Positions 1 to 51,631 of a DNA stretch of 51,631 nucleotides are shown piece after piece. Within the stretch, counting starts at the first letter, position 1; every line of letters starts with the position of its first letter. Origin of the DNA: a virus. Its lineage: Duplodnaviria > Caudoviricetes. The stretch lies in IMG/VR virus record IMGVR_UViG_3300030107_001538, positions 1 through 51,631 of that record. The stretch is one strand, 5' to 3'. The translations under genes were made by a program, and so were the position numbers. Below the pieces are notes generated by a model, which was given only the letters and a program-made list of their open reading frames with translations, made no database searches and was not told the DNA's origin.

Positions 1-6
1 AAAATA

Positions 7-771
7 ATGGCTAATACGTATTTGGAACTAACTAATGAAATTTTACAGGAGTTAAATGAATTAACTTTAACTTCTGTAAATTTTGCTAATGCACAAGGTT
101 TTCAAAAGTTCGTAAAGGATGCAATTAATAAATCTATTTATGATATTGCTAATGAAGAACCGCAACTACCTTTTTTTTCAGCAGGGGTAAGTGGTGGTAC
201 AGACCCATTTTATGGGAACGTTACTGTTGCTACAGTTGCTGGACAACGTTGGTATACTTTAAAATCAGATAGTAGCAGTATTATAACTGACTATGCTTCT
301 GTTGACTGGGATGATTTTTACATTACCACAATTAATGTTAGTGGTGAATCTAGTCCATTTGTTTCAAAAGGATTAAGATTATTAAATCATGCTGATTGGC
401 GAAGGTATTATCGTGATAGTGAAAATACGGATGATGCAAACTCTATTAATGGTGAGCCTAATTTTGTTATTAAGTCACCAGATAACAGGAAGTTTGGTTT
501 AAGTCCAATACCAGATAAGGTCTATAATGTGCATTTTTATGCGTTTAATAGACCTACAGCATTAAGTGCTCATAGTGATGAAATAGTATTCCCAGAGCAA
601 TACAGCAATGTAATTACTGCAAGAGTACGTTACTATGTTTGGCAGTTTAAAGAAAGTCCACAACAAGCATCTTTTGCTTTAGATGATTACAAAAAAGGTT
701 TGAAGTATATGAAATCAAATCTTATGAATCCAACACCAAGACGAATGACAGATGACCGTACGTATTTTTAG
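7..771 (+). CDS. Putative head-tail adaptor / tail tubular protein A
   Basis: 254 aa; N-term TYLELTNEIL helix typical of podovirus adaptors; lies upstream of tail genes and follows the capsid block in circular order. Confidence 0.6.
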   Translation: MANTYLELTNEILQELNELTLTSVNFANAQGFQKFVKDAINKSIYDIANEEPQLPFFSAGVSGGTDPFYGNVTVATVAGQRWYTLKSDSSSIITDYASVDWDDFYITTINVSGESSPFVSKGLRLLNHADWRRYYRDSENTDDANSINGEPNFVIKSPDNRKFGLSPIPDKVYNVHFYAFNRPTALSAHSDEIVFPEQYSNVITARVRYYVWQFKESPQQASFALDDYKKGLKYMKSNLMNPTPRRMTDDRTYF

Positions 772-780
772 GAGATTAAT

Positions 781-1812
781 ATGGCACTAACAAAAATTTC
801 AAGAAGTTTATTAGACACAGGAGTTTCTGATAGCTCTGATGCGACTGCTATAACTATTGATAGTTCTGAGAATGTTGGAATTGGAACTGCAAGTCCTGCA
901 AGAAATTTACATGTTCATAAAGCATCAAGTGGAGCTACTTCAACTTCAAATAGTGTTTTAGTTGTAGAAGATGATGATAATACTGAATTAAGTATTTTGG
1001 GTGGTAGTTCATCTCTACTAGCAATTAATTTTGGACATAGTGGTGATGCTGATGATGCCATTATTTCCTACGACACTACTTCTGGTAGCGAGAATATGGC
1101 ATTTACTGTAAACGCAGCAGAAAGAATGAGAATTGATTCTGCTGGTAATGTTGGGATTGGAACTTCAAATCCTGATTCTCATGTAACCATAGATGGTGGT
1201 TCTGATGTAAGAGCAGAACTCAATTTAAGGTCACAAAGTGTAGGTACTACATACAATGGAGGAACATTAAGATTTAAAGGCTATCATGCTAACCCTTCTG
1301 ATGGTTCAAGAATATGGTTTGAAATCCGGGGACTAAAAGAAAATAACGTTGGTGGCGATACAAAAGGTCGTATTGAAATGTATATCAATCCCGGAAATAA
1401 CAGTATGACCGAAGTTATGAAGATTGAATCTAATGGAGATATGTACACAAATGATGGAACAGTACATTCATTAGCTTCTGATAGTCGTGTCAAATCTGAT
1501 GTTGCAGATTTAACTGATGGATTAACCATCCTGAATCAACTAAGACCAGTCACTTACAAATACAATACTAAATCAGAATTTTATAATCCTATAGACGAAA
1601 CAACTACAAGGTATGGTTTTATAGCAGATGAAGTCAAAACTGTAGCACCTCAATATATAAAAGAAGGAAAGGGTAAAGTAGATGGTGTAGAAGTTGATGA
1701 CTTCAAAACTCTTTCACAGACAAAGATGATACCAATGTTAGTTAAAGCAATACAAGAATTAAAAGAAGAAAACGATAGTCTGAAATCAAGAATAGAAACT
1801 TTAGAGGGATAA
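781..1812 (+). CDS. Tail fibre / receptor-binding protein with C-terminal intramolecular chaperone (peptidase S74-like)
   Basis: GNVGIGT and ERMRID repeats; SDSRVK cleavage motif, LRPVTY, YGFIADEV, C-terminal coiled coil; RBS AGGAG. Confidence 0.8.
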   Translation: MALTKISRSLLDTGVSDSSDATAITIDSSENVGIGTASPARNLHVHKASSGATSTSNSVLVVEDDDNTELSILGGSSSLLAINFGHSGDADDAIISYDTTSGSENMAFTVNAAERMRIDSAGNVGIGTSNPDSHVTIDGGSDVRAELNLRSQSVGTTYNGGTLRFKGYHANPSDGSRIWFEIRGLKENNVGGDTKGRIEMYINPGNNSMTEVMKIESNGDMYTNDGTVHSLASDSRVKSDVADLTDGLTILNQLRPVTYKYNTKSEFYNPIDETTTRYGFIADEVKTVAPQYIKEGKGKVDGVEVDDFKTLSQTKMIPMLVKAIQELKEENDSLKSRIETLEG

Positions 1813-1905
1813 AGATATGACAACAAAGATACCAGTAGAACTCTCAAGCACTCCGGGAATATCTGATAGCTCTAATGCTACTGCTATAACTATTGATAGT
1901 TCTGA
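826..1905 (+). repeat. 44-nt near-identical direct repeat (826-869 and 1862-1905) in the 5' ends of the two short fibre genes
   Basis: tctgatagctct(g/a)atgc(g/t)actgctataactattgatagttctga, 2 mismatches; encodes SDSS[D/N]ATAITIDSS. Confidence 0.9.
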
Positions 1906-3022
1906 AAGAATTAGTATCGGTACATCTGGAGGAATATCATATGCTCATGCAAATGCAGATAATTTTGTAATTTATCAAGATGATGATGAAGCAGGAATGA
2001 CTATTGCATCTGCTACAGACCATTCCGGTAATATTTGGTTTTCTGATGGAACATCTGGTGCAGCACAATATGCAGGGTGGATGATATACAGTCATTCTGA
2101 GAACAGACTTAGTTTTGGTTCTAATGGTTCTGAAAGAATGCGTCTTGATTCTTCTGGAAACGTAGGCATAGGAACTTCAAGTCCTGCTACACAATTACAT
2201 GTAGCAAACACGGCTGGTATTGAATTAAGATTAGATGCTGATACAAACAATAGTGGTCAAGAAGATTGTTTTATTAAATTTCAAACTGATGGCGGTACTC
2301 AAGTTGGTATTGCAGGTATGGACAACAATAACAGCAGCACCTTATTTAGTGGCAACACCGAAAATGCAATGGTCTTTGGAACAGTCAGTAATCTTCCAAC
2401 TCTCTTTGCTACCAACAACACAGAAAGACTCAAAATTGATGCAGATGGAGCTCAATTTCAATTTATAAGTGGAACAGGTGCAGCTCAACTTACATTAAAA
2501 GATAGTGGTGGCAATGTAGATGGTTATGTTTATGCAGAAAATAGTGCTGTTGGTTTCTTAGATGCAGATGGGCATTTTGCTTTTAAAGCTGATACCGATA
2601 CAGATACTAGAATGTTTATTAATAATAGTACAAAGTTTATTTTAAATAGCTCTGGAAATCTAAGTATTACAGGAACACTTACAGAAAACTATTCCGATGA
2701 TAGATTAAAAGAAAATAAAGTTAATTTAACAGATGCATTAAATAAAGTGCAACAATTAAATGGATTTACATATAATCCAAATGAAGCAGCACAAGCTTTA
2801 GGTTTTTCAAATGAAACACAAGTTGGAGTTTCAGCACAGGAAGTAGAAGCAGTTTTACCAGAAGCAGTATGTTTAGCAGATGCAGTCAACGCTGACCATG
2901 AAACTGATTATAAAACAGTGCAATATGTAAAATTAGTACCATTATTAATAGAAGCAATAAAAGAACAACAAGAACAGATTGAAGCCTTACAATCTGAAAT
3001 TAACACTCTAAAAGGAGGATAA
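1817..3022 (+). CDS. Tail fibre / receptor-binding protein with S74-like chaperone
   Basis: ERMRLDSSGNVGIGT; YSDDRLKEN, GVSAQEVEAVLPEAV, LVPLLIEAIKE. Confidence 0.8.
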   Translation: MTTKIPVELSSTPGISDSSNATAITIDSSERISIGTSGGISYAHANADNFVIYQDDDEAGMTIASATDHSGNIWFSDGTSGAAQYAGWMIYSHSENRLSFGSNGSERMRLDSSGNVGIGTSSPATQLHVANTAGIELRLDADTNNSGQEDCFIKFQTDGGTQVGIAGMDNNNSSTLFSGNTENAMVFGTVSNLPTLFATNNTERLKIDADGAQFQFISGTGAAQLTLKDSGGNVDGYVYAENSAVGFLDADGHFAFKADTDTDTRMFINNSTKFILNSSGNLSITGTLTENYSDDRLKENKVNLTDALNKVQQLNGFTYNPNEAAQALGFSNETQVGVSAQEVEAVLPEAVCLADAVNADHETDYKTVQYVKLVPLLIEAIKEQQEQIEALQSEINTLKGG

Positions 3023-3023
3023 A

Positions 3024-3377
3024 ATGGCAATATCATATGAATGGGATGTAAGCACCGTTGACACTTACCCTACAAAGGATTCTAAGTCTGATGTAGTGTG
3101 GAACGTGCATTGGCGACTGAAAGCGACTGACGACACCAACAAAGAAACTATTGATGGAGTAGAAGTTAATATCACATCAGATGTTTACGGCAGTCAAGTG
3201 TTAGACACTTCAGACTTATCAAGCTTTACAGAATTTGCAGACTTAACTGCAAGTGATGTACAAGGTTGGGTTGAAGCAGCTTTAGGAGCTGATGAAGTTC
3301 AATCTAAAAAAGATGGTCTAGATGCTATAATAGCTGAAAAAGTTACACCAACATCTGTCCAAAAACTTATAGCTTAA
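3024..3377 (+). CDS. Small acidic phage protein, probable tail-fibre-associated
   Basis: 117 aa, DVVWNVHW motif, directly follows a fibre gene. Confidence 0.45.
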   Translation: MAISYEWDVSTVDTYPTKDSKSDVVWNVHWRLKATDDTNKETIDGVEVNITSDVYGSQVLDTSDLSSFTEFADLTASDVQGWVEAALGADEVQSKKDGLDAIIAEKVTPTSVQKLIA

Positions 3378-3378
3378 T

Positions 3379-4989
3379 ATGGCTAGAAGTCAACCTTATA
3401 CCGTAGCAGTTAACGGAGGGTTAGTTAAGTCTTCAAATGTAATAGACTTACTTAAAACTCCGGGAGTTGCCAAGGATTTACGAAACTTTGAAGTTTCTAT
3501 TGAGGGAGGCTATAGACGTATTAATGGGTATCAAAAATTTGGTACAACAAGTGCAGTACAACCAACTGGTAGTACAACTAATATTTTAGGCACTATACCT
3601 TATGCAGATGGAGTTGTTGCTTGTGCAGGTACAAGTATTTACTTTAGTCAAACTGGTACATCTTGGACCGAAATAAACAGAAGCAGTGTTGCTAGTAGTG
3701 GGGATAATCATACCGCTTTTACAGGTCGTAGTGTTTTAACAAGAACTAGCCAAGGACAAAATAGTTTTGCTTTATTTGAAAGTGCTACTTCTAATTATGG
3801 TACATTAATTATTGCCGATGGAGTAAATAAACCTTACTTTTTTAGAATGGAAGGTACAGGTGCTAATATAAATACTAGAACATTTTTTGGTGGGGAAATA
3901 ACAGTTACTGGTACTAAAGGGGTAAAACATGTAACTGTTCATGATAAACATTTAATAGCTGCTGGAGTTGAAGATAATTTAAATACAATTTTTTATAGTG
4001 GTACTTTAGACCCAACAGATTTTACTAGCACTGGTTCAGGTTCAATAGTTTTAGAAGACCAGATAGAAGGTATTAAAAGTTTCCGTAATGAGTTATTTAT
4101 ATTTTGTACAAACAGTATATTTAAATTAATAAATATAAATGATTCAAGTAATATTGCAATTGTACCGGTTACTAAAAACGTAGGTTGTTTAAGTGGCTAC
4201 AGTATTCAAGAGATTGGTGGTGACTTAATATTTTTAGCCCCGGATGGATTAAGAACAGTAGCTGGTACAGCAAGAATTGGTGATGTTGAGTTAGGAACTA
4301 TTAGTCAAGCTATTCAACCAATTGTAACTTCTTTAGCTGAATCAATAGATAGTTTTGTTGTTTCAAGTGTTGTACTTAGAGAAAAATCACAATACCGATT
4401 ATTTTATACAAATACTGGAGCATCTAATTCAGCACAACGAGGCATTATAGGCACGTTAAGACCCGATGGTTTTCAATGGTCTGAAACAAGAGGCTTAGAA
4501 GTTACTGGTATTGGTTCAGGTTTTGATAATAATAATATTGAACAATACTATCATGGCGATACAAATGGTTTTGTTTATCAACATGACATAGGAAATAGTT
4601 TTGATGGCACTGATATTTTAGCAAGATTTGAAACACCTAATTATGATTATGGAGATTTAGGTACATTAAAAACTTTACACTATATAAGAGTTTCAGCAAG
4701 TTCAGAAGGTATTGTTGAACCGGATGTTCAAGTTCGATTTGATTATGGAAATACAGAAGTTCCACAGCCGGGAAGTTTATTTGATATTGGAATAATAAAT
4801 CCACCTTCAAAATTTGGAGATGCAGTTTTTAATACAAACGTATTTGGTGGAGGCGATAACCCACTAATTAGAGTTCCTTTACAAGGTAGCGGAACAAGTA
4901 ACAATTTTACTTTTTTAAGTGAAGACAGTAAAGCACCATATACTATAAATGGTTTTTATGTAGATTTTATACCTTCAGGTAGGAGATAA
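3379..4989 (+). CDS. Tail nozzle / tubular protein B (P22 gp10 / T7 gp12-like)
   Basis: 536 aa, beta-rich; GGL..S, NFEV..EGGYRRING and GCLS..SIQEIGGDLIFLAPDG patterns; position in tail block. Confidence 0.65.
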   Translation: MARSQPYTVAVNGGLVKSSNVIDLLKTPGVAKDLRNFEVSIEGGYRRINGYQKFGTTSAVQPTGSTTNILGTIPYADGVVACAGTSIYFSQTGTSWTEINRSSVASSGDNHTAFTGRSVLTRTSQGQNSFALFESATSNYGTLIIADGVNKPYFFRMEGTGANINTRTFFGGEITVTGTKGVKHVTVHDKHLIAAGVEDNLNTIFYSGTLDPTDFTSTGSGSIVLEDQIEGIKSFRNELFIFCTNSIFKLININDSSNIAIVPVTKNVGCLSGYSIQEIGGDLIFLAPDGLRTVAGTARIGDVELGTISQAIQPIVTSLAESIDSFVVSSVVLREKSQYRLFYTNTGASNSAQRGIIGTLRPDGFQWSETRGLEVTGIGSGFDNNNIEQYYHGDTNGFVYQHDIGNSFDGTDILARFETPNYDYGDLGTLKTLHYIRVSASSEGIVEPDVQVRFDYGNTEVPQPGSLFDIGIINPPSKFGDAVFNTNVFGGGDNPLIRVPLQGSGTSNNFTFLSEDSKAPYTINGFYVDFIPSGRR

Positions 4990-4992
4990 TAA

Positions 4993-7900
4993 ATGGCACA
5001 AACATATACAAGACAAAGTTCTTTTATTGATGGTGATACTATCACCGCAGCATTATTTAATGATGAATACAATCAGTTAGTAAATGCATTTGCATATTCA
5101 TCTACAAGTGCTGCTAATACTGGACACAGACACGATGGTACTGCTGGGCAAGGTGGTAATATTCCACAAATTGGTGATTTAGATTTTTTAAACAAGATAG
5201 TTGTTGATAGTACAAACAATAGATGGGGATTTTATGTAGAAGTTTCTTCTGCAGCAGTAGAACAAATAAGAATACAAGATGGAGCTATTGTTCCTGTTAC
5301 AGACAACGATATAGATTTAGGAACAAGCTCATTAGAATTTAAAGATGCATTTTTTGATGGCACTTTAACTACAGATGCCTTAGTAGCTGATACTGCAGAC
5401 ATTAATGGTGGTACAGTTGATGGTGCAACTATCGGAGCTAACTCAGCTTCTACAGGTGCATTTACTTCTGTAACTACTACAGGTAATGTCGATGTTGGAG
5501 GTAATTTAACAGTCACAGGTACTACTACATTTAATGGTGGTACATTAACATTAGGTGATGCAGCAGACGATAATGTAGTTTTTGGTGCAGATGTCAACTC
5601 AAATATTATTCCTAATACAGACAATACATACGACTTAGGAAGTTCTTCTCAAGAGTGGAAAGATTTATACGTTGATGGTATAGCTTACCTAGATGGTATT
5701 AACTTTAATGGTACAGCAATTACATCAACTGCTGCTGAGTTAAATATTTTAGATGGTGTCACATCGACTACAGCCGAACTTAATATATTAGATGGAGTAA
5801 CTTCTACAACTGCAGAGCTTAATATTCTTGATGGCGTTACTTCAACTGCTGCTGAATTAAATATTCTAGATGGTGTTACAGCTACAGCAACTGAAATAAA
5901 TATTCTTGACGGAGTTACATCAAGCACGGCAGAATTAAATATTCTAGATGGAGTTACTGCTACAGCAACTGAAATAAATTTACTTGATGGTGTAACATCT
6001 ACAACTGCTGAATTAAATATTCTGGATGGTGTTACTAGTACTGCTACAGAATTAAATTTACTTGATGGTGTTACTGCAACTACAACTGAATTAAACTACG
6101 TTGATGTAGCTACAGCAGGAACTGTAGAAGCTTCTAAAGCTATTGTAGTAGATAGTAACAAAGACTTTACTGGTGCAAGAAACATTACTATTACAGGTGA
6201 ACTTGATGCTGCTACTTTAGATGTATCAGGCGATGTAGATATTGATGGTACATTAGAAGCCGATGCTATTACTGTAAATGGTACAACTTTAGCAGAAACT
6301 ATTTCTGATACTGTTGGAGCTATGGTAACTTCTAATACAGAAACAGGAGTTACAGTTACTTATGATGACAGTGATAATACACTAGACTTTGTAATTGGCA
6401 CACTTAATCAAGATACTACTGGTACAGCAGCACTAGCTACTCAAGTTACTATATCTGCTAACAATAGCACAGATGAAACTATATTTCCTGTATTCGTTGA
6501 CGGAGCTACTGGAAGTCAAGGTTTAGAAACAGACACAGGATTTACTTATAATCCATCTACCGGTTTATTAACTGCTACTGGATTTTCAGGAAACTTAACA
6601 GGTACACTACAAACTGCAGCACAAACTAATGTTACAAGTTTAGGAACATTATCAGCGTTAACTATTTCAGGTAATTTAATAGTAGATACATCTACTCTTA
6701 AAGTAGATAGTTCTAGTAATAGAGTTGGGATTGGAACTGCATCACCAAGTTCATTACTTACAGTAGAAGGAGATATACGACAAACCTCTGGTGATTTACT
6801 ATATGCTGGTGGTGGTAACTGGGATATTAAACATTTAGCTGATGACCAAAGCATAGTTTTTTATACGTCAGAAAGTGGTTCAGCAACAGAGAAAATGCGT
6901 ATCAAGGCAAATGGTGCGATTGGCATTGGCACTAGCTCACCTTCTGCAAGTCATAAACTTACTGTAGGTGGAGATACTAAGTTTACTGGTCAGCTATCCA
7001 TACTTGATAATCAATTAATTAAAATGGGAGATGGTGAGGATTTTGCTCTTTACCATGACACTACTGTTGGTAATGTAATAAAAAGTGCCACTTCTGATAT
7101 GGATATTTCAATACTCGGAAATGATGGTGGCTCTACGATTACAGCTCTTAAATTTGATATGTCTGCTGCAGGTCGTGCAGTATTTAATGCAGGAGCTAAT
7201 TTTTCTGACCATGTAAATTTTGATGACAATGCTAAAGCAGTGTTTGGTGGTGGAGATGATTTACAGATTTATCACAATGGAACTAATTCTTATATTGCTG
7301 ATGCCGGAACTGGTGATTTAAGAATATTAGCTACAGACTTTAGACTTTTAAACGCTGCAGAAGATGCAAATTTAATTAGAGCATTTAATGGTGCAGAGGT
7401 TGAGTTATATCATAATGGAACAGAAAGACTAGCTACCACTTCAAGCGGTGCAACTGTTACAGGTACTTTAGTATCTGATGGCTTAACAGTAGATACATCT
7501 ACTTTAGTTGTAGATGCTACTAATAATAGAGTAGGTATTGGTAATGCTTCTCCAGATGTAAGTTTAGATATAGGAAGCCTTACAGATGCTATTCATGTAC
7601 CAGTAGGTACTACAGCTCAAAGACCTACTGGAGCTGCAGGTTACTTTAGATATAATTCAGAAACCGGTAAATTTGAAGGTTTTACAAATGAATGGGGTGC
7701 TATAGCTGGTGGTGGTTCAGGTACAAACATGGATACCAACATCTTTGCAGGTGATGGTAGTGATACAACCTTTACACTAAGCACAGCACCAGATAGTGAA
7801 AATAACTTAATGGTATTTATTGATGGTGTATTTCAAGCTCAAAATGTTTACTCAGTATCAGGAACTACACTAACTTTTGCAACTGCTCCGGCTAATGGTA

Positions 7901-9075
7901 GAGTTATAACAGTCTATCACAGCACAACAACTGTTGGTGGTTCTAATAACTCAATAGCTACAATGACTGGTGATGGTAGTGATACAACACTAACATTATC
8001 TACTGCACCAGTACATGAGAACAACGTATCAGTATTCTTTGATGGTGTTTATCAAAGCAAATCAAACTACAGTATATCTGGTACAACTCTTACATTCTCT
8101 ACAGCACCTCCAAGTGGTGTAGCTGTAGAAGCTATTACTGCAACTAATACAAGTATTACAACTGCTACTCAGCTTTCTGATGCAGATGGCGATACACTCA
8201 TACAGACTGAAGAAAGCTCTGACGAAGATAAAATACGTTTTGATACTGGTGGTACTGAACGTATGATTATTGATGACTCTGGAAATGTAGGTATAGGAGA
8301 AACTTCACCTTTAGCTACCCTTCACATCAAACAAGGAGATAGTGGATTAAGCTCACTTAATGCAGCAGCACATCATTTATTTTTAGAAGATACTGGTGCT
8401 AATGGACCGGGAATTACTTTAGCATCTGGAACAACTTCTAACTGTAGTTTGGTTTTTGGTGATTCTGATTCTAATTATCAAGGCTTTATCCTTTATGATA
8501 ATTCAGCAGATGCCATGAAGTTTGGAACAAATGGTGGTTCAGAAAGAATGCGAATTCTATCTGGTGGAAATGTTTTATTAAATCAAACAGCTACAGCAGA
8601 CTCAGGTGTTGCCGATGGAAGATTGGAAATAACCAGAGGTAGTCAACATTGCATTAACTGTCATGTTACTGGTACAGGTAATTCTACTTTAGTTGCTTTT
8701 ATAAATGATAATGGTTTTGTCGGTGGTATAAACACTAATGGCTCTGCTACTGCTTTTAACACATCATCAGACGCTAGATTAAAAAATGTTTTAGGAGAGG
8801 CTAAAGGTCTTGAAATTGTAAATGCTTTGAATCCTGTAAACTTTGAATGGAAAAGTGACGGTAAGATACAAGATGGACTCATAGCACAAGAGGTAGAAAA
8901 AGTGTTTCCTGAAGCTGTTTCAGAACCAGAATTAGAGGGAGAGTGGTATTCAGTGGATTATTCTAAACTGGTAACACCTCTAATAAAAGCTATGCAAGAA
9001 CAACAAGAACTAATAGAAACTCAACAAACCACTATTAATGATTTAAAAACTAGAATAGAAACATTAGAAAGTTAA
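4993..9075 (+). CDS. Long tail fibre with 13-aa repeats, a tandem ~65-aa duplicated domain and S74-like chaperone
   Basis: 1360 aa; N-terminal anchor, TAELNILDGV repeats, two GDGSDTTxTLSTAP domains, SDARLK..LNPVNFEWK..GLIAQEV. Confidence 0.8.
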   Translation: MAQTYTRQSSFIDGDTITAALFNDEYNQLVNAFAYSSTSAANTGHRHDGTAGQGGNIPQIGDLDFLNKIVVDSTNNRWGFYVEVSSAAVEQIRIQDGAIVPVTDNDIDLGTSSLEFKDAFFDGTLTTDALVADTADINGGTVDGATIGANSASTGAFTSVTTTGNVDVGGNLTVTGTTTFNGGTLTLGDAADDNVVFGADVNSNIIPNTDNTYDLGSSSQEWKDLYVDGIAYLDGINFNGTAITSTAAELNILDGVTSTTAELNILDGVTSTTAELNILDGVTSTAAELNILDGVTATATEINILDGVTSSTAELNILDGVTATATEINLLDGVTSTTAELNILDGVTSTATELNLLDGVTATTTELNYVDVATAGTVEASKAIVVDSNKDFTGARNITITGELDAATLDVSGDVDIDGTLEADAITVNGTTLAETISDTVGAMVTSNTETGVTVTYDDSDNTLDFVIGTLNQDTTGTAALATQVTISANNSTDETIFPVFVDGATGSQGLETDTGFTYNPSTGLLTATGFSGNLTGTLQTAAQTNVTSLGTLSALTISGNLIVDTSTLKVDSSSNRVGIGTASPSSLLTVEGDIRQTSGDLLYAGGGNWDIKHLADDQSIVFYTSESGSATEKMRIKANGAIGIGTSSPSASHKLTVGGDTKFTGQLSILDNQLIKMGDGEDFALYHDTTVGNVIKSATSDMDISILGNDGGSTITALKFDMSAAGRAVFNAGANFSDHVNFDDNAKAVFGGGDDLQIYHNGTNSYIADAGTGDLRILATDFRLLNAAEDANLIRAFNGAEVELYHNGTERLATTSSGATVTGTLVSDGLTVDTSTLVVDATNNRVGIGNASPDVSLDIGSLTDAIHVPVGTTAQRPTGAAGYFRYNSETGKFEGFTNEWGAIAGGGSGTNMDTNIFAGDGSDTTFTLSTAPDSENNLMVFIDGVFQAQNVYSVSGTTLTFATAPANGRVITVYHSTTTVGGSNNSIATMTGDGSDTTLTLSTAPVHENNVSVFFDGVYQSKSNYSISGTTLTFSTAPPSGVAVEAITATNTSITTATQLSDADGDTLIQTEESSDEDKIRFDTGGTERMIIDDSGNVGIGETSPLATLHIKQGDSGLSSLNAAAHHLFLEDTGANGPGITLASGTTSNCSLVFGDSDSNYQGFILYDNSADAMKFGTNGGSERMRILSGGNVLLNQTATADSGVADGRLEITRGSQHCINCHVTGTGNSTLVAFINDNGFVGGINTNGSATAFNTSSDARLKNVLGEAKGLEIVNALNPVNFEWKSDGKIQDGLIAQEVEKVFPEAVSEPELEGEWYSVDYSKLVTPLIKAMQEQQELIETQQTTINDLKTRIETLES
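5722..6108 (+). repeat. 39-nt (13-aa) coding tandem repeat, 9 full copies plus 1 degenerate
   Basis: Consensus TSTTAELNILDGV with synonymous codon variation between copies. Confidence 0.9.
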
Positions 9076-9076
9076 T

Positions 9077-9319
9077 ATGGAAATATCTACATATTTATTA
9101 TGGAATGCTTTTATAACTTTAATATTAGCTCCAATACTTTATAACATTAGACAGAACACTCAAGAAAATAAACGTATTGATATTTTATTAAATAAAACTA
9201 GGGAGGAAATTGCAAGGGAATATGTAACAAAAGCTGAGTTAAAAGATGACATGGATAATCTTATGGATAGGCTTGAAAAGTTAGACGAAAAACTTGACAG
9301 ACTTATAGAAAATAGGTAA
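9077..9319 (+). CDS. Small membrane protein (N-terminal TM plus coiled coil)
   Basis: YLLWNAFITLILAPILY hydrophobic segment; LDEKLDRL heptads. Confidence 0.55.
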   Translation: MEISTYLLWNAFITLILAPILYNIRQNTQENKRIDILLNKTREEIAREYVTKAELKDDMDNLMDRLEKLDEKLDRLIENR

Positions 9320-9324
9320 ACTAT

Positions 9325-11385
9325 ATGACTAAGAAGAAAAATAAAAGAGCAGGTATTAGCTCTATACGTCAAGACTATCGTTCTGGTGGTCTAGTATCCA
9401 AAGAAGGCAATAGACTTAAAGCATTTCAAGGTTATGCTGAACCATATTTTGATATTGGAGATTTTAACTTTGGAATTGGTACTCCCGGTTTACCTATACC
9501 CGGTTTACCCGGAAATATAACTATACCTACACCTACCCCTACCGCCGAGGAAGCTATGGAAGAAGAAATGAAAGAAAATGTAGAAAAAACTAGAAAAAAA
9601 TTAGAAGAACAAGCAGCCGGTGAAGGTGTTCAAATTTCTCCTATGGAAGTTCAAAAGTTAAAAGAAAAAACTTCTGAAGGTATTCTTGATGAAAATGTAG
9701 GAAAAATTTCTCAAGCAGATACAGCAAAAGTACAAGGTACATTAATTGAGCCAGTTAGAAAAGAAGATGTACAAACAGTTACAGATACAGCTCAAGTAAC
9801 TACTCCAACAGATGTTCCCATTGCTACTATTGATGAAGCTGATATTGCAAAAGCAACGACAACTCCAACACAAGCACAAATAGGAACGGTTAGTGATAAA
9901 GCATTAGTAGAAAAAGTTGATGTTCAAACTGTTCCAACCATTACTGGGGTTGATGTAGAAATTGAAGAAGGAGCAATTGTTGACAGAGTAGTTGCAACCA
10001 TGAGTCCTGAAGCTATTGCTGAAGCTGCAACTATTAATGGTTTAGATTTAAGAAAAGTTACTAGAGCAAAAGAAGAATTAAGAAATGCCGGAATTGATGA
10101 ATTAACTATTTCTGAATTAGGAAATGACCCTAAAGCTCTTGAAGAAGCTTTAATGGATTTAACTGATAAAGAAAGAGGTTTAGTCGCTGGATTACCTCAA
10201 GAAGCTTTAGTTAGTAATCAAATGAATACATTAATAGAAGGTATTCAAGAAGGTCAAATTCCTGCTTGGGCAAAACCAGCAGTAGCTCAAGTTGATGCTT
10301 TATTGGCTAGAAGAGGATTAAATGCTTCTACAGTTGGTAGAGATGCTTTGTTAAATACAATTATACAAAGTGCTTTACCTATAGCTCAATCTAATGCTCA
10401 AGCTATTCAAGCAGCTATAGCTCAAGAAAGAACTATTGAAGCCCAAGTATCTATTAAAGAAGCAGAATTTACACAACAAACAGCTTTACAAAATGCAACT
10501 AATGTTTTTAAATTAAATTTAGCTCAATTTAGTGCAGACCAACAAAGAGAAATAACTAATAGTAAATTTTTTCAAACTGTTAGTTTAACAAATGCAAATA
10601 ATGACCAACAAGCAGTTATACAAAATGCAGTTTTATTATCTCAAGCAAATTTAGCTCAAGCTAGTATTGACCAACAAAGACAAATAAATAATGCTAAAGC
10701 ATTTTTAACTATAGACATGGCTAATTTAAGTAATAGACAACAAGTAGCTGTTTTAGATGCACAAAATATACAACAAGCAATGTTAAGTAATCAAGCTGCT
10801 ATAAATGCTACAAAACAATTTAATGCTACAACTACAAATCAAGCGAATCAGTATATGGCATCTTTAGCTGTCGATGTTGAAAAATATAATGCAACTCAAA
10901 TAAATGCAACCAAGCAATTTAATATTCAACAAAAAAATGCTGCTGAAGCAAGAAATGTACAAAGAGAATTAGACGTAGCTAAAGCTAATGCTGCAACAAA
11001 AAATCAAATAGAACAATACAATGCAACAGTTGAAAATAATAGAGTTGAATATAATTCTAAAAATAGTTTAGTTATAGCTCAATCTAATGCTCAATGGAGA
11101 AGACAAATAGCTACTGCTGATACTGCAGCAGTTAATGCAGCAGCCGAACAAGCAGCAAAACAAAATTTTGAATTAACTGCTCAAGCTCAACAAGCATTAT
11201 GGCAAGATTTAAGAGACCAAGGACATAATATTTTTTCTGCAGCTAGAGCTGACAAAGATATTGTTGCTCAATTAACTGCTGAATTTTTGTCTGGTTCATA
11301 TGCTAATGAAACATCAATGAATGCTAATTTTGATATTTTAAAAAATATTATTCAACAATTAACTGGAACAATTATCAATAGATAG
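9325..11385 (+). CDS. Putative internal virion (ejection) protein, Q/A/N-rich
   Basis: 686 aa; long helical QFNA/QYNA repeats; position after tail genes. Confidence 0.5.
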   Translation: MTKKKNKRAGISSIRQDYRSGGLVSKEGNRLKAFQGYAEPYFDIGDFNFGIGTPGLPIPGLPGNITIPTPTPTAEEAMEEEMKENVEKTRKKLEEQAAGEGVQISPMEVQKLKEKTSEGILDENVGKISQADTAKVQGTLIEPVRKEDVQTVTDTAQVTTPTDVPIATIDEADIAKATTTPTQAQIGTVSDKALVEKVDVQTVPTITGVDVEIEEGAIVDRVVATMSPEAIAEAATINGLDLRKVTRAKEELRNAGIDELTISELGNDPKALEEALMDLTDKERGLVAGLPQEALVSNQMNTLIEGIQEGQIPAWAKPAVAQVDALLARRGLNASTVGRDALLNTIIQSALPIAQSNAQAIQAAIAQERTIEAQVSIKEAEFTQQTALQNATNVFKLNLAQFSADQQREITNSKFFQTVSLTNANNDQQAVIQNAVLLSQANLAQASIDQQRQINNAKAFLTIDMANLSNRQQVAVLDAQNIQQAMLSNQAAINATKQFNATTTNQANQYMASLAVDVEKYNATQINATKQFNIQQKNAAEARNVQRELDVAKANAATKNQIEQYNATVENNRVEYNSKNSLVIAQSNAQWRRQIATADTAAVNAAAEQAAKQNFELTAQAQQALWQDLRDQGHNIFSAARADKDIVAQLTAEFLSGSYANETSMNANFDILKNIIQQLTGTIINR

Positions 11386-11401
11386 TAGGAGGTGCGACTT
11401 C

Positions 11402-12268
11402 ATAAAGAAATTATTTAAAAGTGTTGGAAAAGCTGTTAAGAAAGTTGTTAAAGGTGTTGGCAAAGTTGTTAAAGGTGTTGCCAAAGGTGTTAAAAAAGTT
11501 GTTAAAGGTGTTGGCAAACTTGCAAAAAAAGCTTGGAAAAATAAATATATTCGGGCTGCTTTAATTATAGGAGCAATAGCTACTGGAGTAGGTGCTTTTG
11601 CTGCTGCTGGAGCTGCTGGAACTACTTTTGGAACTGCACTTACTGCTGGATTTTCTAGTCCTAGTGCTTTTGGTGCTATGTTAAAAGCTGGATTTGTAGG
11701 ATTTGCTCCCGGAGCTGCGGGAACATTAGGTACAGGTAGCACAGCCGGAGCTTTAGGGGCTAGTTTAGTTGGACCTACTGCAGGTACTACAGGTCTTGTC
11801 GGTGCTTCAGGTAGTATTAGTTTAGGCAGTTCATTAATAAATCCATTGAAAAGTAATCCCTTAGTTGGAAGTGCAAAAAGTGCAGGGGCAAGTGCTGGAA
11901 AAGGAAATATTTTTAGTACTATTGGTGGTTATGTAAAAGATGGAGTAGTTGCTGGAGTTAAATCTACAGTGGCTACAGCTACTGGAAATTTATTAATGTA
12001 TGGGGATGTTAGAGGTGATGTAGAAGGTCCAGACCCACTTTATCGTAGAGGAGATGGTTCAGCTTTTAGAAGTATTTCTTCTTATTCTTTACCAGAAGCA
12101 ACAGAATATACTCCTCTTTATTCTAGTGCTAGTACAGATACAGTTGGTAATACTTATGTAGCAATGTTGCAAAATTTAGGATATGGCAATGGTTCATATG
12201 ATTATGCTGTAAATAATAATATAGCATTAATGCAAGGTATAACTATACCACAAATACAATATGGTTAA
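11402..12268 (+). CDS. Putative DNA pilot/ejection protein, probably ATA-initiated
   Basis: The frame of the 11678 ORF is open back to 11363 with no ATG/GTG/TTG; SD AGGAGG at 11387-11392 lies 9 nt before ATA 11402; encodes KKLFKSVGKAVKKVVKGVGK then a G/A-rich hydrophobic segment. Confidence 0.65.
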   Translation: MKKLFKSVGKAVKKVVKGVGKVVKGVAKGVKKVVKGVGKLAKKAWKNKYIRAALIIGAIATGVGAFAAAGAAGTTFGTALTAGFSSPSAFGAMLKAGFVGFAPGAAGTLGTGSTAGALGASLVGPTAGTTGLVGASGSISLGSSLINPLKSNPLVGSAKSAGASAGKGNIFSTIGGYVKDGVVAGVKSTVATATGNLLMYGDVRGDVEGPDPLYRRGDGSAFRSISSYSLPEATEYTPLYSSASTDTVGNTYVAMLQNLGYGNGSYDYAVNNNIALMQGITIPQIQYG

Positions 12269-12270
12269 TT

Positions 12271-13068
12271 ATGTTAAACAAAGATAAAAAAATAAAAAAA
12301 ATAGTTGAGCAAACTCCTAGTAAAGCTTCGTTAGCTTTAATTGATGAACTAGAAGCAAAAGGAGTTTCTTTAGAAGAATTTTCAGGCGGTGATTTTTTTG
12401 AAAGAAATCAAGGAAAAAGATTACCTTTAATGAAAAATAGGGATGCTATAGTTGAATCTAAAAACTTAGAATATATTACAAATCATATAAGTGAAAGACA
12501 AGATGTTCCGGGAGCTTCATTAACAAGCGACCCCGATAAACCTTATCCTTGGGAACAACCGCCTAAGTTTGCTAATCCAAGAGAAGCTCAAGATGATATG
12601 TATTTATTATTATCAGAACCTGAAGTAGCTGCTGGTGTAGTAACTGCTTTAAGTAATGGCTTGTCTGTTATGGATTTAACAAGTTTATTTATCTTTAGTG
12701 GATTTATAAGTGGTAGATTTACTCCCGATGTTGGTTTATTACTAGGAGAAGCTACAGCTTATTTTATTATGGGATTAGGAGAACTAGCTAATATTGAATA
12801 TCAAATTGAAGATGATGATACTGATTTAGATGAATTTATTGAAGGTGATATAGCTGAACAAATTATGCAAGTAAATGGTATGCAAAGACTTAAAGAATTA
12901 AGTTCTAAAAAAGATGTAACTACAAAAGATATACCACCAGAAATTTTAACAGAAATTAAAACTAGAGTTGAACCAAGTTTATTAATTCCAAAAACAACAG
13001 AACCAACTTTAGAGACAGAACCAGAACAACAAGATGAACAACAAACTTTATTAGGTAGGACAGAATAA
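12271..13068 (+). CDS. Hypothetical protein, probably virion-associated
   Basis: 265 aa; PGASLT..P.PWEQPP motif; in the ejection-protein cluster. Confidence 0.5.
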   Translation: MLNKDKKIKKIVEQTPSKASLALIDELEAKGVSLEEFSGGDFFERNQGKRLPLMKNRDAIVESKNLEYITNHISERQDVPGASLTSDPDKPYPWEQPPKFANPREAQDDMYLLLSEPEVAAGVVTALSNGLSVMDLTSLFIFSGFISGRFTPDVGLLLGEATAYFIMGLGELANIEYQIEDDDTDLDEFIEGDIAEQIMQVNGMQRLKELSSKKDVTTKDIPPEILTEIKTRVEPSLLIPKTTEPTLETEPEQQDEQQTLLGRTE

Positions 13069-15293
13069 TGGCGGATTTAGATTTTTCAGGAATATTTGAT
13101 GCAAAATCAAGAGCTATAGAGGCAGAAGAAAAGTATCTTAGAGATTTACGTAAACAAGCAGGAGAAGACCAATTAAAAGCAACTTTTGTTGACAAGTTTG
13201 TTAATGAAGCTATGTTTGATGGTCCTGAACGAAAAAGAAAAGAATTAATACAATTAAATTTAACTTCAGCCGAGTTAGATAAGAAACTAAGAGATACAAG
13301 AATTGCTCAAAATGAAAAAATTGTAAATCAAATTCAAGCAAATCAAAATAAAATTTTTAATCATAAAGATGGTGAAGAAGCTGGAGCTAAAGAACTTGCG
13401 ATTACTTTATTTAATAATTCTGATATAGGTAAACTTATTAGTGACCAAGATTTTTTAACTAAAATAGAGTATTTACCACAATATGAAAAAGATAAATTAA
13501 CTACTTTAAGAGAAGAAGTTATAAATGATACTGCAACAAATATTTTAAATTTAGCTAATGAAACTAAAAATGCTACATTTACTGATGAGAATGGACAAGT
13601 TACTAAGTTACCGCCTTTGGAAGAATATTTAGAAAATGCTTATAAATTAAGTAATGATTTGTATACAAATATGGCTGCTGGTATATCTTTAGATGCAGAT
13701 AAAGTTGACCCTTTTAAAGTAGGTATTGATAAAATTACTGGTAATAGTATAGATAGTAATTTAGGTATAATTAGAGGGGTTCAACAAAAATTACAAAATG
13801 AATATAATGCAATCAATAATAATATTAAAAATTATGCTAATAAATATACTAATACTTTAAATACAACTAATTTTACTACTGAAGTAAATACTATTTTAAA
13901 TTTAGATTTAACATCTTTAAAAACAACTAATTCTAACATTTCTAAATTTATGTCAGGAGGAAGAACTGAAGATGTAGGTTTTAGAAGTGCTGCATTTATT
14001 TTAGAGCCCGGTGTTATTAAAGATGTAAATGGAAACGTAAGCACTCAAACTACAAGTTTATTTGGTAAAGTAGAAGGAAGTGGATTGTTTAGTAGCGATG
14101 TAGAAATACCTAAAGAAAATATTACAATAAAAGAAAGATTTATAAATGAAAATAATCAACTTGACGAAAGAATAATAAATAATGCAGTTCCTGAAGAAGT
14201 GTTGCAAGGTATGATTACTCCAATTGTTCAAGTTTTACAATATGAAGATAAAAGAAACCCACAAACTTTTGGAACAAAAGGACCAGTAGAATTAACCAAT
14301 AATGCTTATCGATTGTTAGCTGAATCTGGCTTAATAAAACTTGTAGATTCTAATGATGCTTCTAAAGGAATAATTATAACTAGACCTTTAAATTTAAATT
14401 CTGTTATTGATTCTGTTATGACTTTATCTGAAACAGACCGCAGTTTGTTAAATGTTGATAGAATTTATACTATTGGAAATAATTCAATTATGTCTGCAGC
14501 AAAAAATGATGGTGGTGGTGATGAAACAGATTTAATTAATAATGAAGCTGCTTTAACAGAAAATAAAATTGAAAATGAATTAGATACTGTAACAGATTCA
14601 GATACTAGAGATAATTTAATAAGTGAATTAGATAATTTAAATAATTTAAATACAGATGCTAATGCACAAAGAATTTTTGTTGCAGATAAATTAATAAATC
14701 CTTCTGAAGAAAATGTAGGAAAAATGTATGTTATAAATTATGGTGACGGTCCAAAAACATATGAATCTGGAAACTTATCTTATTTTCAAGCTATGGAAAT
14801 TTATAATGCTACTATTACTTTAAATGAAACAAATGAAAATAAAAAGTTATTAAGTTTAATTGAAGATAAATATTTAAGTGGAATGACTTCAAGAGAAAAA
14901 GTTACATTTAATAGATTAACTACATTACGAGAAAAAACTCTTAAGTTCTTAGCAGACGAAGATTATTTAGACAGTGCAACTCAAGCAAACATTCAAAGTA
15001 AAAGAGATAGACTTCAAAGAACTGAACAACAAATGAATCAGTTAATTGAAACTAAAGGCACACTAAAAACTATTGAGCAACAAGTAGGTGAATTAATTGA
15101 ACCAGTAATTACACCTGTAGTAGAATTTAGTAGAACAATTGATACAAGAAAACGTATAGGTAATTTAGAACAATCAATTAAAATGATTAAATTTAATTTA
15201 ACTAAAGATATTTCTAATAAAAAACGTAGAGATTTAGAAAAACAATTAAATGAAGAAGAAAGAGAACTTAGTTTGCTCTTGAATGAGGAGTAA
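13068..15293 (+). CDS. Putative internal virion protein
   Basis: 741 aa, translationally coupled, N/E/K-rich helical. Confidence 0.45.
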   Translation: MADLDFSGIFDAKSRAIEAEEKYLRDLRKQAGEDQLKATFVDKFVNEAMFDGPERKRKELIQLNLTSAELDKKLRDTRIAQNEKIVNQIQANQNKIFNHKDGEEAGAKELAITLFNNSDIGKLISDQDFLTKIEYLPQYEKDKLTTLREEVINDTATNILNLANETKNATFTDENGQVTKLPPLEEYLENAYKLSNDLYTNMAAGISLDADKVDPFKVGIDKITGNSIDSNLGIIRGVQQKLQNEYNAINNNIKNYANKYTNTLNTTNFTTEVNTILNLDLTSLKTTNSNISKFMSGGRTEDVGFRSAAFILEPGVIKDVNGNVSTQTTSLFGKVEGSGLFSSDVEIPKENITIKERFINENNQLDERIINNAVPEEVLQGMITPIVQVLQYEDKRNPQTFGTKGPVELTNNAYRLLAESGLIKLVDSNDASKGIIITRPLNLNSVIDSVMTLSETDRSLLNVDRIYTIGNNSIMSAAKNDGGGDETDLINNEAALTENKIENELDTVTDSDTRDNLISELDNLNNLNTDANAQRIFVADKLINPSEENVGKMYVINYGDGPKTYESGNLSYFQAMEIYNATITLNETNENKKLLSLIEDKYLSGMTSREKVTFNRLTTLREKTLKFLADEDYLDSATQANIQSKRDRLQRTEQQMNQLIETKGTLKTIEQQVGELIEPVITPVVEFSRTIDTRKRIGNLEQSIKMIKFNLTKDISNKKRRDLEKQLNEEERELSLLLNEE

Positions 15294-15295
15294 TT

Positions 15296-18200
15296 ATGAG
15301 TTTATTTGAGTCTTATAATTTAACAAATAGAAAAATAAAAAATGAAAATACAGAAGAAAAAAAATCTTCTACTTATAAAACATTAGACGAATTTATAGTT
15401 AATCCCCCAGTTGAAAAAATTGATAATTCTAATTTATTTAATTCTTATAATTCAAATAATAGAAGCATCAAATCAAAACAAGTTGAAAAAACTGTAGCTA
15501 AAAAAGATATTTATAATCCTCCAGCTTATAAAACTTTAGGAGATAACTATAGTGTTACTGACTTTGAACAAAATCCAGAAGTTATTAACGATGCTAATAA
15601 AGTTTTAACTTCGTTTGGTACAAATGATAATTTAGTTGAATGGTTAAGAGATTCTAATATTAGTGCTAGTAGTGCAGTTATGAGAGCTTTTGAAGCTAAT
15701 AATGTTTCTGATGATGTTAAACAAGCTTATGCTAGACTACAAAGTAATTTTTCAAAAGCTAAATTAAAAAAACCTAGTGAGTATATGGGTTTAATTAAAG
15801 ATGGTTCTATAGATATTTTTGCTGACCCTTTAACTATAATTTCTCTTCTTGCAGCTCCTTGGACAGGAGGAGCTTCTGCTGTTGCTTTAAAAGCAGTAGA
15901 CCAAGCAGTAAAACAAGGAGTTAAAAAATATGCGGTTTCACAAATGGTTAAAACCGGAGCAAGACCAGCTATCTTTACAGGAGCAGAAGGAGCTGCTTGG
16001 ACTGGTTTGCATAATTATTATAATCAAGATTTAGATGTAAACATTGGTGTTAGAAATAATATTGATATGAAAGAACTGTTAACAACTTCAACTGTTGGTG
16101 GAGCTTTAGGATTAGGATTAGGTTTTACTACTGGTGCATTAAGTGGAGCACAATATTTTAAACGAAGATATAAATATCATAATCCAGATGAGCAGATGAA
16201 ACATGCCGATAGTGTTAATAGAAAAGATATTGTTAAAGAAGAAGAATTATTTGATGTAGAATTAAAATCTCCTTACAGTTTTGAAAGAATTAAAGATAAA
16301 TTTATTGGCAATACTTTTGGAAAAGCTACAACTCCATTGGCATCAATTGCAAAATCTTCCAAAACTTTAGATGCATTTTTAAAACATTTACGTTACGACT
16401 ACAATAGAACACTTTTTGGTTCAGAAAAAAATTCACCTGTAGACCCTTCTTATTTTGAAGGTATTAATTTAGGATTTGGAAAAAGACATTTTAAAATGGA
16501 ACAAATTTTTAATGACTTAGGCAGGACTACTTCTTTTAAAAAATTTTTACAGCCAAGAATTACAAGAGAAGATAACGATGCTTTAGGAGCATTATTAAGA
16601 AGTGGTGGAAAAGCTACAAAATTTAAATCTGGCAAACGTAACAATATAGATATACCAGAAGATGTAAGAAATGCTTATGAAGAATTAAGAGTAATTTTAG
16701 AAGAAACTTTTGACGAAGGACAATCAGTTGGAATATTTCAAGCTTTTCAAAAAGTTTCAAATTATTTTCCAAGAATATTTAATTATGGAAAATTAGATAA
16801 AGGTAGACAAAAGTTTGAAGAGTTATTAATTGATAAAGGTTATGCTAATACGTCAAACAATGTTAGTGGTAAAAAATTTCAAAAGTATGTTGATGCTAAA
16901 GCTGTAAAAGAAGGCAAAAAAGTTTCAGATTTAGAAATAGAATTAGGTGTACCTGCCGATGCAAAAACTATCGACCAAGAGGCTTTTAATTTACAAGAAC
17001 GTTTTGGAGTTGAGTCTTTTGAAGATTTAGCTTTACAAAAAAATCCTAATTTAGCTGCTGACCAAGTTATTGATGAAGCTAGAAAATTAAAAGCTCGAAC
17101 CATTGTTGATGATATGTTAAGACTTAGACATACTCCTTTTGAATTTAGAATGACAGGAGGAGTTGGGTCAGGTAAAGGTTTTATGCAACATAGAAAATTT
17201 ACTAAAATTGATGACGAAGAACTGGCTTTTGTTTTAGAAGATGATGTTACAGAGGTCTTAACAGATTATTTTACTAATGTAACTTCAGCTATTGAACGTA
17301 CTAAAAGATTTGGTTTAACTGTAGGAGATTTTGAAAAAAACTTTGTTAGTAAGATTGAAGAAGAATTAATTGCAAATTCACCCGGAGGTTCTTTTAATAG
17401 AGATGATATAACTAATATTTTAGAAAATGTTAGAAAATTACATCGTAGGTCTACTGGACTAATAGTAGATGACCAAGCTAGTAATTTATTTAGTAAAGGT
17501 ACACAAGGATTTTTTAAAACTGCTTCTGAGTGGGGTAGACTAAGTCAACAAATGGCTCATCTTCCTTTAGCTGTAGTTTCAAGTATTACTGAACCTATTA
17601 TTATGTTGTCTCGAGTAGGTATATCTGATAGTCCAGAAGCTGCTGGAGAAATTGCTAAATCTATGGTCAAAGGAGTACAAAAAATATTTGACCGAACTAC
17701 TAAAAATTTATACTCTGTTACAACAGGTAAAAAAGTTAGCTTTAAAGATTTAGATGATGAGTATTGGAAAGAATTGTATGAAGTAGGTTTAGCTTTAGAA
17801 TCTGCAACTCTTGATGGTTTTGATAGACTTGCAAGTGGCGATGCATTAACAGGCACAATTGCAAAAGGAGTTCAAAATGCATTTTTTAAAGTTAATTTTT
17901 TAACACAGTGGACTCAAGCAGTTCAAGCTGCTTCTTTTGTAACAGGACAAAAATTAATTAGAAGAAATGCTCAAAAATTATATGAAGATTCTATAGGAGC
18001 AAGAACATTAAGCACCGGAAATTTTAGAAACTCCGGAGTAAATCAAAAAGAATATTTAACAGGACAATTAAATGAATTAGGTATTAGTTCAGATGATGCC
18101 ATTAAATGGTATCGAGAATCTTTAGATGAAGATAAATTTTTTAGCACTGCAAAATCAGAAGAATTAGATTTTTATAATAAAAAATATTTACCTGCAGCCG

Positions 18201-19024
18201 GAAGATTTGTTAATGAAGTAATTTTAAATCCCTCTGTAGCAGCAGCTAATAAACCATTATTATTTAGTAGTGGACCGGGTAAACTATTATTTCAATTTGC
18301 TGGGTATCCTACTGCTTTTAATAATATTGTTTTAAAAAAATTTATAAATGATAGTAAACGTTATCCATTATCAGCATCACCAAAAGTTTTAGCTGCTTCA
18401 TTAATGATGACTTCTGTTGCTATGATAGGAAATTACATTCGTAGTGAAGGAAGACAATTTGAAGAATATCGTAGAGGAGAAAAAACTGAAGGAGAAATTA
18501 TTGGTGATTCTGTTGCTAGATGGGGTGGTTTTGGACCTTTAGATTATGGGAGAAGAATTAGACAAAATGCAAAATATGGTTCAGGTATGATTGGTTCAAC
18601 TATTAAAGGAGTTACAGGACCTTTACCGGCTGATTTAGTAGATAATCTTTTATATCGCAAAGGTATTTTTTCAACTGCTGCAACAAATGTTCCCGGTTAT
18701 GGGTTTATTCTTAGTCCAGAAATAAAAAAAGAATGGAGAAGTTTTAATAGAGATTTAGATAAAGCTTTATATAGAATTATTGCTGGAGAAGAAAGCAACG
18801 ATGATGGGCAAAGTGTTTTAGCAAGATATGCCAAAAGAACAGGAGGCGAAATAACCGTACCTAATGCTCCAAATAAAGCAGAGCAAAGAGTAAATAAATT
18901 AACAGGTATGCCTTATGATATAGAAGCTGGACCAACAGCTCAAAGAGAAAAAGAAAGAGTAGGTTATAGTGAAGAAGGTAAGTTGTTGGCAACTATGCAA
19001 CGTAGAAAAGAAAAGAATGTATAA
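15296..19024 (+). CDS. Large internal virion protein (T7 gp16-like position)
   Basis: 1242 aa; NYFPR and LLFQFAGYP motifs common in large podovirus ejection proteins. Confidence 0.55.
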   Translation: MSLFESYNLTNRKIKNENTEEKKSSTYKTLDEFIVNPPVEKIDNSNLFNSYNSNNRSIKSKQVEKTVAKKDIYNPPAYKTLGDNYSVTDFEQNPEVINDANKVLTSFGTNDNLVEWLRDSNISASSAVMRAFEANNVSDDVKQAYARLQSNFSKAKLKKPSEYMGLIKDGSIDIFADPLTIISLLAAPWTGGASAVALKAVDQAVKQGVKKYAVSQMVKTGARPAIFTGAEGAAWTGLHNYYNQDLDVNIGVRNNIDMKELLTTSTVGGALGLGLGFTTGALSGAQYFKRRYKYHNPDEQMKHADSVNRKDIVKEEELFDVELKSPYSFERIKDKFIGNTFGKATTPLASIAKSSKTLDAFLKHLRYDYNRTLFGSEKNSPVDPSYFEGINLGFGKRHFKMEQIFNDLGRTTSFKKFLQPRITREDNDALGALLRSGGKATKFKSGKRNNIDIPEDVRNAYEELRVILEETFDEGQSVGIFQAFQKVSNYFPRIFNYGKLDKGRQKFEELLIDKGYANTSNNVSGKKFQKYVDAKAVKEGKKVSDLEIELGVPADAKTIDQEAFNLQERFGVESFEDLALQKNPNLAADQVIDEARKLKARTIVDDMLRLRHTPFEFRMTGGVGSGKGFMQHRKFTKIDDEELAFVLEDDVTEVLTDYFTNVTSAIERTKRFGLTVGDFEKNFVSKIEEELIANSPGGSFNRDDITNILENVRKLHRRSTGLIVDDQASNLFSKGTQGFFKTASEWGRLSQQMAHLPLAVVSSITEPIIMLSRVGISDSPEAAGEIAKSMVKGVQKIFDRTTKNLYSVTTGKKVSFKDLDDEYWKELYEVGLALESATLDGFDRLASGDALTGTIAKGVQNAFFKVNFLTQWTQAVQAASFVTGQKLIRRNAQKLYEDSIGARTLSTGNFRNSGVNQKEYLTGQLNELGISSDDAIKWYRESLDEDKFFSTAKSEELDFYNKKYLPAAGRFVNEVILNPSVAAANKPLLFSSGPGKLLFQFAGYPTAFNNIVLKKFINDSKRYPLSASPKVLAASLMMTSVAMIGNYIRSEGRQFEEYRRGEKTEGEIIGDSVARWGGFGPLDYGRRIRQNAKYGSGMIGSTIKGVTGPLPADLVDNLLYRKGIFSTAATNVPGYGFILSPEIKKEWRSFNRDLDKALYRIIAGEESNDDGQSVLARYAKRTGGEITVPNAPNKAEQRVNKLTGMPYDIEAGPTAQREKERVGYSEEGKLLATMQRRKEKNV

Positions 19025-19382
19025 ATATTTTACAGAAGACGAACTTAAATGTAGGCACACAGGCGAGTGTAAAATGGATGATGAGTTTATGCAAGTCTTA
19101 GATAATATTAGAGAAGAATGTGGTTTTCCGTTTGTAATTACCAGTGCTTATCGTTCTCCTGAACATCCAATAGAAGCTAAAAAGTCAAGACCCGGAGCAC
19201 ACAGTTCAGGAAAAGCTGTAGATGTTCTTGTCCACATGGAACAAGCTTATAAACTTGTAGAAGTTGCTATACGTTTTGGTATTCCAAGAATAGGTGTTTC
19301 ACAAAAAGGACATGTTGGAGCTAGATTTATACATTTAGACATGGACACTACTCGAGCACAACCTCGTATCTGGAGTTATTAA
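19017..19382 (+). CDS. Endolysin, peptidase M15 family (Zn)
   Basis: YFTEDELKC, ITSAYRSPEH, AHSSGKAVD, FIHLD; start moved to in-frame ATG 19017. Confidence 0.85.
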   Translation: MYKYFTEDELKCRHTGECKMDDEFMQVLDNIREECGFPFVITSAYRSPEHPIEAKKSRPGAHSSGKAVDVLVHMEQAYKLVEVAIRFGIPRIGVSQKGHVGARFIHLDMDTTRAQPRIWSY

Positions 19383-19624
19383 TGTTGTTATACACAGAAA
19401 AACAATTAGATAGAGCTTACAGAATAGACTGTAAAGCTAGAACTCGTAATAATACTCCTTGGATAAAACGAGAAAAATTTAGAGATTTATATGAAGATTT
19501 AATGGAAATGTATATGGTGCAATTTGACGAAACTCAATTGTTAGACCCAGATGCTCCAGAATTTGTTTTAGATACTTTAAATGAAATTATAGATAAAAGT
19601 TTACATTTTGAACCGGAGGAATAA
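19382..19624 (+). CDS. Hypothetical protein
   Basis: 80 aa, coupled (TAATG) to both neighbours. Confidence 0.6.
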   Translation: MLLYTEKQLDRAYRIDCKARTRNNTPWIKREKFRDLYEDLMEMYMVQFDETQLLDPDAPEFVLDTLNEIIDKSLHFEPEE

Positions 19625-20022
19625 TGGCTGACCCAATAACAAAATCAATTGTAGGAGTAGCTGGTAAGGTACTTAATAAATTTGTGGTTGATAAAGATTT
19701 GAAGGCTAAATTAGACCATGAGCTTAAAACAGCATTTCATGCAGCTAATTTAGCACAGATAGATTTAAACAAACAAGAAGCAGCTCATAAAAGTTTATTT
19801 GTTGCAGGATGGAGACCTTTTGTTGGTTGGACTTGTGGTATTGCTTTAGCGTATCATTTTGTTGTCTCTCCATTATTAGCTTTTATTTTAGTTTTAGCTG
19901 GAGTCGATACACCTATGCCTGAGTTTGAGTTTTCTCAACTTAGCACTATTCTTATGGGTATGCTCGGTCTTGGAGGTTTAAGGTCGTATGAAAAAATGAA
20001 GGGAGTTCACAGAGAAAAATAA
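19624..20022 (+). CDS. Holin (3TM, GTA-holin-like)
   Basis: SLFVAGWRPFVGW and LMGMLGLGGLRSYEK signatures. Confidence 0.8.
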   Translation: MADPITKSIVGVAGKVLNKFVVDKDLKAKLDHELKTAFHAANLAQIDLNKQEAAHKSLFVAGWRPFVGWTCGIALAYHFVVSPLLAFILVLAGVDTPMPEFEFSQLSTILMGMLGLGGLRSYEKMKGVHREK

Positions 20023-20033
20023 AAGGAGTAAAA

Positions 20034-21056
20034 ATGAAAAGAGGGCTAATTCTTGGAACATTATTATTATTTGCATTAGGTATTCAAGCAGACCAAACGG
20101 GAGATTGTACTGCTGGTACTCAGTATTGTGAACAAAATAGTTTAAATACTACAAATACTACTACTACTAATAACACCAATACAAATACTAATACCAATAA
20201 TAATACTAATACTAACACTAATACCAATACTAATACGAATAATAATACTAATAATAATACTAACGTAAATACAAATACTTCTACAAATACAAATGTAAAT
20301 ACAAATACATCAACAAATACTAATAATAATAATAATGTAAATACAAATAATAATACATCAACATCTAATTCAACTGTAAACTCTACAGTTAATCAAAATG
20401 TTAGTAATACCAATACTAGCACTGCTACAAATAATAATAATAATACGAATACAAATAATACTACATCTGATAACACTAATAAAAATTATAATGAATCTAA
20501 TTCTAATTCTAATGTAAACACCAGTAATACCAATACAAATAATTCAACTGCTAATAATACTAATAAAAATTACAACGAATCTAATTCTACTCAAACTATT
20601 AATCAAAACATAAATCAAAAAGCTCCTCCTGCTTCTGCTATTGCCCCCAGTATAATGTCTTACTCACAAGACCTCTGTACCACTGGAGTATCGGGAGCTT
20701 TTCAAGGTCAACTATTTGGTTTTTCTGGTGGTAAAGCAGTACGAGACGAGAATTGTGAAAGATTAAAATTATCTAAATATTTATATGATACTGGTATGAA
20801 AGTAGCAGCAGTATCTATTCTTTGCCAAGACCCTAGAGTATTTAAAGCTATGGGTAATGCTGGAACTCCTTGTCCATACAAAGGTAAAATAGGAGAGGAA
20901 GCTAAAGTTGCTTGGGAAAAAAATGTTGAAGATACTCCGACATACAAAGAAGATTTAAAAGATTATATTTCTAAGTGTAAAAAAACTACAAATCCAAAAG
21001 GTATAAGAAAATCTGGTAGCACGTGCCGAAAAGAATTTCATTCTACAATTAGCTAG
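20034..21056 (+). CDS. Secreted Asn/Thr-rich protein with Cys-rich C-terminal domain
   Basis: Signal peptide MKRGLILGTLLLFALGIQA; ~155-aa N/T tract; PPASAIAPS..DLC..DENCERLKLS..CQD..GTPCP. Confidence 0.75.
   Translation: MKRGLILGTLLLFALGIQADQTGDCTAGTQYCEQNSLNTTNTTTTNNTNTNTNTNNNTNTNTNTNTNTNNNTNNNTNVNTNTSTNTNVNTNTSTNTNNNNNVNTNNNTSTSNSTVNSTVNQNVSNTNTSTATNNNNNTNTNNTTSDNTNKNYNESNSNSNVNTSNTNTNNSTANNTNKNYNESNSTQTINQNINQKAPPASAIAPSIMSYSQDLCTTGVSGAFQGQLFGFSGGKAVRDENCERLKLSKYLYDTGMKVAAVSILCQDPRVFKAMGNAGTPCPYKGKIGEEAKVAWEKNVEDTPTYKEDLKDYISKCKKTTNPKGIRKSGSTCRKEFHSTIS
20140..20615 (+). repeat. Low-complexity AAT/ACT coding tract
   Basis: NTNTNTNNN runs; duplicated NTNKNYNESNS. Confidence 0.85.
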
Positions 21057-23218
21057 TGAAAATAGTAAGTTTAATTTGTTTACTATTACTCAGTGCAAAT
21101 ATAACTGCTCAATATATTTACGAATCTAATCAAGCTTTATTTGATTTAACTAATCAATCTGATACAACAAGTTTAAATAGTGGTGATGACCAACTATCGG
21201 CTGCTTTTAATTTAGATTTTACGTTTCAGTTGTATGATAATTCTTACACATCTGCACGTATGGCAACTAATGGTTGTTTACATTTTGGTTTAGGTACAGG
21301 CAATATAAACTTTAATAATTATTGTGGTGATTATACACCTGACCCATTACCTCAATACACTAATACACTATTTCCTTTTTGGACTGACTTAATACGAGAT
21401 AGTAATTCACAAATGTTAGCTAAAAATTTTAGCGACAAATCTGTGTTTGGTTGGTATGACCTAAGAGAATATAATCGAAGTGGTTCAGACAACAGCTTTG
21501 AAGTTGTTTTATGGACTAACAATACTTTTGAGTTTCGCTACGGTGCATTAGATATTATAAATCATGATGTCTTAATAGGACAACAAGGTAGTTCATCGCA
21601 AACTTATATGTACCTTTTTCATGATGAATGCTCTACAGGTACAACAAATGTTGCAGGTACATGTGTTAATACAAACTGGAACAATACACTTGCTAATAGC
21701 TTGTTAGAAAATGGTGGCTCTTTATATGGGGCTGGGTCTGGAAATAATATTGATTGTAGTAATCCATTAAATGATTCTACCTGTCCGGGCTACTGGGAAG
21801 CTTTTGATGATTTACAATGTAATTTAGACCCACAGTATGCACCTTTTTGTCCGGGCTACAGGTTTGAAAATGATATTGGTTATTTTGTTCTAGAAGAAGA
21901 TTTTGGTTATACCGAAGAATATGAACAAAGTCAGTTAGGTTATGACGAAGATTATGAAATAGAACAGTTTGGTTATTCTGAAGATTGGTTTGAAGATGAT
22001 AGGCAAACGTTTGGACAAGAACCTATTGAAGAATGGTTTGAACCTGAAATTATATTTAATGACGAAGGTTTTGTAGTACTAGAAGAATATGATAGTATTA
22101 GTGAAGAAGTTTATATAGACTTTGATATACAGTCTTTTGATGAAGAACCTATGCTTATAGCTTTACCATCAATTGAGTATGACCCCATACAACGTTTAGA
22201 TATTTTTGATTCTAGAGAATTAATAGATTTGTATGAGTTTGAAACAATAATTAGAGAAGAAATAATACATGAAGAAGAAATTAATGAAGTGGTATTTGAA
22301 GACTTCGAGGACCTTGAAGAATGGTTTGAAGAAGAAATGGAAGCAATTTCACAAGATGATGAAGTCATCGAGATTGCACAAAATAGTGAACAACTTGTAT
22401 CCGAAATTGGAGAACAACAAGAAGTCATAGAAGAGCTAGTCGAAGCCGACCCTATTATGAGAGAGGAAGGAGGTCGAAGTAACATGGATATGAATGTTGC
22501 TATGTCTGTTGTGTCTAATACTATTACAACTGCTGTTAATAGTGTGAGTGGAACTACTGCCGGAAACTCTATTCACGCTTCTGGAAATACAGTAAATGCA
22601 GGAAGTATTAGTAGTGCTATCAATGGTGGTACTAATTCAGACTTTAGCTCTGGAAGTATCTCAAATTCTTTTGCTAACTCTTCTATGCAAACTCAACAGG
22701 TTCTAAGTAGTTCTGTTGATACTGGCAGTATAACTACAAACACTACCGAAACAACTGTAAGCTCTGTCGAGTCTGGTTCAAGTGTTAGTGTTTCTACTAC
22801 TGTTGCTTCTAATAGCGGAGGTAACACAACTACTGAAACTACTACTACTACAGATTCTCTTTCAACTATGACAACAAGTTCAGAGGCAGATACAGTTACA
22901 GAAAATGTTGTTGCTCAAAATTTAAAAGAACAACAAGAAGAACTAAAAGAACAACAAGAGTCTGGTGAGTATGGGGAGGAAGCTGGATTAGTAGCAGTGA
23001 TGGGATTTAATCCTGACTTTGTTGGATACTATGACCGGATGTTACCAGATAACAATTCGTGGTATGAATCTAAAAGTATCTATACATCAGTTCAATTAAA
23101 TGATAATATACAAGGTTTCTATGCTATGGCAGGACAAAGTTTTAATGTTATGTCACAGTTAATAAATTCTCAACCAAATTTAAGTGGAGGAAGGTACAAT
23201 GAATTGGTTTCAAACTAA
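21056..23218 (+). CDS. Secreted protein with NIDO-like N-terminal domain, acidic and Ser/Thr-rich regions
   Basis: GTG start, signal peptide; GDDQ..FTFQLY..TNG..PFWTDL..NSFEVVL pattern; CPGY repeats; E/D-rich middle. Confidence 0.6.
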   Translation: MKIVSLICLLLLSANITAQYIYESNQALFDLTNQSDTTSLNSGDDQLSAAFNLDFTFQLYDNSYTSARMATNGCLHFGLGTGNINFNNYCGDYTPDPLPQYTNTLFPFWTDLIRDSNSQMLAKNFSDKSVFGWYDLREYNRSGSDNSFEVVLWTNNTFEFRYGALDIINHDVLIGQQGSSSQTYMYLFHDECSTGTTNVAGTCVNTNWNNTLANSLLENGGSLYGAGSGNNIDCSNPLNDSTCPGYWEAFDDLQCNLDPQYAPFCPGYRFENDIGYFVLEEDFGYTEEYEQSQLGYDEDYEIEQFGYSEDWFEDDRQTFGQEPIEEWFEPEIIFNDEGFVVLEEYDSISEEVYIDFDIQSFDEEPMLIALPSIEYDPIQRLDIFDSRELIDLYEFETIIREEIIHEEEINEVVFEDFEDLEEWFEEEMEAISQDDEVIEIAQNSEQLVSEIGEQQEVIEELVEADPIMREEGGRSNMDMNVAMSVVSNTITTAVNSVSGTTAGNSIHASGNTVNAGSISSAINGGTNSDFSSGSISNSFANSSMQTQQVLSSSVDTGSITTNTTETTVSSVESGSSVSVSTTVASNSGGNTTTETTTTTDSLSTMTTSSEADTVTENVVAQNLKEQQEELKEQQESGEYGEEAGLVAVMGFNPDFVGYYDRMLPDNNSWYESKSIYTSVQLNDNIQGFYAMAGQSFNVMSQLINSQPNLSGGRYNELVSN

Positions 23219-23567
23219 AACAACACAGTTAATAGCTTTGGTTTCTATCGTGGGAACTTTAGCAGGATTTGGATATACTGGAGCTACTTATATAAATAGA
23301 TTAGAAAATTTAGAATCAAAGATAGGTGGGATTAGTTCTACTAAAAATGCCCAGCAAGATATTGAAACAAGATTTGAATCAGTCGAAAGTACACTAATGT
23401 ACATTGAAAAAACTATTGATGATTCGTTATTAATTAGAACAGATTTTAATGAAAAAGATATTGTTGAATTGAAAACTTCAATGGCAACAATTAAAACAGA
23501 GGTAAAATCTCTGGAGGGAAAGGTTCAAGAGCTAGTCGATAGTTCTAAGAATCCTTTAGCACAATAA
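23199..23567 (+). CDS. Membrane-anchored coiled-coil protein
   Basis: ATG 23199 with GGAGG upstream; TM LIALVSIVGTLAGFGY; heptads; ends NPLAQ. Confidence 0.65.
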   Translation: MNWFQTKTTQLIALVSIVGTLAGFGYTGATYINRLENLESKIGGISSTKNAQQDIETRFESVESTLMYIEKTIDDSLLIRTDFNEKDIVELKTSMATIKTEVKSLEGKVQELVDSSKNPLAQ

Positions 23568-23591
23568 CCATTTCACATATGGAGGTAAAAC

Positions 23592-23675
23592 GTGAATCGA
23601 GAAGAATTATGCATTATGTGCTTCTTCTTTTGGATAACAGTTTCGATGTTTGTCGCAGCTTTTAATATAGTTTAA
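23592..23675 (+). CDS. 27-aa hydrophobic peptide (not in ORF track)
   Basis: SD GGAGGT at 23581, GTG start; MNREELCIMCFFFWITVSMFVAAFNIV. Confidence 0.5.
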   Translation: MNREELCIMCFFFWITVSMFVAAFNIV

Positions 23676-23679
23676 ACTA

Positions 23680-23913
23680 TTATTTAGAGTTCATAACTCT
23701 GGCATTTAGACATGCTTCAATATGATTATGAATCTCATCCATTTTTTGACTTGCTTCTCTTATCACAACCTTTAGAGTTTCATACTCTTCAAGGGTCATG
23801 AACTTCTGCAACTTTGTAATGTCCACCTTGCTACGTTCTGTAACAAGATTTCCACTTTTATCATATAATAATTTGTAAGCAAGTAATTGTGCTTCACTTC
23901 GTTTCGTCTTCAT
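23680..23913 (-). CDS. Hypothetical protein
   Basis: 77 aa, overlaps the end of RNR beta. Confidence 0.55.
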   Translation of the reverse strand: MKTKRSEAQLLAYKLLYDKSGNLVTERSKVDITKLQKFMTLEEYETLKVVIREASQKMDEIHNHIEACLNARVMNSK

Positions 23914-24886
23914 TGTTTAGTCCTGCAAAGGTCAATTGTCCGTAATCACCTCTAAGCCCTGCCTTTTGATATGAAGTAGCTCTGCCTTCAAAAAAGTTTT
24001 GATGCTCTACTCCTAACACATCATCAAGCCACGTCAACGGATTATCCTTTTGCTTGTAGTTTGGTTTTAATCCCAATTGTAATAGCCTTCTATCTGCAAT
24101 GTATTTATTGTAAGCATACATTTCTTCTTTAGTTAAACCTTCTAAGTTACCCATTTCAAATACTAAATCTAAAAACTTTTCTTCTAGTTTAACCATTTCT
24201 CTACATATCTGATAGATTTCTTTTTTAAAATCATCTGTCCAAATATCTAAATTCTCTTTTATAAATTCTCTAAATAACTTAGTCATTGCTTCAACATGTA
24301 AGCTTTCATCTTTAATAGAGTAAGCTACTATTTGACACATACCTTTCATCTTACCAAACCTTTGAAAGTTCATTAAGATTGCAAAGCTACTAAATAATTG
24401 TAACCCTTCGGTAAATGCTGAATAGACTGCTAGAGTTTTAGCAATAGTTCTCTTATCTGATTTAAGAGGTTTAAAGTTACCCACATAATCATGCTTGTCT
24501 GCCATTTCTTCATACTCAGCAAAAGCTTTATATTCTAATTCAGGCATACCTACTGTATCTAATAATAAACTGTAAGCATGTTGATGTATTGCTTCCATAT
24601 TAGCAAACGAAGACATCATCATTCTGGCTTCTGGTTTTTTAAAGATAGGCATATATTTATCTATATACCCCCCGGCAACATCTACATCTGACTGAGTGAA
24701 CAATCTAAAAATTTGGATTAATAAATTCTTTTCGTTCTCAGTTAATTTTTCATTCCAATCTTTAACATCAGTATGTAAAGGTACAGACATTGGATGCCAG
24801 TGCATTCTGTTCTGTAAGTCATAGTATTCAAACATCCATGCATAATCGAATGGTTTGTAATGTTCTCTGGTTGCTAGTAATGTCAT
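23894..24886 (-). CDS. nrdB: Ribonucleotide reductase class I, beta subunit
   Basis: SDVDV, EAIH..AY (radical Tyr), EGLQLFSSF, DESLH, NFFE. Confidence 0.93.
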   Translation of the reverse strand: MTLLATREHYKPFDYAWMFEYYDLQNRMHWHPMSVPLHTDVKDWNEKLTENEKNLLIQIFRLFTQSDVDVAGGYIDKYMPIFKKPEARMMMSSFANMEAIHQHAYSLLLDTVGMPELEYKAFAEYEEMADKHDYVGNFKPLKSDKRTIAKTLAVYSAFTEGLQLFSSFAILMNFQRFGKMKGMCQIVAYSIKDESLHVEAMTKLFREFIKENLDIWTDDFKKEIYQICREMVKLEEKFLDLVFEMGNLEGLTKEEMYAYNKYIADRRLLQLGLKPNYKQKDNPLTWLDDVLGVEHQNFFEGRATSYQKAGLRGDYGQLTFAGLNNEDETK

Positions 24887-25107
24887 TAAAATTTCTCCTT
24901 TAATATTCTTAATTTTTCATCAGCATTAGCGTACTGTTCCATAAGTTTATCCATTGATTCCACAACGTTAGGATGTTCTGCAACTCCTACTTTGTTTTGA
25001 AAATATATTTCTAGATTAGCTTTAGCTTCGGCTTTCTCAGCTTTGTATTTTGTTTCTAGAGCTTTATACAATAATGCTCCTGCATATTTAGTCATATTAT
25101 CCCTCAC
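24886..25107 (-). CDS. Hypothetical protein
   Basis: VGVAEHP motif, small helical protein between RNR subunits. Confidence 0.6.
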   Translation of the reverse strand: MRDNMTKYAGALLYKALETKYKAEKAEAKANLEIYFQNKVGVAEHPNVVESMDKLMEQYANADEKLRILKEKF

Positions 25108-26989
25108 AAGCTATACAGTCCACTTCGTCTAATTTAATTCGTGGAACTTTAATGTTTACATTCTCTGCTGCCTTGGCTGCATCAGACCTAAAATAGTACA
25201 GCGACTTTAATTTATTTGCACCATACCAATGTACATCACTTACATACTGCAAATACTCATCATGTTTTTCTTGGTCTTGAGCAGAGTCCGGTAAAATAAA
25301 AAATAAATTTACACTTTGACTTTGACATACAAACTCTTGTCTTTTGTATGCATGTTCTATTACCCACACTTGATTTATTTCATCTGCAGTTTTAAATAAT
25401 TCTTTTTCTTCTTTAGTAAATATTCTTATGTTCTGAATAGAACCTCTGTTATCACTAATTTGTTGCCAGAGTTTTTTTCGTTTGTTTGTTTCTGGAACTT
25501 TTTTATTAATTAATCTTTCTAAATTTTTATTTTTAACTTTGTAGCTACCGGATAAAGTTTTGTGCGTATAGACGTTAGCACGGTATGGCTCAATACTAGG
25601 GGAAGTACCACCACATATAATACTGCTACTGGCATTAGGAGCAATAGCCAGAAGATGAGAGTTACGAAAACCACTGCCATGTACATCAGGAGCTTCACCA
25701 CGTTCTTCAGCAAGTACTTTAGTAGCTTCAACAGCTTTGCTTTTAATGTGTTTGAAAGCTTTATAATTAAATCCTGTTGCAAAAATGCCTTCAAACGGAA
25801 TTTGATTTGATTGTAAATAGGCATGAAAACCCATCGCACCCAAACCAACGGAACGTTCTCTGTAAGCCGAGTAAGCAGCTTTTGTGAAGCCTTCTTTGCC
25901 TTCTTTAATATGTTTTTTAAATCTTTCATAGTTTGCATTGTAACCTCCTAGTGCATCCATGTTTACTGCATTCTCAATAAAATGCTCTAATACATTGTCA
26001 AGCATTCTAATTAAATCTGATATAAATTGTTTATCTTTAGACCAAATATCAAAATATTCTAGGTTTACACTAGACAAACAACAGACAGCAGTTCTCTCTT
26101 CATTGGTTGGTAGAGTAATCTCTGAACATAAATTACTTTGTTTAACTTCTAGTCCTAAATCTTTTTGTCCTTGTGGTAAAGCATCATTACAATTATCTAA
26201 ATTAATTATATAAGGTTCGCCAGTCTCTGCTCGAGCATCTAATATCTTGGACCACAACTCTCTAGCTTTTATAATCTTAACTGCTTCTTTAGTCTTCGGG
26301 TCTATTAATCGCCAATCATCATCTGTTTCCACAGCTTTTAAAAAAGCATTATTAATATTGATACCATTGTGTAGGTTTAAACATTTTCTATTTACATCCC
26401 CACCTGATTCTTTTCTCATTACCATAAACTCTTCAATCTCTGGATGACTAATATCAGTATAAGCAGCGTAGCTACCACGTCTAGTTACTCCCTGATTAAA
26501 AGCTAACATTTCTGAATCAACAACTTTCATAAAAGGTATTGAGCCAGTAGATTTACTACCACTGCTCGTTGCAGTTCCGTCACTTCTAACATCACCCCAG
26601 TACCCACCAATACCTCCCCCGGCACTTGCAAGTTTAGCATTTTCTTTAAAGTGGTCTGTTAGTTCATCAATAGAATCTCCTACGTAATTTAGAAAACAAC
26701 TGATAGGAAGACCTCTGGTTGTACCACCATTAGAAAGAATAGGAGTAGAAAACATAAACCACAAATCAGAGACATAGTTGTATAGTCTTTGAGCCATTGG
26801 ATAATTTGTTTCATCTTTATAAGTACTGGCAAAAACTGCAGCTCTCGCAAAAGCTTCTTGAGGTGAGGTTTCTTCTTGCCATAAATATCTGTCTCGTAAT
26901 GTATCTAAACTAAACTTATCTAACTTTTTATCTTTATCATAATTAATTATTATTCCTAAGTAGGGTTGCTCCCCTTTGTATTCCACCAT
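25097..26989 (-). CDS. nrdA: Ribonucleotide reductase class I, alpha subunit (no evident ATP cone)
   Basis: FSTPILSN, PISCFL, QSNLCSEI, AIAPNASSS, SLYY, C-terminal CIACEG. Confidence 0.93.
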   Translation of the reverse strand: MVEYKGEQPYLGIIINYDKDKKLDKFSLDTLRDRYLWQEETSPQEAFARAAVFASTYKDETNYPMAQRLYNYVSDLWFMFSTPILSNGGTTRGLPISCFLNYVGDSIDELTDHFKENAKLASAGGGIGGYWGDVRSDGTATSSGSKSTGSIPFMKVVDSEMLAFNQGVTRRGSYAAYTDISHPEIEEFMVMRKESGGDVNRKCLNLHNGININNAFLKAVETDDDWRLIDPKTKEAVKIIKARELWSKILDARAETGEPYIINLDNCNDALPQGQKDLGLEVKQSNLCSEITLPTNEERTAVCCLSSVNLEYFDIWSKDKQFISDLIRMLDNVLEHFIENAVNMDALGGYNANYERFKKHIKEGKEGFTKAAYSAYRERSVGLGAMGFHAYLQSNQIPFEGIFATGFNYKAFKHIKSKAVEATKVLAEERGEAPDVHGSGFRNSHLLAIAPNASSSIICGGTSPSIEPYRANVYTHKTLSGSYKVKNKNLERLINKKVPETNKRKKLWQQISDNRGSIQNIRIFTKEEKELFKTADEINQVWVIEHAYKRQEFVCQSQSVNLFFILPDSAQDQEKHDEYLQYVSDVHWYGANKLKSLYYFRSDAAKAAENVNIKVPRIKLDEVDCIACEG

Positions 26990-26990
26990 A

Positions 26991-27218
26991 TCATTTCCTG
27001 TCTAATGTTTTTAATAATTTTTTCTCGTACCATTCAGCTTTACGTAAATCCTCTATCCCATTCTTGTAACGAAATCGCCATCTATATTTTAAAGAATTAC
27101 CTCGTAAGTACCCAATAAATTCTTCGTCTGTTAGCATAGCTCGTATTGCATCAATACATTCTATATCGCCCTGATTATAATGGTCAGGGTTATTAACCAT
27201 GTCTGTCATTCTTTCCAT
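26991..27218 (-). CDS. DUF3310 / T7 gp1.7-like protein
   Basis: VNNPDHY..IECIDAI..GN.LKY.WR...KNGIEDLRKAEWY. Confidence 0.8.
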   Translation of the reverse strand: MERMTDMVNNPDHYNQGDIECIDAIRAMLTDEEFIGYLRGNSLKYRWRFRYKNGIEDLRKAEWYEKKLLKTLDRK

Positions 27219-27640
27219 TCCTCCGGTAAGGTAAGTTCATCAAACCATCTAAAATTATTTTTTTCTGCCCACTCAGCATGAGTTCTTTTAGTTTTATCTC
27301 TTCTTACTTTAGCTCCGGGCATAGGGGCAAAAGGTTTTTGAAAAAAGAAAACTAACTCAATGTGTTTGGGTAAAGCTTTTTTGATGTGTATATATTTACT
27401 ATACTCAGCAAAATCCCAGAATCTGCCTTTTGCTTCTATTAGTATAACACGACCATCATCAAACTTACGAACAAAGTCTGGTTCATAAGTATGAGCAATA
27501 ACATAATCAATGTTCTCCCAATGATGTCTCCATTCAGGAAACAGTCGTTGATGAATATCATATTCCCAATGACTATCGTAGCCTCTAGGAATGTGTAATT
27601 CTTTTTTAGGTCTACGTTTTCTTGGTCTTCTTCGAGGCAT
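27206..27640 (-). CDS. Endonuclease I-like resolvase (T7 gp3-like)
   Basis: YDSHWE, YEPDF, IEAKGRF, EWAEKNNF. Confidence 0.8.
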   Translation of the reverse strand: MPRRRPRKRRPKKELHIPRGYDSHWEYDIHQRLFPEWRHHWENIDYVIAHTYEPDFVRKFDDGRVILIEAKGRFWDFAEYSKYIHIKKALPKHIELVFFFQKPFAPMPGAKVRRDKTKRTHAEWAEKNNFRWFDELTLPEEWKE

Positions 27641-28451
27641 TGTCTACTGCTGAATTATAATTTTTACAAAGTTTCCAATACTCTAGAATATTATTAAACA
27701 TTGCTAAATGTTTTTGATGTGATTCTTTTTCCCAAACATGATACAGAATAATCTTTGTATTTTTTCTATCTACAAATATAGATATTCTTTCTACGTCATC
27801 AAAGCCACAACCTTGAGCATAAGCTGACAGTTGCATACCATGTTCATCATAAACTAATTTAGCAGGGTCTTTGTCTTCTAAGTTATCTTTAGTTTTAAAG
27901 TCTATGAAGATACCTGATTTAGAATATAAATCTATCTTACCACCATAGCCTGAATCAGCACAGAAAGAATCTTCTGCTATCCATTCTTCTCCCGGATAAT
28001 TATCATCAAGCCATTTCTGTATATCTTTATATATTTTATTTTTAGATTTACCTAAAAAACCTTTTTCAATCTGAGCATGAATCTTTGTACCTTCTTTAGC
28101 TGCATTTATACTAATTTGTTTTGAGTCTATCTTACATCTATAAGTAAAAGATTCAGTAGATTCATCTTCATATCTTTCCAGAGATAAAGCAGAATTTAAA
28201 GCTTGATTTATTTTCCAGTTTTCTAAGGATGGTTTAGCTATCATCCCTATAATTGTAGTAACAGAAGGTACTAAACCTAAAGATTTAGCATCCCTCAGTG
28301 TGGTATTTCGTTCTTTTCCATTAGCACCAATGATAGTATACATTGGTTTTCCGTCTTGAGCATACCAGTGACCGGATTCAGACGTGAACTTATTATAATT
28401 GTCTATTTGTTTTTTGTCAAGTAAATCTTCTTCTTTATTTGCAATCATCAT
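27612..28451 (-). CDS. PD-(D/E)XK exonuclease
   Basis: PSVTTI, GTKIH, GKIDL, IDFKT, QLSAY. Confidence 0.75.
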   Translation of the reverse strand: MMIANKEEDLLDKKQIDNYNKFTSESGHWYAQDGKPMYTIIGANGKERNTTLRDAKSLGLVPSVTTIIGMIAKPSLENWKINQALNSALSLERYEDESTESFTYRCKIDSKQISINAAKEGTKIHAQIEKGFLGKSKNKIYKDIQKWLDDNYPGEEWIAEDSFCADSGYGGKIDLYSKSGIFIDFKTKDNLEDKDPAKLVYDEHGMQLSAYAQGCGFDDVERISIFVDRKNTKIILYHVWEKESHQKHLAMFNNILEYWKLCKNYNSAVDNASKKTKKT

Positions 28452-28854
28452 CTAACTCCTTAAAAGCTTTAATAACATCACTAGAAAATAATTTTTGTAG
28501 ATTAACCAAAAACATTTTACTAGCATTGTGGTCTCCACCACTTACAGTTTTAAAAGTATCTAATTGGTCCACTATTTTTTTCAGAACCTCAGTTTTAAAT
28601 ACTAACGTACAATATTCTTCATTACCAATGCAAAGATTATGAAACCAATAATCAGATTCAGTGGCTCTAATACCAGATGGTTTTCTGTATGATTCATATT
28701 CAATACAAATGTTACCAGTATCTTGCCAAATATCTCGTTCTGATTTGACTTCTATTTTTTTATTAGTAAGCATATCTGCTATCTTTTCTTCTCGTATTGA
28801 CCCGTATGTTAAATCAAGGTCAAACTTTTTTCTATCTTTCTTAGTGGGTTTCAC
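28435..28854 (-). CDS. Hypothetical protein, PD-(D/E)XK-like
   Basis: IEVKSE..TGNICIE..PSGI..ESDYW. Confidence 0.5.
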   Translation of the reverse strand: MKPTKKDRKKFDLDLTYGSIREEKIADMLTNKKIEVKSERDIWQDTGNICIEYESYRKPSGIRATESDYWFHNLCIGNEEYCTLVFKTEVLKKIVDQLDTFKTVSGGDHNASKMFLVNLQKLFSSDVIKAFKELDDDCK

Positions 28855-30577
28855 TCCAGTTTTCTCCTACTTTGTATTCTCCAGTTAATGGACAACGTAA
28901 GTTAAAATGCTTACCAGCTTTCTCTATCGCTTCTACTCCAGTAAGACCTGTAAATTCAGCAATGCTTTCTTTCACTTGCATCTGCCATTCATCATGAATG
29001 TTAGCAACAAACTTAGCATCTAATGTATTTAATTGTATATGAGTATGAAGAATACACATAGCTTTTTTCATAGCTATTGCACCTCCACCTTGTAATAAAG
29101 TATTTAAGGCAGCGTGTTCGTGCCTAACAAATATTTTTCTACCATCTAGACCTTTTAAGAATCCTCTTCTCGAAGCTTCTCGTACTCTTGTCGTAAGGTT
29201 TTCAAGTGCAGGGAGGTTGGTAAGAAAACGCTTTCTAAGGACTGTACCTGCTTCTCTGTTTTCACCAACCACTTTTCCAAGTTTTTCGTCTCCTGCTCCG
29301 TATATAAGTGCATAGATAAAAGTCTTTGCCTTATCTCTTGATTCAAGTCCTGCAAGTTCTTGATTAGTCGTGTGTATGTCTCCATTAATAATCTCGTCTA
29401 TGTAATTTGAATCATCCATGTAATGAGCTAATAATCTTAATTCTAAACCACTAGCATCAATACCTAATAATTTATAACCCTCTGGTACTGTCCAACAAGC
29501 TCTGCAATCTTCACCATAAGGACTATACACTCCCGGAACTTGTGCTAAGTTAGGATTTCTGTGAGTCATTCTGCCAGTGATAGTGCCATTAGGTATTACT
29601 CGACCATGCACTCGTTCACCTTGTAGTTCATCTATCCATGAAGATATTTGAGCAATACGTTTCTGTAATAATAAAAACTCGGCAATGAGCCGAGCTTCGT
29701 TTATGTGAGTTATCTTCTTTAATGTACCTTCATCAACTATTGGTTGACCAGTCGGAGTAAATCGTTCTGGTTTCCAACCAAAGTCTATTAAATATTCCCC
29801 GATTTGTTTTCGAGAACCTAAATTAAATTCTTGTAACTCTTGTCGCATAAATGGTTTTATGTCTTGAGTTTCTTGTAATCGTTCATACTCTTCTGAAGTT
29901 AGTCCTGATTTAGATAATGTTCCATCTTTCTTTAATTTCGGAGTTACCTCTTTCACATCAACAAGTTTTGGTTTAAATGTTATCTGTACTTCATCCTCTA
30001 CTTCAGTCATTCTAGCTTTTAATTTTGCTAATAGCTTCATAGCTTTTTCAACATCAAATAAAAAACCAGTCTGTTCTTGCTCAAGCATAATTCTGGCAAC
30101 TTCAGTTTCTAATTCTAAACTCTCAGGGTCAAAGTTCTTACCTTCATTTATTAAAGCAAAATAAACTTTTTCATTTAACAATACATCTTGAGTACAATAC
30201 TCCAACATTTCTGGAGTGTACTCATCAAAATCATCTGGTTGTTCTTGTTTGTGAAAGTTAACTCGATAGCCCCAAGTTTTTAAACTGTGTCCGTTCTCTC
30301 GAACTGGTTGATATAATCTAGACATAACTAGAGTATCAATGACCTCTGAAGTAAAGGTAGCTCCATGAAGTTTTTCTAGAACTGGCATATCATAACCTAA
30401 GATATTATGTCCTATTAGAACATCAGCTTCTTCTAACAATTTAATTCCTGCTGCTAGTTTATCAGGACCAAATTGATATACCTTCTGCTGTTCAATATCT
30501 TTAGCTACAATACACCAGACTTTACTAGGAGTTAAACCATCTGCTTCAATATCAAAAATCAAGTTCTTCATTATCAA
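28841..30577 (-). CDS. polA: DNA polymerase, family A (T7-like, Tyr762) with 3'-5' exonuclease
   Basis: FDIEAD, GHNILGYD, TGRMTH..PNLAQ, DASGLELR, RDKAKTFIYALIYG, IHDE. Confidence 0.93.
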   Translation of the reverse strand: MIMKNLIFDIEADGLTPSKVWCIVAKDIEQQKVYQFGPDKLAAGIKLLEEADVLIGHNILGYDMPVLEKLHGATFTSEVIDTLVMSRLYQPVRENGHSLKTWGYRVNFHKQEQPDDFDEYTPEMLEYCTQDVLLNEKVYFALINEGKNFDPESLELETEVARIMLEQEQTGFLFDVEKAMKLLAKLKARMTEVEDEVQITFKPKLVDVKEVTPKLKKDGTLSKSGLTSEEYERLQETQDIKPFMRQELQEFNLGSRKQIGEYLIDFGWKPERFTPTGQPIVDEGTLKKITHINEARLIAEFLLLQKRIAQISSWIDELQGERVHGRVIPNGTITGRMTHRNPNLAQVPGVYSPYGEDCRACWTVPEGYKLLGIDASGLELRLLAHYMDDSNYIDEIINGDIHTTNQELAGLESRDKAKTFIYALIYGAGDEKLGKVVGENREAGTVLRKRFLTNLPALENLTTRVREASRRGFLKGLDGRKIFVRHEHAALNTLLQGGGAIAMKKAMCILHTHIQLNTLDAKFVANIHDEWQMQVKESIAEFTGLTGVEAIEKAGKHFNLRCPLTGEYKVGENWSETH

Positions 30578-32216
30578 ATGTCTCCTCGTTATTTACTTCA
30601 AATAGTCTACCAGTTTCTGGATTGTATTGTAAAGAACAAGCTAATCCGGTATCACCAGTATATCTTGATTTCAATACTCTAACTTTAGTTGTGTTTGCTT
30701 CTGTCGGGTCAGTCGCTTGTTGATTTCTTTCCAATGCTATTACACAGTCAGAAAGCTGTGCTATGCCCTGCGAACCTTTTAGATGACTCAGGGAGACAGT
30801 CACACCTTTTTCGTGTCCTCTGTCGCCTGTAGCACGTCTTAAATGGGATACTAAGATAAGTCCTACATTCGTTTCTTCAACAAGGCTACGAAGTCTGTTC
30901 ATTAAAGTATCAATGCCACGTCTTTCATCGCCTTCTGTTAAGACATTGACAAGCATATGTAAGTGGTCAACCACGACCCATTTACATTCACAACCTACAA
31001 TCATATAACGTAGCTTTGCAAATATCTCATCAATGTCCGTTGCACCGAGGTGTGAATGAATAAAAACTCTATTCTTTTCAATTACTTTGTCAAACAAAGC
31101 ATTCAAATCTTCTTCAGTATAACTTTCTCGTTTCTCATTTAAATATAACCGGTCATTGGCTTCAATAGATATTAAACCATCAGCAGTTCTTAACCAGTTT
31201 TCTTCAAGAGCAATGATACCAACATTATCTTTGGTTGTCTTGATAAGCCAATGCTCTAGCTCTCTAGTCACAGAAGACTTACCAAGACCCGTACCACCGG
31301 TTAATGTTACTAACTCGCCTTGTCTCAATCCATATAATTTCTTATTCAATCCTTCCCAAGGATAAGCAATACTTTCTTTTACTTCTCGGTTTAACCAATT
31401 ATCTTTTTGTCCAGACAATTCCATAATACCAGATGGAGTATAAGTCTTAGCTTCCCACCATGCTTTAGTAAATGCTTGGAATTGTTTTTGATTTAACATA
31501 TCGTTGGCATCTTTATAACCATTAGGGAAACTCATTATCCTAACCTTCCCGGGTTTTAAAAGACGAGCAACTTGTCTTGATGCTTCTCGACCTGCCTTAT
31601 CATTATCAAAACATAAAACTATATTTTCAAATGATTCAACAAACTCAATGCTTTCTCGTATATCTTTAACAGCTCCAGATGCTCCACGTTTAAGTGAGAC
31701 TACTGCCCACTTACCTTGAAACAATTCATCAACTGCCATTGCATCACATTCACCTTCGGTAATAGTTAAATATTTACCACCGGTATTGCGATAGAGCTGT
31801 TCACCAAATAACCCAGTACCTTCAAATGTACCTTTGGTCATAAAGTTTTTATCAGCTACAAATCTTGTTTTAGTTATTGCTATTTCATTACCATTAAAGT
31901 AAGGATAAATATGTTGAGTGATACTACCATTTGCATCTTTTACTATTCTAACTCCAAACTTCTTTGCAGTATCTTGAGTGATACCTCTATCAGTTAGTTC
32001 GCCAAAGATTCCAGTATAAGAATCTAAAAATGTATTTGTTGCTTTCGGTGTCGTTTCCACAATCTTGCCCTCACTTGCAGTTTCATAATCGGTAAAAAAA
32101 GTAGAGCAACTGAAACAATAAGCTGACTTATCAGCGTTCATTGAAACAGCATCAGAGCTACCACATTTTGGACAGGGTAATCTGTGCTTTACAAATTTAC
32201 TTTTTTCTTGTTGCAT
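30552..32216 (-). CDS. Primase-helicase (T7 gp4-like)
   Basis: Zn finger CPKC..CFSC, TEGECDA, FDNDKAG, Walker A GGTGLGKS, VDHL, LKGS..IAQLSD, KSRYTG. Confidence 0.93.
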   Translation of the reverse strand: MQQEKSKFVKHRLPCPKCGSSDAVSMNADKSAYCFSCSTFFTDYETASEGKIVETTPKATNTFLDSYTGIFGELTDRGITQDTAKKFGVRIVKDANGSITQHIYPYFNGNEIAITKTRFVADKNFMTKGTFEGTGLFGEQLYRNTGGKYLTITEGECDAMAVDELFQGKWAVVSLKRGASGAVKDIRESIEFVESFENIVLCFDNDKAGREASRQVARLLKPGKVRIMSFPNGYKDANDMLNQKQFQAFTKAWWEAKTYTPSGIMELSGQKDNWLNREVKESIAYPWEGLNKKLYGLRQGELVTLTGGTGLGKSSVTRELEHWLIKTTKDNVGIIALEENWLRTADGLISIEANDRLYLNEKRESYTEEDLNALFDKVIEKNRVFIHSHLGATDIDEIFAKLRYMIVGCECKWVVVDHLHMLVNVLTEGDERRGIDTLMNRLRSLVEETNVGLILVSHLRRATGDRGHEKGVTVSLSHLKGSQGIAQLSDCVIALERNQQATDPTEANTTKVRVLKSRYTGDTGLACSLQYNPETGRLFEVNNEETFDNEELDF

Positions 32217-32225
32217 TCTATCTCC

Positions 32226-32282
32226 AAAAAAAAAGCTAGGTCAGGAATAAAAATTAGGAGAGTAAAAAAACCTAACCCAGCT
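32226..32282 (-). terminator. Putative intrinsic terminator/attenuator before primase-helicase
   Basis: On - strand AGCUGGGUUAGG pairs with CCUGACCUAGCU (with G-U pairs), followed by a U-run. Confidence 0.55.
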
Positions 32283-32294
32283 CCGTGTTCTTAA

Positions 32295-32573
32295 TTAATC
32301 AGATTCTTTATCGACCTCCTCATCGACAATTGTTTTAGTTTCTGATTCCAATAAAGTCGTACCAGACTTATCGCTATTAACTATCTCTACAATTTTATTT
32401 GAAAAGAAATTAATAGCTGCTTGAGTTTCCTCAAGGTCTAAAGTCTGATTGACTTTCTTTTGATTAAGTCGTTGTAATCTACCAAAGACTCCTTGCCCTT
32501 CTTCGGGTAAGTCTTCAACTTGAATATCAACTCCATCAATCGTGACATAGGGTTTTTGTTCTACAGTTTCCAT
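32295..32573 (-). CDS. Hypothetical protein
   Basis: 92 aa, coupled to SSB. Confidence 0.6.
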   Translation of the reverse strand: METVEQKPYVTIDGVDIQVEDLPEEGQGVFGRLQRLNQKKVNQTLDLEETQAAINFFSNKIVEIVNSDKSGTTLLESETKTIVDEEVDKESD

Positions 32574-32989
32574 TAGAACTCTTCCCCGTCTGATAGTAAT
32601 TCATCACCATCAGCACCTTTGTACTCTACTAACTCAGTTACTTGCACTGCTTGAAGGTCAAGTCCAATATATGGACCGAACTTTCCTTCACCACTGTACT
32701 CATTGTACTGAACTCTTACTTTAGAGCCATTACCTACAGCAACATTTATTTCTTGCTTGTCGCTATCAAGTAATCTAGGAGCAGACCTAACCATTCCGTT
32801 AGGACCATTTACTTTTCTTTTGATAACTAAAGCAGGACCTTCGTCATGTTGCTTTACCTTGTGACCCCTTGATGCAAAGTCATTTGCTATGTCTTCCTCA
32901 ACAATTAAGTCGAGTGTATACACAGGTTCAAACCTTGTATTAGGGGTTGTGATACTTGCCCATTTGGCAACACCATTTAATATAGCCAT
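32573..32989 (-). CDS. Single-stranded DNA-binding protein (T7 gp2.5 / DUF2815-like)
   Basis: VGNGSKVRV, LQAVQV.ELVEY, acidic tail ending in F; SD GGAGG. Confidence 0.8.
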   Translation of the reverse strand: MAILNGVAKWASITTPNTRFEPVYTLDLIVEEDIANDFASRGHKVKQHDEGPALVIKRKVNGPNGMVRSAPRLLDSDKQEINVAVGNGSKVRVQYNEYSGEGKFGPYIGLDLQAVQVTELVEYKGADGDELLSDGEEF

Positions 32990-33146
32990 AATTTACCTCC
33001 TTATTAGCTTTATTAATATTAAAAAATCAGTGAGAGTTTTTGAGCCAACTACTCTCGAAGTTCTAACCACAGAAGCAGTAAAACCAAACCAGTCTAATTG
33101 GAGATAGAGGGCTTGTAGGGTCTGATTACTCATGTTCATTTGAAAG

Positions 33147-33175
33147 ATTATACCACAGGTAATTTTTTTTATCTA
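33147..33175 (-). promoter_or_regulatory. Extended -10 sigma70-type promoter for the replication operon
   Basis: TAGATA-17 nt-TATAAT with TGn extension. Confidence 0.65.
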
Positions 33176-33283
33176 CCCTGTCCTCTATATTTTTTATAGC
33201 TTCTTTTACGATGCTTGTTCATATGCTTCATTGAAACTTTTATCCTTCTACTTCTACCACCTGTACCCTGTGAGGTACTTTTT

Positions 33284-33562
33284 TTAGTGCGGTTTATTGT
33301 TAGTACTGTTTTCTTGACTGCCATTTAATAATGTCTCATATATTAGTTGTTCGTTGTCTATCTTACCTCTCATTTCCCGGAGTAATCTAAAGTCTCCCAT
33401 GAATGGGAAGTTATCATTAGTATCAACTCTAGTTAAGTGAACAATATCTTCTACTGCCTCCATACTAACTAGATTATCTATTGCCTCAATAATTGAAAAA
33501 GCAAAAGTTTTAATTGTTTCGGGTTCGTTATCTATAATAACTTCACAATTGTATTCATACAT
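33284..33562 (-). CDS. Hypothetical protein
   Basis: 92 aa ORF in early/middle cluster. Confidence 0.55.
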   Translation of the reverse strand: MYEYNCEVIIDNEPETIKTFAFSIIEAIDNLVSMEAVEDIVHLTRVDTNDNFPFMGDFRLLREMRGKIDNEQLIYETLLNGSQENSTNNKPH

Positions 33563-33815
33563 TTAATTTTTCCTGTAATTGTTTATAAGTTTTAATGTCT
33601 GGATGTTTTTTTAATTTTTTAAGAAGCCATTTATCTGACATGTGTAAAAGAGTAATGCCTTTAATTCCCTCCATATATTTTTCATCTGGTAATAAAGAAT
33701 TTATAGTTTCTATTGAAACTTTTTTAGCTTCTTCAGGAGGTAATAAACTTTGCATCCATTCAACCTGCATTGGTTTAATTCTTTTTTTTAATTCTCTAAC
33801 TTTTTTCTGGTTCAA
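33555..33815 (-). CDS. Hypothetical protein
   Basis: 86 aa, TTG start. Confidence 0.55.
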   Translation of the reverse strand: MNQKKVRELKKRIKPMQVEWMQSLLPPEEAKKVSIETINSLLPDEKYMEGIKGITLLHMSDKWLLKKLKKHPDIKTYKQLQEKLNV

Positions 33816-33951
33816 TTTCTATAACTCCTTCATCTAATAAATCTTTCAAAAATGTTTTAGCGTTATCAATTAGTATTGCCTCAACCTCCTCAAGACTACT
33901 TGCCTCAACAATTATTGCCTCCATGTTCCCTAAATAAATTTTAAATTTCAT
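33796..33951 (-). CDS. 51-aa hypothetical protein (not in ORF track)
   Basis: MKFKIYLGNMEAIIVEASSLEEV...; fills the gap, ATGA overlap. Confidence 0.5.
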   Translation of the reverse strand: MKFKIYLGNMEAIIVEASSLEEVEAILIDNAKTFLKDLLDEGVIEIEPEKS

Positions 33952-34196
33952 TTTCTAACTTTATAGATTCCTGAAAGTTTTTCTTTTTTAGTATGTTCAC
34001 TTTGCATAATCTCATTGTATAATTGTTGTTGAATTATTTTATATTCGGTCTTGTCCTCCACATTTAACAGTTTAACATTTTCCAATTTAGGTTTCCAAGT
34101 TTTCCACCAAATTTTTTTTAAAGGTCTGACATTCCATTGCCATTCTATATGTCTGCCTTCATAGTCATAGCCAAAAATAGGATTATGTTCAAACAC
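33948..34196 (-). CDS. Hypothetical protein
   Basis: 82 aa ORF. Confidence 0.55.
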   Translation of the reverse strand: MFEHNPIFGYDYEGRHIEWQWNVRPLKKIWWKTWKPKLENVKLLNVEDKTEYKIIQQQLYNEIMQSEHTKKEKLSGIYKVRK

Positions 34197-34422
34197 TATA
34201 CTGCCTCGACATATGTTCTAAGTCTTGACTAGAAACAGCATTAGCACAATGAGTTGATAGAAAAGCAATTACTAAATTAACAATAGTATTTTCTTCATAG
34301 TGTTCCCAAATGTAATCACAACAATCAGCTTCTAAATCTGGTCTTGCTGGTAAACACCATAACTCTGCTACCTCTTCGCCTATTTTATCTTTTATTATAT
34401 CATTAGCTTCGTTGCTCATCAT
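34189..34422 (-). CDS. Hypothetical protein
   Basis: 77 aa, SD GGAGG. Confidence 0.55.
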   Translation of the reverse strand: MMSNEANDIIKDKIGEEVAELWCLPARPDLEADCCDYIWEHYEENTIVNLVIAFLSTHCANAVSSQDLEHMSRQYSV

Positions 34423-34618
34423 TACCTCCTAACATTTCCTCAAAAGTATAATCAGAATGATTGGTCACAAAAAATTTATCGCCATGATAAAAGACTTCAT
34501 GCCCCCATTTGTTAGTATAAAATTCTTCATAGTGATTATCTATAAAATCATTAAACTTTTTATACTCTGCTTTTGTTAGTATTTTAGTATTATCATCATA
34601 GAAATTAAACATTGCCAT
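34403..34618 (-). CDS. Hypothetical protein
   Basis: 71 aa ORF. Confidence 0.55.
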   Translation of the reverse strand: MAMFNFYDDNTKILTKAEYKKFNDFIDNHYEEFYTNKWGHEVFYHGDKFFVTNHSDYTFEEMLGGNDEQRS

Positions 34619-34620
34619 AA

Positions 34621-34866
34621 TTACTCCTGACTTTCCAATTTATTTTTAAGCTCTTCAAGTTCCGATTTTAGTTCTTCATAATCAGAATACTTTACTGTGT
34701 CTTCAACATTATATTCAATATTATCTACTGTCGATTGACAATCATCAAAGTCGGCTCTAAGTCCTTCTAGTTCTTGTTTATCATCATAAGTTCTATCATC
34801 TATTATCTTTAATAATCTATCCAGAATAATATAAGTGATAAGATTTGCTAACCATTTTTTAAACAT
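34621..34866 (-). CDS. Hypothetical protein with hydrophobic N-terminus and acidic coiled coil
   Basis: 81 aa ORF. Confidence 0.55.
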   Translation of the reverse strand: MFKKWLANLITYIILDRLLKIIDDRTYDDKQELEGLRADFDDCQSTVDNIEYNVEDTVKYSDYEELKSELEELKNKLESQE

Positions 34867-34878
34867 AGGTACTCCTAT

Positions 34879-35589
34879 TTAATTTATTGAAATTACAAAA
34901 CCTGATGTATCCTTCTTAGCTTTACCTTTAGCAGTCAAGCCAACAACAACATTGGGTTCATCTAAAAATCGCATATCATATTTATCGCCATCAATAACCT
35001 TACGACCTTTATACCATAAGGGTAGGGCATGATTAAATACAACTGCAATATTATAACTCAACTTGTCAAACCATGAAGCATATTTTTTATTAGCTTCTGA
35101 GTACGACCAAGTCAAATGATAATTCTCTATCTGACTAACTTTCCTAGTAGGTATTTTAGTATAGTCATAAAACTGTATGTCGGGAAAAGTATCAAAGACA
35201 TTAACACCTTGCAACTCTTGATACTCCCATTGAATATCAGATGTACCATTTAATCTGACACAAGGTTTTTTATCTAAGCGTTTTGCCTTTTGCTCAAACT
35301 TATATATCTCATCATAAAGTTTTTCAAGAAATAACTCTGGAGTATCTAAAAACATTTTAGTTCTACGCTTACGAGCTTCTTGAATCACATTAGTAGTCTC
35401 GCCTTTTTTAAATATACCGCCACGACCAGCAGTATTTAAACAAGCATCTTTGCATTTAGCAATATCTTGATAAGGACATATCTTAGTGCTGTTGGGGTGT
35501 AAGTGCATAATAGCACTTGTCCATTGGTCATGTAGCTTATCGCCTTTAATTAATTTGGGATTACCCTGTATTGTTAATAGTGTTGTCAT
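34879..35589 (-). CDS. GP88-like protein (Cys cluster, radical-SAM-like)
   Basis: CPYQDIAKCKDACL, RLNGTSD, QFYDYTK, NYHLTWS, DGD..D.RFLD. Confidence 0.7.
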   Translation of the reverse strand: MTTLLTIQGNPKLIKGDKLHDQWTSAIMHLHPNSTKICPYQDIAKCKDACLNTAGRGGIFKKGETTNVIQEARKRRTKMFLDTPELFLEKLYDEIYKFEQKAKRLDKKPCVRLNGTSDIQWEYQELQGVNVFDTFPDIQFYDYTKIPTRKVSQIENYHLTWSYSEANKKYASWFDKLSYNIAVVFNHALPLWYKGRKVIDGDKYDMRFLDEPNVVVGLTAKGKAKKDTSGFVISIN

Positions 35590-35695
35590 GTTTTGCCCTC
35601 TTGACTGTTGGTTTAACTTTTTCTGGAAAAGGTTCTTTACCTCTTCTAATTCTATTCATCATTTCCATGTGGTCTTTCATTGTCATACTCATAAT

Positions 35696-35833
35696 TTACC
35701 TCGTATTATTTTTAATTATGTGCCAAGCTTTTTGAATATCATCAGTCGGCTCGTCTGCCCATTCTATTTCTCTAGTAATAACATCATCAATAATTTTAAT
35801 TGCATCAGCTACACTTCGTATTTCATCATTCAT
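35696..35833 (-). CDS. 45-aa hypothetical protein (not in ORF track)
   Basis: MNDEIRSVADAIKIIDD...; adjacent to upstream stop. Confidence 0.4.
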   Translation of the reverse strand: MNDEIRSVADAIKIIDDVITREIEWADEPTDDIQKAWHIIKNNTR

Positions 35834-36106
35834 TCAACCACCTCGTCTGTATTTCGTCAATAAGTCTTTATTAGTAAGTTTCTTACCAATTATATATCTC
35901 TTTTGAGTTTTATGTACTAACCTTTCAACTCGACCATCATTGAAAGTTGTATCAGTCACATAGCCCTCTCTAGTTGTGTTAGGATAATCATATCCCATAG
36001 TCGTAGTATCAGAATCAAAAGTATGTATATGAGCAATACCTTTTGCCCATTCTTCTGCTTCTAAAATTAGTTCTTGTTCTGCTACTTGTGTTTTATATTC
36101 AGTCAT
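35834..36106 (-). CDS. Hypothetical protein
   Basis: 90 aa ORF. Confidence 0.55.
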   Translation of the reverse strand: MTEYKTQVAEQELILEAEEWAKGIAHIHTFDSDTTTMGYDYPNTTREGYVTDTTFNDGRVERLVHKTQKRYIIGKKLTNKDLLTKYRRGG

Positions 36107-36217
36107 GCTTCTTCCTTTTCTAATTCATGTCGTAAAGGCGTTGTTCATATGATTGTCGGAAGCAATCATGCAGGATTTATACTTTAATAGCTATCCTCTT
36201 TTCCGCTAACCTTTACT

Positions 36218-36355
36218 TTAATAATCATTGTCGTTATATTTTACCATACCTTGTTTATCAAACTTCTTAGGTTCGTGAGGTTTAACAAAAAACAAAGTTG
36301 CCATAGCACTTGTGAATACTATAATACAAAACATTAACAAATAACCATTATCCAT
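36218..36355 (-). CDS. 45-aa membrane peptide (not in ORF track)
   Basis: MDNGYLLMFCIIVFTSAMATLFFV... Confidence 0.45.
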   Translation of the reverse strand: MDNGYLLMFCIIVFTSAMATLFFVKPHEPKKFDKQGMVKYNDNDY

Positions 36356-36357
36356 AA

Positions 36358-36612
36358 TCACACCTTATAAAAATATACATCCCACCTTACCGCATGTTCT
36401 AATGGGCAAAAGGGAATTGTTCTCTGATTGTAGTTAGGATTTTTTCTACCCCACCTACCTTGACACTTAACATAATGGTTAGTAATTCCTAACTTATTAG
36501 TGTAAGATATTGTTTTTCTTAGCTTTTTTAATTCATCTAATCCTTTTGATTTATCTTTATCATTAGGATTAAATACAGTAAAAGCATAACTGCTTGTTCG
36601 AGATTTACTCAT
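36358..36612 (-). CDS. Hypothetical protein
   Basis: 84 aa, SD AGGAGG. Confidence 0.6.
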   Translation of the reverse strand: MSKSRTSSYAFTVFNPNDKDKSKGLDELKKLRKTISYTNKLGITNHYVKCQGRWGRKNPNYNQRTIPFCPLEHAVRWDVYFYKV

Positions 36613-36621
36613 GCTACCTCC

Positions 36622-36828
36622 TTAATCTTCGTAATAAAAATCTGCACATTCTAATAAACATTCAACACCATATAATTGATGTAGTTCACTTTTGAATTGT
36701 TTTTTCATATCTTTATCATCTTTGTTTGATTTAATGCAATTTTTAGAATCATTGATTAAACAGCGAACAACTGCTAAAGCTGTTTCTAGTTCTTTGCTTT
36801 TTCTTTTATATGTAAGTTCAATACTCAT
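36622..36828 (-). CDS. Hypothetical protein
   Basis: 68 aa, SD GGAGG. Confidence 0.55.
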   Translation of the reverse strand: MSIELTYKRKSKELETALAVVRCLINDSKNCIKSNKDDKDMKKQFKSELHQLYGVECLLECADFYYED

Positions 36829-37076
36829 GCTTCCTCCTTATTTTCTGCTCGTTGCCTTGCATATTCTAAACTCTGCCATTTGTCAGCATCGCCTAATATT
36901 GCAACTGCAAGACCATTTACTAAGTCTTCCAAAGTATAACCTTCTCTGAGTTTTACTTTAGCTTCTGAGTAATCATACTCACACATATCATAGATAACAT
37001 CTTCCATGCCACTTAATAATCGCATAGCATCTGCCCCTTTTTGTATATCATCTGAATCAAAACTTATATAGCTCAT
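36825..37076 (-). CDS. Hypothetical protein
   Basis: 83 aa ORF. Confidence 0.55.
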   Translation of the reverse strand: MSYISFDSDDIQKGADAMRLLSGMEDVIYDMCEYDYSEAKVKLREGYTLEDLVNGLAVAILGDADKWQSLEYARQRAENKEEA

Positions 37077-37264
37077 TATTCCACCTCAATCTTACAAGTA
37101 TTTAAATTTTCTTCTGGTATCAAACAAGATATTTCAAACTCTTGCCCACCACTATGAACAATAATAATATCTTTGCTACCAAAAGTCTTACCAGAACTTT
37201 CGTGTTCTCTAGTTCTTAAAACTATTCGTTCTACATTATGCAAACTAATCTCTTTCAATGCCAT
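37076..37264 (-). CDS. Hypothetical protein
   Basis: 62 aa, SD GGAGG. Confidence 0.55.
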   Translation of the reverse strand: MALKEISLHNVERIVLRTREHESSGKTFGSKDIIIVHSGGQEFEISCLIPEENLNTCKIEVE

Positions 37265-37505
37265 CTTGTGCCTCCATTTCTTCTATAAAATCTTTAATCT
37301 TTTGTATATTTTTATCATGATATCGTTCTAGTTCTAATTTACTTTCAAGATTTAAAGCACGAACTACATGAACTAAATCCATGTCAAGTATATTTACCCA
37401 ATCGCCTTTACTTCTTGACCAGTATTTAAACTCATCTGTCATATCACAAGGTATTTTACTCTCTTCAATAACAGATTGTATTTCTAATAATTTTTTAACT
37501 TTCAT
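37245..37505 (-). CDS. Hypothetical protein (start probably 37505)
   Basis: YWSRSKGDWVNILDMDLVHVVRAL motif; an upstream 41-aa ORF (37495-37620) occupies the rest of the interval. Confidence 0.5.
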   Translation of the reverse strand: MKVKKLLEIQSVIEESKIPCDMTDEFKYWSRSKGDWVNILDMDLVHVVRALNLESKLELERYHDKNIQKIKDFIEEMEAQDGIERD

Positions 37506-37619
37506 CTTCTTCCTCTTTGTACATAACAATTTTAATTTTTTCATTAACAAAATCTTTACCGAAAGTATCTTCTAGTTTTTTTGTTAAATCATTTTTAAAT
37601 TTTTGTTTATCAGTTTTCA

Positions 37620-37826
37620 TTACACTACCCTCACTATATCTTCAACATAAATACTGCCCATTTCATCAAAGAAACCAACTTCACTAGCTTTCATATCAAC
37701 AAGTAAAGTAGTTTTAAAACCTCTGCCTTGTTTAATAGATTCCAGAGCATAAGCATTACACTCGCCTAGTCCATTATTAACTCTTAACAGAGTACCTTTT
37801 TTGATTGTTTCTAATTTATCTATCAT
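37620..37826 (-). CDS. Hypothetical protein
   Basis: 68 aa, GFFDEMGSIY motif. Confidence 0.6.
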   Translation of the reverse strand: MIDKLETIKKGTLLRVNNGLGECNAYALESIKQGRGFKTTLLVDMKASEVGFFDEMGSIYVEDIVRVV

Positions 37827-37827
37827 C

Positions 37828-38238
37828 TTAACTTAACTCCTTTGTAATTTGATTGATTATATCATGTAATTTTTCCTGCCAATCAGGGTCTATTAAAGCT
37901 ATTGCTAATTTTCTTTCAATATCACTTTGCAAATCCCAAGTGCTTTCATTCCAATAAGCATTGTCGTTATAACTATCCCAATTCAACTTACTGTTTTTAT
38001 GAGTATTATTAAAATTTTCTACTGTTTTATTTAATTTAGTACGAAGCACTCTTCGTTTATTTTCTAACTTAGTAATAGCTTTTTGAATATCTATCAAGTC
38101 TTTTTGTACCTTTTTAATAGGTTTGAACTCGTTAGATTTTTCTGCTTTTTTCTGAGTAATTTTTCTACTAGCTACAATATTATTTAATATCTCTCTAGCT
38201 ATAGCGTTTTGCTCAAACTTTCTGATTTGTTTTGTCAT
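37828..38238 (-). CDS. Hypothetical coiled-coil protein
   Basis: 136 aa, SD GGAGG. Confidence 0.6.
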   Translation of the reverse strand: MTKQIRKFEQNAIAREILNNIVASRKITQKKAEKSNEFKPIKKVQKDLIDIQKAITKLENKRRVLRTKLNKTVENFNNTHKNSKLNWDSYNDNAYWNESTWDLQSDIERKLAIALIDPDWQEKLHDIINQITKELS

Positions 38239-38269
38239 AATATACCTCCAATAAATGTATATAGTTTGT

Positions 38270-38645
38270 TAAATGCGAAACCTAATAAAGTAAAATTAAG
38301 TATGAGGTCACACTCTTCGGCTCTTCATTAGGTCTCGACTTCTATGTGTATAACAGCCGAAATTCTTAAAATTTAGTGATGATGATAGAAGTGTAGGTGG
38401 CTACTTCTCCTACGTTCTTCTGCAGTACCAATCTTTCTACTATCACCAATTACTATTGTTGCAAGTCGAGGTTTTTGTTTTATCAAGTATCGCTAAATAC
38501 TCAAGAAGAATAATGTTATGTGTACTTCTTCCAAGCCGATTTTTTGTACACAACCTCTGTCTTTGCAAATGTTCTTTATTCTCTCAGTAGTTAGACAAAG
38601 AAAACTAAACAGAAACTTTATCTAACTACCTTCTAGGAGAAATAC
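38270..38645 (-). ncRNA. Putative structured leader / ncRNA with four consecutive stem-loops
   Basis: Stems 38276-38290/38323-38337, 38376-38391/38433-38447, 38459-38473/38551-38568, 38587-38600/38616-38629; A.C mismatches on + read as G-U on -. Confidence 0.5.
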
Positions 38646-38707
38646 TTTTTATTTTTTATCGTGCTTTTCAATTTTTTTTATTTGCACTAGCCCTTCCAAG
38701 CCCTCAA

Positions 38708-38747
38708 ACTTTCTCACAAGCCGAGCAGACCTGTCAAGTCTACAATA
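38708..38747 (-). promoter_or_regulatory. Early promoter, copy 1
   Basis: TATTGTAGAC-TTGACA-GG element shared with 39520-39537; TG at the same offset in both, weak -10. Confidence 0.55.
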
Positions 38748-38749
38748 CT

Positions 38750-38953
38750 TTAAGACCAAATAGATATGTTCCATACTACTCCCATGTCCATATTATTTTT
38801 ACTAAGATAACCGAAGTTAGAAGTTAATAATAACTTTTGCCTACCTTTACCGTATATTTTAAACTTTTCATTTTTATAATTAATACTCTCTCGATAAGAA
38901 TATTTAAGTTTTTTTAAATATATTTTTGCTTTTTCTTCACTTGTAAATTGCAC
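38750..38953 (-). CDS. Hypothetical protein
   Basis: 67 aa, GTG start, SD GGAGG. Confidence 0.5.
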   Translation of the reverse strand: MQFTSEEKAKIYLKKLKYSYRESINYKNEKFKIYGKGRQKLLLTSNFGYLSKNNMDMGVVWNISIWS

Positions 38954-39139
38954 TTAGACCTCCTGATTTTCAGCAACGACTTTAAAAGTATAACCATGTT
39001 GTTTTAATTTATTAATAGTAAATTCTGTTAAAGTTTTATGTCCAGATATATCTGTAATCATTTTAGAAAATTTACAATTAGGATAAACAAAATCAGTACC
39101 ATAATTAGTTTTTTTATATACTATAAGTTCCTTAGTCAT
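38954..39139 (-). CDS. Hypothetical protein
   Basis: 61 aa, YG...YP.C..S....I.G.KTLT motif. Confidence 0.6.
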   Translation of the reverse strand: MTKELIVYKKTNYGTDFVYPNCKFSKMITDISGHKTLTEFTINKLKQHGYTFKVVAENQEV

Positions 39140-39461
39140 TGTGTTTTATCTCTTTAACTGTTTCAGTTAAGTGATGAAAAGAATAAGTACCATCACCATA
39201 AACATCATTATAAAACTTAGCTAATGTAAATAATTCTGGTAAAAGTTTTTTGCATAAGTTTAAGTTATTACAATCTAAAGGACTTACAGCTTTGAAGCAC
39301 ATATTAATAGCTTCTGCTATTACAGTAGCTCTAGTATCTGCCATGCCATTATCTATTAAGTACATAGCTATTAAACTATGCGTATTTCCTCTATCGACAT
39401 GATAATCATCATAATCTTCTAGTGGTTTGTATTGTTTATTTATAGTCATATTTATCTCCAT
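39132..39461 (-). CDS. Hypothetical protein (start possibly at second ATG, 39449)
   Basis: 109 aa; GGAG precedes the ATG at 39449. Confidence 0.55.
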   Translation of the reverse strand: MEINMTINKQYKPLEDYDDYHVDRGNTHSLIAMYLIDNGMADTRATVIAEAINMCFKAVSPLDCNNLNLCKKLLPELFTLAKFYNDVYGDGTYSFHHLTETVKEIKHND

Positions 39462-39497
39462 TTAGTTAATATTTGTTTGCCCTCTTGAGCTTTTAAA

Positions 39498-39537
39498 ATT
39501 TTGGCACGACCTCTTTTCGCCTGTCAAGTTTACAATA
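39498..39537 (-). promoter_or_regulatory. Early promoter, copy 2
   Basis: TATTGTAAAC-TTGACA-18 nt-CAAAAT with TGn. Confidence 0.55.
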
Positions 39538-39541
39538 TTGT

Positions 39542-39570
39542 ATTTCACATAATTGTCACATATTTGTCAC
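39542..39570 (+). promoter_or_regulatory. Pho-box-like 11-bp-period direct repeat
   Basis: ATTTCAC-ATAA-TTGTCAC-ATAT-TTGTCAC. Confidence 0.5.
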
Positions 39571-39581
39571 ACAATTATTTC

Positions 39582-39722
39582 AAAAGGTACATAAAAAAGG
39601 TACAAAGGTACAGAGTAAAAAAGGTACAAATAACTAACAGGTACAATAATTTAGCTGTACCTTTTTAGTTTTTGCCCTCAATAAATCGCCCGACTTCGCC
39701 CTCAATAAATCGCAAGAAGTCG
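39582..39722. repeat. Iteron-like cluster: five AGGTACA copies, one inverted copy and a 16-bp direct repeat
   Basis: aggtaca x5 in 39585-39645, tgtacct at ~39656; gccctcaataaatcgc at 39674 and 39698. Confidence 0.75.
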
Positions 39723-39786
39723 CTTTCCCAAAAGATTTATAATTACATTAAATCCTTACTAATAGTCTGGGTGGTCTACCACGACA

Positions 39787-39825
39787 TAAAAAAAACTCTA
39801 GAGAGCTTTTACACTCTCTAGAGTT
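39787..39825 (-). terminator. Intrinsic terminator after the two outermost early genes
   Basis: Perfect 12-bp stem aactctagagag/ctctctagagtt followed by a U-run on -. Confidence 0.85.
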
Positions 39826-39843
39826 CAGGAAAGTTAGGAGAGA

Positions 39844-40215
39844 TTAACTTTCACTAGATGGTTTAACATAAGAATTTTTACTCTTGAGAAAAGAGTTAAT
39901 AAAAGTCTTGTTAAACTTTCCTGAGATTGCATCTGAAATAAGTTTAGATACTTCATTCTTCATATACTTTTTACCATTTTGCGGTATGAAAGTATCAAAG
40001 AGATGCAATGTCCAAGTACCAGATAGCCCACCAAATCGTTTACGAAAGTTTAGATAATCATTTTCAATATCTAGATTATCATGTTTATCGGTAACCGATT
40101 TCAGCAATGCATCTCTATATAAACTCATTAGATAGTTGCATTGATTAACAGTCGCTGGACTATTAGCTTTTTCGATTATACTCTCATGAGTATTTTTTGT
40201 AGTTGCTTGGGTCAT
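39844..40215 (-). CDS. Hypothetical early protein (in the left arm of the fold-back)
   Basis: 123 aa, SD AGGAGG; PATVNQ..Y motif. Confidence 0.65.
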   Translation of the reverse strand: MTQATTKNTHESIIEKANSPATVNQCNYLMSLYRDALLKSVTDKHDNLDIENDYLNFRKRFGGLSGTWTLHLFDTFIPQNGKKYMKNEVSKLISDAISGKFNKTFINSFLKSKNSYVKPSSES

Positions 40216-40815
40216 AATATGCCTCCTAGACAGATTTATTTAAATTTATAATGTACATTTCCAAGCGGGAATACACATCATCCTTTTTTCCAGAATACTT
40301 GAAACCAAGTATCCTAAAACCTTTTGCAATATATTGTTTAGCAACTTCTAGAGCTGTAGAGACATTAGTTGTTCTAACAGTATCTTGATTGCTAAATGTT
40401 ATATCTATTATCATAATCTACCTCCTTTGATAATACTATGAGGTTACCATCGGACTTTATGCATACAAGGGTTGCTTTAGCAACTTGCGAAGCCCTTGTA
40501 GGTAAATAAAGGACTATGGTGCTCTCTTATAGTATTCAAAGGAGTAAGTAGATATGGGAATAGCATATACTAGATTTAGCAATACTGTTAGAACACTTCT
40601 TGAAAGCTCTAAGAAATTGCTAAACTTGCAGAGGTACTTGGTAAGTATTCTGAAGTGATGTGTATAGTTGGGAATAAACTAGGAGGAGACCCAAGCACTA
40701 CAAAGTTGAGATATATAGTTAGGGCTAGGGTGGTCTAATTATTTGGTAGCAAGTTTAGACTTGAAAATCCTTTAAACTTTGTAAACTAGATAACTGGCTA
40801 CTAGAACTTGCCAAG
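40010..40815 (+). repeat. Long imperfect inverted repeat (fold-back) centred at ~40482
   Basis: More than 12 nested complementary blocks, e.g. 40371-40383/40582-40594, 40291-40300/40643-40652, 40271-40280/40656-40665, 40196-40213/40688-40704. Confidence 0.85.
40226..40414 (-). CDS. Hypothetical early protein (in the left arm of the fold-back)
   Basis: 62 aa, SD AAGGAGG. Confidence 0.6.
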   Translation of the reverse strand: MIIDITFSNQDTVRTTNVSTALEVAKQYIAKGFRILGFKYSGKKDDVYSRLEMYIINLNKSV

Positions 40816-41113
40816 TCTTGGGTGTGTTTTGTAGAAAAGGTACAGCTCTTGCAAGTCTGAGAAGTCTGCAGAGTTCTGCTGAGAGCTGTTTAGACTTGGC
40901 AGTTCTAGGGGGAGGCAGGAGACCACCCCACCCCACCTATATATCTATAGCATACTCATACAAAATTACAGAAACCGGGCATTAACCAGTTAGGCTTATC
41001 TGGTTTACAAATAAACCCCGAACCCGATGGATTCTTTTAACTTACTTGGGAGTTTTTGGGAGGGTTGGTTTGGGCTACATCTACTATGGTAGACCCGGGG
41101 GGGCACTAAAGTT

Positions 41114-41142
41114 ATTATAGCTTCTAAATTCTATTTTGTCAA
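41114..41142 (-). promoter_or_regulatory. Perfect consensus sigma70 promoter (leftward)
   Basis: TTGACA (41142-41137)-17 nt-TATAAT (41119-41114). Confidence 0.85.
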
Positions 41143-41147
41143 GAGGG

Positions 41148-41176
41148 TTGACAAGTTTATTTTTCGACTGTATACT
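41148..41176 (+). promoter_or_regulatory. Sigma70 promoter (rightward), likely giving leaderless terS mRNA
   Basis: TTGACA-17 nt-TATACT; ATG follows 7 nt later with no SD. Confidence 0.8.
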
Positions 41177-41183
41177 AAGTAAC

Positions 41184-41618
41184 ATGGCAATACTTCCGAG
41201 TGTAACAAACGATAACAAAAGACAATTAACCGAAAAGCAGCAATCTTTTTTGAACCACCTAGTTGAAACCCAAGGAGATGCTAAAAAGGCTGCTGAGTTA
41301 GCTGGATATACCAGTCATTATCATCATGTGGTAAAGACTTTAAAGAATGAAATCCTTGAATTAACTCAAGAGGTCTTGGCAAACTCTGCACCCAAAGCAG
41401 CTTTTAAGTTAGTTGAGATTATGGAGTCTAATCGACCTATAGTTCAAGCTAACAATAAGTTGGCTGCAGCTCAAACTCTCTTAGATAGAGTAGGAGTAAG
41501 CAAAGTAGATAAGCTAGATGTAAATCATAACGTGAGCAATGGTATCTTTTTAATGCCCGATAAAGCTCCAATTAATTTAGACAAGGAAGATTATGAAGAT
41601 ATTTCTGACGGAAATTGA
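41184..41618 (+). CDS. Terminase small subunit (putative)
   Basis: LTEKQQSFL..GDAKKAAELAGY HTH; AAQTLLDRVG; start revised from TTG 41136 to ATG 41184. Confidence 0.7.
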   Translation: MAILPSVTNDNKRQLTEKQQSFLNHLVETQGDAKKAAELAGYTSHYHHVVKTLKNEILELTQEVLANSAPKAAFKLVEIMESNRPIVQANNKLAAAQTLLDRVGVSKVDKLDVNHNVSNGIFLMPDKAPINLDKEDYEDISDGN

Positions 41619-41793
41619 AAAAGAAGGTAGAAGATATGCAGGTCCTAATATACTTGCCGAGACTTGGGAGTTAGCTCAAGAGGCTGCTCAGTTTAATAAT
41701 TTGATATTAGTTGGCGAATTTGTGGAAATAATTGCAGATGGCGATTCAATGCACTATTTAGAAAAGCATACAAAACCAAAGACTTTACATTAA
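41593..41793 (+). CDS. Hypothetical protein
   Basis: 66 aa, YAGPNI motif. Confidence 0.55.
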   Translation: MKIFLTEIEKEGRRYAGPNILAETWELAQEAAQFNNLILVGEFVEIIADGDSMHYLEKHTKPKTLH

Positions 41794-42242
41794 TGGCATA
41801 TTCTAGACAAGTAGTAGATAGGTTTGAAAGTGTTTTAAATAACCCGGACAAACATGCAGTCGGTAGGTTTGACCCTAACGACCCTAATGTGGCTACCGGT
41901 TTAACCGGAGCACCTGCTTGTGGCGATGTTATGAAGTTGCAATTAAAGTTAGCTGGTGATATTATCGAAGATGTAAAGTTTAAAACTTATGGTTGTGGTT
42001 CGGCAATAGCTTCTAGCACTATGTTTGTTGATATGTTAAAAGGTAAAACTATTACCGAAGCTAAACAAATAAAAGATGCAGATATAGCTAAAGCTCTAGA
42101 TTTACCTCCAATAAAACTACACTGTAGTGTTTTAGCCGAAGAAAGTATTACCAAAGCAATAGCAAATTGGGAAGCAAAAGTAAAACATAGACAACATAAT
42201 CAATATGGCAGCAAAGAAGAAAAAGAAAAGTACAGTAAATAA
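41793..42242 (+). CDS. iscU: Fe-S cluster scaffold IscU/NifU-N (auxiliary metabolic gene)
   Basis: GAPACGDVMKLQ, FKTYGCGSAIASS, LPPIKLHCS; all three Cys and the chaperone-binding LPPVK-like motif present. Confidence 0.93.
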   Translation: MAYSRQVVDRFESVLNNPDKHAVGRFDPNDPNVATGLTGAPACGDVMKLQLKLAGDIIEDVKFKTYGCGSAIASSTMFVDMLKGKTITEAKQIKDADIAKALDLPPIKLHCSVLAEESITKAIANWEAKVKHRQHNQYGSKEEKEKYSK

Positions 42243-42393
42243 AGCTGGTAACTATACTAAACCTACCATGCGAAAAAATCTTTTTAATAAGATTAAAGCT
42301 GGTAGCAAAGGTGGAAAGCCGGGTCAATGGTCAGCTCGTAAGGCTCAAATGTTAGCTAAACAATACAAAGCTAGAGGTGGCGGTTATAAGTAA
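42205..42393 (+). CDS. Small basic protein (DUF5872-like N-terminal part)
   Basis: GGKPGQWSARKAQ..Y...GGGY. Confidence 0.6.
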   Translation: MAAKKKKKSTVNKAGNYTKPTMRKNLFNKIKAGSKGGKPGQWSARKAQMLAKQYKARGGGYK

Positions 42394-42402
42394 TTATAAA
42401 TC

Positions 42403-42582
42403 ATGACAGATTTTATTTTACTAACAACTCTAGCTCTCTGTATTGTTGCCATGATAGGTGAAAATTCAAACCCTAGAGGTATGAATATTTTTTGGTATAA
42501 AGTTAATGTTAAAAGAAGAGCTTACTGGAAAGCTTTAACAGAATACGATTCTGGTAATAACAAAGGTAACGGACCAAGATAA
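42403..42582 (+). CDS. 59-aa membrane-anchored protein (not in ORF track)
   Basis: MTDFILLTTLALCIVAMIG...; fills the gap between neighbours. Confidence 0.55.
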   Translation: MTDFILLTTLALCIVAMIGENSNPRGMNIFWYKVNVKRRAYWKALTEYDSGNNKGNGPR

Positions 42583-42583
42583 A

Positions 42584-42883
42584 ATGGCTGACCCTAAAAA
42601 AGGTACAGGTAAAAAACCAAAAGGTTCAGGCAGACGTTTATATACTGACGAGAATCCTAGAGATACTGTTAGTATTAAATATAAAACACCAGCAGATGCT
42701 CGAGCAACTGTAGCAAAAATAAAAAGAATTAAAAAACCTTTTGCTCGTAAGATACAAATCTTAACAGTTTTAGAACAACGTGCTAAAGTAGCTGGTAAAA
42801 ATGAACAAGCTAGAATAGCTAAAAAAGGTAAAGAAGCAATTAGAAAAAAACATGGCACTCAAAAAAAGTCAAAGAAGTCTTAG
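42584..42883 (+). CDS. Small basic protein
   Basis: GRRLYTDENP..TV, K/R-rich. Confidence 0.65.
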   Translation: MADPKKGTGKKPKGSGRRLYTDENPRDTVSIKYKTPADARATVAKIKRIKKPFARKIQILTVLEQRAKVAGKNEQARIAKKGKEAIRKKHGTQKKSKKS

Positions 42884-43106
42884 AAAATGGACTAAACAAA
42901 AATGGCGAACTCCTAGCGGTAAAAAGTCTTCGGAGACTGGTGAGGTTTATGCTCCCGAAGCTAAAATTAAAAAACTTAAATCAACTGCTAAAGGTCGTAG
43001 TAAACTTGCAGCAGCAAATAAAAAGAAACGAGAAGCTACAGCTCAAGGTAAACAACATGCTCAACATGGTTTACATCGTAAAAAGAAAAAGAAAAAGAAG
43101 AAGTAA
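42852..43106 (+). CDS. Small basic protein (DUF5872-like C-terminal part)
   Basis: SQRSLRKWTKQKWRT, poly-K tail. Confidence 0.6.
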   Translation: MALKKSQRSLRKWTKQKWRTPSGKKSSETGEVYAPEAKIKKLKSTAKGRSKLAAANKKKREATAQGKQHAQHGLHRKKKKKKKK

Positions 43107-43399
43107 TGGCACACGAAAATAGAAAAAAAGCTTTACTTAAAAAGCATGGTTTAAAAGGAGTAAATAAACCTAAACGTACTCCCGGACATAAAACTAAATC
43201 ACATATGGTGTTGGCTCAAGATGGACATAATTTAAAGTTAATTCGTTTTGGTCAACAAGGAGTTCGAGGAGCAGGTAAAAATCCAAAGACTGCTAAAGAC
43301 AAAGCTCGTAAAAAAAGTTATTATGCAAGACATAATGCTCAAGATGCTAAGCCTAGTAAAATGAGTGCTAGGTATTGGTCACATAAAGTAAAATGGTAA
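43106..43399 (+). CDS. Small basic protein
   Basis: KLIRFGQQG..RKKSYYARH..SARYWS. Confidence 0.65.
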   Translation: MAHENRKKALLKKHGLKGVNKPKRTPGHKTKSHMVLAQDGHNLKLIRFGQQGVRGAGKNPKTAKDKARKKSYYARHNAQDAKPSKMSARYWSHKVKW

Positions 43400-43402
43400 A
43401 AT

Positions 43403-43498
43403 ATGGCTCAACCACTACAGAATCAACCACAACTGCTAACCGCAGAAGAATTGAAAGAATTGATTAGACAACAATCATTAGCTTGTCATAATCAGTAA
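43403..43498 (+). CDS. 31-aa peptide (not in ORF track)
   Basis: MAQPLQNQPQLLTAEELKELIRQQSLACHNQ; ends immediately before the riboswitch. Confidence 0.4.
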   Translation: MAQPLQNQPQLLTAEELKELIRQQSLACHNQ

Positions 43499-43611
43499 AT
43501 CGTTCAGCTCGTAAGAGCCGGAAGTAGATTAGAAAAGAAAACCTCCCTAGTAATAGGGGTAAGCTAAGTACTAGCAATAGGAACAGAGACCGACATCTAT
43601 CGAAGGAACGC
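43499..43611 (+). ncRNA. glnA-motif (class I glutamine riboswitch)-like RNA with expanded P3
   Basis: ATCGTTCA, P2 GCTC-GTAA-GAGC, CGGAAGTAG, closing CGAAGGAACGC; P1 CGTTC/GAACG. Confidence 0.8.
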
Positions 43612-43663
43612 AATGGGTGATGTACGAAAGTACATTTAATTTAATTGCAAACTGGAGATTAAT

Positions 43664-43780
43664 ATGTATTGCTATAGAGGTATTAGATATAATGCAAAAG
43701 ACCTTAAGAAGCAAGTCAAGAAATCTAAGAAAAGTGACACTGTTACTTATCGTGGAATAACTGGCAAACTTGCTGCTTAA
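43664..43780 (+). CDS. 38-aa twin-YRG peptide (DUF4278 / IF17-like), not in ORF track
   Basis: SD GGAG at 43654; MYCYRGIRYNAKDLKKQVKKSKKSDTVTYRGITGKLAA. Confidence 0.75.
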   Translation: MYCYRGIRYNAKDLKKQVKKSKKSDTVTYRGITGKLAA

Positions 43781-43820
43781 ACAAATTTCCTGAGTAAGAA
43801 GTTAAACTGCTCAATTTATT

Positions 43821-43973
43821 ATGCCACATGCAGGAACATTTAAAGTAAAATCAGCTCAAGTTCGTAATCGCATGGCTCGTAACAAAGCCAGAGCAAAAGC
43901 GAAAGGAGTTAGTGAACAACAATTTGCTGATAATTGGGATAAAGTTTTTGGTAAAAAAGATACAAAAAAATAA
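43821..43973 (+). CDS. 50-aa basic peptide (not in ORF track)
   Basis: MPHAGTF...FADNWDKVFGKK. Confidence 0.55.
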   Translation: MPHAGTFKVKSAQVRNRMARNKARAKAKGVSEQQFADNWDKVFGKKDTKK

Positions 43974-43975
43974 TT

Positions 43976-44248
43976 ATGAAGATGTTACCTGATGGTTATC
44001 GTAGACGTTCTTCGTCAACTATTCCTTTTGGTTACGAAGAAGATGAGTTAGTTGAAGGTTATTTAAAACCTATTGAACATGAATTAGATATTTTACGAGA
44101 AGTATCAGAAGCTATTTTTCATAAAGAAATTAGTTTAGGTATTGGAGTAGATTGGTTAGAAGCTGAAACTGGGAAAAAAATATCAAGACCGGGATTAAAA
44201 AAACACGTAGATAAAGTATATGGAAGATTGGGAAAAAAATCCACATAA
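43976..44248 (+). CDS. Hypothetical DNA-binding protein (recombinase-domain-like fragment)
   Basis: STIPFGY..L.PIE.E...SL....WL...G..ISRPGL. Confidence 0.5.
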   Translation: MKMLPDGYRRRSSSTIPFGYEEDELVEGYLKPIEHELDILREVSEAIFHKEISLGIGVDWLEAETGKKISRPGLKKHVDKVYGRLGKKST

Positions 44249-45866
44249 GTACTTGACAAACTCTCAAGGAGAGTATATACTAAACAAAGATGGTACACCT
44301 CGTAAAAAAGGTGGTAGACCTAAAAATTCTGAATTATCTGATATTCAATTAGCTTTAAGAGCTAAAAAGAAATTAGATAAAAAGAATAATAAAGTAAAAA
44401 AACTAACAAGAAGTTTAGCTAAAGTACAAAAAGAAGCTAAAGCAGAAGAAAAAGCTTTAACTTCAAATGTTCTAACTCAAGAAGACACTAAAGTTCTTCC
44501 AGATGAAATACAAGAACATTTAGATACAACTGGGTCTCATGTGGCATTTATGCCTAATGAAGGACCACAGACAGATTTTTTAGCTGCATCAGAAAAAGAT
44601 GTTCTTTATGGAGGTGCAGCCGGTGGAGGAAAAAGCTTTGCAATGCTTATCGACCCACTAAGGTATTGTCATAAGTCAGCTCATCGAGCTTTAATACTTA
44701 GAAGGTCAATGCCAGAGCTTAGAGAACTTATAGATAAATCTAGGGAATTGTATCCAAAAGCTTTTCCCGGAGCTAAGTTTAAAGAAGTAGAAAAGTTATG
44801 GAGCTTTCCTTCTGGAGCTAAAATAGAATTTGGATTTTTGGAACGAGATGCAGATGTGTATCGTTATCAAGGACAAGCCTATAGTTGGATTGGTTTTGAT
44901 GAAATAACACATTTACCAACAGAGTTTGGTTGGAACTATCTAGCATCTAGGTTAAGAACAACTGACCCAGAGCTACCAACGTATTTACGTTGTACAGCTA
45001 ACCCGGGAGGGGTAGGTGCTCAATGGGTTAAAAAAAGATACGTTGAACCTGATGAACATAATAAAAGTTTTATTGGTCATGATGGTTTAACTAGGAAGTT
45101 TATCCCAGCTCGATTGCAGGATAATCCTTTCCTAGCCGAAGACGGTGAGTATGAACGAATGTTACTTTCGTTACCTGCTGTACAAAGAAAGCAGTTATTA
45201 GAAGGTAATTGGGATATTAGTGAAGGTGCTGCTTTTGCTGAGTTTGACCCAAGTATGCATGTAATTACTCCTTTTGAAATACCGACTTGGTGGGAAAGAA
45301 TAAAAGCAGTAGACTATGGATATGCTTCAGAGAGTTGTTGCCTTTGGGCTGCAGTAGACCCTGAAGATAAGACCATCATTATATATAGAGAATTATACGA
45401 AAAAGGTCTTACAGGGGAAGCTCTAGGTAACAAGATGACAGATTTAGAAAGTAGTGAAGTTAAGTCAATAACAGGTGTATTAGATACTGCTGCTTGGTCA
45501 AGGACAGGTTATACTGGTCCTACTATTGGTGAAACCTTAATTAAACAAGGTCACAAATTAAGACGAGCTGATAAGAATCGAATAGCAGGTAAGATTCAAA
45601 TACATGAACATTTGCGACAAGACAGGAATACCGGCAGACCTAGATTGCAAATATTAAGTACATGTACGAATTTAATAAAAGAATTACAAAGTTTGCCTTT
45701 ATCACGTTCTAATTCTGAGGATGTAGATACACATTCGGCTGACCATGCATATGATGCTTTACGTTATATGATTATGAGTAGACCAAAAATGGACCATCCT
45801 TATGATAGAATGTTGAAAATTAAAACAGATATATATGAGCCATCAGATGGCACATTTGGATACTAA
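44220..45866 (+). CDS. Terminase large subunit
   Basis: PNEGPQ, Walker A YGGAAGGGKS, Walker B IGFDE, TANPGG, AVDYGY, DHAYDALRY. Confidence 0.92.
   Translation: MEDWEKNPHKYLTNSQGEYILNKDGTPRKKGGRPKNSELSDIQLALRAKKKLDKKNNKVKKLTRSLAKVQKEAKAEEKALTSNVLTQEDTKVLPDEIQEHLDTTGSHVAFMPNEGPQTDFLAASEKDVLYGGAAGGGKSFAMLIDPLRYCHKSAHRALILRRSMPELRELIDKSRELYPKAFPGAKFKEVEKLWSFPSGAKIEFGFLERDADVYRYQGQAYSWIGFDEITHLPTEFGWNYLASRLRTTDPELPTYLRCTANPGGVGAQWVKKRYVEPDEHNKSFIGHDGLTRKFIPARLQDNPFLAEDGEYERMLLSLPAVQRKQLLEGNWDISEGAAFAEFDPSMHVITPFEIPTWWERIKAVDYGYASESCCLWAAVDPEDKTIIIYRELYEKGLTGEALGNKMTDLESSEVKSITGVLDTAAWSRTGYTGPTIGETLIKQGHKLRRADKNRIAGKIQIHEHLRQDRNTGRPRLQILSTCTNLIKELQSLPLSRSNSEDVDTHSADHAYDALRYMIMSRPKMDHPYDRMLKIKTDIYEPSDGTFGY
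44253..44281 (+). promoter_or_regulatory. Internal sigma70-type promoter inside the terL 5' end
   Basis: TTGACA-17 nt-TATACT, same hexamers as the terS promoter. Confidence 0.55.
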
Positions 45867-48079
45867 TGGCAGAAAACGATAATACATTTTTAAATGCAAA
45901 TAACATCTACGAAGACGTAGAGGGTGAAGCTGGTAAAAGTATAGTACTTGAAGAAGACCAAAGAATTAATTTAGTTGGTATTATTCAAGGTCGTTTTGCT
46001 CAAGCAGAAACAGCTAGAGAAAGTGATGAAGCACGTTGGTTAAAAGCTTATGAAAACTATCGTGGTTTATATGCTAAAAATATTAAATTTAGAGAATCAG
46101 AAAAATCTAGAATATTTGTTAAAATAACTAAAACAAAAGTACTAGCAGCTTTTGGACAATTAGTAGATGTTATTTTTGGCACGGGTAAATTTCCAATAGG
46201 AATTTCAGAAACTAAATTACCTGAAGGTGATAAAGAAGATGCCTTTTTAGATATTAATAATCCTAATCCAAGTTTAGAATCAGGTGAAATACCAGATAAT
46301 ATTGGTAATAGATTAGAAGACCCAATGCAAGAAAATGTTTATGCATACGGTTATCAAGGCGATGGTCAAGTTTTAAAACCCGGTGCAACAATTGGTACGG
46401 GCATGTTTGAAAAAAGTATTGAAGAACAAGCCGATGAAGCAGGAATGCTTAAAGAAGGTTTAACTGCAGACCCTAAGATTATGGAAATTTCTCCAGCCCA
46501 AAGAGCTGCGAGAAGAATGGAAAAATTAGTACATGACCAAATTGAAGAATCAAATGGTTCTTCTGAAATTAGAAATGCATTATTAGAATCAGCATTGTTA
46601 GGTACAGGAATTGTTAAAGGACCATTTAATTTTAATAAACAATTAAATAAATGGAACTATAATGAAGATGGTGATAGAGAATATAATCCATTAGAAGTTA
46701 GAGTACCAAGAATAGAGTTTGTAAGTTGTTGGGATTTTTATCCAGACCCTGCAGCTACTAATATAGATGAATGTGAATATGTTGTACATAGACACAAAAT
46801 GAATAAAAGTCAATTAAGGCAACTACGTAATATGCCTTATTTTGATAAAAATATTATTCGTGAATGTTTGCAAGAAGGTGCAAACTATACTGAAAAAGAT
46901 TTTGAATCACAATTAAAAGATGATAATAAAAATGATTATGATTCATCAGTTAATTTTGAAGTGCTTGAATACTGGGGTATTATGGATGCTGAGTATGCAA
47001 GAGAAGTTGGAATTGATTTACCTAAATCTGTAGATGATTTAGATGAAGTACAAATTAATGCATGGGTATGCGGTGATAAATTACTTAGAGCAGTAATTAA
47101 TCCATTTACACCTTATCGTATTCCTTATAATGCATTTCCTTATGAAAGAAATCCCTATAACTTTTTTGGTATAGGTGTTGCTGAGAATATGGATGACTCG
47201 CAACAAATTATGAATGGTCATGCAAGAATGGCTATTGATAATTTAGCAATGGCAGGTTCATTAGTATTTGATGTTGATGAATCAGCTTTAGTCGGTGGTC
47301 AGAATATGGAAATCTACCCCGGAAAAATATTTAGGAGACAAGCTGGGATGCCCGGACAATCCATCTATGGATTAAAATTCCCCAACACTGCACCTGAAAA
47401 CATGATGATGTTTGATAGGTTCAGGCAACTTGCTGACGAGCAAACTGGGCTTCCCAGCTACTCTCATGGACAAACTGGAGTGCAAAGTATGACAAGAACT
47501 GCTTCTGGTATGTCAATGTTATTAGGGGCTGCTAGTTTAAATATTAAAACAGTCATTAAAAATCTTGATGACTTTTTATTAAAACCTTTAGGAGAAGCAT
47601 ACTTTCAATGGAATATGCAATTTTTTGAAGGTGAAATAGATGTAATAGGTGATTTAGAAGTAAAAGCAACTGGTACAAATAGTTTGATGCAAAAAGAAGT
47701 TAGAAGTCAAAGACTTACAATGTTCTTACAAACTGCACAAAATCCAAGTATTGCACCTTTTGTTAAAGTTTCTAAATTAGTTAGTGAACTTGCTTATAGC
47801 TTAGACTTAGACCCTGATGAAATATTAAATGACCCAGAAGAAGCAGCTATGATGGCACAAATTATAGGAATGCAAAATGTTGGACAAAACACAGGCGAGG
47901 AAACTCAACCCGATAGTGAACAATCTGGAAATATGGGAGGTGCTAGTGGAGTACCTCAAGAACCGCAAGATGTTGGAGTTACAGGCACTGGCGGTGGCAA
48001 CATCGGAACAGGAAATGTACCGGTTGCAGGGGAAGATAACTTCTCTGGTACACTTAGAGGAGCTGCCCCAGAAGGTTAA
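45866..48079 (+). CDS. Portal protein
   Basis: 737 aa after TerL; GTGIVK, WDFYPDP, FFGIGVAE, RTASGMSML; disordered tail. Confidence 0.85.
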   Translation: MAENDNTFLNANNIYEDVEGEAGKSIVLEEDQRINLVGIIQGRFAQAETARESDEARWLKAYENYRGLYAKNIKFRESEKSRIFVKITKTKVLAAFGQLVDVIFGTGKFPIGISETKLPEGDKEDAFLDINNPNPSLESGEIPDNIGNRLEDPMQENVYAYGYQGDGQVLKPGATIGTGMFEKSIEEQADEAGMLKEGLTADPKIMEISPAQRAARRMEKLVHDQIEESNGSSEIRNALLESALLGTGIVKGPFNFNKQLNKWNYNEDGDREYNPLEVRVPRIEFVSCWDFYPDPAATNIDECEYVVHRHKMNKSQLRQLRNMPYFDKNIIRECLQEGANYTEKDFESQLKDDNKNDYDSSVNFEVLEYWGIMDAEYAREVGIDLPKSVDDLDEVQINAWVCGDKLLRAVINPFTPYRIPYNAFPYERNPYNFFGIGVAENMDDSQQIMNGHARMAIDNLAMAGSLVFDVDESALVGGQNMEIYPGKIFRRQAGMPGQSIYGLKFPNTAPENMMMFDRFRQLADEQTGLPSYSHGQTGVQSMTRTASGMSMLLGAASLNIKTVIKNLDDFLLKPLGEAYFQWNMQFFEGEIDVIGDLEVKATGTNSLMQKEVRSQRLTMFLQTAQNPSIAPFVKVSKLVSELAYSLDLDPDEILNDPEEAAMMAQIIGMQNVGQNTGEETQPDSEQSGNMGGASGVPQEPQDVGVTGTGGGNIGTGNVPVAGEDNFSGTLRGAAPEG

Positions 48080-48107
48080 AGAAGCTTTAACACGAATTGA
48101 GGAATAA
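47877..48107 (+). CDS. Small helical head-associated protein overlapping the portal 3' end
   Basis: 76 aa; EMYRLQGKI pattern typical of post-portal genes; AGGA upstream. Confidence 0.65.
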   Translation: MLDKTQARKLNPIVNNLEIWEVLVEYLKNRKMLELQALAVATSEQEMYRLQGKITSLVHLEELPQKVKEALTRIEE

Positions 48108-48108
48108 T

Positions 48109-49170
48109 ATGTTAGAAAAAGATAAAGAACGATTAAAGTATAAAGATGGTACAGATGAAATGTCTGTATTAGATAAAAGAATAAATGCTTTAATAGGTGA
48201 AGATGTAAAATATTTAAAAGAATACGGAGATGAATATTTTAAAGCTGGAACAGGATTATTTGGTCGATTAGGTAGAAGTTTGGGTGATAGTGGAGAAGGT
48301 CGTAGAGTTTTTAATGAAATTAGAAAAGTTAATAATCAAATGGGTGATGTTTATACGAACAAAGAATTACTTGATAAAATAAATGAAACATATAAAAAAG
48401 AAAATTTAAAATTTCAAGTGTCCTCAGATATATTACCTAAAGACAAAAGAACACAAAAAGCTGCTGGAGGTTTAGAAAATCCAGAAAAAGCTGATTTAGA
48501 TAAAGATGGTGAAATATCTTCTTATGAAAAAACTAGAGGAGAAGCTATCGAAGAATCTATGCGAGAACAAAAACAAGAAGGTGGTCCAATGTCTATGGAT
48601 GACCAAATGAAAATGGCTATGGATATAACTGATGAACCTGAAATGGATTCTGATGATGAAATGGAAGATAGTTATTTAGATTTTATAATAAATGAAGCAT
48701 TATCGGATGAAGAAGAAGAAATGCTTATGACCGAATTACAAAGCAACCCACAACTAAGTATCTTGTTTGATAAAGTTTTGGATGTTGCAATGGAATTTTC
48801 AGGCTCTGGTCCTGTTGAAGGACCGGGCTCGGAAGTCTCTGATTCGATACCTGCAAGGTTATCGGATGGAGAATTTGTCTTTACTGCTAAAGCAGTGGAT
48901 GTTATCGGAGCTGACAATTTAATGTCAATGATGAAACAAGCTGAAGCTGCAGCAGATATAAGACAACCAGCTCAAGAAGGTGGAGCTATAAGGGAAGAAA
49001 TGCAACAACAAGCTGGAGTTTCAATGCCTCAAGAAACTACTCAGAATATTAGAGTAACAAAAGAGACTGTTGACCCTAGTGCGATGGTGCAAGAAGAAAG
49101 TGATTTGACAGGAGACGAAATTCGTTCTCAGATGATGCTTGACCCTTATCAGCGACACGTCAGGAGCTAA
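48109..49170 (+). CDS. Hypothetical virion-associated acidic protein
   Basis: GPGSEVSDSIPARLSDGEFV motif; EF-hand-like DLDKDGEISSYE; start revised to ATG 48109 (GAGG upstream). Confidence 0.6.
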   Translation: MLEKDKERLKYKDGTDEMSVLDKRINALIGEDVKYLKEYGDEYFKAGTGLFGRLGRSLGDSGEGRRVFNEIRKVNNQMGDVYTNKELLDKINETYKKENLKFQVSSDILPKDKRTQKAAGGLENPEKADLDKDGEISSYEKTRGEAIEESMREQKQEGGPMSMDDQMKMAMDITDEPEMDSDDEMEDSYLDFIINEALSDEEEEMLMTELQSNPQLSILFDKVLDVAMEFSGSGPVEGPGSEVSDSIPARLSDGEFVFTAKAVDVIGADNLMSMMKQAEAAADIRQPAQEGGAIREEMQQQAGVSMPQETTQNIRVTKETVDPSAMVQEESDLTGDEIRSQMMLDPYQRHVRS

Positions 49171-49180
49171 TAGGAATAAA

Positions 49181-49284
49181 GCCACCCAAGGAAACTTGGC
49201 ACTTTATAAATTACAACCGAAAGGCTACCTTTACAAGACAAGCCCTGCAAGTGCACATCGCAGCTACCTTGTTAAACGAAGCCC
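49181..49284 (+). repeat. Three GCYACC-N11-RGCMC units upstream of the scaffold gene
   Basis: Units at 49181, 49224 and 49263, with GCC/GGC versus GCT/AGC covariation. Confidence 0.65.
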
Positions 49285-49300
49285 CGAATAGGAGTAGAAA

Positions 49301-50185
49301 ATGACTAAACAAGTCCAAAAAGAGGAAACTGCCAATCCTTATAATTTAAAAAAATCTTGGCATACTGGTGAAGATGAACCTTTTAAATCAGCAGACCAGC
49401 TTTACTTTGAAGACCCATCTGAAAAGAATAAATTATTCAAATCAAATGATGTTAATGAAGCAGAGCAGGTTGGTAATGTTGAAACTGATAATTTAGAGGC
49501 ATCGAAAGATGAACCTTATAAAAAACCAGATTATAAAAAACGTTATGATGATTTAAAAAAACATTATGATACTAAACTAAATGAGTTTAGAAGCAGAGAA
49601 GAAGAGTTATTAAAACAGGCAATTCCTGAATATAAAGCTCCAAAAACTGAAGAAGAACTCGAAAAGTTTAAACAAGAGTATCCAGATGTGTTTGAAGTTG
49701 TAGAAACTGTTGCTCACATGCAAAGCGAATCTAAGGCAAAAGTTCTAGAAGAACGTCTTAGTAAACTCCAAGAACGTGAAGCAGAAATGATACAACAACA
49801 AGCTGAACAAAGGTTATATGATAGACATCCAGATTTTGATGATATTCGAAACAGTGATGACTTTCATGAATGGGCAAAAGAACAGCCTGAGTCTATCCAG
49901 CAATGGATATACAATAATGCTGACGATGCTGATTTAGCTGGTAGAGCTATTGATTTATTTAAAAAAGATAAAGGTATTGACCTTCCTAAAAAGGAAAATA
50001 AGTCATCTTCTAAGAAGACTAAACAATCTGCTGCCGATATGGTTTCAACTAAAACAACTGCGGTTGAACCAGTCCAAGAGAAAGTTTGGTCTGAAAGGGA
50101 GATTGCTGCAATGAGCATGGATGAGTTTGATAAGTATGAAAACGAAATCAGCGAAGCTATGCAACAAGGCAGAATCGTTAAATAA
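49301..50185 (+). CDS. Capsid scaffolding protein (putative)
   Basis: Acidic coiled coil, YKKRYDDL, HPDF..I..S..F.EW, C-terminal helix ending GRIVK; precedes capsid. Confidence 0.7.
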   Translation: MTKQVQKEETANPYNLKKSWHTGEDEPFKSADQLYFEDPSEKNKLFKSNDVNEAEQVGNVETDNLEASKDEPYKKPDYKKRYDDLKKHYDTKLNEFRSREEELLKQAIPEYKAPKTEEELEKFKQEYPDVFEVVETVAHMQSESKAKVLEERLSKLQEREAEMIQQQAEQRLYDRHPDFDDIRNSDDFHEWAKEQPESIQQWIYNNADDADLAGRAIDLFKKDKGIDLPKKENKSSSKKTKQSAADMVSTKTTAVEPVQEKVWSEREIAAMSMDEFDKYENEISEAMQQGRIVK

Positions 50186-50210
50186 ACTATAAACACAAAG
50201 GAGTATTATC

Positions 50211-51194
50211 ATGGCTCAATTTTTTGAACCGTCAACTGATACTGATGCTAACTTTGCAAACTCCGTTAGTGGACAAACTAATAGTTTTTTCCTACCTAAA
50301 GTTTATTCGAAAAAGGTTTTAAACTTCTTTAGAAAAGCCTCGGTAGTTGAAGCTATTACTAACACTGACTATGCTGGTGAAATATCCGCTTTCGGAGACT
50401 CTGTTAGGATTATTAAAGAACCTGTGATTTCAGTTTCTGATTACACAAGAGGTTCTGACACTACTCAAACAAAGTTAACTGACCAAGAGATAACTTTGGT
50501 TGTAGATAGTGCAAAGGCTTTCAAATTCATCGTAGATGATATTGAAACTAATATGTCACATGTAAACTTCAAAGAAGTTGCTACATCATCTGCTGCATAT
50601 GCATTGAGAGATTCATATGATGCTGCTGTTATAGCTTCTATGTTCTCTGGAGTTTCTACATCTTCACCTGACCACGTGCTAGGTGCGGATGCTTCTGCTG
50701 CTACTCAAACTATGGGTCAGCATCAAGGTGGCTCTAACGCTATAGACTTAACTGGTTCTGATGGAACAGGAACTGACCCTCTAGATGTAATGTCATTTAT
50801 GGCTAAACTTCTAGATGAGCAAAGTGTTCCAGAAGAAGGAAGATGGTTCGTTGCACCACCTTCATTCTACAATGAACTAGCTCAATCTGGTTCTAAGTTA
50901 CTGTCTGTAGACTTTAACGCAGGTCAAGGCTCTATAAGAAATGGTCTTGTATCTAGTGGTAAACTAAGAGGATTTGACATGTACAAATCTAACAACGTTG
51001 CTGCTGCTAGTACAGCTACTGGTAAAATACTTGCCGGTCACATTTCTTCGACTGCAACTGCTCAAACTATCATCTCAACTGAGGTTCTAAGAGACCCTAG
51101 TTCTTTCGGTGATATCGTAAGAGGATTGCACGTTTACGGAGCAAAAGTGTTAAGACCTGAAGCATTAGTTTCAGCTTTTTACACAGTTGATTAA
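50211..51194 (+). CDS. Major capsid protein
   Basis: FLPKVYS, NTDYAGEI..GDSVRI, GLHVYGAKVLRPE; strong SD; followed by a terminator. Confidence 0.85.
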   Translation: MAQFFEPSTDTDANFANSVSGQTNSFFLPKVYSKKVLNFFRKASVVEAITNTDYAGEISAFGDSVRIIKEPVISVSDYTRGSDTTQTKLTDQEITLVVDSAKAFKFIVDDIETNMSHVNFKEVATSSAAYALRDSYDAAVIASMFSGVSTSSPDHVLGADASAATQTMGQHQGGSNAIDLTGSDGTGTDPLDVMSFMAKLLDEQSVPEEGRWFVAPPSFYNELAQSGSKLLSVDFNAGQGSIRNGLVSSGKLRGFDMYKSNNVAAASTATGKILAGHISSTATAQTIISTEVLRDPSSFGDIVRGLHVYGAKVLRPEALVSAFYTVD

Positions 51195-51201
51195 TAAAAT
51201 T

Positions 51202-51230
51202 GGGGGAGTCTTCGGACTCCTCCTTTTTTT
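51202..51230 (+). terminator. Intrinsic terminator after capsid
   Basis: GGGGGAGTC-TTCG-GACTCCTCC followed by a T-run. Confidence 0.9.
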
Positions 51231-51241
51231 AAGGAGATATA

Positions 51242-51358
51242 ATGGAAAAACAAATTAGTTACTACGAAACAATTCATGAAAAAGAAGAAAAGTGTTCAGA
51301 AATGGTAGGTCACAATACTATGAGATTTGAATACGAAAATGACAAGGGAGAAAAGTAA
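51242..51358 (+). CDS. 38-aa hypothetical peptide
   Basis: SD AGGAG; MEKQISYYETIHEKEEKC... Confidence 0.5.
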   Translation: MEKQISYYETIHEKEEKCSEMVGHNTMRFEYENDKGEK

Positions 51359-51537
51359 TGATGTATGGAATGGACAAAAAGAAAAAAAAGAAAATGATGT
51401 ATGGTGGCATGGCTCGTAAGAAAAAAATGTACGGTGGCATGGCTCGTAAAAACATGAAACATGGTGGACCACACAATAACATGGATAGAATTGGCATGGC
51501 TATGGGCGGTGCTATGGATGTTCAAGACCCTAATTAA
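51358..51537 (+). CDS. 59-aa Met/Lys/Gly-rich peptide with repeated MYGGMARK
   Basis: TAATG coupling; four xxGG motifs. Confidence 0.6.
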   Translation: MMYGMDKKKKKKMMYGGMARKKKMYGGMARKNMKHGGPHNNMDRIGMAMGGAMDVQDPN

Positions 51538-51539
51538 TT

Positions 51540-51631
51540 ATGAAGGTCAAAGCCCCTAAAGGCTACCATTGGATGAAACAAAAAAATGGTAGTTTTAAAT
51601 TAATGAAACACAAAGGTAAGTTTGTTCCTCA
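51540..51631 (+). CDS. Small basic protein, truncated by window end
   Basis: MKVKAPKGYHWMK... Confidence 0.55.
   Translation, partial: MKVKAPKGYHWMKQKNGSFKLMKHKGKFVP

What the first reader, a model, noticed from the sequence alone, without database searches (positions are those of the whole stretch)
40010..40815. ~0.8 kb imperfect fold-back pairing the two outermost early genes with a non-coding mirror arm
Seen: nested complementary blocks around ~40482. Examples are ctcctttga 40422-30/tcaaaggag 40536-44, attgctaaat 40388-97/40574-83, gttctaacagtat 40371-83/40582-94, gtttagcaacttct 40336-49/40612-25, cagaatactt 40291-300/40643-52, atacacatca 40271-80/40656-65, cctcctag 40222-29/40679-86, 40196-213/40688-704 and 40038-67/40761-86. 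It may extend weakly to ~39900/40900. The right arm is shorter, so the coding arm loops out between 8-17 nt helices. Most of the mismatches I checked are G.T on the + strand (e.g. tagcttt/agggcta, ttccaa/ttggga, cttttgcaa/ttgcagagg), which favours folding of the + strand. That strand is the template for the two genes, which form their own terminated unit. Inference: pairing is under selection rather than a decaying duplication. It could act as an ssDNA structure at the genome end during injection, replication or packaging, analogous to plasmid Frpo ssDNA promoters or the T7 concatemer hairpin. Alternatively it could be an antisense leader masking both Shine-Dalgarno sites.
Basis: partly seen in the sequence, partly recalled or inferred. 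Interest (0 to 1): 0.88.

Follow-up and report, generated by a model that had tools for sequence, protein, structure and literature searches.

The report
Phage gene cassette with mirror hairpin
A marine phage carries two small early genes next to a non-coding mirror image of them; related phages keep a full 1.2-kb version of this hairpin intact through matched mutations, which points to an unknown function of one single strand.

Summary
The fold-back is real. The core, 40196-40482 against 40483-40704, lies 20-33 sd above shuffles. The outer part over the second gene is weak.

The window is an uncultured HMO-2011-type pelagiphage. Its fold-back is a shortened copy of a family-wide module: two minus-strand early genes (g1 about 60 aa, g2 about 90 aa) plus a mirror arm with no conserved ORF. 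Together they form a 1.1-1.3 kb interrupted hairpin. It occurs in 30 of 60 terminase-linked relatives and in 71 of 71 loci with a canonical g2 and enough flank.

The arms co-evolve. 491 of 573 columns carry two or more Watson-Crick pair types. RNAalifold finds 110 of 388 pairs changed on both sides.

Mismatches favour G.T on the terminase-sense (+) strand, 443 against 155 A.C. That strand folds better. Substitution directions are balanced. Perfect helices stay at 23 bp or less.

So neutral decay is rejected for the family, and selection acts on a single-stranded + strand. Whether that strand is RNA or ssDNA, and what it does, is not shown. I favour a cassette-linked antisense rod-like RNA (0.4).

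The parts
40483..40704 (.). Mirror (right) arm, core. It is a non-coding inverted copy of g1, of both Shine-Dalgarno sites and of the first ~20 nt of g2.
   Evidence: z 20-33 against shuffles. Stops in all three + frames, and the g2 start codon is lost. The longest ORF in 40483-40900 is 34 aa.
40196..40482 (.). Left arm, core: g1, the g1-g2 junction and the left half of the apex.
40226..40414 (-). g1, 62 aa. First gene of the leftward unit, no known family.
   Evidence: ORF. Homologues sit in the fold-back loci. No Pfam or PHROG family. The codon-position pattern in relatives indicates purifying selection.
39844..40215 (-). g2 of the window, 123 aa. A non-canonical type, only 19% identical to the ~90-aa g2 of the full modules, and mostly unpaired.
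40465..40498 (.). Apex hairpin of the fold-back.
   Evidence: 91% conserved in L009 and L023. In the X2 strain 40472-40492 is replaced by 58 other letters.
40038..40067 (.). Outlying block paired with 40761-40786. This is the only supported pairing inside the g2 body.
   Evidence: 24 of 30 matches. z 4.6 strict, 2.9 lenient.
40761..40786 (.). Partner of 40038-40067. It contains the recurrent TTGTAAAC motif.
39793..39826 (-). Intrinsic terminator that ends the g1-g2 unit.
   Evidence: 14-pair stem plus a T run. An equivalent hairpin is conserved at the left end of the relatives' fold-backs.
39768..39777 (.). Left copy of the outer closing repeat (GGGTGGTCT), complementary to 40920-40928. The pair differs in sequence but stays complementary in L059, L076, L071 and L078.
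40901..41183 (.). Conserved non-coding block. It holds back-to-back consensus promoters (minus strand 41142-41114, 12 of 12; plus strand 41148-41176, 11 of 12) and a conserved ~220-nt minus-strand leader that runs into the mirror arm.
39543..39718 (.). Repeat arrays left of the cassette: TGTCACA x2-3, AAAGGTACA x5 plus one inverted copy, and a 24-nt direct repeat x2.
   Evidence: Equivalent arrays occur in relatives.

Best explanation
The window's fold-back is a shortened member of a module found in uncultured HMO-2011-type pelagiphages. The module is a two-gene early cassette on the minus strand (g1, g2) plus a mirror copy of itself with no conserved ORF. Together they form a 1.1-1.3 kb hairpin of short helices (23 bp or less) broken by mismatches and bulges.

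Shown:
- The arms co-evolve.
- The tolerated mismatches are those that still pair on the terminase-sense (+) strand, which is antisense to the genes.
- The module is tied to the cassette and not to the phage backbone.

Inferred:
- Selection acts on a single-stranded form of the + strand.
- This form is most likely a rightward antisense transcript that starts in the repeat-array region left of the cassette and folds on itself into a rod-like RNA. The mirror arm then supplies, in cis, a partner for the antisense arm.
- G.U pairs on this RNA are C.A mismatches on the g1-g2 mRNA. They keep the rod stable while loosening the same hairpin in the mRNA, so the genes remain translatable.
- What the rod does is not shown. 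It may control or time g1-g2, avoid perfect sense-antisense duplexes, or serve as an RNA partner of the two proteins.

In the window the module is eroded: only g1 and the gene starts are still mirrored.
For: Family-wide presence:
- 30 of 60 TerS-linked loci with at least 1500 nt upstream have the fold-back.
- 71 of 71 loci with a canonical g2 and at least 1300 nt of flank have it.

Co-evolution:
- Fold-backs of different lineages are only 40-55% identical to each other. Within each lineage the arms are 79-90% identical.
- L059 vs L076: 254 left-arm differences, 159 compensated to Watson-Crick pairs.
- 491 of 573 columns carry at least 2 Watson-Crick types.
- RNAalifold on 9 sequences: 388 pairs, 110 changed on both sides.
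- My controls on the long-range pairs: 98 pairs changed on both sides, against 21-26 with slid partners and a mean of 47.6 (max 60) in 200 shuffles.

Strand:
- G.T 443 against A.C 155 on the + strand. G.T exceeds A.C in 18 of 21 lineages.
- The + strand has the lower MFE in 18 of 20 relatives, by up to 212 kcal/mol. Its excess over shuffles is larger in 5 of 5 tested.
- Alifold: -318 for + against -176 for -.

Not a mutation bias:
- Polarised right-arm substitutions are balanced: C>T plus A>G 65, G>A plus T>C 63.
- Four-fold sites follow gene orientation, not the absolute strand.

No long conversion tracts:
- The longest perfect helix is 10-23 bp. It falls in the lower 5% tail of permutations in 9 of 21 lineages and never in the upper tail.

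Other points:
- The X2 strain differs from the window at three right-arm sites that I paired by hand from the sequence: C.A to C.G, G.C to G.T and T.G to T.A.
- Relatives of the L016 type carry a +-strand two-gene unit with +-strand terminators in the same slot, just after the same kind of repeat array. So rightward transcription from that region is plausible.
Against: - No +-strand promoter was found left of the cassette, in the window or consistently in relatives.
- No RNA data bear on the region.
- A consensus minus-strand promoter reads into the mirror arm. A minus-strand hairpin RNA should therefore exist too, and it also folds strongly.
- In the window, the energy excess over shuffles is about equal on both strands.
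- 3 of 21 lineages (L049, L055, L058) show no G.T excess.
- The lineages are related, so counts are not independent events.
- Pair maps come from my own alignments.
- G.T and G-containing mismatches are also the most stable mismatches in DNA (recalled), so ssDNA is not excluded.
- Among near-identical pairs, new G.T and A.C changes number 9 and 6. These are too few to decide (counted by hand without repeats).
Confidence: 0.4

Rival explanations
1. The same strand-specific hairpin forms in single-stranded + strand DNA. One setting is the lagging-strand template of a fork leaving an origin in the iteron-like arrays just left of the cassette. Another is a displaced strand. It would then act like a plasmid single-strand origin or ssi/Frpo element. 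The + strand is the template of g1-g2, so the mirror arm could stand in for the missing complementary strand.
For: - +-strand-specific mismatch tolerance.
- G-rich mismatches (G.T, G.A, G.G total 917 against 353 C-containing) fit DNA mismatch stabilities as well (stabilities recalled).
- Repeat arrays, GCCCTCAA repeats and an AT-rich stretch flank the cassette in the window and in all 6 relatives whose flank I printed.
- The cumulative GC skew has its minimum near 40 kb.
- The phage has T7-type replication genes.
Against: - A core replication or packaging element should not be absent from 30 of 60 close relatives and from the isolate HTVC115P.
- The GC skew equally follows gene orientation.
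- Known ssDNA signals are 0.1-0.3 kb and non-coding (recalled).
- No sigma-70-like promoter was seen in the paired apex region.
- In the G.T-rich lineages the ratio of G.T to A.T pairs (about 0.18) is close to the G/A ratio at four-fold sites. That is what near-neutral RNA wobble predicts, and it is more than I would expect for a DNA mismatch (my inference).
Confidence: 0.25
2. The functional molecule is the minus-strand early transcript. The strong promoter in the conserved block transcribes the leader, then the mirror arm, then g1-g2. The leader therefore pairs with the coding region, masks both Shine-Dalgarno sites, and at its outer end competes with the terminator stem (attenuation or antitermination). 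This resembles a leader-borne antisense RNA.
For: - A consensus minus-strand promoter (12 of 12) lies upstream of the mirror arm in the window, L076 and L016 (11 of 12 in L059). Its ~220-nt leader is conserved.
- Both Shine-Dalgarno sites are mirrored.
- In clade A the mirror copy of the terminator keeps only the half that pairs with the real terminator's 3' half.
- The minus strand still folds to -390 to -506 kcal/mol with 300-400 long-range pairs.
Against: - Wobble pairs on the minus strand (A.C on +) are the rarest transition state, 155 against 443. They are typically 2-14 per lineage, below the transversion mismatches. This is the opposite of what pairing selection on that strand predicts.
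- Alifold energy is -176 against -318.
- Terminator-like hairpins lie in the leader at 41034-41020 and 40991-40973 and may stop many transcripts.
- The same promoter and leader exist in relatives whose cassette genes face the other way.
Confidence: 0.15
3. There is no function. An inverted duplication of the cassette is kept similar by gene conversion or template switching between the arms, and the copy in the window is simply decaying.
For: - The right arm reads as a pseudogene copy: a g1-like frame with stops, and the g2 start deleted.
- The right arm evolves faster than the left. L059/L050: left arms 93% identical, right arms 82%.
- In that pair, double changes cluster in places.
- The window's arm is shortened.
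Against: - No long perfect tracts: the longest helix is 10-23 bp, at or below random expectation.
- Conversion does not explain the strand-biased mismatch spectrum when substitution directions are balanced.
- A useless ~600-nt arm persists in 71 of 71 canonical cassettes of a streamlined phage group, across lineages whose arms have diverged to 40-55% identity.
- The right arm changes no faster than the mostly coding flanks.
Confidence: 0.12
4. Assembly artefact or chimera at an inverted repeat.
For: Many IMG/VR contigs of this group end within or near the region.
Against: - The arms are imperfect.
- Unique flanks lie on both sides in contigs of 50 kb.
- The X2 run from another study and year holds both arms at about 99%.
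- More than 70 independent contigs show the same architecture.
Confidence: 0.01

Closest known systems
Single-strand origins and ssDNA promoters of plasmids and filamentous phages (sso of rolling-circle plasmids, M13 minus-strand origin, F Frpo, ssi signals). Recalled, not read here.
   Same: - Imperfect hairpins that work on one strand only.
- Structure is kept while sequence drifts.
- They lie beside replication or leading-region functions.
   Different: - Those elements are 0.1-0.3 kb and non-coding, and they act on a known ssDNA intermediate.
- Here the hairpin is 1.1-1.3 kb and one arm is two genes.
- The phage is a T7-type dsDNA replicator, and half of the relatives do without the hairpin.
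Rod-like RNAs with a coding arm: hepatitis delta virus (recalled) and Obelisks (passages of PMC11922315 read; abstract of PMC10827157 in the listing).
   Same: - A unit of about 1-1.7 kb folds into an interrupted rod.
- One arm carries the ORFs on the strand complementary to the better-folding one.
- The other arm is a mirror with no conserved ORF.
   Different: - Those are circular RNA replicons without a DNA copy.
- This is a DNA segment inside a 51.6-kb phage genome.
- No ribozyme was found and no Pfam family for g1 or g2.
- No RNA evidence exists.
Leader-borne antisense RNAs and anti-Shine-Dalgarno leaders, such as c4 of phages P1/P7 acting on icd-ant in the same transcript. Recalled.
   Same: An antisense element lies upstream of its target, on the same strand, behind one promoter. 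The ribosome-binding sites are among the paired parts.
   Different: Those elements pair over tens of nucleotides and are optimised on the mRNA strand. Here the pairing covers the whole two-gene unit, and the wobble pattern favours the opposite strand.
Integron attC sites. Recalled.
   Same: Imperfect palindromes whose fold in one DNA strand is conserved rather than their sequence. They are attached to gene cassettes that occupy a variable slot.
   Different: attC sites are 57-141 nt, lie beside the gene and do not mirror it, and need an integrase. No recombinase is seen here.
Hairpin end formed at T7 concatemer junctions during packaging.
   Same: A T7-type replication module, and a location next to the terminase genes and to a conserved non-coding block.
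   Different: A packaging intermediate should be universal in the group, but the fold-back is cassette-linked. The termini are unknown.

Membership tests
ssDNA hairpin origins/promoters (sso, ssi, Frpo, M13 minus-strand origin) | Imperfect hairpin that functions in one strand only | tested here: met
   G.T 443 against A.C 155 on the + strand. Alifold -318 against -176.
ssDNA hairpin origins/promoters (sso, ssi, Frpo, M13 minus-strand origin) | Short (0.1-0.3 kb) non-coding element | tested here: not met
   The span is 1.1-1.3 kb and one arm encodes g1 and g2.
ssDNA hairpin origins/promoters (sso, ssi, Frpo, M13 minus-strand origin) | The hairpin rebuilds a -35/-10 promoter recognised by RNA polymerase | tested here: inconclusive
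   Consensus scans list no strong site in the paired apex region. Only 9-of-12 matches occur, at 40385-40417 (+) and at 5114-5085 (-) in L059.
ssDNA hairpin origins/promoters (sso, ssi, Frpo, M13 minus-strand origin) | A single-stranded DNA stage of the replicon | not testable with these tools
   Only T7-type replication genes were seen. The replication mode and fork direction are unknown.
T7-type concatemer-junction hairpin | Core packaging element present in all members, next to the terminal repeat | tested here: not met
   Absent from 30 of 60 relatives and from HTVC115P. The termini are not known.
Leader-borne antisense / anti-Shine-Dalgarno leader | Antisense element and target on one transcript | tested here: inconclusive
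   A consensus minus-strand promoter lies upstream of the mirror arm. However, terminator-like hairpins lie in the leader, and no transcript data exist.
Leader-borne antisense / anti-Shine-Dalgarno leader | Pairing maintained on the mRNA strand (wobble tolerated there) | tested here: not met
   Wobble on the mRNA strand is the rarer class, 155 against 443. The minus strand is the weaker fold.
Rod-like RNA replicons (HDV, viroids, Obelisks) | Rod-like fold over the whole unit, with ORFs on one arm | tested here: met
   ORFs
Rod-like RNA replicons (HDV, viroids, Obelisks) | RNA-only circular replicon, with self-cleaving ribozymes or Oblin proteins | tested here: not met
   The unit is DNA inside phage contigs and in a DNA run. 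No Rfam family was found in 5 loci or in the window. No Pfam family was found for g1 or g2.
Neutrally decaying inverted duplication (pseudogene copy) | The arms diverge independently after duplication | tested here: not met
   Compensated changes. The arms are 79-90% alike within a lineage, while lineages are 40-55% alike.
Invertible segment or transposable element with terminal inverted repeats | A recombinase or transposase, and occurrence in other contexts | tested here: not met
   Only two small ORFs of no known family lie inside. No copy occurs in GenBank phages or in 185,579 species genomes. I did not check the wider context of all 75 loci.

The most novel reading that the evidence does not exclude
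The cassette is a DNA-encoded rod-like RNA element. Its main product would be the ~1.2-kb interrupted-duplex RNA of the terminase-sense strand. The two small proteins encoded on the complementary strand of one arm would be its partners. This is the architecture of hepatitis delta virus and Obelisks, but carried and exchanged as a module in the early region of abundant SAR11 phages. It could be a captured or domesticated viroid-like agent, or the DNA-borne counterpart of such agents.
Probability: 0.1. Interest if true: 0.95.

Novelty: new variant of a known kind. Interest (0 to 1): 0.8.

Why it matters
HMO-2011-type phages of SAR11 are among the most abundant viruses in the sea. Their early regions are unannotated "dark matter".

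This report describes a kilobase-scale hairpin with four properties. One arm is a pair of genes. The other arm is held complementary by compensated changes across dozens of diverged lineages. Its wobble pattern singles out the strand antisense to the genes. Its perfect helices are capped near 20 bp.

I found no description of such a structure in the papers searched. It adds a large structured nucleic-acid element to dsDNA phage biology.

It also gives a clean comparative system of more than 70 natural variants for asking how a coding sequence and a pairing partner co-evolve.

Finally, it gives a concrete target for stranded metatranscriptomics and dsRNA sequencing of seawater. If the molecule is RNA, it links DNA phages to the rod-like RNA world. 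If it is ssDNA, it extends strand-specific hairpin signals to T7-type phages.

Tried and rejected
RNA evidence. One search for runs and one laying of X19, X20, X17 and X2. All runs are Logan contigs. The RNA runs covered only 39300-39450 (X19) and 41374-41700 (X17), and X20 laid nothing. These contigs cannot show strand, start or level, so they say nothing about transcription of the fold-back.

Known RNA families. Rfam at gathering score on the window and on 5 loci, and at E of 1 or less on 39400-41250. The only hits were the glutamine riboswitch elsewhere and two chance matches far below threshold.

Gene function.
- Pfam and PHROGs gave nothing significant for g1 or g2 of the window, L005, L059 and L076.
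- The AlphaFold model of g2 (pLDDT 80.7, five helices) has no PDB match at E of 0.001 or less.
- The best ESM Atlas score was 0.77, a lead only.
- 91 homologues were found, all unnamed or "hypothetical".
- No g2 match in GenBank phage records or in species genomes.
- blastn of the region against GenBank phages found no match.

A +-strand promoter left of the cassette. Consensus scans and my own hexamer scan gave scattered 9-12 of 12 hits, with no conserved position.

Mutation-bias explanation of the G.T excess. Rejected on balanced polarised substitutions (noisy, with many transversions that suggest alignment error) and on four-fold-site composition.

Long-tract gene conversion. Rejected on helix-length permutations.

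Synonymous constraint. The left arm shows fewer synonymous differences than TerS in 3 of 4 close pairs, but not in distant pairs. Mosaic ancestry could explain this as well, so I did not use it as evidence.

Technical failures.
- A blastn self-search for inverted repeats missed the palindromic hits because of my filter. It was replaced by local alignment.
- One search stopped with a division error after 8 pair rows. Only those rows are used.

Not done. I did not use complex prediction. Supplementary files of the papers were not seen and may hold genome-end or promoter data for the isolates.
Full report
What the window is.
The window is a whole IMG/VR virus record of 51,631 bp that CheckV rates as complete. 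Its large terminase is 66% identical to that of Pelagibacter phage HTVC115P and about 48% identical to that of HMO-2011 and its roseophage relatives. Genes run rightward from the small terminase (41184) through the structural module to 23567. They run leftward from 40414 to 23894. The leftward set includes family-A DNA polymerase, T7-type primase-helicase, endonuclease I and ribonucleotide reductase. The finding lies in the divergent region between these two modules.

The observation.
- All nine listed blocks are complementary: six perfectly, the others 13 of 14, 17 of 18 and 24 of 30.
- The arms align with a score of 257, against 115 +/- 10 in 300 shuffles. The best same-sized pair elsewhere in the window scores 161.
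- The core (40196-40482 against 40483-40704) is 20-33 sd above shuffles. The outer part over the second gene depends on one block.
- The left arm holds two minus-strand genes, g1 (62 aa) and g2 (123 aa). Both have strong ribosome-binding sites, and a terminator follows at 39826-39793.
- The right arm reads as a broken copy. It has a g1-like frame with stops, and the g2 start has been deleted.
- Both strands fold far better than shuffles, and in the window the excess is about equal on the two strands.
- DNA contigs from another study hold the same arms.

Relatives.
The small terminase finds 210 relatives in IMG/VR, of which 80 were fetched. Sixty of these have at least 1500 nt upstream. Thirty of the 60 have a much stronger fold-back at the same place, spanning 1.1-1.3 kb with 430-580 aligned pairs. 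The other 30 have none or only a stub. The isolate HTVC115P has none.

In the three loci whose ORFs I listed, the left arm is two minus-strand genes of about 60 and 90 aa (L005, L076, L059). Across 20 lineages the longest right-arm ORF varies from 19 to 90 aa and switches strand. I therefore infer that the right arm is non-coding.

A search with the g2 family returned 75 loci. All 71 with at least 1300 nt on the g1 side have the fold-back. Many of these are the same contigs as in the terminase set, or near-duplicates.

The window's g2 is only 19% identical to the canonical g2. Loci with that longer g2 type have a partial fold-back (L009, L023, L054, L068) or none (L031, L038). The window is therefore an eroded member of the family.

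Co-evolution of the arms.
- Fold-backs of different lineages are 40-55% identical, which is near the floor for aligned DNA. Within each lineage the arms are 79-90% identical.
- I threaded each lineage's own pairing onto an alignment of the coding arms. Most left-arm differences turn out to be matched by a change in the partner. In L059 vs L076, 159 of 254 differences are compensated. In L071 vs L063, 59 of 87 are.
- 491 of 573 columns carry two or more Watson-Crick pair types.
- RNAalifold on nine sequences predicts the giant hairpin, with 388 pairs of which 110 changed on both sides.
- On the 320 long-range pairs, 98 changed on both sides. Slid-partner controls give 21-26, and shuffles give a mean of 47.6 with a maximum of 60.
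- Neutral decay of an old duplication cannot give this pattern.

Which strand.
- On the terminase-sense (+) strand, mismatches are G.T 443 times and A.C 155 times. G.T exceeds A.C in 18 of 21 lineages, reaching 63 to 6 in L090.
- G-containing mismatches outnumber C-containing ones, 917 to 353.
- The + strand has the lower folding energy in 18 of 20 relatives. Its excess over its own shuffles is larger in 5 of 5 tested, for example -327 against -189 kcal/mol in L059.
- Its consensus fold is much better, -318 against -176.
- On the pairs predicted from either strand, G.U cells number 61 on + and 15 on -.
- The most nearly perfect hairpins (L089, L093) have few transition mismatches of either kind, 4:3 and 3:4. 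This fits G.T accumulating where it is tolerated.
- A strand-biased mutation process is not supported. Polarised substitutions in the right arm are balanced at 65 against 63. Four-fold sites follow gene orientation.

Conversion or selection.
Long-tract gene conversion should leave long perfect stretches. Instead the longest perfect helix is 10-23 bp in every lineage. It falls in the lower 5% tail of permutations in 9 of 21 lineages and never in the upper tail. The interruptions are therefore spaced more evenly than chance. This fits selection against long perfect duplex. The agents such a duplex would expose it to (double-strand-specific nucleases, recombination, cruciform cutting by the phage's own endonuclease I) are my inference.

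Context.
- The block 40901-41183 is conserved in nearly all relatives and in HTVC115P.
- It holds back-to-back consensus promoters. The minus-strand one (41142-41114, 12 of 12) reads through a conserved ~220-nt leader into the mirror arm.
- The end of that leader is complementary to a box just beyond the cassette's terminator. The two boxes change together between lineages.
- Repeat arrays and an AT-rich stretch lie left of the cassette.
- In L016-type relatives the same slot is bounded by a perfect 20-nt inverted repeat. It holds a different two-gene unit on the + strand, directly behind the arrays, with its own +-strand terminators.
- The slot is thus a variable early cassette site, and rightward transcription from its left border occurs in at least some relatives.

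How it most likely works.
- Shown: a cassette-linked hairpin under selection for pairing on the + strand.
- Inferred: because half of the relatives lack it and every canonical cassette has it, its job concerns the cassette and not general replication or packaging.
- The + strand is antisense to g1-g2. I think the likeliest molecule is a rightward transcript that folds into a rod-like RNA (0.4).
- Each G.U on that RNA is a C.A mismatch on the mRNA. The wobble pattern therefore keeps the rod stable while weakening the same hairpin in the mRNA.
- The ssDNA version (0.25) shares the strand evidence but fits the cassette linkage less well.
- The mRNA-leader version (0.15) fits the promoter geometry but not the mismatch spectrum.
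- A functionless, conversion-maintained duplication (0.12) fits the pseudogene look of the arm but not the strand bias, the short helices or the arm's persistence.

Comparison with known systems.
The module works like strand-specific hairpin signals (sso, ssi, Frpo, attC) and looks like the rod of hepatitis delta virus or Obelisks. It fails a defining feature of each of these (see the membership rows). I found no mention of it in the following places:
- the HMO-2011 literature, by search and term look-up;
- two wider searches;
- a pelagiphage transcriptome paper, which concerns other phages.

Limits.
- There are no transcript, terminus or origin data.
- Pair maps rest on my own alignments.
- The lineages are related, so counts are not independent events.
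- Knowledge of the comparison systems is recalled, except for the Obelisk passages read.

Noticed in passing
window 43499-43614 (+); L076 6910-7025: A glutamine riboswitch aptamer (RF01739, 49.4 bits in the window and 51.3 bits in L076) lies inside the phage's rightward module, a few genes after the small terminase.
   Followed up: no
window 40901-41183: A conserved non-coding block with back-to-back consensus sigma-70 promoters. It carries a ~220-nt minus-strand leader kept in nearly all relatives and in HTVC115P. The leader has a CCCCCCGGG box, an AACTAG/CTGGTT hairpin, and a G-rich end (GGTGGTCTCCTGCC). Terminator-like hairpins at 41034-41020 and 40991-40973 suggest a small early RNA.
   Followed up: partly
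window 39543-39718: Iteron-like arrays: TGTCACA repeats, AAAGGTACA x5 plus one inverted copy (46 matches in the window against 22 expected at one mismatch), and two 24-nt direct repeats (GCCCTCAATAAATCGC). An AT-rich stretch follows. The same layout with other repeat sequences occurs in relatives. This could be an origin or an operator region.
   Followed up: partly
window 39653-39665 / 40835-40847; L010, L011, L016, L022, L024, L029, L030: A perfect 13-nt inverted repeat brackets the cassette in the window. Relatives without the fold-back have a perfect 20-nt inverted repeat 1.2-1.3 kb apart. In L016 it brackets a different two-gene cassette on the opposite strand.
   Followed up: partly
window 40803-40906: A local hairpin with a ~16-bp stem (AGAACTTGCCAAGTCT / AGACTTGGCAGTTCT, one bulge) and a loop of about 70 nt. 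It lies between the mirror arm and the conserved block.
   Followed up: no
window 40472-40492: In a DNA run from another study the apex of the fold-back is replaced by 58 other letters, while both arms are kept.
   Followed up: no
window 41793-42242 (+); 23894-26989 (-); 27206-27640 (-): A NifU/IscU-like gene (E 1.7e-37) lies just after the small terminase. Both ribonucleotide reductase subunits are present. So is a T7-type endonuclease I, which would cut extruded cruciforms.
   Followed up: no
L007, L012, L013, L020, L028, L034, L036, L040, L053, L056, L061, L065, L066, L072, L075: Many IMG/VR contigs of this phage group begin 110-900 nt upstream of the small terminase, inside or beside the variable cassette. 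One 51-kb contig (L075/L151) has both of its ends in the fold-back. These are probably assembly breaks at the inverted repeat and not genome ends.
   Followed up: no

Follow-up and report, generated by a model that had tools for sequence, protein, structure and literature searches.

A putative glutamine riboswitch with a conserved inserted domain precedes a DUF4278-like YRG peptide gene in marine phages and SAR86 genomes

In the excerpts of Klahn 2018 (PMC6212724) on which this comparison draws, glutamine riboswitches are described only from cyanobacteria and marine metagenomes, the gifB riboswitch of Synechocystis exerts ON control, the DUF4278 family is linked to IF17, and the IF17 C-terminal part needed for binding glutamine synthetase (GS) is missing from short DUF4278 proteins. 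IF7 and IF17 of cyanobacteria are small basic proteins made at nitrogen plenty, and IF17 contains DUF4278. In the RF01704 system of Prochlorococcus and marine Synechococcus, as far as the excerpted literature describes it, a small DUF4278 peptide without the IF17 C-terminal part stands behind a glutamine aptamer. Additionally, glutamine riboswitches from phages other than cyanophages have already been published, namely from Melnitz, which infects OM43, and from Mosig, which infects SAR11 (PMC9004378, excerpts). This precedent is absent from an earlier sequence-only reading of the DNA analysed here.

The locus considered here occupies positions 43465-43780 of the window, the whole 51,631-nt stretch of viral DNA that was analysed, and all of its features lie on the plus strand. 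As in the cyanobacterial system (PMC6212724, excerpts), a full-length aptamer core stands at the start of a leader that precedes a DUF4278 protein, the C just 3' of P1 sits in a helix with downstream sequence, and there is a link to nitrogen. In contrast to that system, the window belongs to a class with a conserved 70-100-nt three-way-junction domain and a platform with its own hairpin, its carriers are phages of heterotrophs and, among bacteria, SAR86, and its 38-aa peptide has a pair of YRG motifs and lacks a long C-terminal part. The small peptide is like that of the RF01704 system, but the aptamer class is RF01739 and the host range differs too. Melnitz (Methylophilales) and Mosig (Pelagibacter) are likewise phages of streamlined heterotrophs with RF01739 (52.8 and 50 bits); however, they are T4-like myoviruses with short-form aptamers of 49-54 nt, whereas the window is from a podovirus and has the long form, and the ORFs behind their aptamers (33 aa, and 51 aa as annotated) are not YRG peptides. 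The reading favoured here, with a probability of roughly 60%, is that 43465-43780 is a self-contained mobile cassette of promoter, glutamine riboswitch, platform and DUF4278 peptide with a role in nitrogen status.

An Infernal cmscan of the whole window against Rfam 15 placed RF01739 at 43499-43614 with 49.4 bits (cut-off 35, E 6.8e-8), the sole match in the window above a gathering score. When the scan was restricted to 43440-43800, the E value was 4.8e-10, and RF01704 (Downstream-peptide) gave no match there even at E <= 10. The model is covered in full (1-53 of 53), and 67 bases in the second hairpin's loop are left unaligned. The sequence-only reading had proposed a glnA-type glutamine riboswitch, and this covariance-model match bears it out, the insertion notwithstanding; the sequence features that it named are all present where it placed them. 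The aptamer core comprises ATCGTTCA from 43499, the first hairpin GCTC-GTAA-GAGC at 43507-43518, CGGAAGTAG at 43519-43527 and CGAAGGAACGC at 43601-43611. In the Rfam alignment the P1 5' strand CGUUC (43501-43505) is paired with 43606-43610, which lies within the last core strand together with the invariant C43611; by its position, this base may be the counterpart of the solved aptamer's 'linchpin' C (Klahn 2018, PMC6212724, excerpts). When folded as single sequences, neither the aptamer nor the whole leader did better than shuffled sequences (z -0.82 and -0.64, respectively). A profile search of the window's own record with RF01739 scored three candidates and reported no match, which may be due to a first-look step that cuts the long insert. 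By analogy with the cyanobacterial aptamers, the RNA of 43499-43614 is inferred to bind L-glutamine.

The 67-nt insertion is, on comparative evidence, a conserved, structured and covarying domain that defines a long-insert subclass. In an alignment of 85 distinct leaders with 33 pairs in seven helices, 93.8% of cells are paired versus 78.7% in shuffles, and 414 cells have changes on both sides of a pair versus 120 in shuffles; neither observed value was reached by any of 500 shuffles, and slid controls were 36-51% paired. RNAalifold and pair counts on this alignment resolve the inserted domain (43527-43601) into an extension helix of P3 with one bulged U (43527-33/43596-601), hairpin A with a GUAA loop (43544-59), hairpin B with a GCAA loop (43571-80), and conserved joining strands. 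The three insert helices (3-5) have 90.5%, 99.5% and 100% of cells paired, with both-side changes in 9 of 13 pairs. In the first hairpin of the aptamer, all four pairs have changes on both sides. P1 is nearly unvarying, with 89% of cells paired, a figure that is lowered by the misalignment of 22 SAR86 rows, and the invariance of the core strand CGGAAGUAG (43519-43527) is by construction, because this strand, which the RF01739 alignment also includes, was part of the search pattern. Within the insert, other Rfam families gave noise only (E 0.15-8.9).

Across the long-insert class, the two core strands are 70-101 nt apart. The RF01739 consensus has a short second hairpin, with about two loop bases beyond model positions; the window has 67 unaligned bases there, and its aptamer is therefore filed as an RF01739 variant. 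The sequence-only reading had mentioned a "P3 insertion" and missed that it is a conserved covarying domain. The subclass is new here, although the supplements of Klahn 2018 and Buchholz 2022 may list such cases. Structural and affinity studies could be aimed directly at this extra conserved domain, which sits on a small aptamer of solved structure. Short-form aptamers have a millimolar affinity for glutamine, and one may ask whether the domain tunes this affinity for oligotrophs, in which the glutamine pool is lower.

Next comes an expression-platform stem-loop (43610-43648), whose closing helix GCAAU/AUUGC (43610-14/43644-48) encloses a GAAA hairpin at 43620-35. Its minimum free energy is -10.2 kcal/mol (z -3.71; 1 of 200 shuffles was as stable), and the closing helix covaries, with one pair C-G in 85/85 leaders, another GC in 46, AU in 23 and UA in 16, and another UA in 62 and AU in 18. 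The Shine-Dalgarno (SD) sequence GGAG (43654-43657) lies 6 nt ahead of the ATG at 43664, and other leaders have UGGAGG or CGGAGG at this position. In a thermodynamic model, enforcing the aptamer and insert helices left SD pairing unchanged (0.505 free, 0.490 enforced, lower in 39/85). The model therefore does not account for gating of the SD by the platform, and the ON direction is proposed by analogy. In the free ensembles, the insert was the main predicted partner of the SD; an anti-SD CCUC inside the insert was considered as a mechanism and dropped, as the SD was not released when the comparative structure was imposed.

The ORF at 43664-43780 (stop included) encodes a 38-aa twin-YRG product, MYCYRGIRYNAKDLKKQVKKSKKSDTVTYRGITGKLAA. 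Residues 3-33 align to positions 4-32 of the 57 in the Pfam profile of DUF4278 (PF14105) with 23.7 bits (E 6.2e-5), which is 1.6 bits below the curated cut-off of 25.3. By this profile the peptide is a short, member-like DUF4278 relative just below the formal cut-off. All 84 distinct peptides of the cassette family match DUF4278 at E <= 0.01 (best 6e-10), in agreement with the earlier assignment of the ORF to the DUF4278 YRG peptides. In 21 distinct subfamily coding sequences, variants are distributed 27/16/46 over the codon positions, and YRG is encoded by many synonymous codon sets, Arg as AGA and CGT included. These patterns fit a translated gene and, as far as comparative data go, show that the ORF is under protein-level selection. 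An oligo-dT RNA library holds a 151-nt contig identical over 43654-43804, and a metatranscriptome contig that is 95% alike spans 43474-43765; contigs of such RNA libraries may also come from DNA carry-over. A PDB profile search with the peptide family found no match. Similarly, blastn of the cassette against GenBank phage records returned nothing, nor did tblastn of the window peptide and a SAR86 peptide against these records at E <= 0.1, a search that has little power for short, low-complexity queries.

The window peptide ends in Leu-Ala-Ala (codons 43769-43777), and thus has the nonpolar residue and Ala-Ala at a free C-terminus that characterise ssrA-type degrons. An [LIV]AA end is present in 17/17 distinct subfamily peptides with an N-terminus matching that of the window, and it is kept while the residue at -4 varies (K, N or E). 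LAA is also the end of the tmRNA tags of SAR86 (GNKANYALAA in two genomes, with the end ALAA) and of Melnitz (ANDNYVPVDYALAA), so that the resemblance to an ssrA tag noticed earlier is upheld; in contrast to such tags, the window's tail is gene-encoded and not added by trans-translation. Work on E. coli established that ClpX recognises C-terminal LAA. Ends other than Ala are found in 26 of the 84 distinct peptides, including WTN, WTD, WEG, KHG and KHV.

Upstream of the leader, a consensus scan found a promoter-like site at 43465-43492 (TAGACA, 16-nt spacer, TG-n-CATAAT; 10/12 matches), which would start the transcript near 43499, where the aptamer begins. Taken alone this site is weak, because the scan of 40200-44400 gave 20 sites versus 12.9 expected from shuffles. 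Relatives lend it support: a -10 hexamer with at least 5/6 matches that ends 7-11 nt before CGTTCA is present in 20/24 distinct SAR86 and 22/53 viral upstream regions, versus 65/600 random positions, although the viral share is low. The candidate promoter of the window is a consensus match within an A+T-rich region.

At least 120 long-insert copies were collected, 94 of them on IMG/VR viral contigs and 25 on SAR86-type bacterial chromosomes. The class pattern occurs in 112 viral stretches, and these 94 have the full aptamer and a YRG ORF; they comprise 47 T4-like contigs, 31 podovirus relatives of the window phage and 16 that are unplaced. In the genome collection, at least 26 full elements were recovered (26 of the 120 matches listed), all in SAR86 single-cell or metagenome-assembled genomes or in three Gammaproteobacteria, and SAR86 was found to be the only bacterial group with the long-insert subclass among the matches listed. 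Of 201 genomes from the SAR86 order, 51 have the class pattern, each of them once. In 16 of 25 SAR86 loci, amtB-glnK lies within the 8-kb locus, and in nine of those 16 it is directly adjacent. About a hundred viral contigs, representing two or more unrelated phage backbones, thus carry the cassette, as do SAR86-type chromosomes, mostly near amtB-glnK. T4-like viral cassettes share 81-84% DNA identity with one chromosomal SAR86 allele over leader and ORF, which is counted as probable gene exchange; for the cassette of the window itself, identity to the closest SAR86 allele is only 59%.

These contexts bear on the proposal that the riboswitch governs the packaging and late genes downstream (the ORFs at 43821 and 43976, terL and portal), with the YRG ORF as a cis-acting leader peptide that sets read-through. 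TerL (44220-45866) and portal (45866-48079) do lie downstream, as the sequence-only reading had it; the genes are co-directional without a terminator-like site from 43780 to terL, RNA-library contigs cover 43831-44267 too, and a conserved peptide sequence is taken to hint at a regulatory mechanism in excerpts of Weinberg 2010 (PMC2864571). However, what is conserved across contexts is limited to the promoter-like site, leader and peptide. On T4-like contigs the cassette sits after the gp23 capsid gene and a tail-tube-like gene comes next, the relatives of the window phage have different genes before and after it, and on several SAR86 chromosomes a convergent amtB follows, hence nothing co-directional is downstream. 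The near-identical phages L179 and L230 have kept terL at 95% identity and yet differ in peptide allele, and the closest cultured relatives package their DNA without any such element. Control of late genes is therefore improbable, and the earlier placement of the unit in the packaging operon did not hold; its own promoter-like site and its movement between contexts argue for a self-contained moron. A tie to a phage tmRNA, as proposed for Melnitz, can hardly be credited for this window. In Melnitz (L128), the ARAGORN tmRNA call (1087-1539) overlaps the aptamer (1501-1549), and excerpts of Buchholz 2022 (PMC9004378) give riboswitch control of ssrA as the authors' reading. Against this, behind the Melnitz aptamer stand an SD and a 33-aa ORF whose family recurs after many viral aptamers, and ARAGORN found no tmRNA or tRNA in the window, which comes close to refuting the idea here.

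In the favoured reading, that of a mobile cassette, a host-type promoter would drive a transcript in which the second hairpin of the riboswitch has been enlarged into the conserved three-way-junction domain. Binding of L-glutamine would withdraw the invariant C 3' of P1 from the covarying platform helix and turn translation ON, by analogy with gifB of Synechocystis. The peptide would be a phage copy of a host nitrogen-status effector that, at plentiful glutamine, targets ammonium assimilation through either GS or the PII/AmtB pair, and its [LIV]AA tail would direct it to ClpXP-type proteolysis, so that the phage peptide would be short-lived and its level would closely track glutamine. It is unlikely, though somewhat less so than late-gene control, that the enlarged domain has altered function, such that another ligand or a protein is sensed or an OFF switch makes the peptide at low glutamine. 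The invariant single-stranded joiners and three-way-junction geometry of the insert are typical of a functional tertiary domain, and the platform helix leaves the SD uncovered, with no SD opening in the modelling. However, the core strands are intact with a full-length RF01739 score, the chromosomal neighbourhood is nitrogen-related, and in related phages YRG peptides stand behind short-insert as well as long-insert forms (the related phage L040 has the short-insert form), which fits a single shared signal. A more serious contender, which still falls well short of even odds, is a glutamine-controlled peptide unrelated to GS that binds PII (GlnK), AmtB, another nitrogen-signalling part or a phage-specific target, its Ala-Ala being a compact end and no degron. 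The SAR86 cassette adjoins amtB-glnK and not glnA, GlnE was found in 0/101 SAR86-order genomes, and the 32 cassette-bearing SAR86 genomes that were searched for GS mostly have a GSII-like enzyme of about 326 aa (23 only this, seven also a GSI-like enzyme, two none), unlike the GSI-type enzyme of the IF7/IF17 system. The absence of the GS-binding part of IF17 from short DUF4278 proteins (Klahn 2018, PMC6212724, excerpts) makes GS doubtful as the target and, given a length of 38 aa, an IF7-like C-terminal part unlikely; the peptides without terminal Ala count against a degron. Conversely, DUF4278 is so far known, in the excerpted literature, only as part of a GS inactivating factor, and none of the 17 subfamily members departs from [LIV]AA even though the residue right before it changes. 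A predicted complex of the SAR86 GSII-like enzyme (two copies) with a SAR86 triple-YRG peptide scored 0.00, which is neutral on binding.

The cassette suggests that phages of heterotrophs use an RNA sensor to meter host nitrogen status and respond by making a short-lived effector. A more tentative extension, for which the odds are below one half, is that the long-insert riboswitch and YRG peptide are a SAR86 invention in which an IF17-like protein replaces adenylylation-type control, and that uncultured SAR86 phages captured it. GlnE-less Gammaproteobacteria would then use a glutamine-controlled small protein beside amtB-glnK for ammonium assimilation, window-like podoviruses and T4-like myoviruses would form a SAR86 phage guild, and in these phages a shorter twin-YRG version with a degron tag would have arisen that overrides host nitrogen assimilation in step with intracellular glutamine. 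The literature, as excerpted (PMC6212724), associates both glutamine riboswitches and the control of GS by inhibitor proteins with cyanobacteria; the same logic would here extend to a highly abundant surface-ocean clade of heterotrophs and about a hundred viral contigs. The subclass may help to assign hosts to uncultured marine phages from sequence, and if the SAR86 origin is true it would also be a host marker for SAR86 viruses.

The natural host of the window phage would be either SAR86, where the riboswitch subclass is found, or SAR11, the host of the nearest cultured relatives, which do not have the riboswitch-peptide element. The case for SAR86 is weakened because the window TerL was found in 0/266 SAR86-order genomes, the set that this search covered, and because the nearest cultured phages infect SAR11. 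The phage IscU has no close phage counterpart in GenBank records and is 58-68% identical to SAR86 IscU, a value that is uninformative for the host because IscU is so conserved. Likewise, the G+C contents of the window (33.4%), SAR86 loci (34.8%) and pelagiphage loci (32.5-34.7%) do not discriminate between the two. The TerL does agree with the earlier view that the host is not cyanobacterial: it is nearest to the Pelagibacter phages HTVC115P/103P/104P (65-66% identity), followed by HTVC033P (50%) and by HMO-2011 and CRP roseophages (47-50%), and by this TerL comparison the window phage is an HMO-2011-type marine podovirus.

The IMG/VR record of the window, 51,631 bases in length, looks complete. 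When it was compared by cmscan with all 4,227 Rfam families, the sole match above gathering score was the glutamine riboswitch aptamer RF01739, at 43499-43614 on the plus strand (49.4 bits, gathering cut-off 35, E 6.8e-8), which spans the full model and leaves 67 bases of the second hairpin's loop unaligned. A search of the window's own record with RF01739 disagrees with cmscan, reporting no match from 3 candidates scored, and this miss is tentatively put down to a limit of that search's first-pass step with long insertions. The covariance-model score thus bears out the glutamine riboswitch identity proposed by the sequence-only reading, and the elements it had read from the sequence, namely the two core strands, the GNRA-capped first hairpin, a GAAA hairpin (43620-35), GGAG (43654-57) and an ATG at 43664, are all where it placed them. 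The ATG opens an ORF of 38 codons with a C-terminal Leu-Ala-Ala. The suggested relation of this peptide to Pfam DUF4278 holds as a profile match (E 6.2e-5), although the score is 1.6 bits under the curated cut-off. In the window, all four hairpins of the leader are capped by GNRA loops, and the platform stem-loop at 43610-48 is markedly stable (z -3.71). The earlier observation is confirmed; its interpretation is right in kind, but is wrong on the operon role and overlooked the most distinctive feature.

Searching IMG/VR with a pattern for the aptamer's 5' half returned at least 120 stretches. Among the matches listed, the core strands are mostly 7-12 bases apart and small non-YRG ORFs follow; in a minority, the spacing is 70-82 bases and a YRG ORF lies about 63 nt further downstream. 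A pattern specific to this long-insert minority matched 112 viral stretches and at least 120 rows of species-representative bacterial genomes. By arithmetic, about 190 chance matches to this pattern are expected in 596 Gb, which fits the presence of a complete aptamer in only 26 of 120 genome rows among the matches listed; all 26 full elements among them belong to SAR86-cluster SAGs/MAGs or to three Gammaproteobacteria MAGs. A stricter filter (P1 strand, 3' core strand and YRG ORF) kept at least 120 elements, comprising the window, 94 viral and at least 25 bacterial members, with 85 distinct leaders. Of 201 SAR86-order genomes, most of them incomplete, 51 contain the long-insert pattern, at one copy each. 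A reversed control pattern matched 5 of the 201, far above chance for 18 fixed bases, and some conserved sequence must contain it.

Alignment of the 85 leaders revealed a helix extending the second hairpin, two hairpins branching off it, and three conserved joining strands. Additionally, a helix 3' of the aptamer pairs bases just 3' of P1 with bases shortly before the SD and encloses one further hairpin. Under a structure written by hand from this alignment, 93.8% of cells are paired (78.7% in shuffles) and 414 cells are changed on both sides (120 in shuffles), with 0 of 500 shuffles reaching either observed value. Sliding the partners by 1-3 columns left 36-51% paired, a flattering control given that the structure was drawn from the same sequences. 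Compensatory pairs are numerous and varied in every new helix, hairpin A, hairpin B and the platform helix were independently given by RNAalifold, and the insert matches no other Rfam family. The inserted bases form a conserved domain and set these riboswitches apart as a subclass. In some of the other stretches compared (L226, L140, L144, L152, L175, L248 and L315), hairpin B itself holds a further insertion, about 20 nt long, that includes a conserved stretch resembling GGGUCAAU; in some lineages, therefore, the domain is still growing.

The peptides of the 120 elements reduce to 84 distinct sequences, every one of which matches DUF4278 at E <= 0.01. Three YRG motifs are found in 65 of these, including all 25 bacterial copies, and two in the other 19, which are viral without exception. 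The N-terminus of the window peptide is common to 17 twin-YRG peptides, all of which end in [LIV]AA; across the 84, 58 have a C-terminal Ala. Variation in the twin-YRG set is concentrated at the third codon position (27/16/46), and the YRG codons occur in many synonymous sets that use both Arg codon families, which argues for selection on the protein. In E. coli, ClpX recognises C-terminal LAA. Since the tmRNA tags of two SAR86 genomes and of Methylophilales phage Melnitz end in ALAA, the gene-encoded LAA is a candidate signal that could plausibly be read by the tmRNA-tag proteolytic system.

The window TerL (44220-45866) is 65-66% identical to those of Pelagibacter podophages HTVC115P, HTVC103P and HTVC104P, 50% to that of HTVC033P, and 47-50% to those of HMO-2011 and the CRP roseophages. 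Therefore, the window is an HMO-2011-type podovirus rather than a cyanophage, in agreement with the non-cyanobacterial assignment made from sequence. A plus-strand block opens at 41136 with a weak small terminase match and continues with a NifU/IscU-like auxiliary gene (41793-42242, plus strand; phrog_8429, E 3.7e-26), several small basic proteins, the riboswitch-peptide cassette, two small ORFs, terL and portal. The NifU/IscU-like protein is 58-68% identical to SAR86 IscU. Directly upstream of the cassette, in the window (43106-43399) as in several relatives, is a 97-aa basic protein (phrog_7595), whose homologues in contigs L134, L142, L155 and L167 keep this position though other small genes are reordered; their identity to the window ranges from 49% to 100%, independent of the flanks. 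In the closest cultured relatives, the terS-terL region gave no Rfam match and the aptamer-core pattern, short or long, is absent from the entire records. Qin et al. 2022, who surveyed HMO-2011-type phages, do not use the word riboswitch (PMC9038755).

The cassette occurs in several genomic contexts. The 94 viral contigs include 47 that are T4-like, 31 that share genes with the window and 16 unplaced. In the T4-like contigs, whose best capsid matches are Melnitz (67%) and Pelagibacter phage HTVC008M (64.5%), it sits after the gp23 capsid gene. Viral contigs L179 and L230 have terL and structural genes nearly identical to those of the window, yet a triple-YRG allele replaces the twin-YRG one. 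Another window relative, L040, carries a short-form riboswitch and YRG peptide at a different site (2434-2620), inserted between the counterparts of genes 42205 and 42584 of the window; its 41-aa twin-YRG peptide has no Ala-Ala end. A promoter-like site lies at 43465-92 on the plus strand (TAGACA, 16 nt, TG-n-CATAAT), with its predicted start at the first aptamer base. A -10 hexamer with at least 5/6 agreement occurs at the same distance in the upstream regions of both groups, SAR86 (20 of 24 distinct regions) and viral (22 of 53), against 65 of 600 random positions. The cassette is thus a mobile unit with its own putative promoter. Because leader and peptide are the unit conserved across these contexts, the earlier reading of a packaging-operon regulator is disfavoured, although read-through into the following genes is possible, as no terminator-like site was found after the peptide ORF. 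With regard to expression, a 151-nt contig identical to 43654-43804 is present in an oligo-dT RNA library, and a 314-nt contig from a metatranscriptome of another study, 95% alike, spans 43474-43765 and takes in the aptamer, insert, platform and most of the ORF. DNA carry-over could account for either, the terminal letters of the longer contig look like sequencing adapter, and such contigs give no transcript ends.

The odds of SAR86 against SAR11 as the host of this phage are about even. SAR86 is the only bacterial group with the long-insert subclass among the matches listed, T4-like viral alleles are 81-84% identical to one chromosomal SAR86 allele, and cassette-bearing podovirus-like contigs, akin to the window, and T4-like contigs alike carry an IscU gene at 70-97% identity. 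SAR11, in turn, is the host of the nearest cultured relatives of the window; a window-like TerL was found in 0 of 266 SAR86-order genomes, and the window's cassette is just 59% identical to the best SAR86 allele.

In SAR86, amtB-glnK lies inside the 8-kb locus in 16 of 25 loci; 9 of these have it right beside the cassette, in convergent orientation or just upstream in the same direction. None of 101 SAR86-order genomes gave a GlnE match, while control genomes did. GS catalytic-domain matches were present in 98 of the 101. Nearly all encode a GSII-like protein (about 326 aa, both GS domains) and only 27 a GSI-like enzyme (about 470 aa), which together with the GlnE result is an unusual set for Gammaproteobacteria. 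When the pattern and GS tables were compared, the 32 cassette-bearing genomes comprised 23 with the GSII-like protein only, 7 with both and 2 with none. According to Klahn et al. 2018 (PMC6212724), the cyanobacterial aptamer switches on translation of IF17, which contains DUF4278; short DUF4278 proteins lack its GS-binding C-terminal part; and a C just 3' of P1 either forms a long-range pair or joins a helix that involves the ribosome-binding region. In their placement, C43611, which is invariant, and the covarying platform helix of the window fit this arrangement. However, the platform helix stops 5 nt short of the SD, whose release was not seen in a simple thermodynamic model. Our estimates are moderated for these reasons: the riboswitch is probably an ON switch (roughly 60%), the peptide's target would with similar likelihood lie in nitrogen assimilation, and GS specifically is a doubtful candidate.

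Glutamine riboswitches are known from cyanobacteria and marine metagenomes (PMC2864571, PMC6212724), and have been linked to DUF4278 (PMC6212724). The heterotroph phages Melnitz and Mosig also carry them (PMC9004378), as our own check confirmed, and one paper briefly mentions RF01739 inside deletions of SAR86 populations (PMC12379486). In the main texts searched on glutamine riboswitches of SAR86 and Gammaproteobacteria and on DUF4278, the long-insert domain was not found described, though earlier notice of such forms is possible. Within the same scope there was no description of twin-YRG [LIV]AA peptides, of a YRG peptide from SAR86 or of a riboswitch in an HMO-2011-type phage. What is new here is a variant, in structure and in ecology, of an already known pairing of riboswitch and peptide.

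In Melnitz (L128), the stretch 1501-1670 (46398-46567 of the record) holds the aptamer and then, on the plus strand, GGGGAGAG and an ATG that opens a 33-aa ORF missing from the annotation; a hypothetical gene is annotated there on the other strand. The published reading that this riboswitch controls tmRNA may need revisiting. The same 33-aa family also stands behind many short-form aptamers on viral contigs. Besides YRG peptides, at least 4 small-ORF families lacking YRG stand behind short-form viral aptamers (contigs L005-L124), with lengths of 64-65 aa, 51 aa, about 33 aa and, in a Cys-rich family, 44-48 aa. Tandem glutamine aptamers occur on viral contigs L046 (2177-2300), L027 and L063, and those of L046 stand before a triple-YRG peptide.
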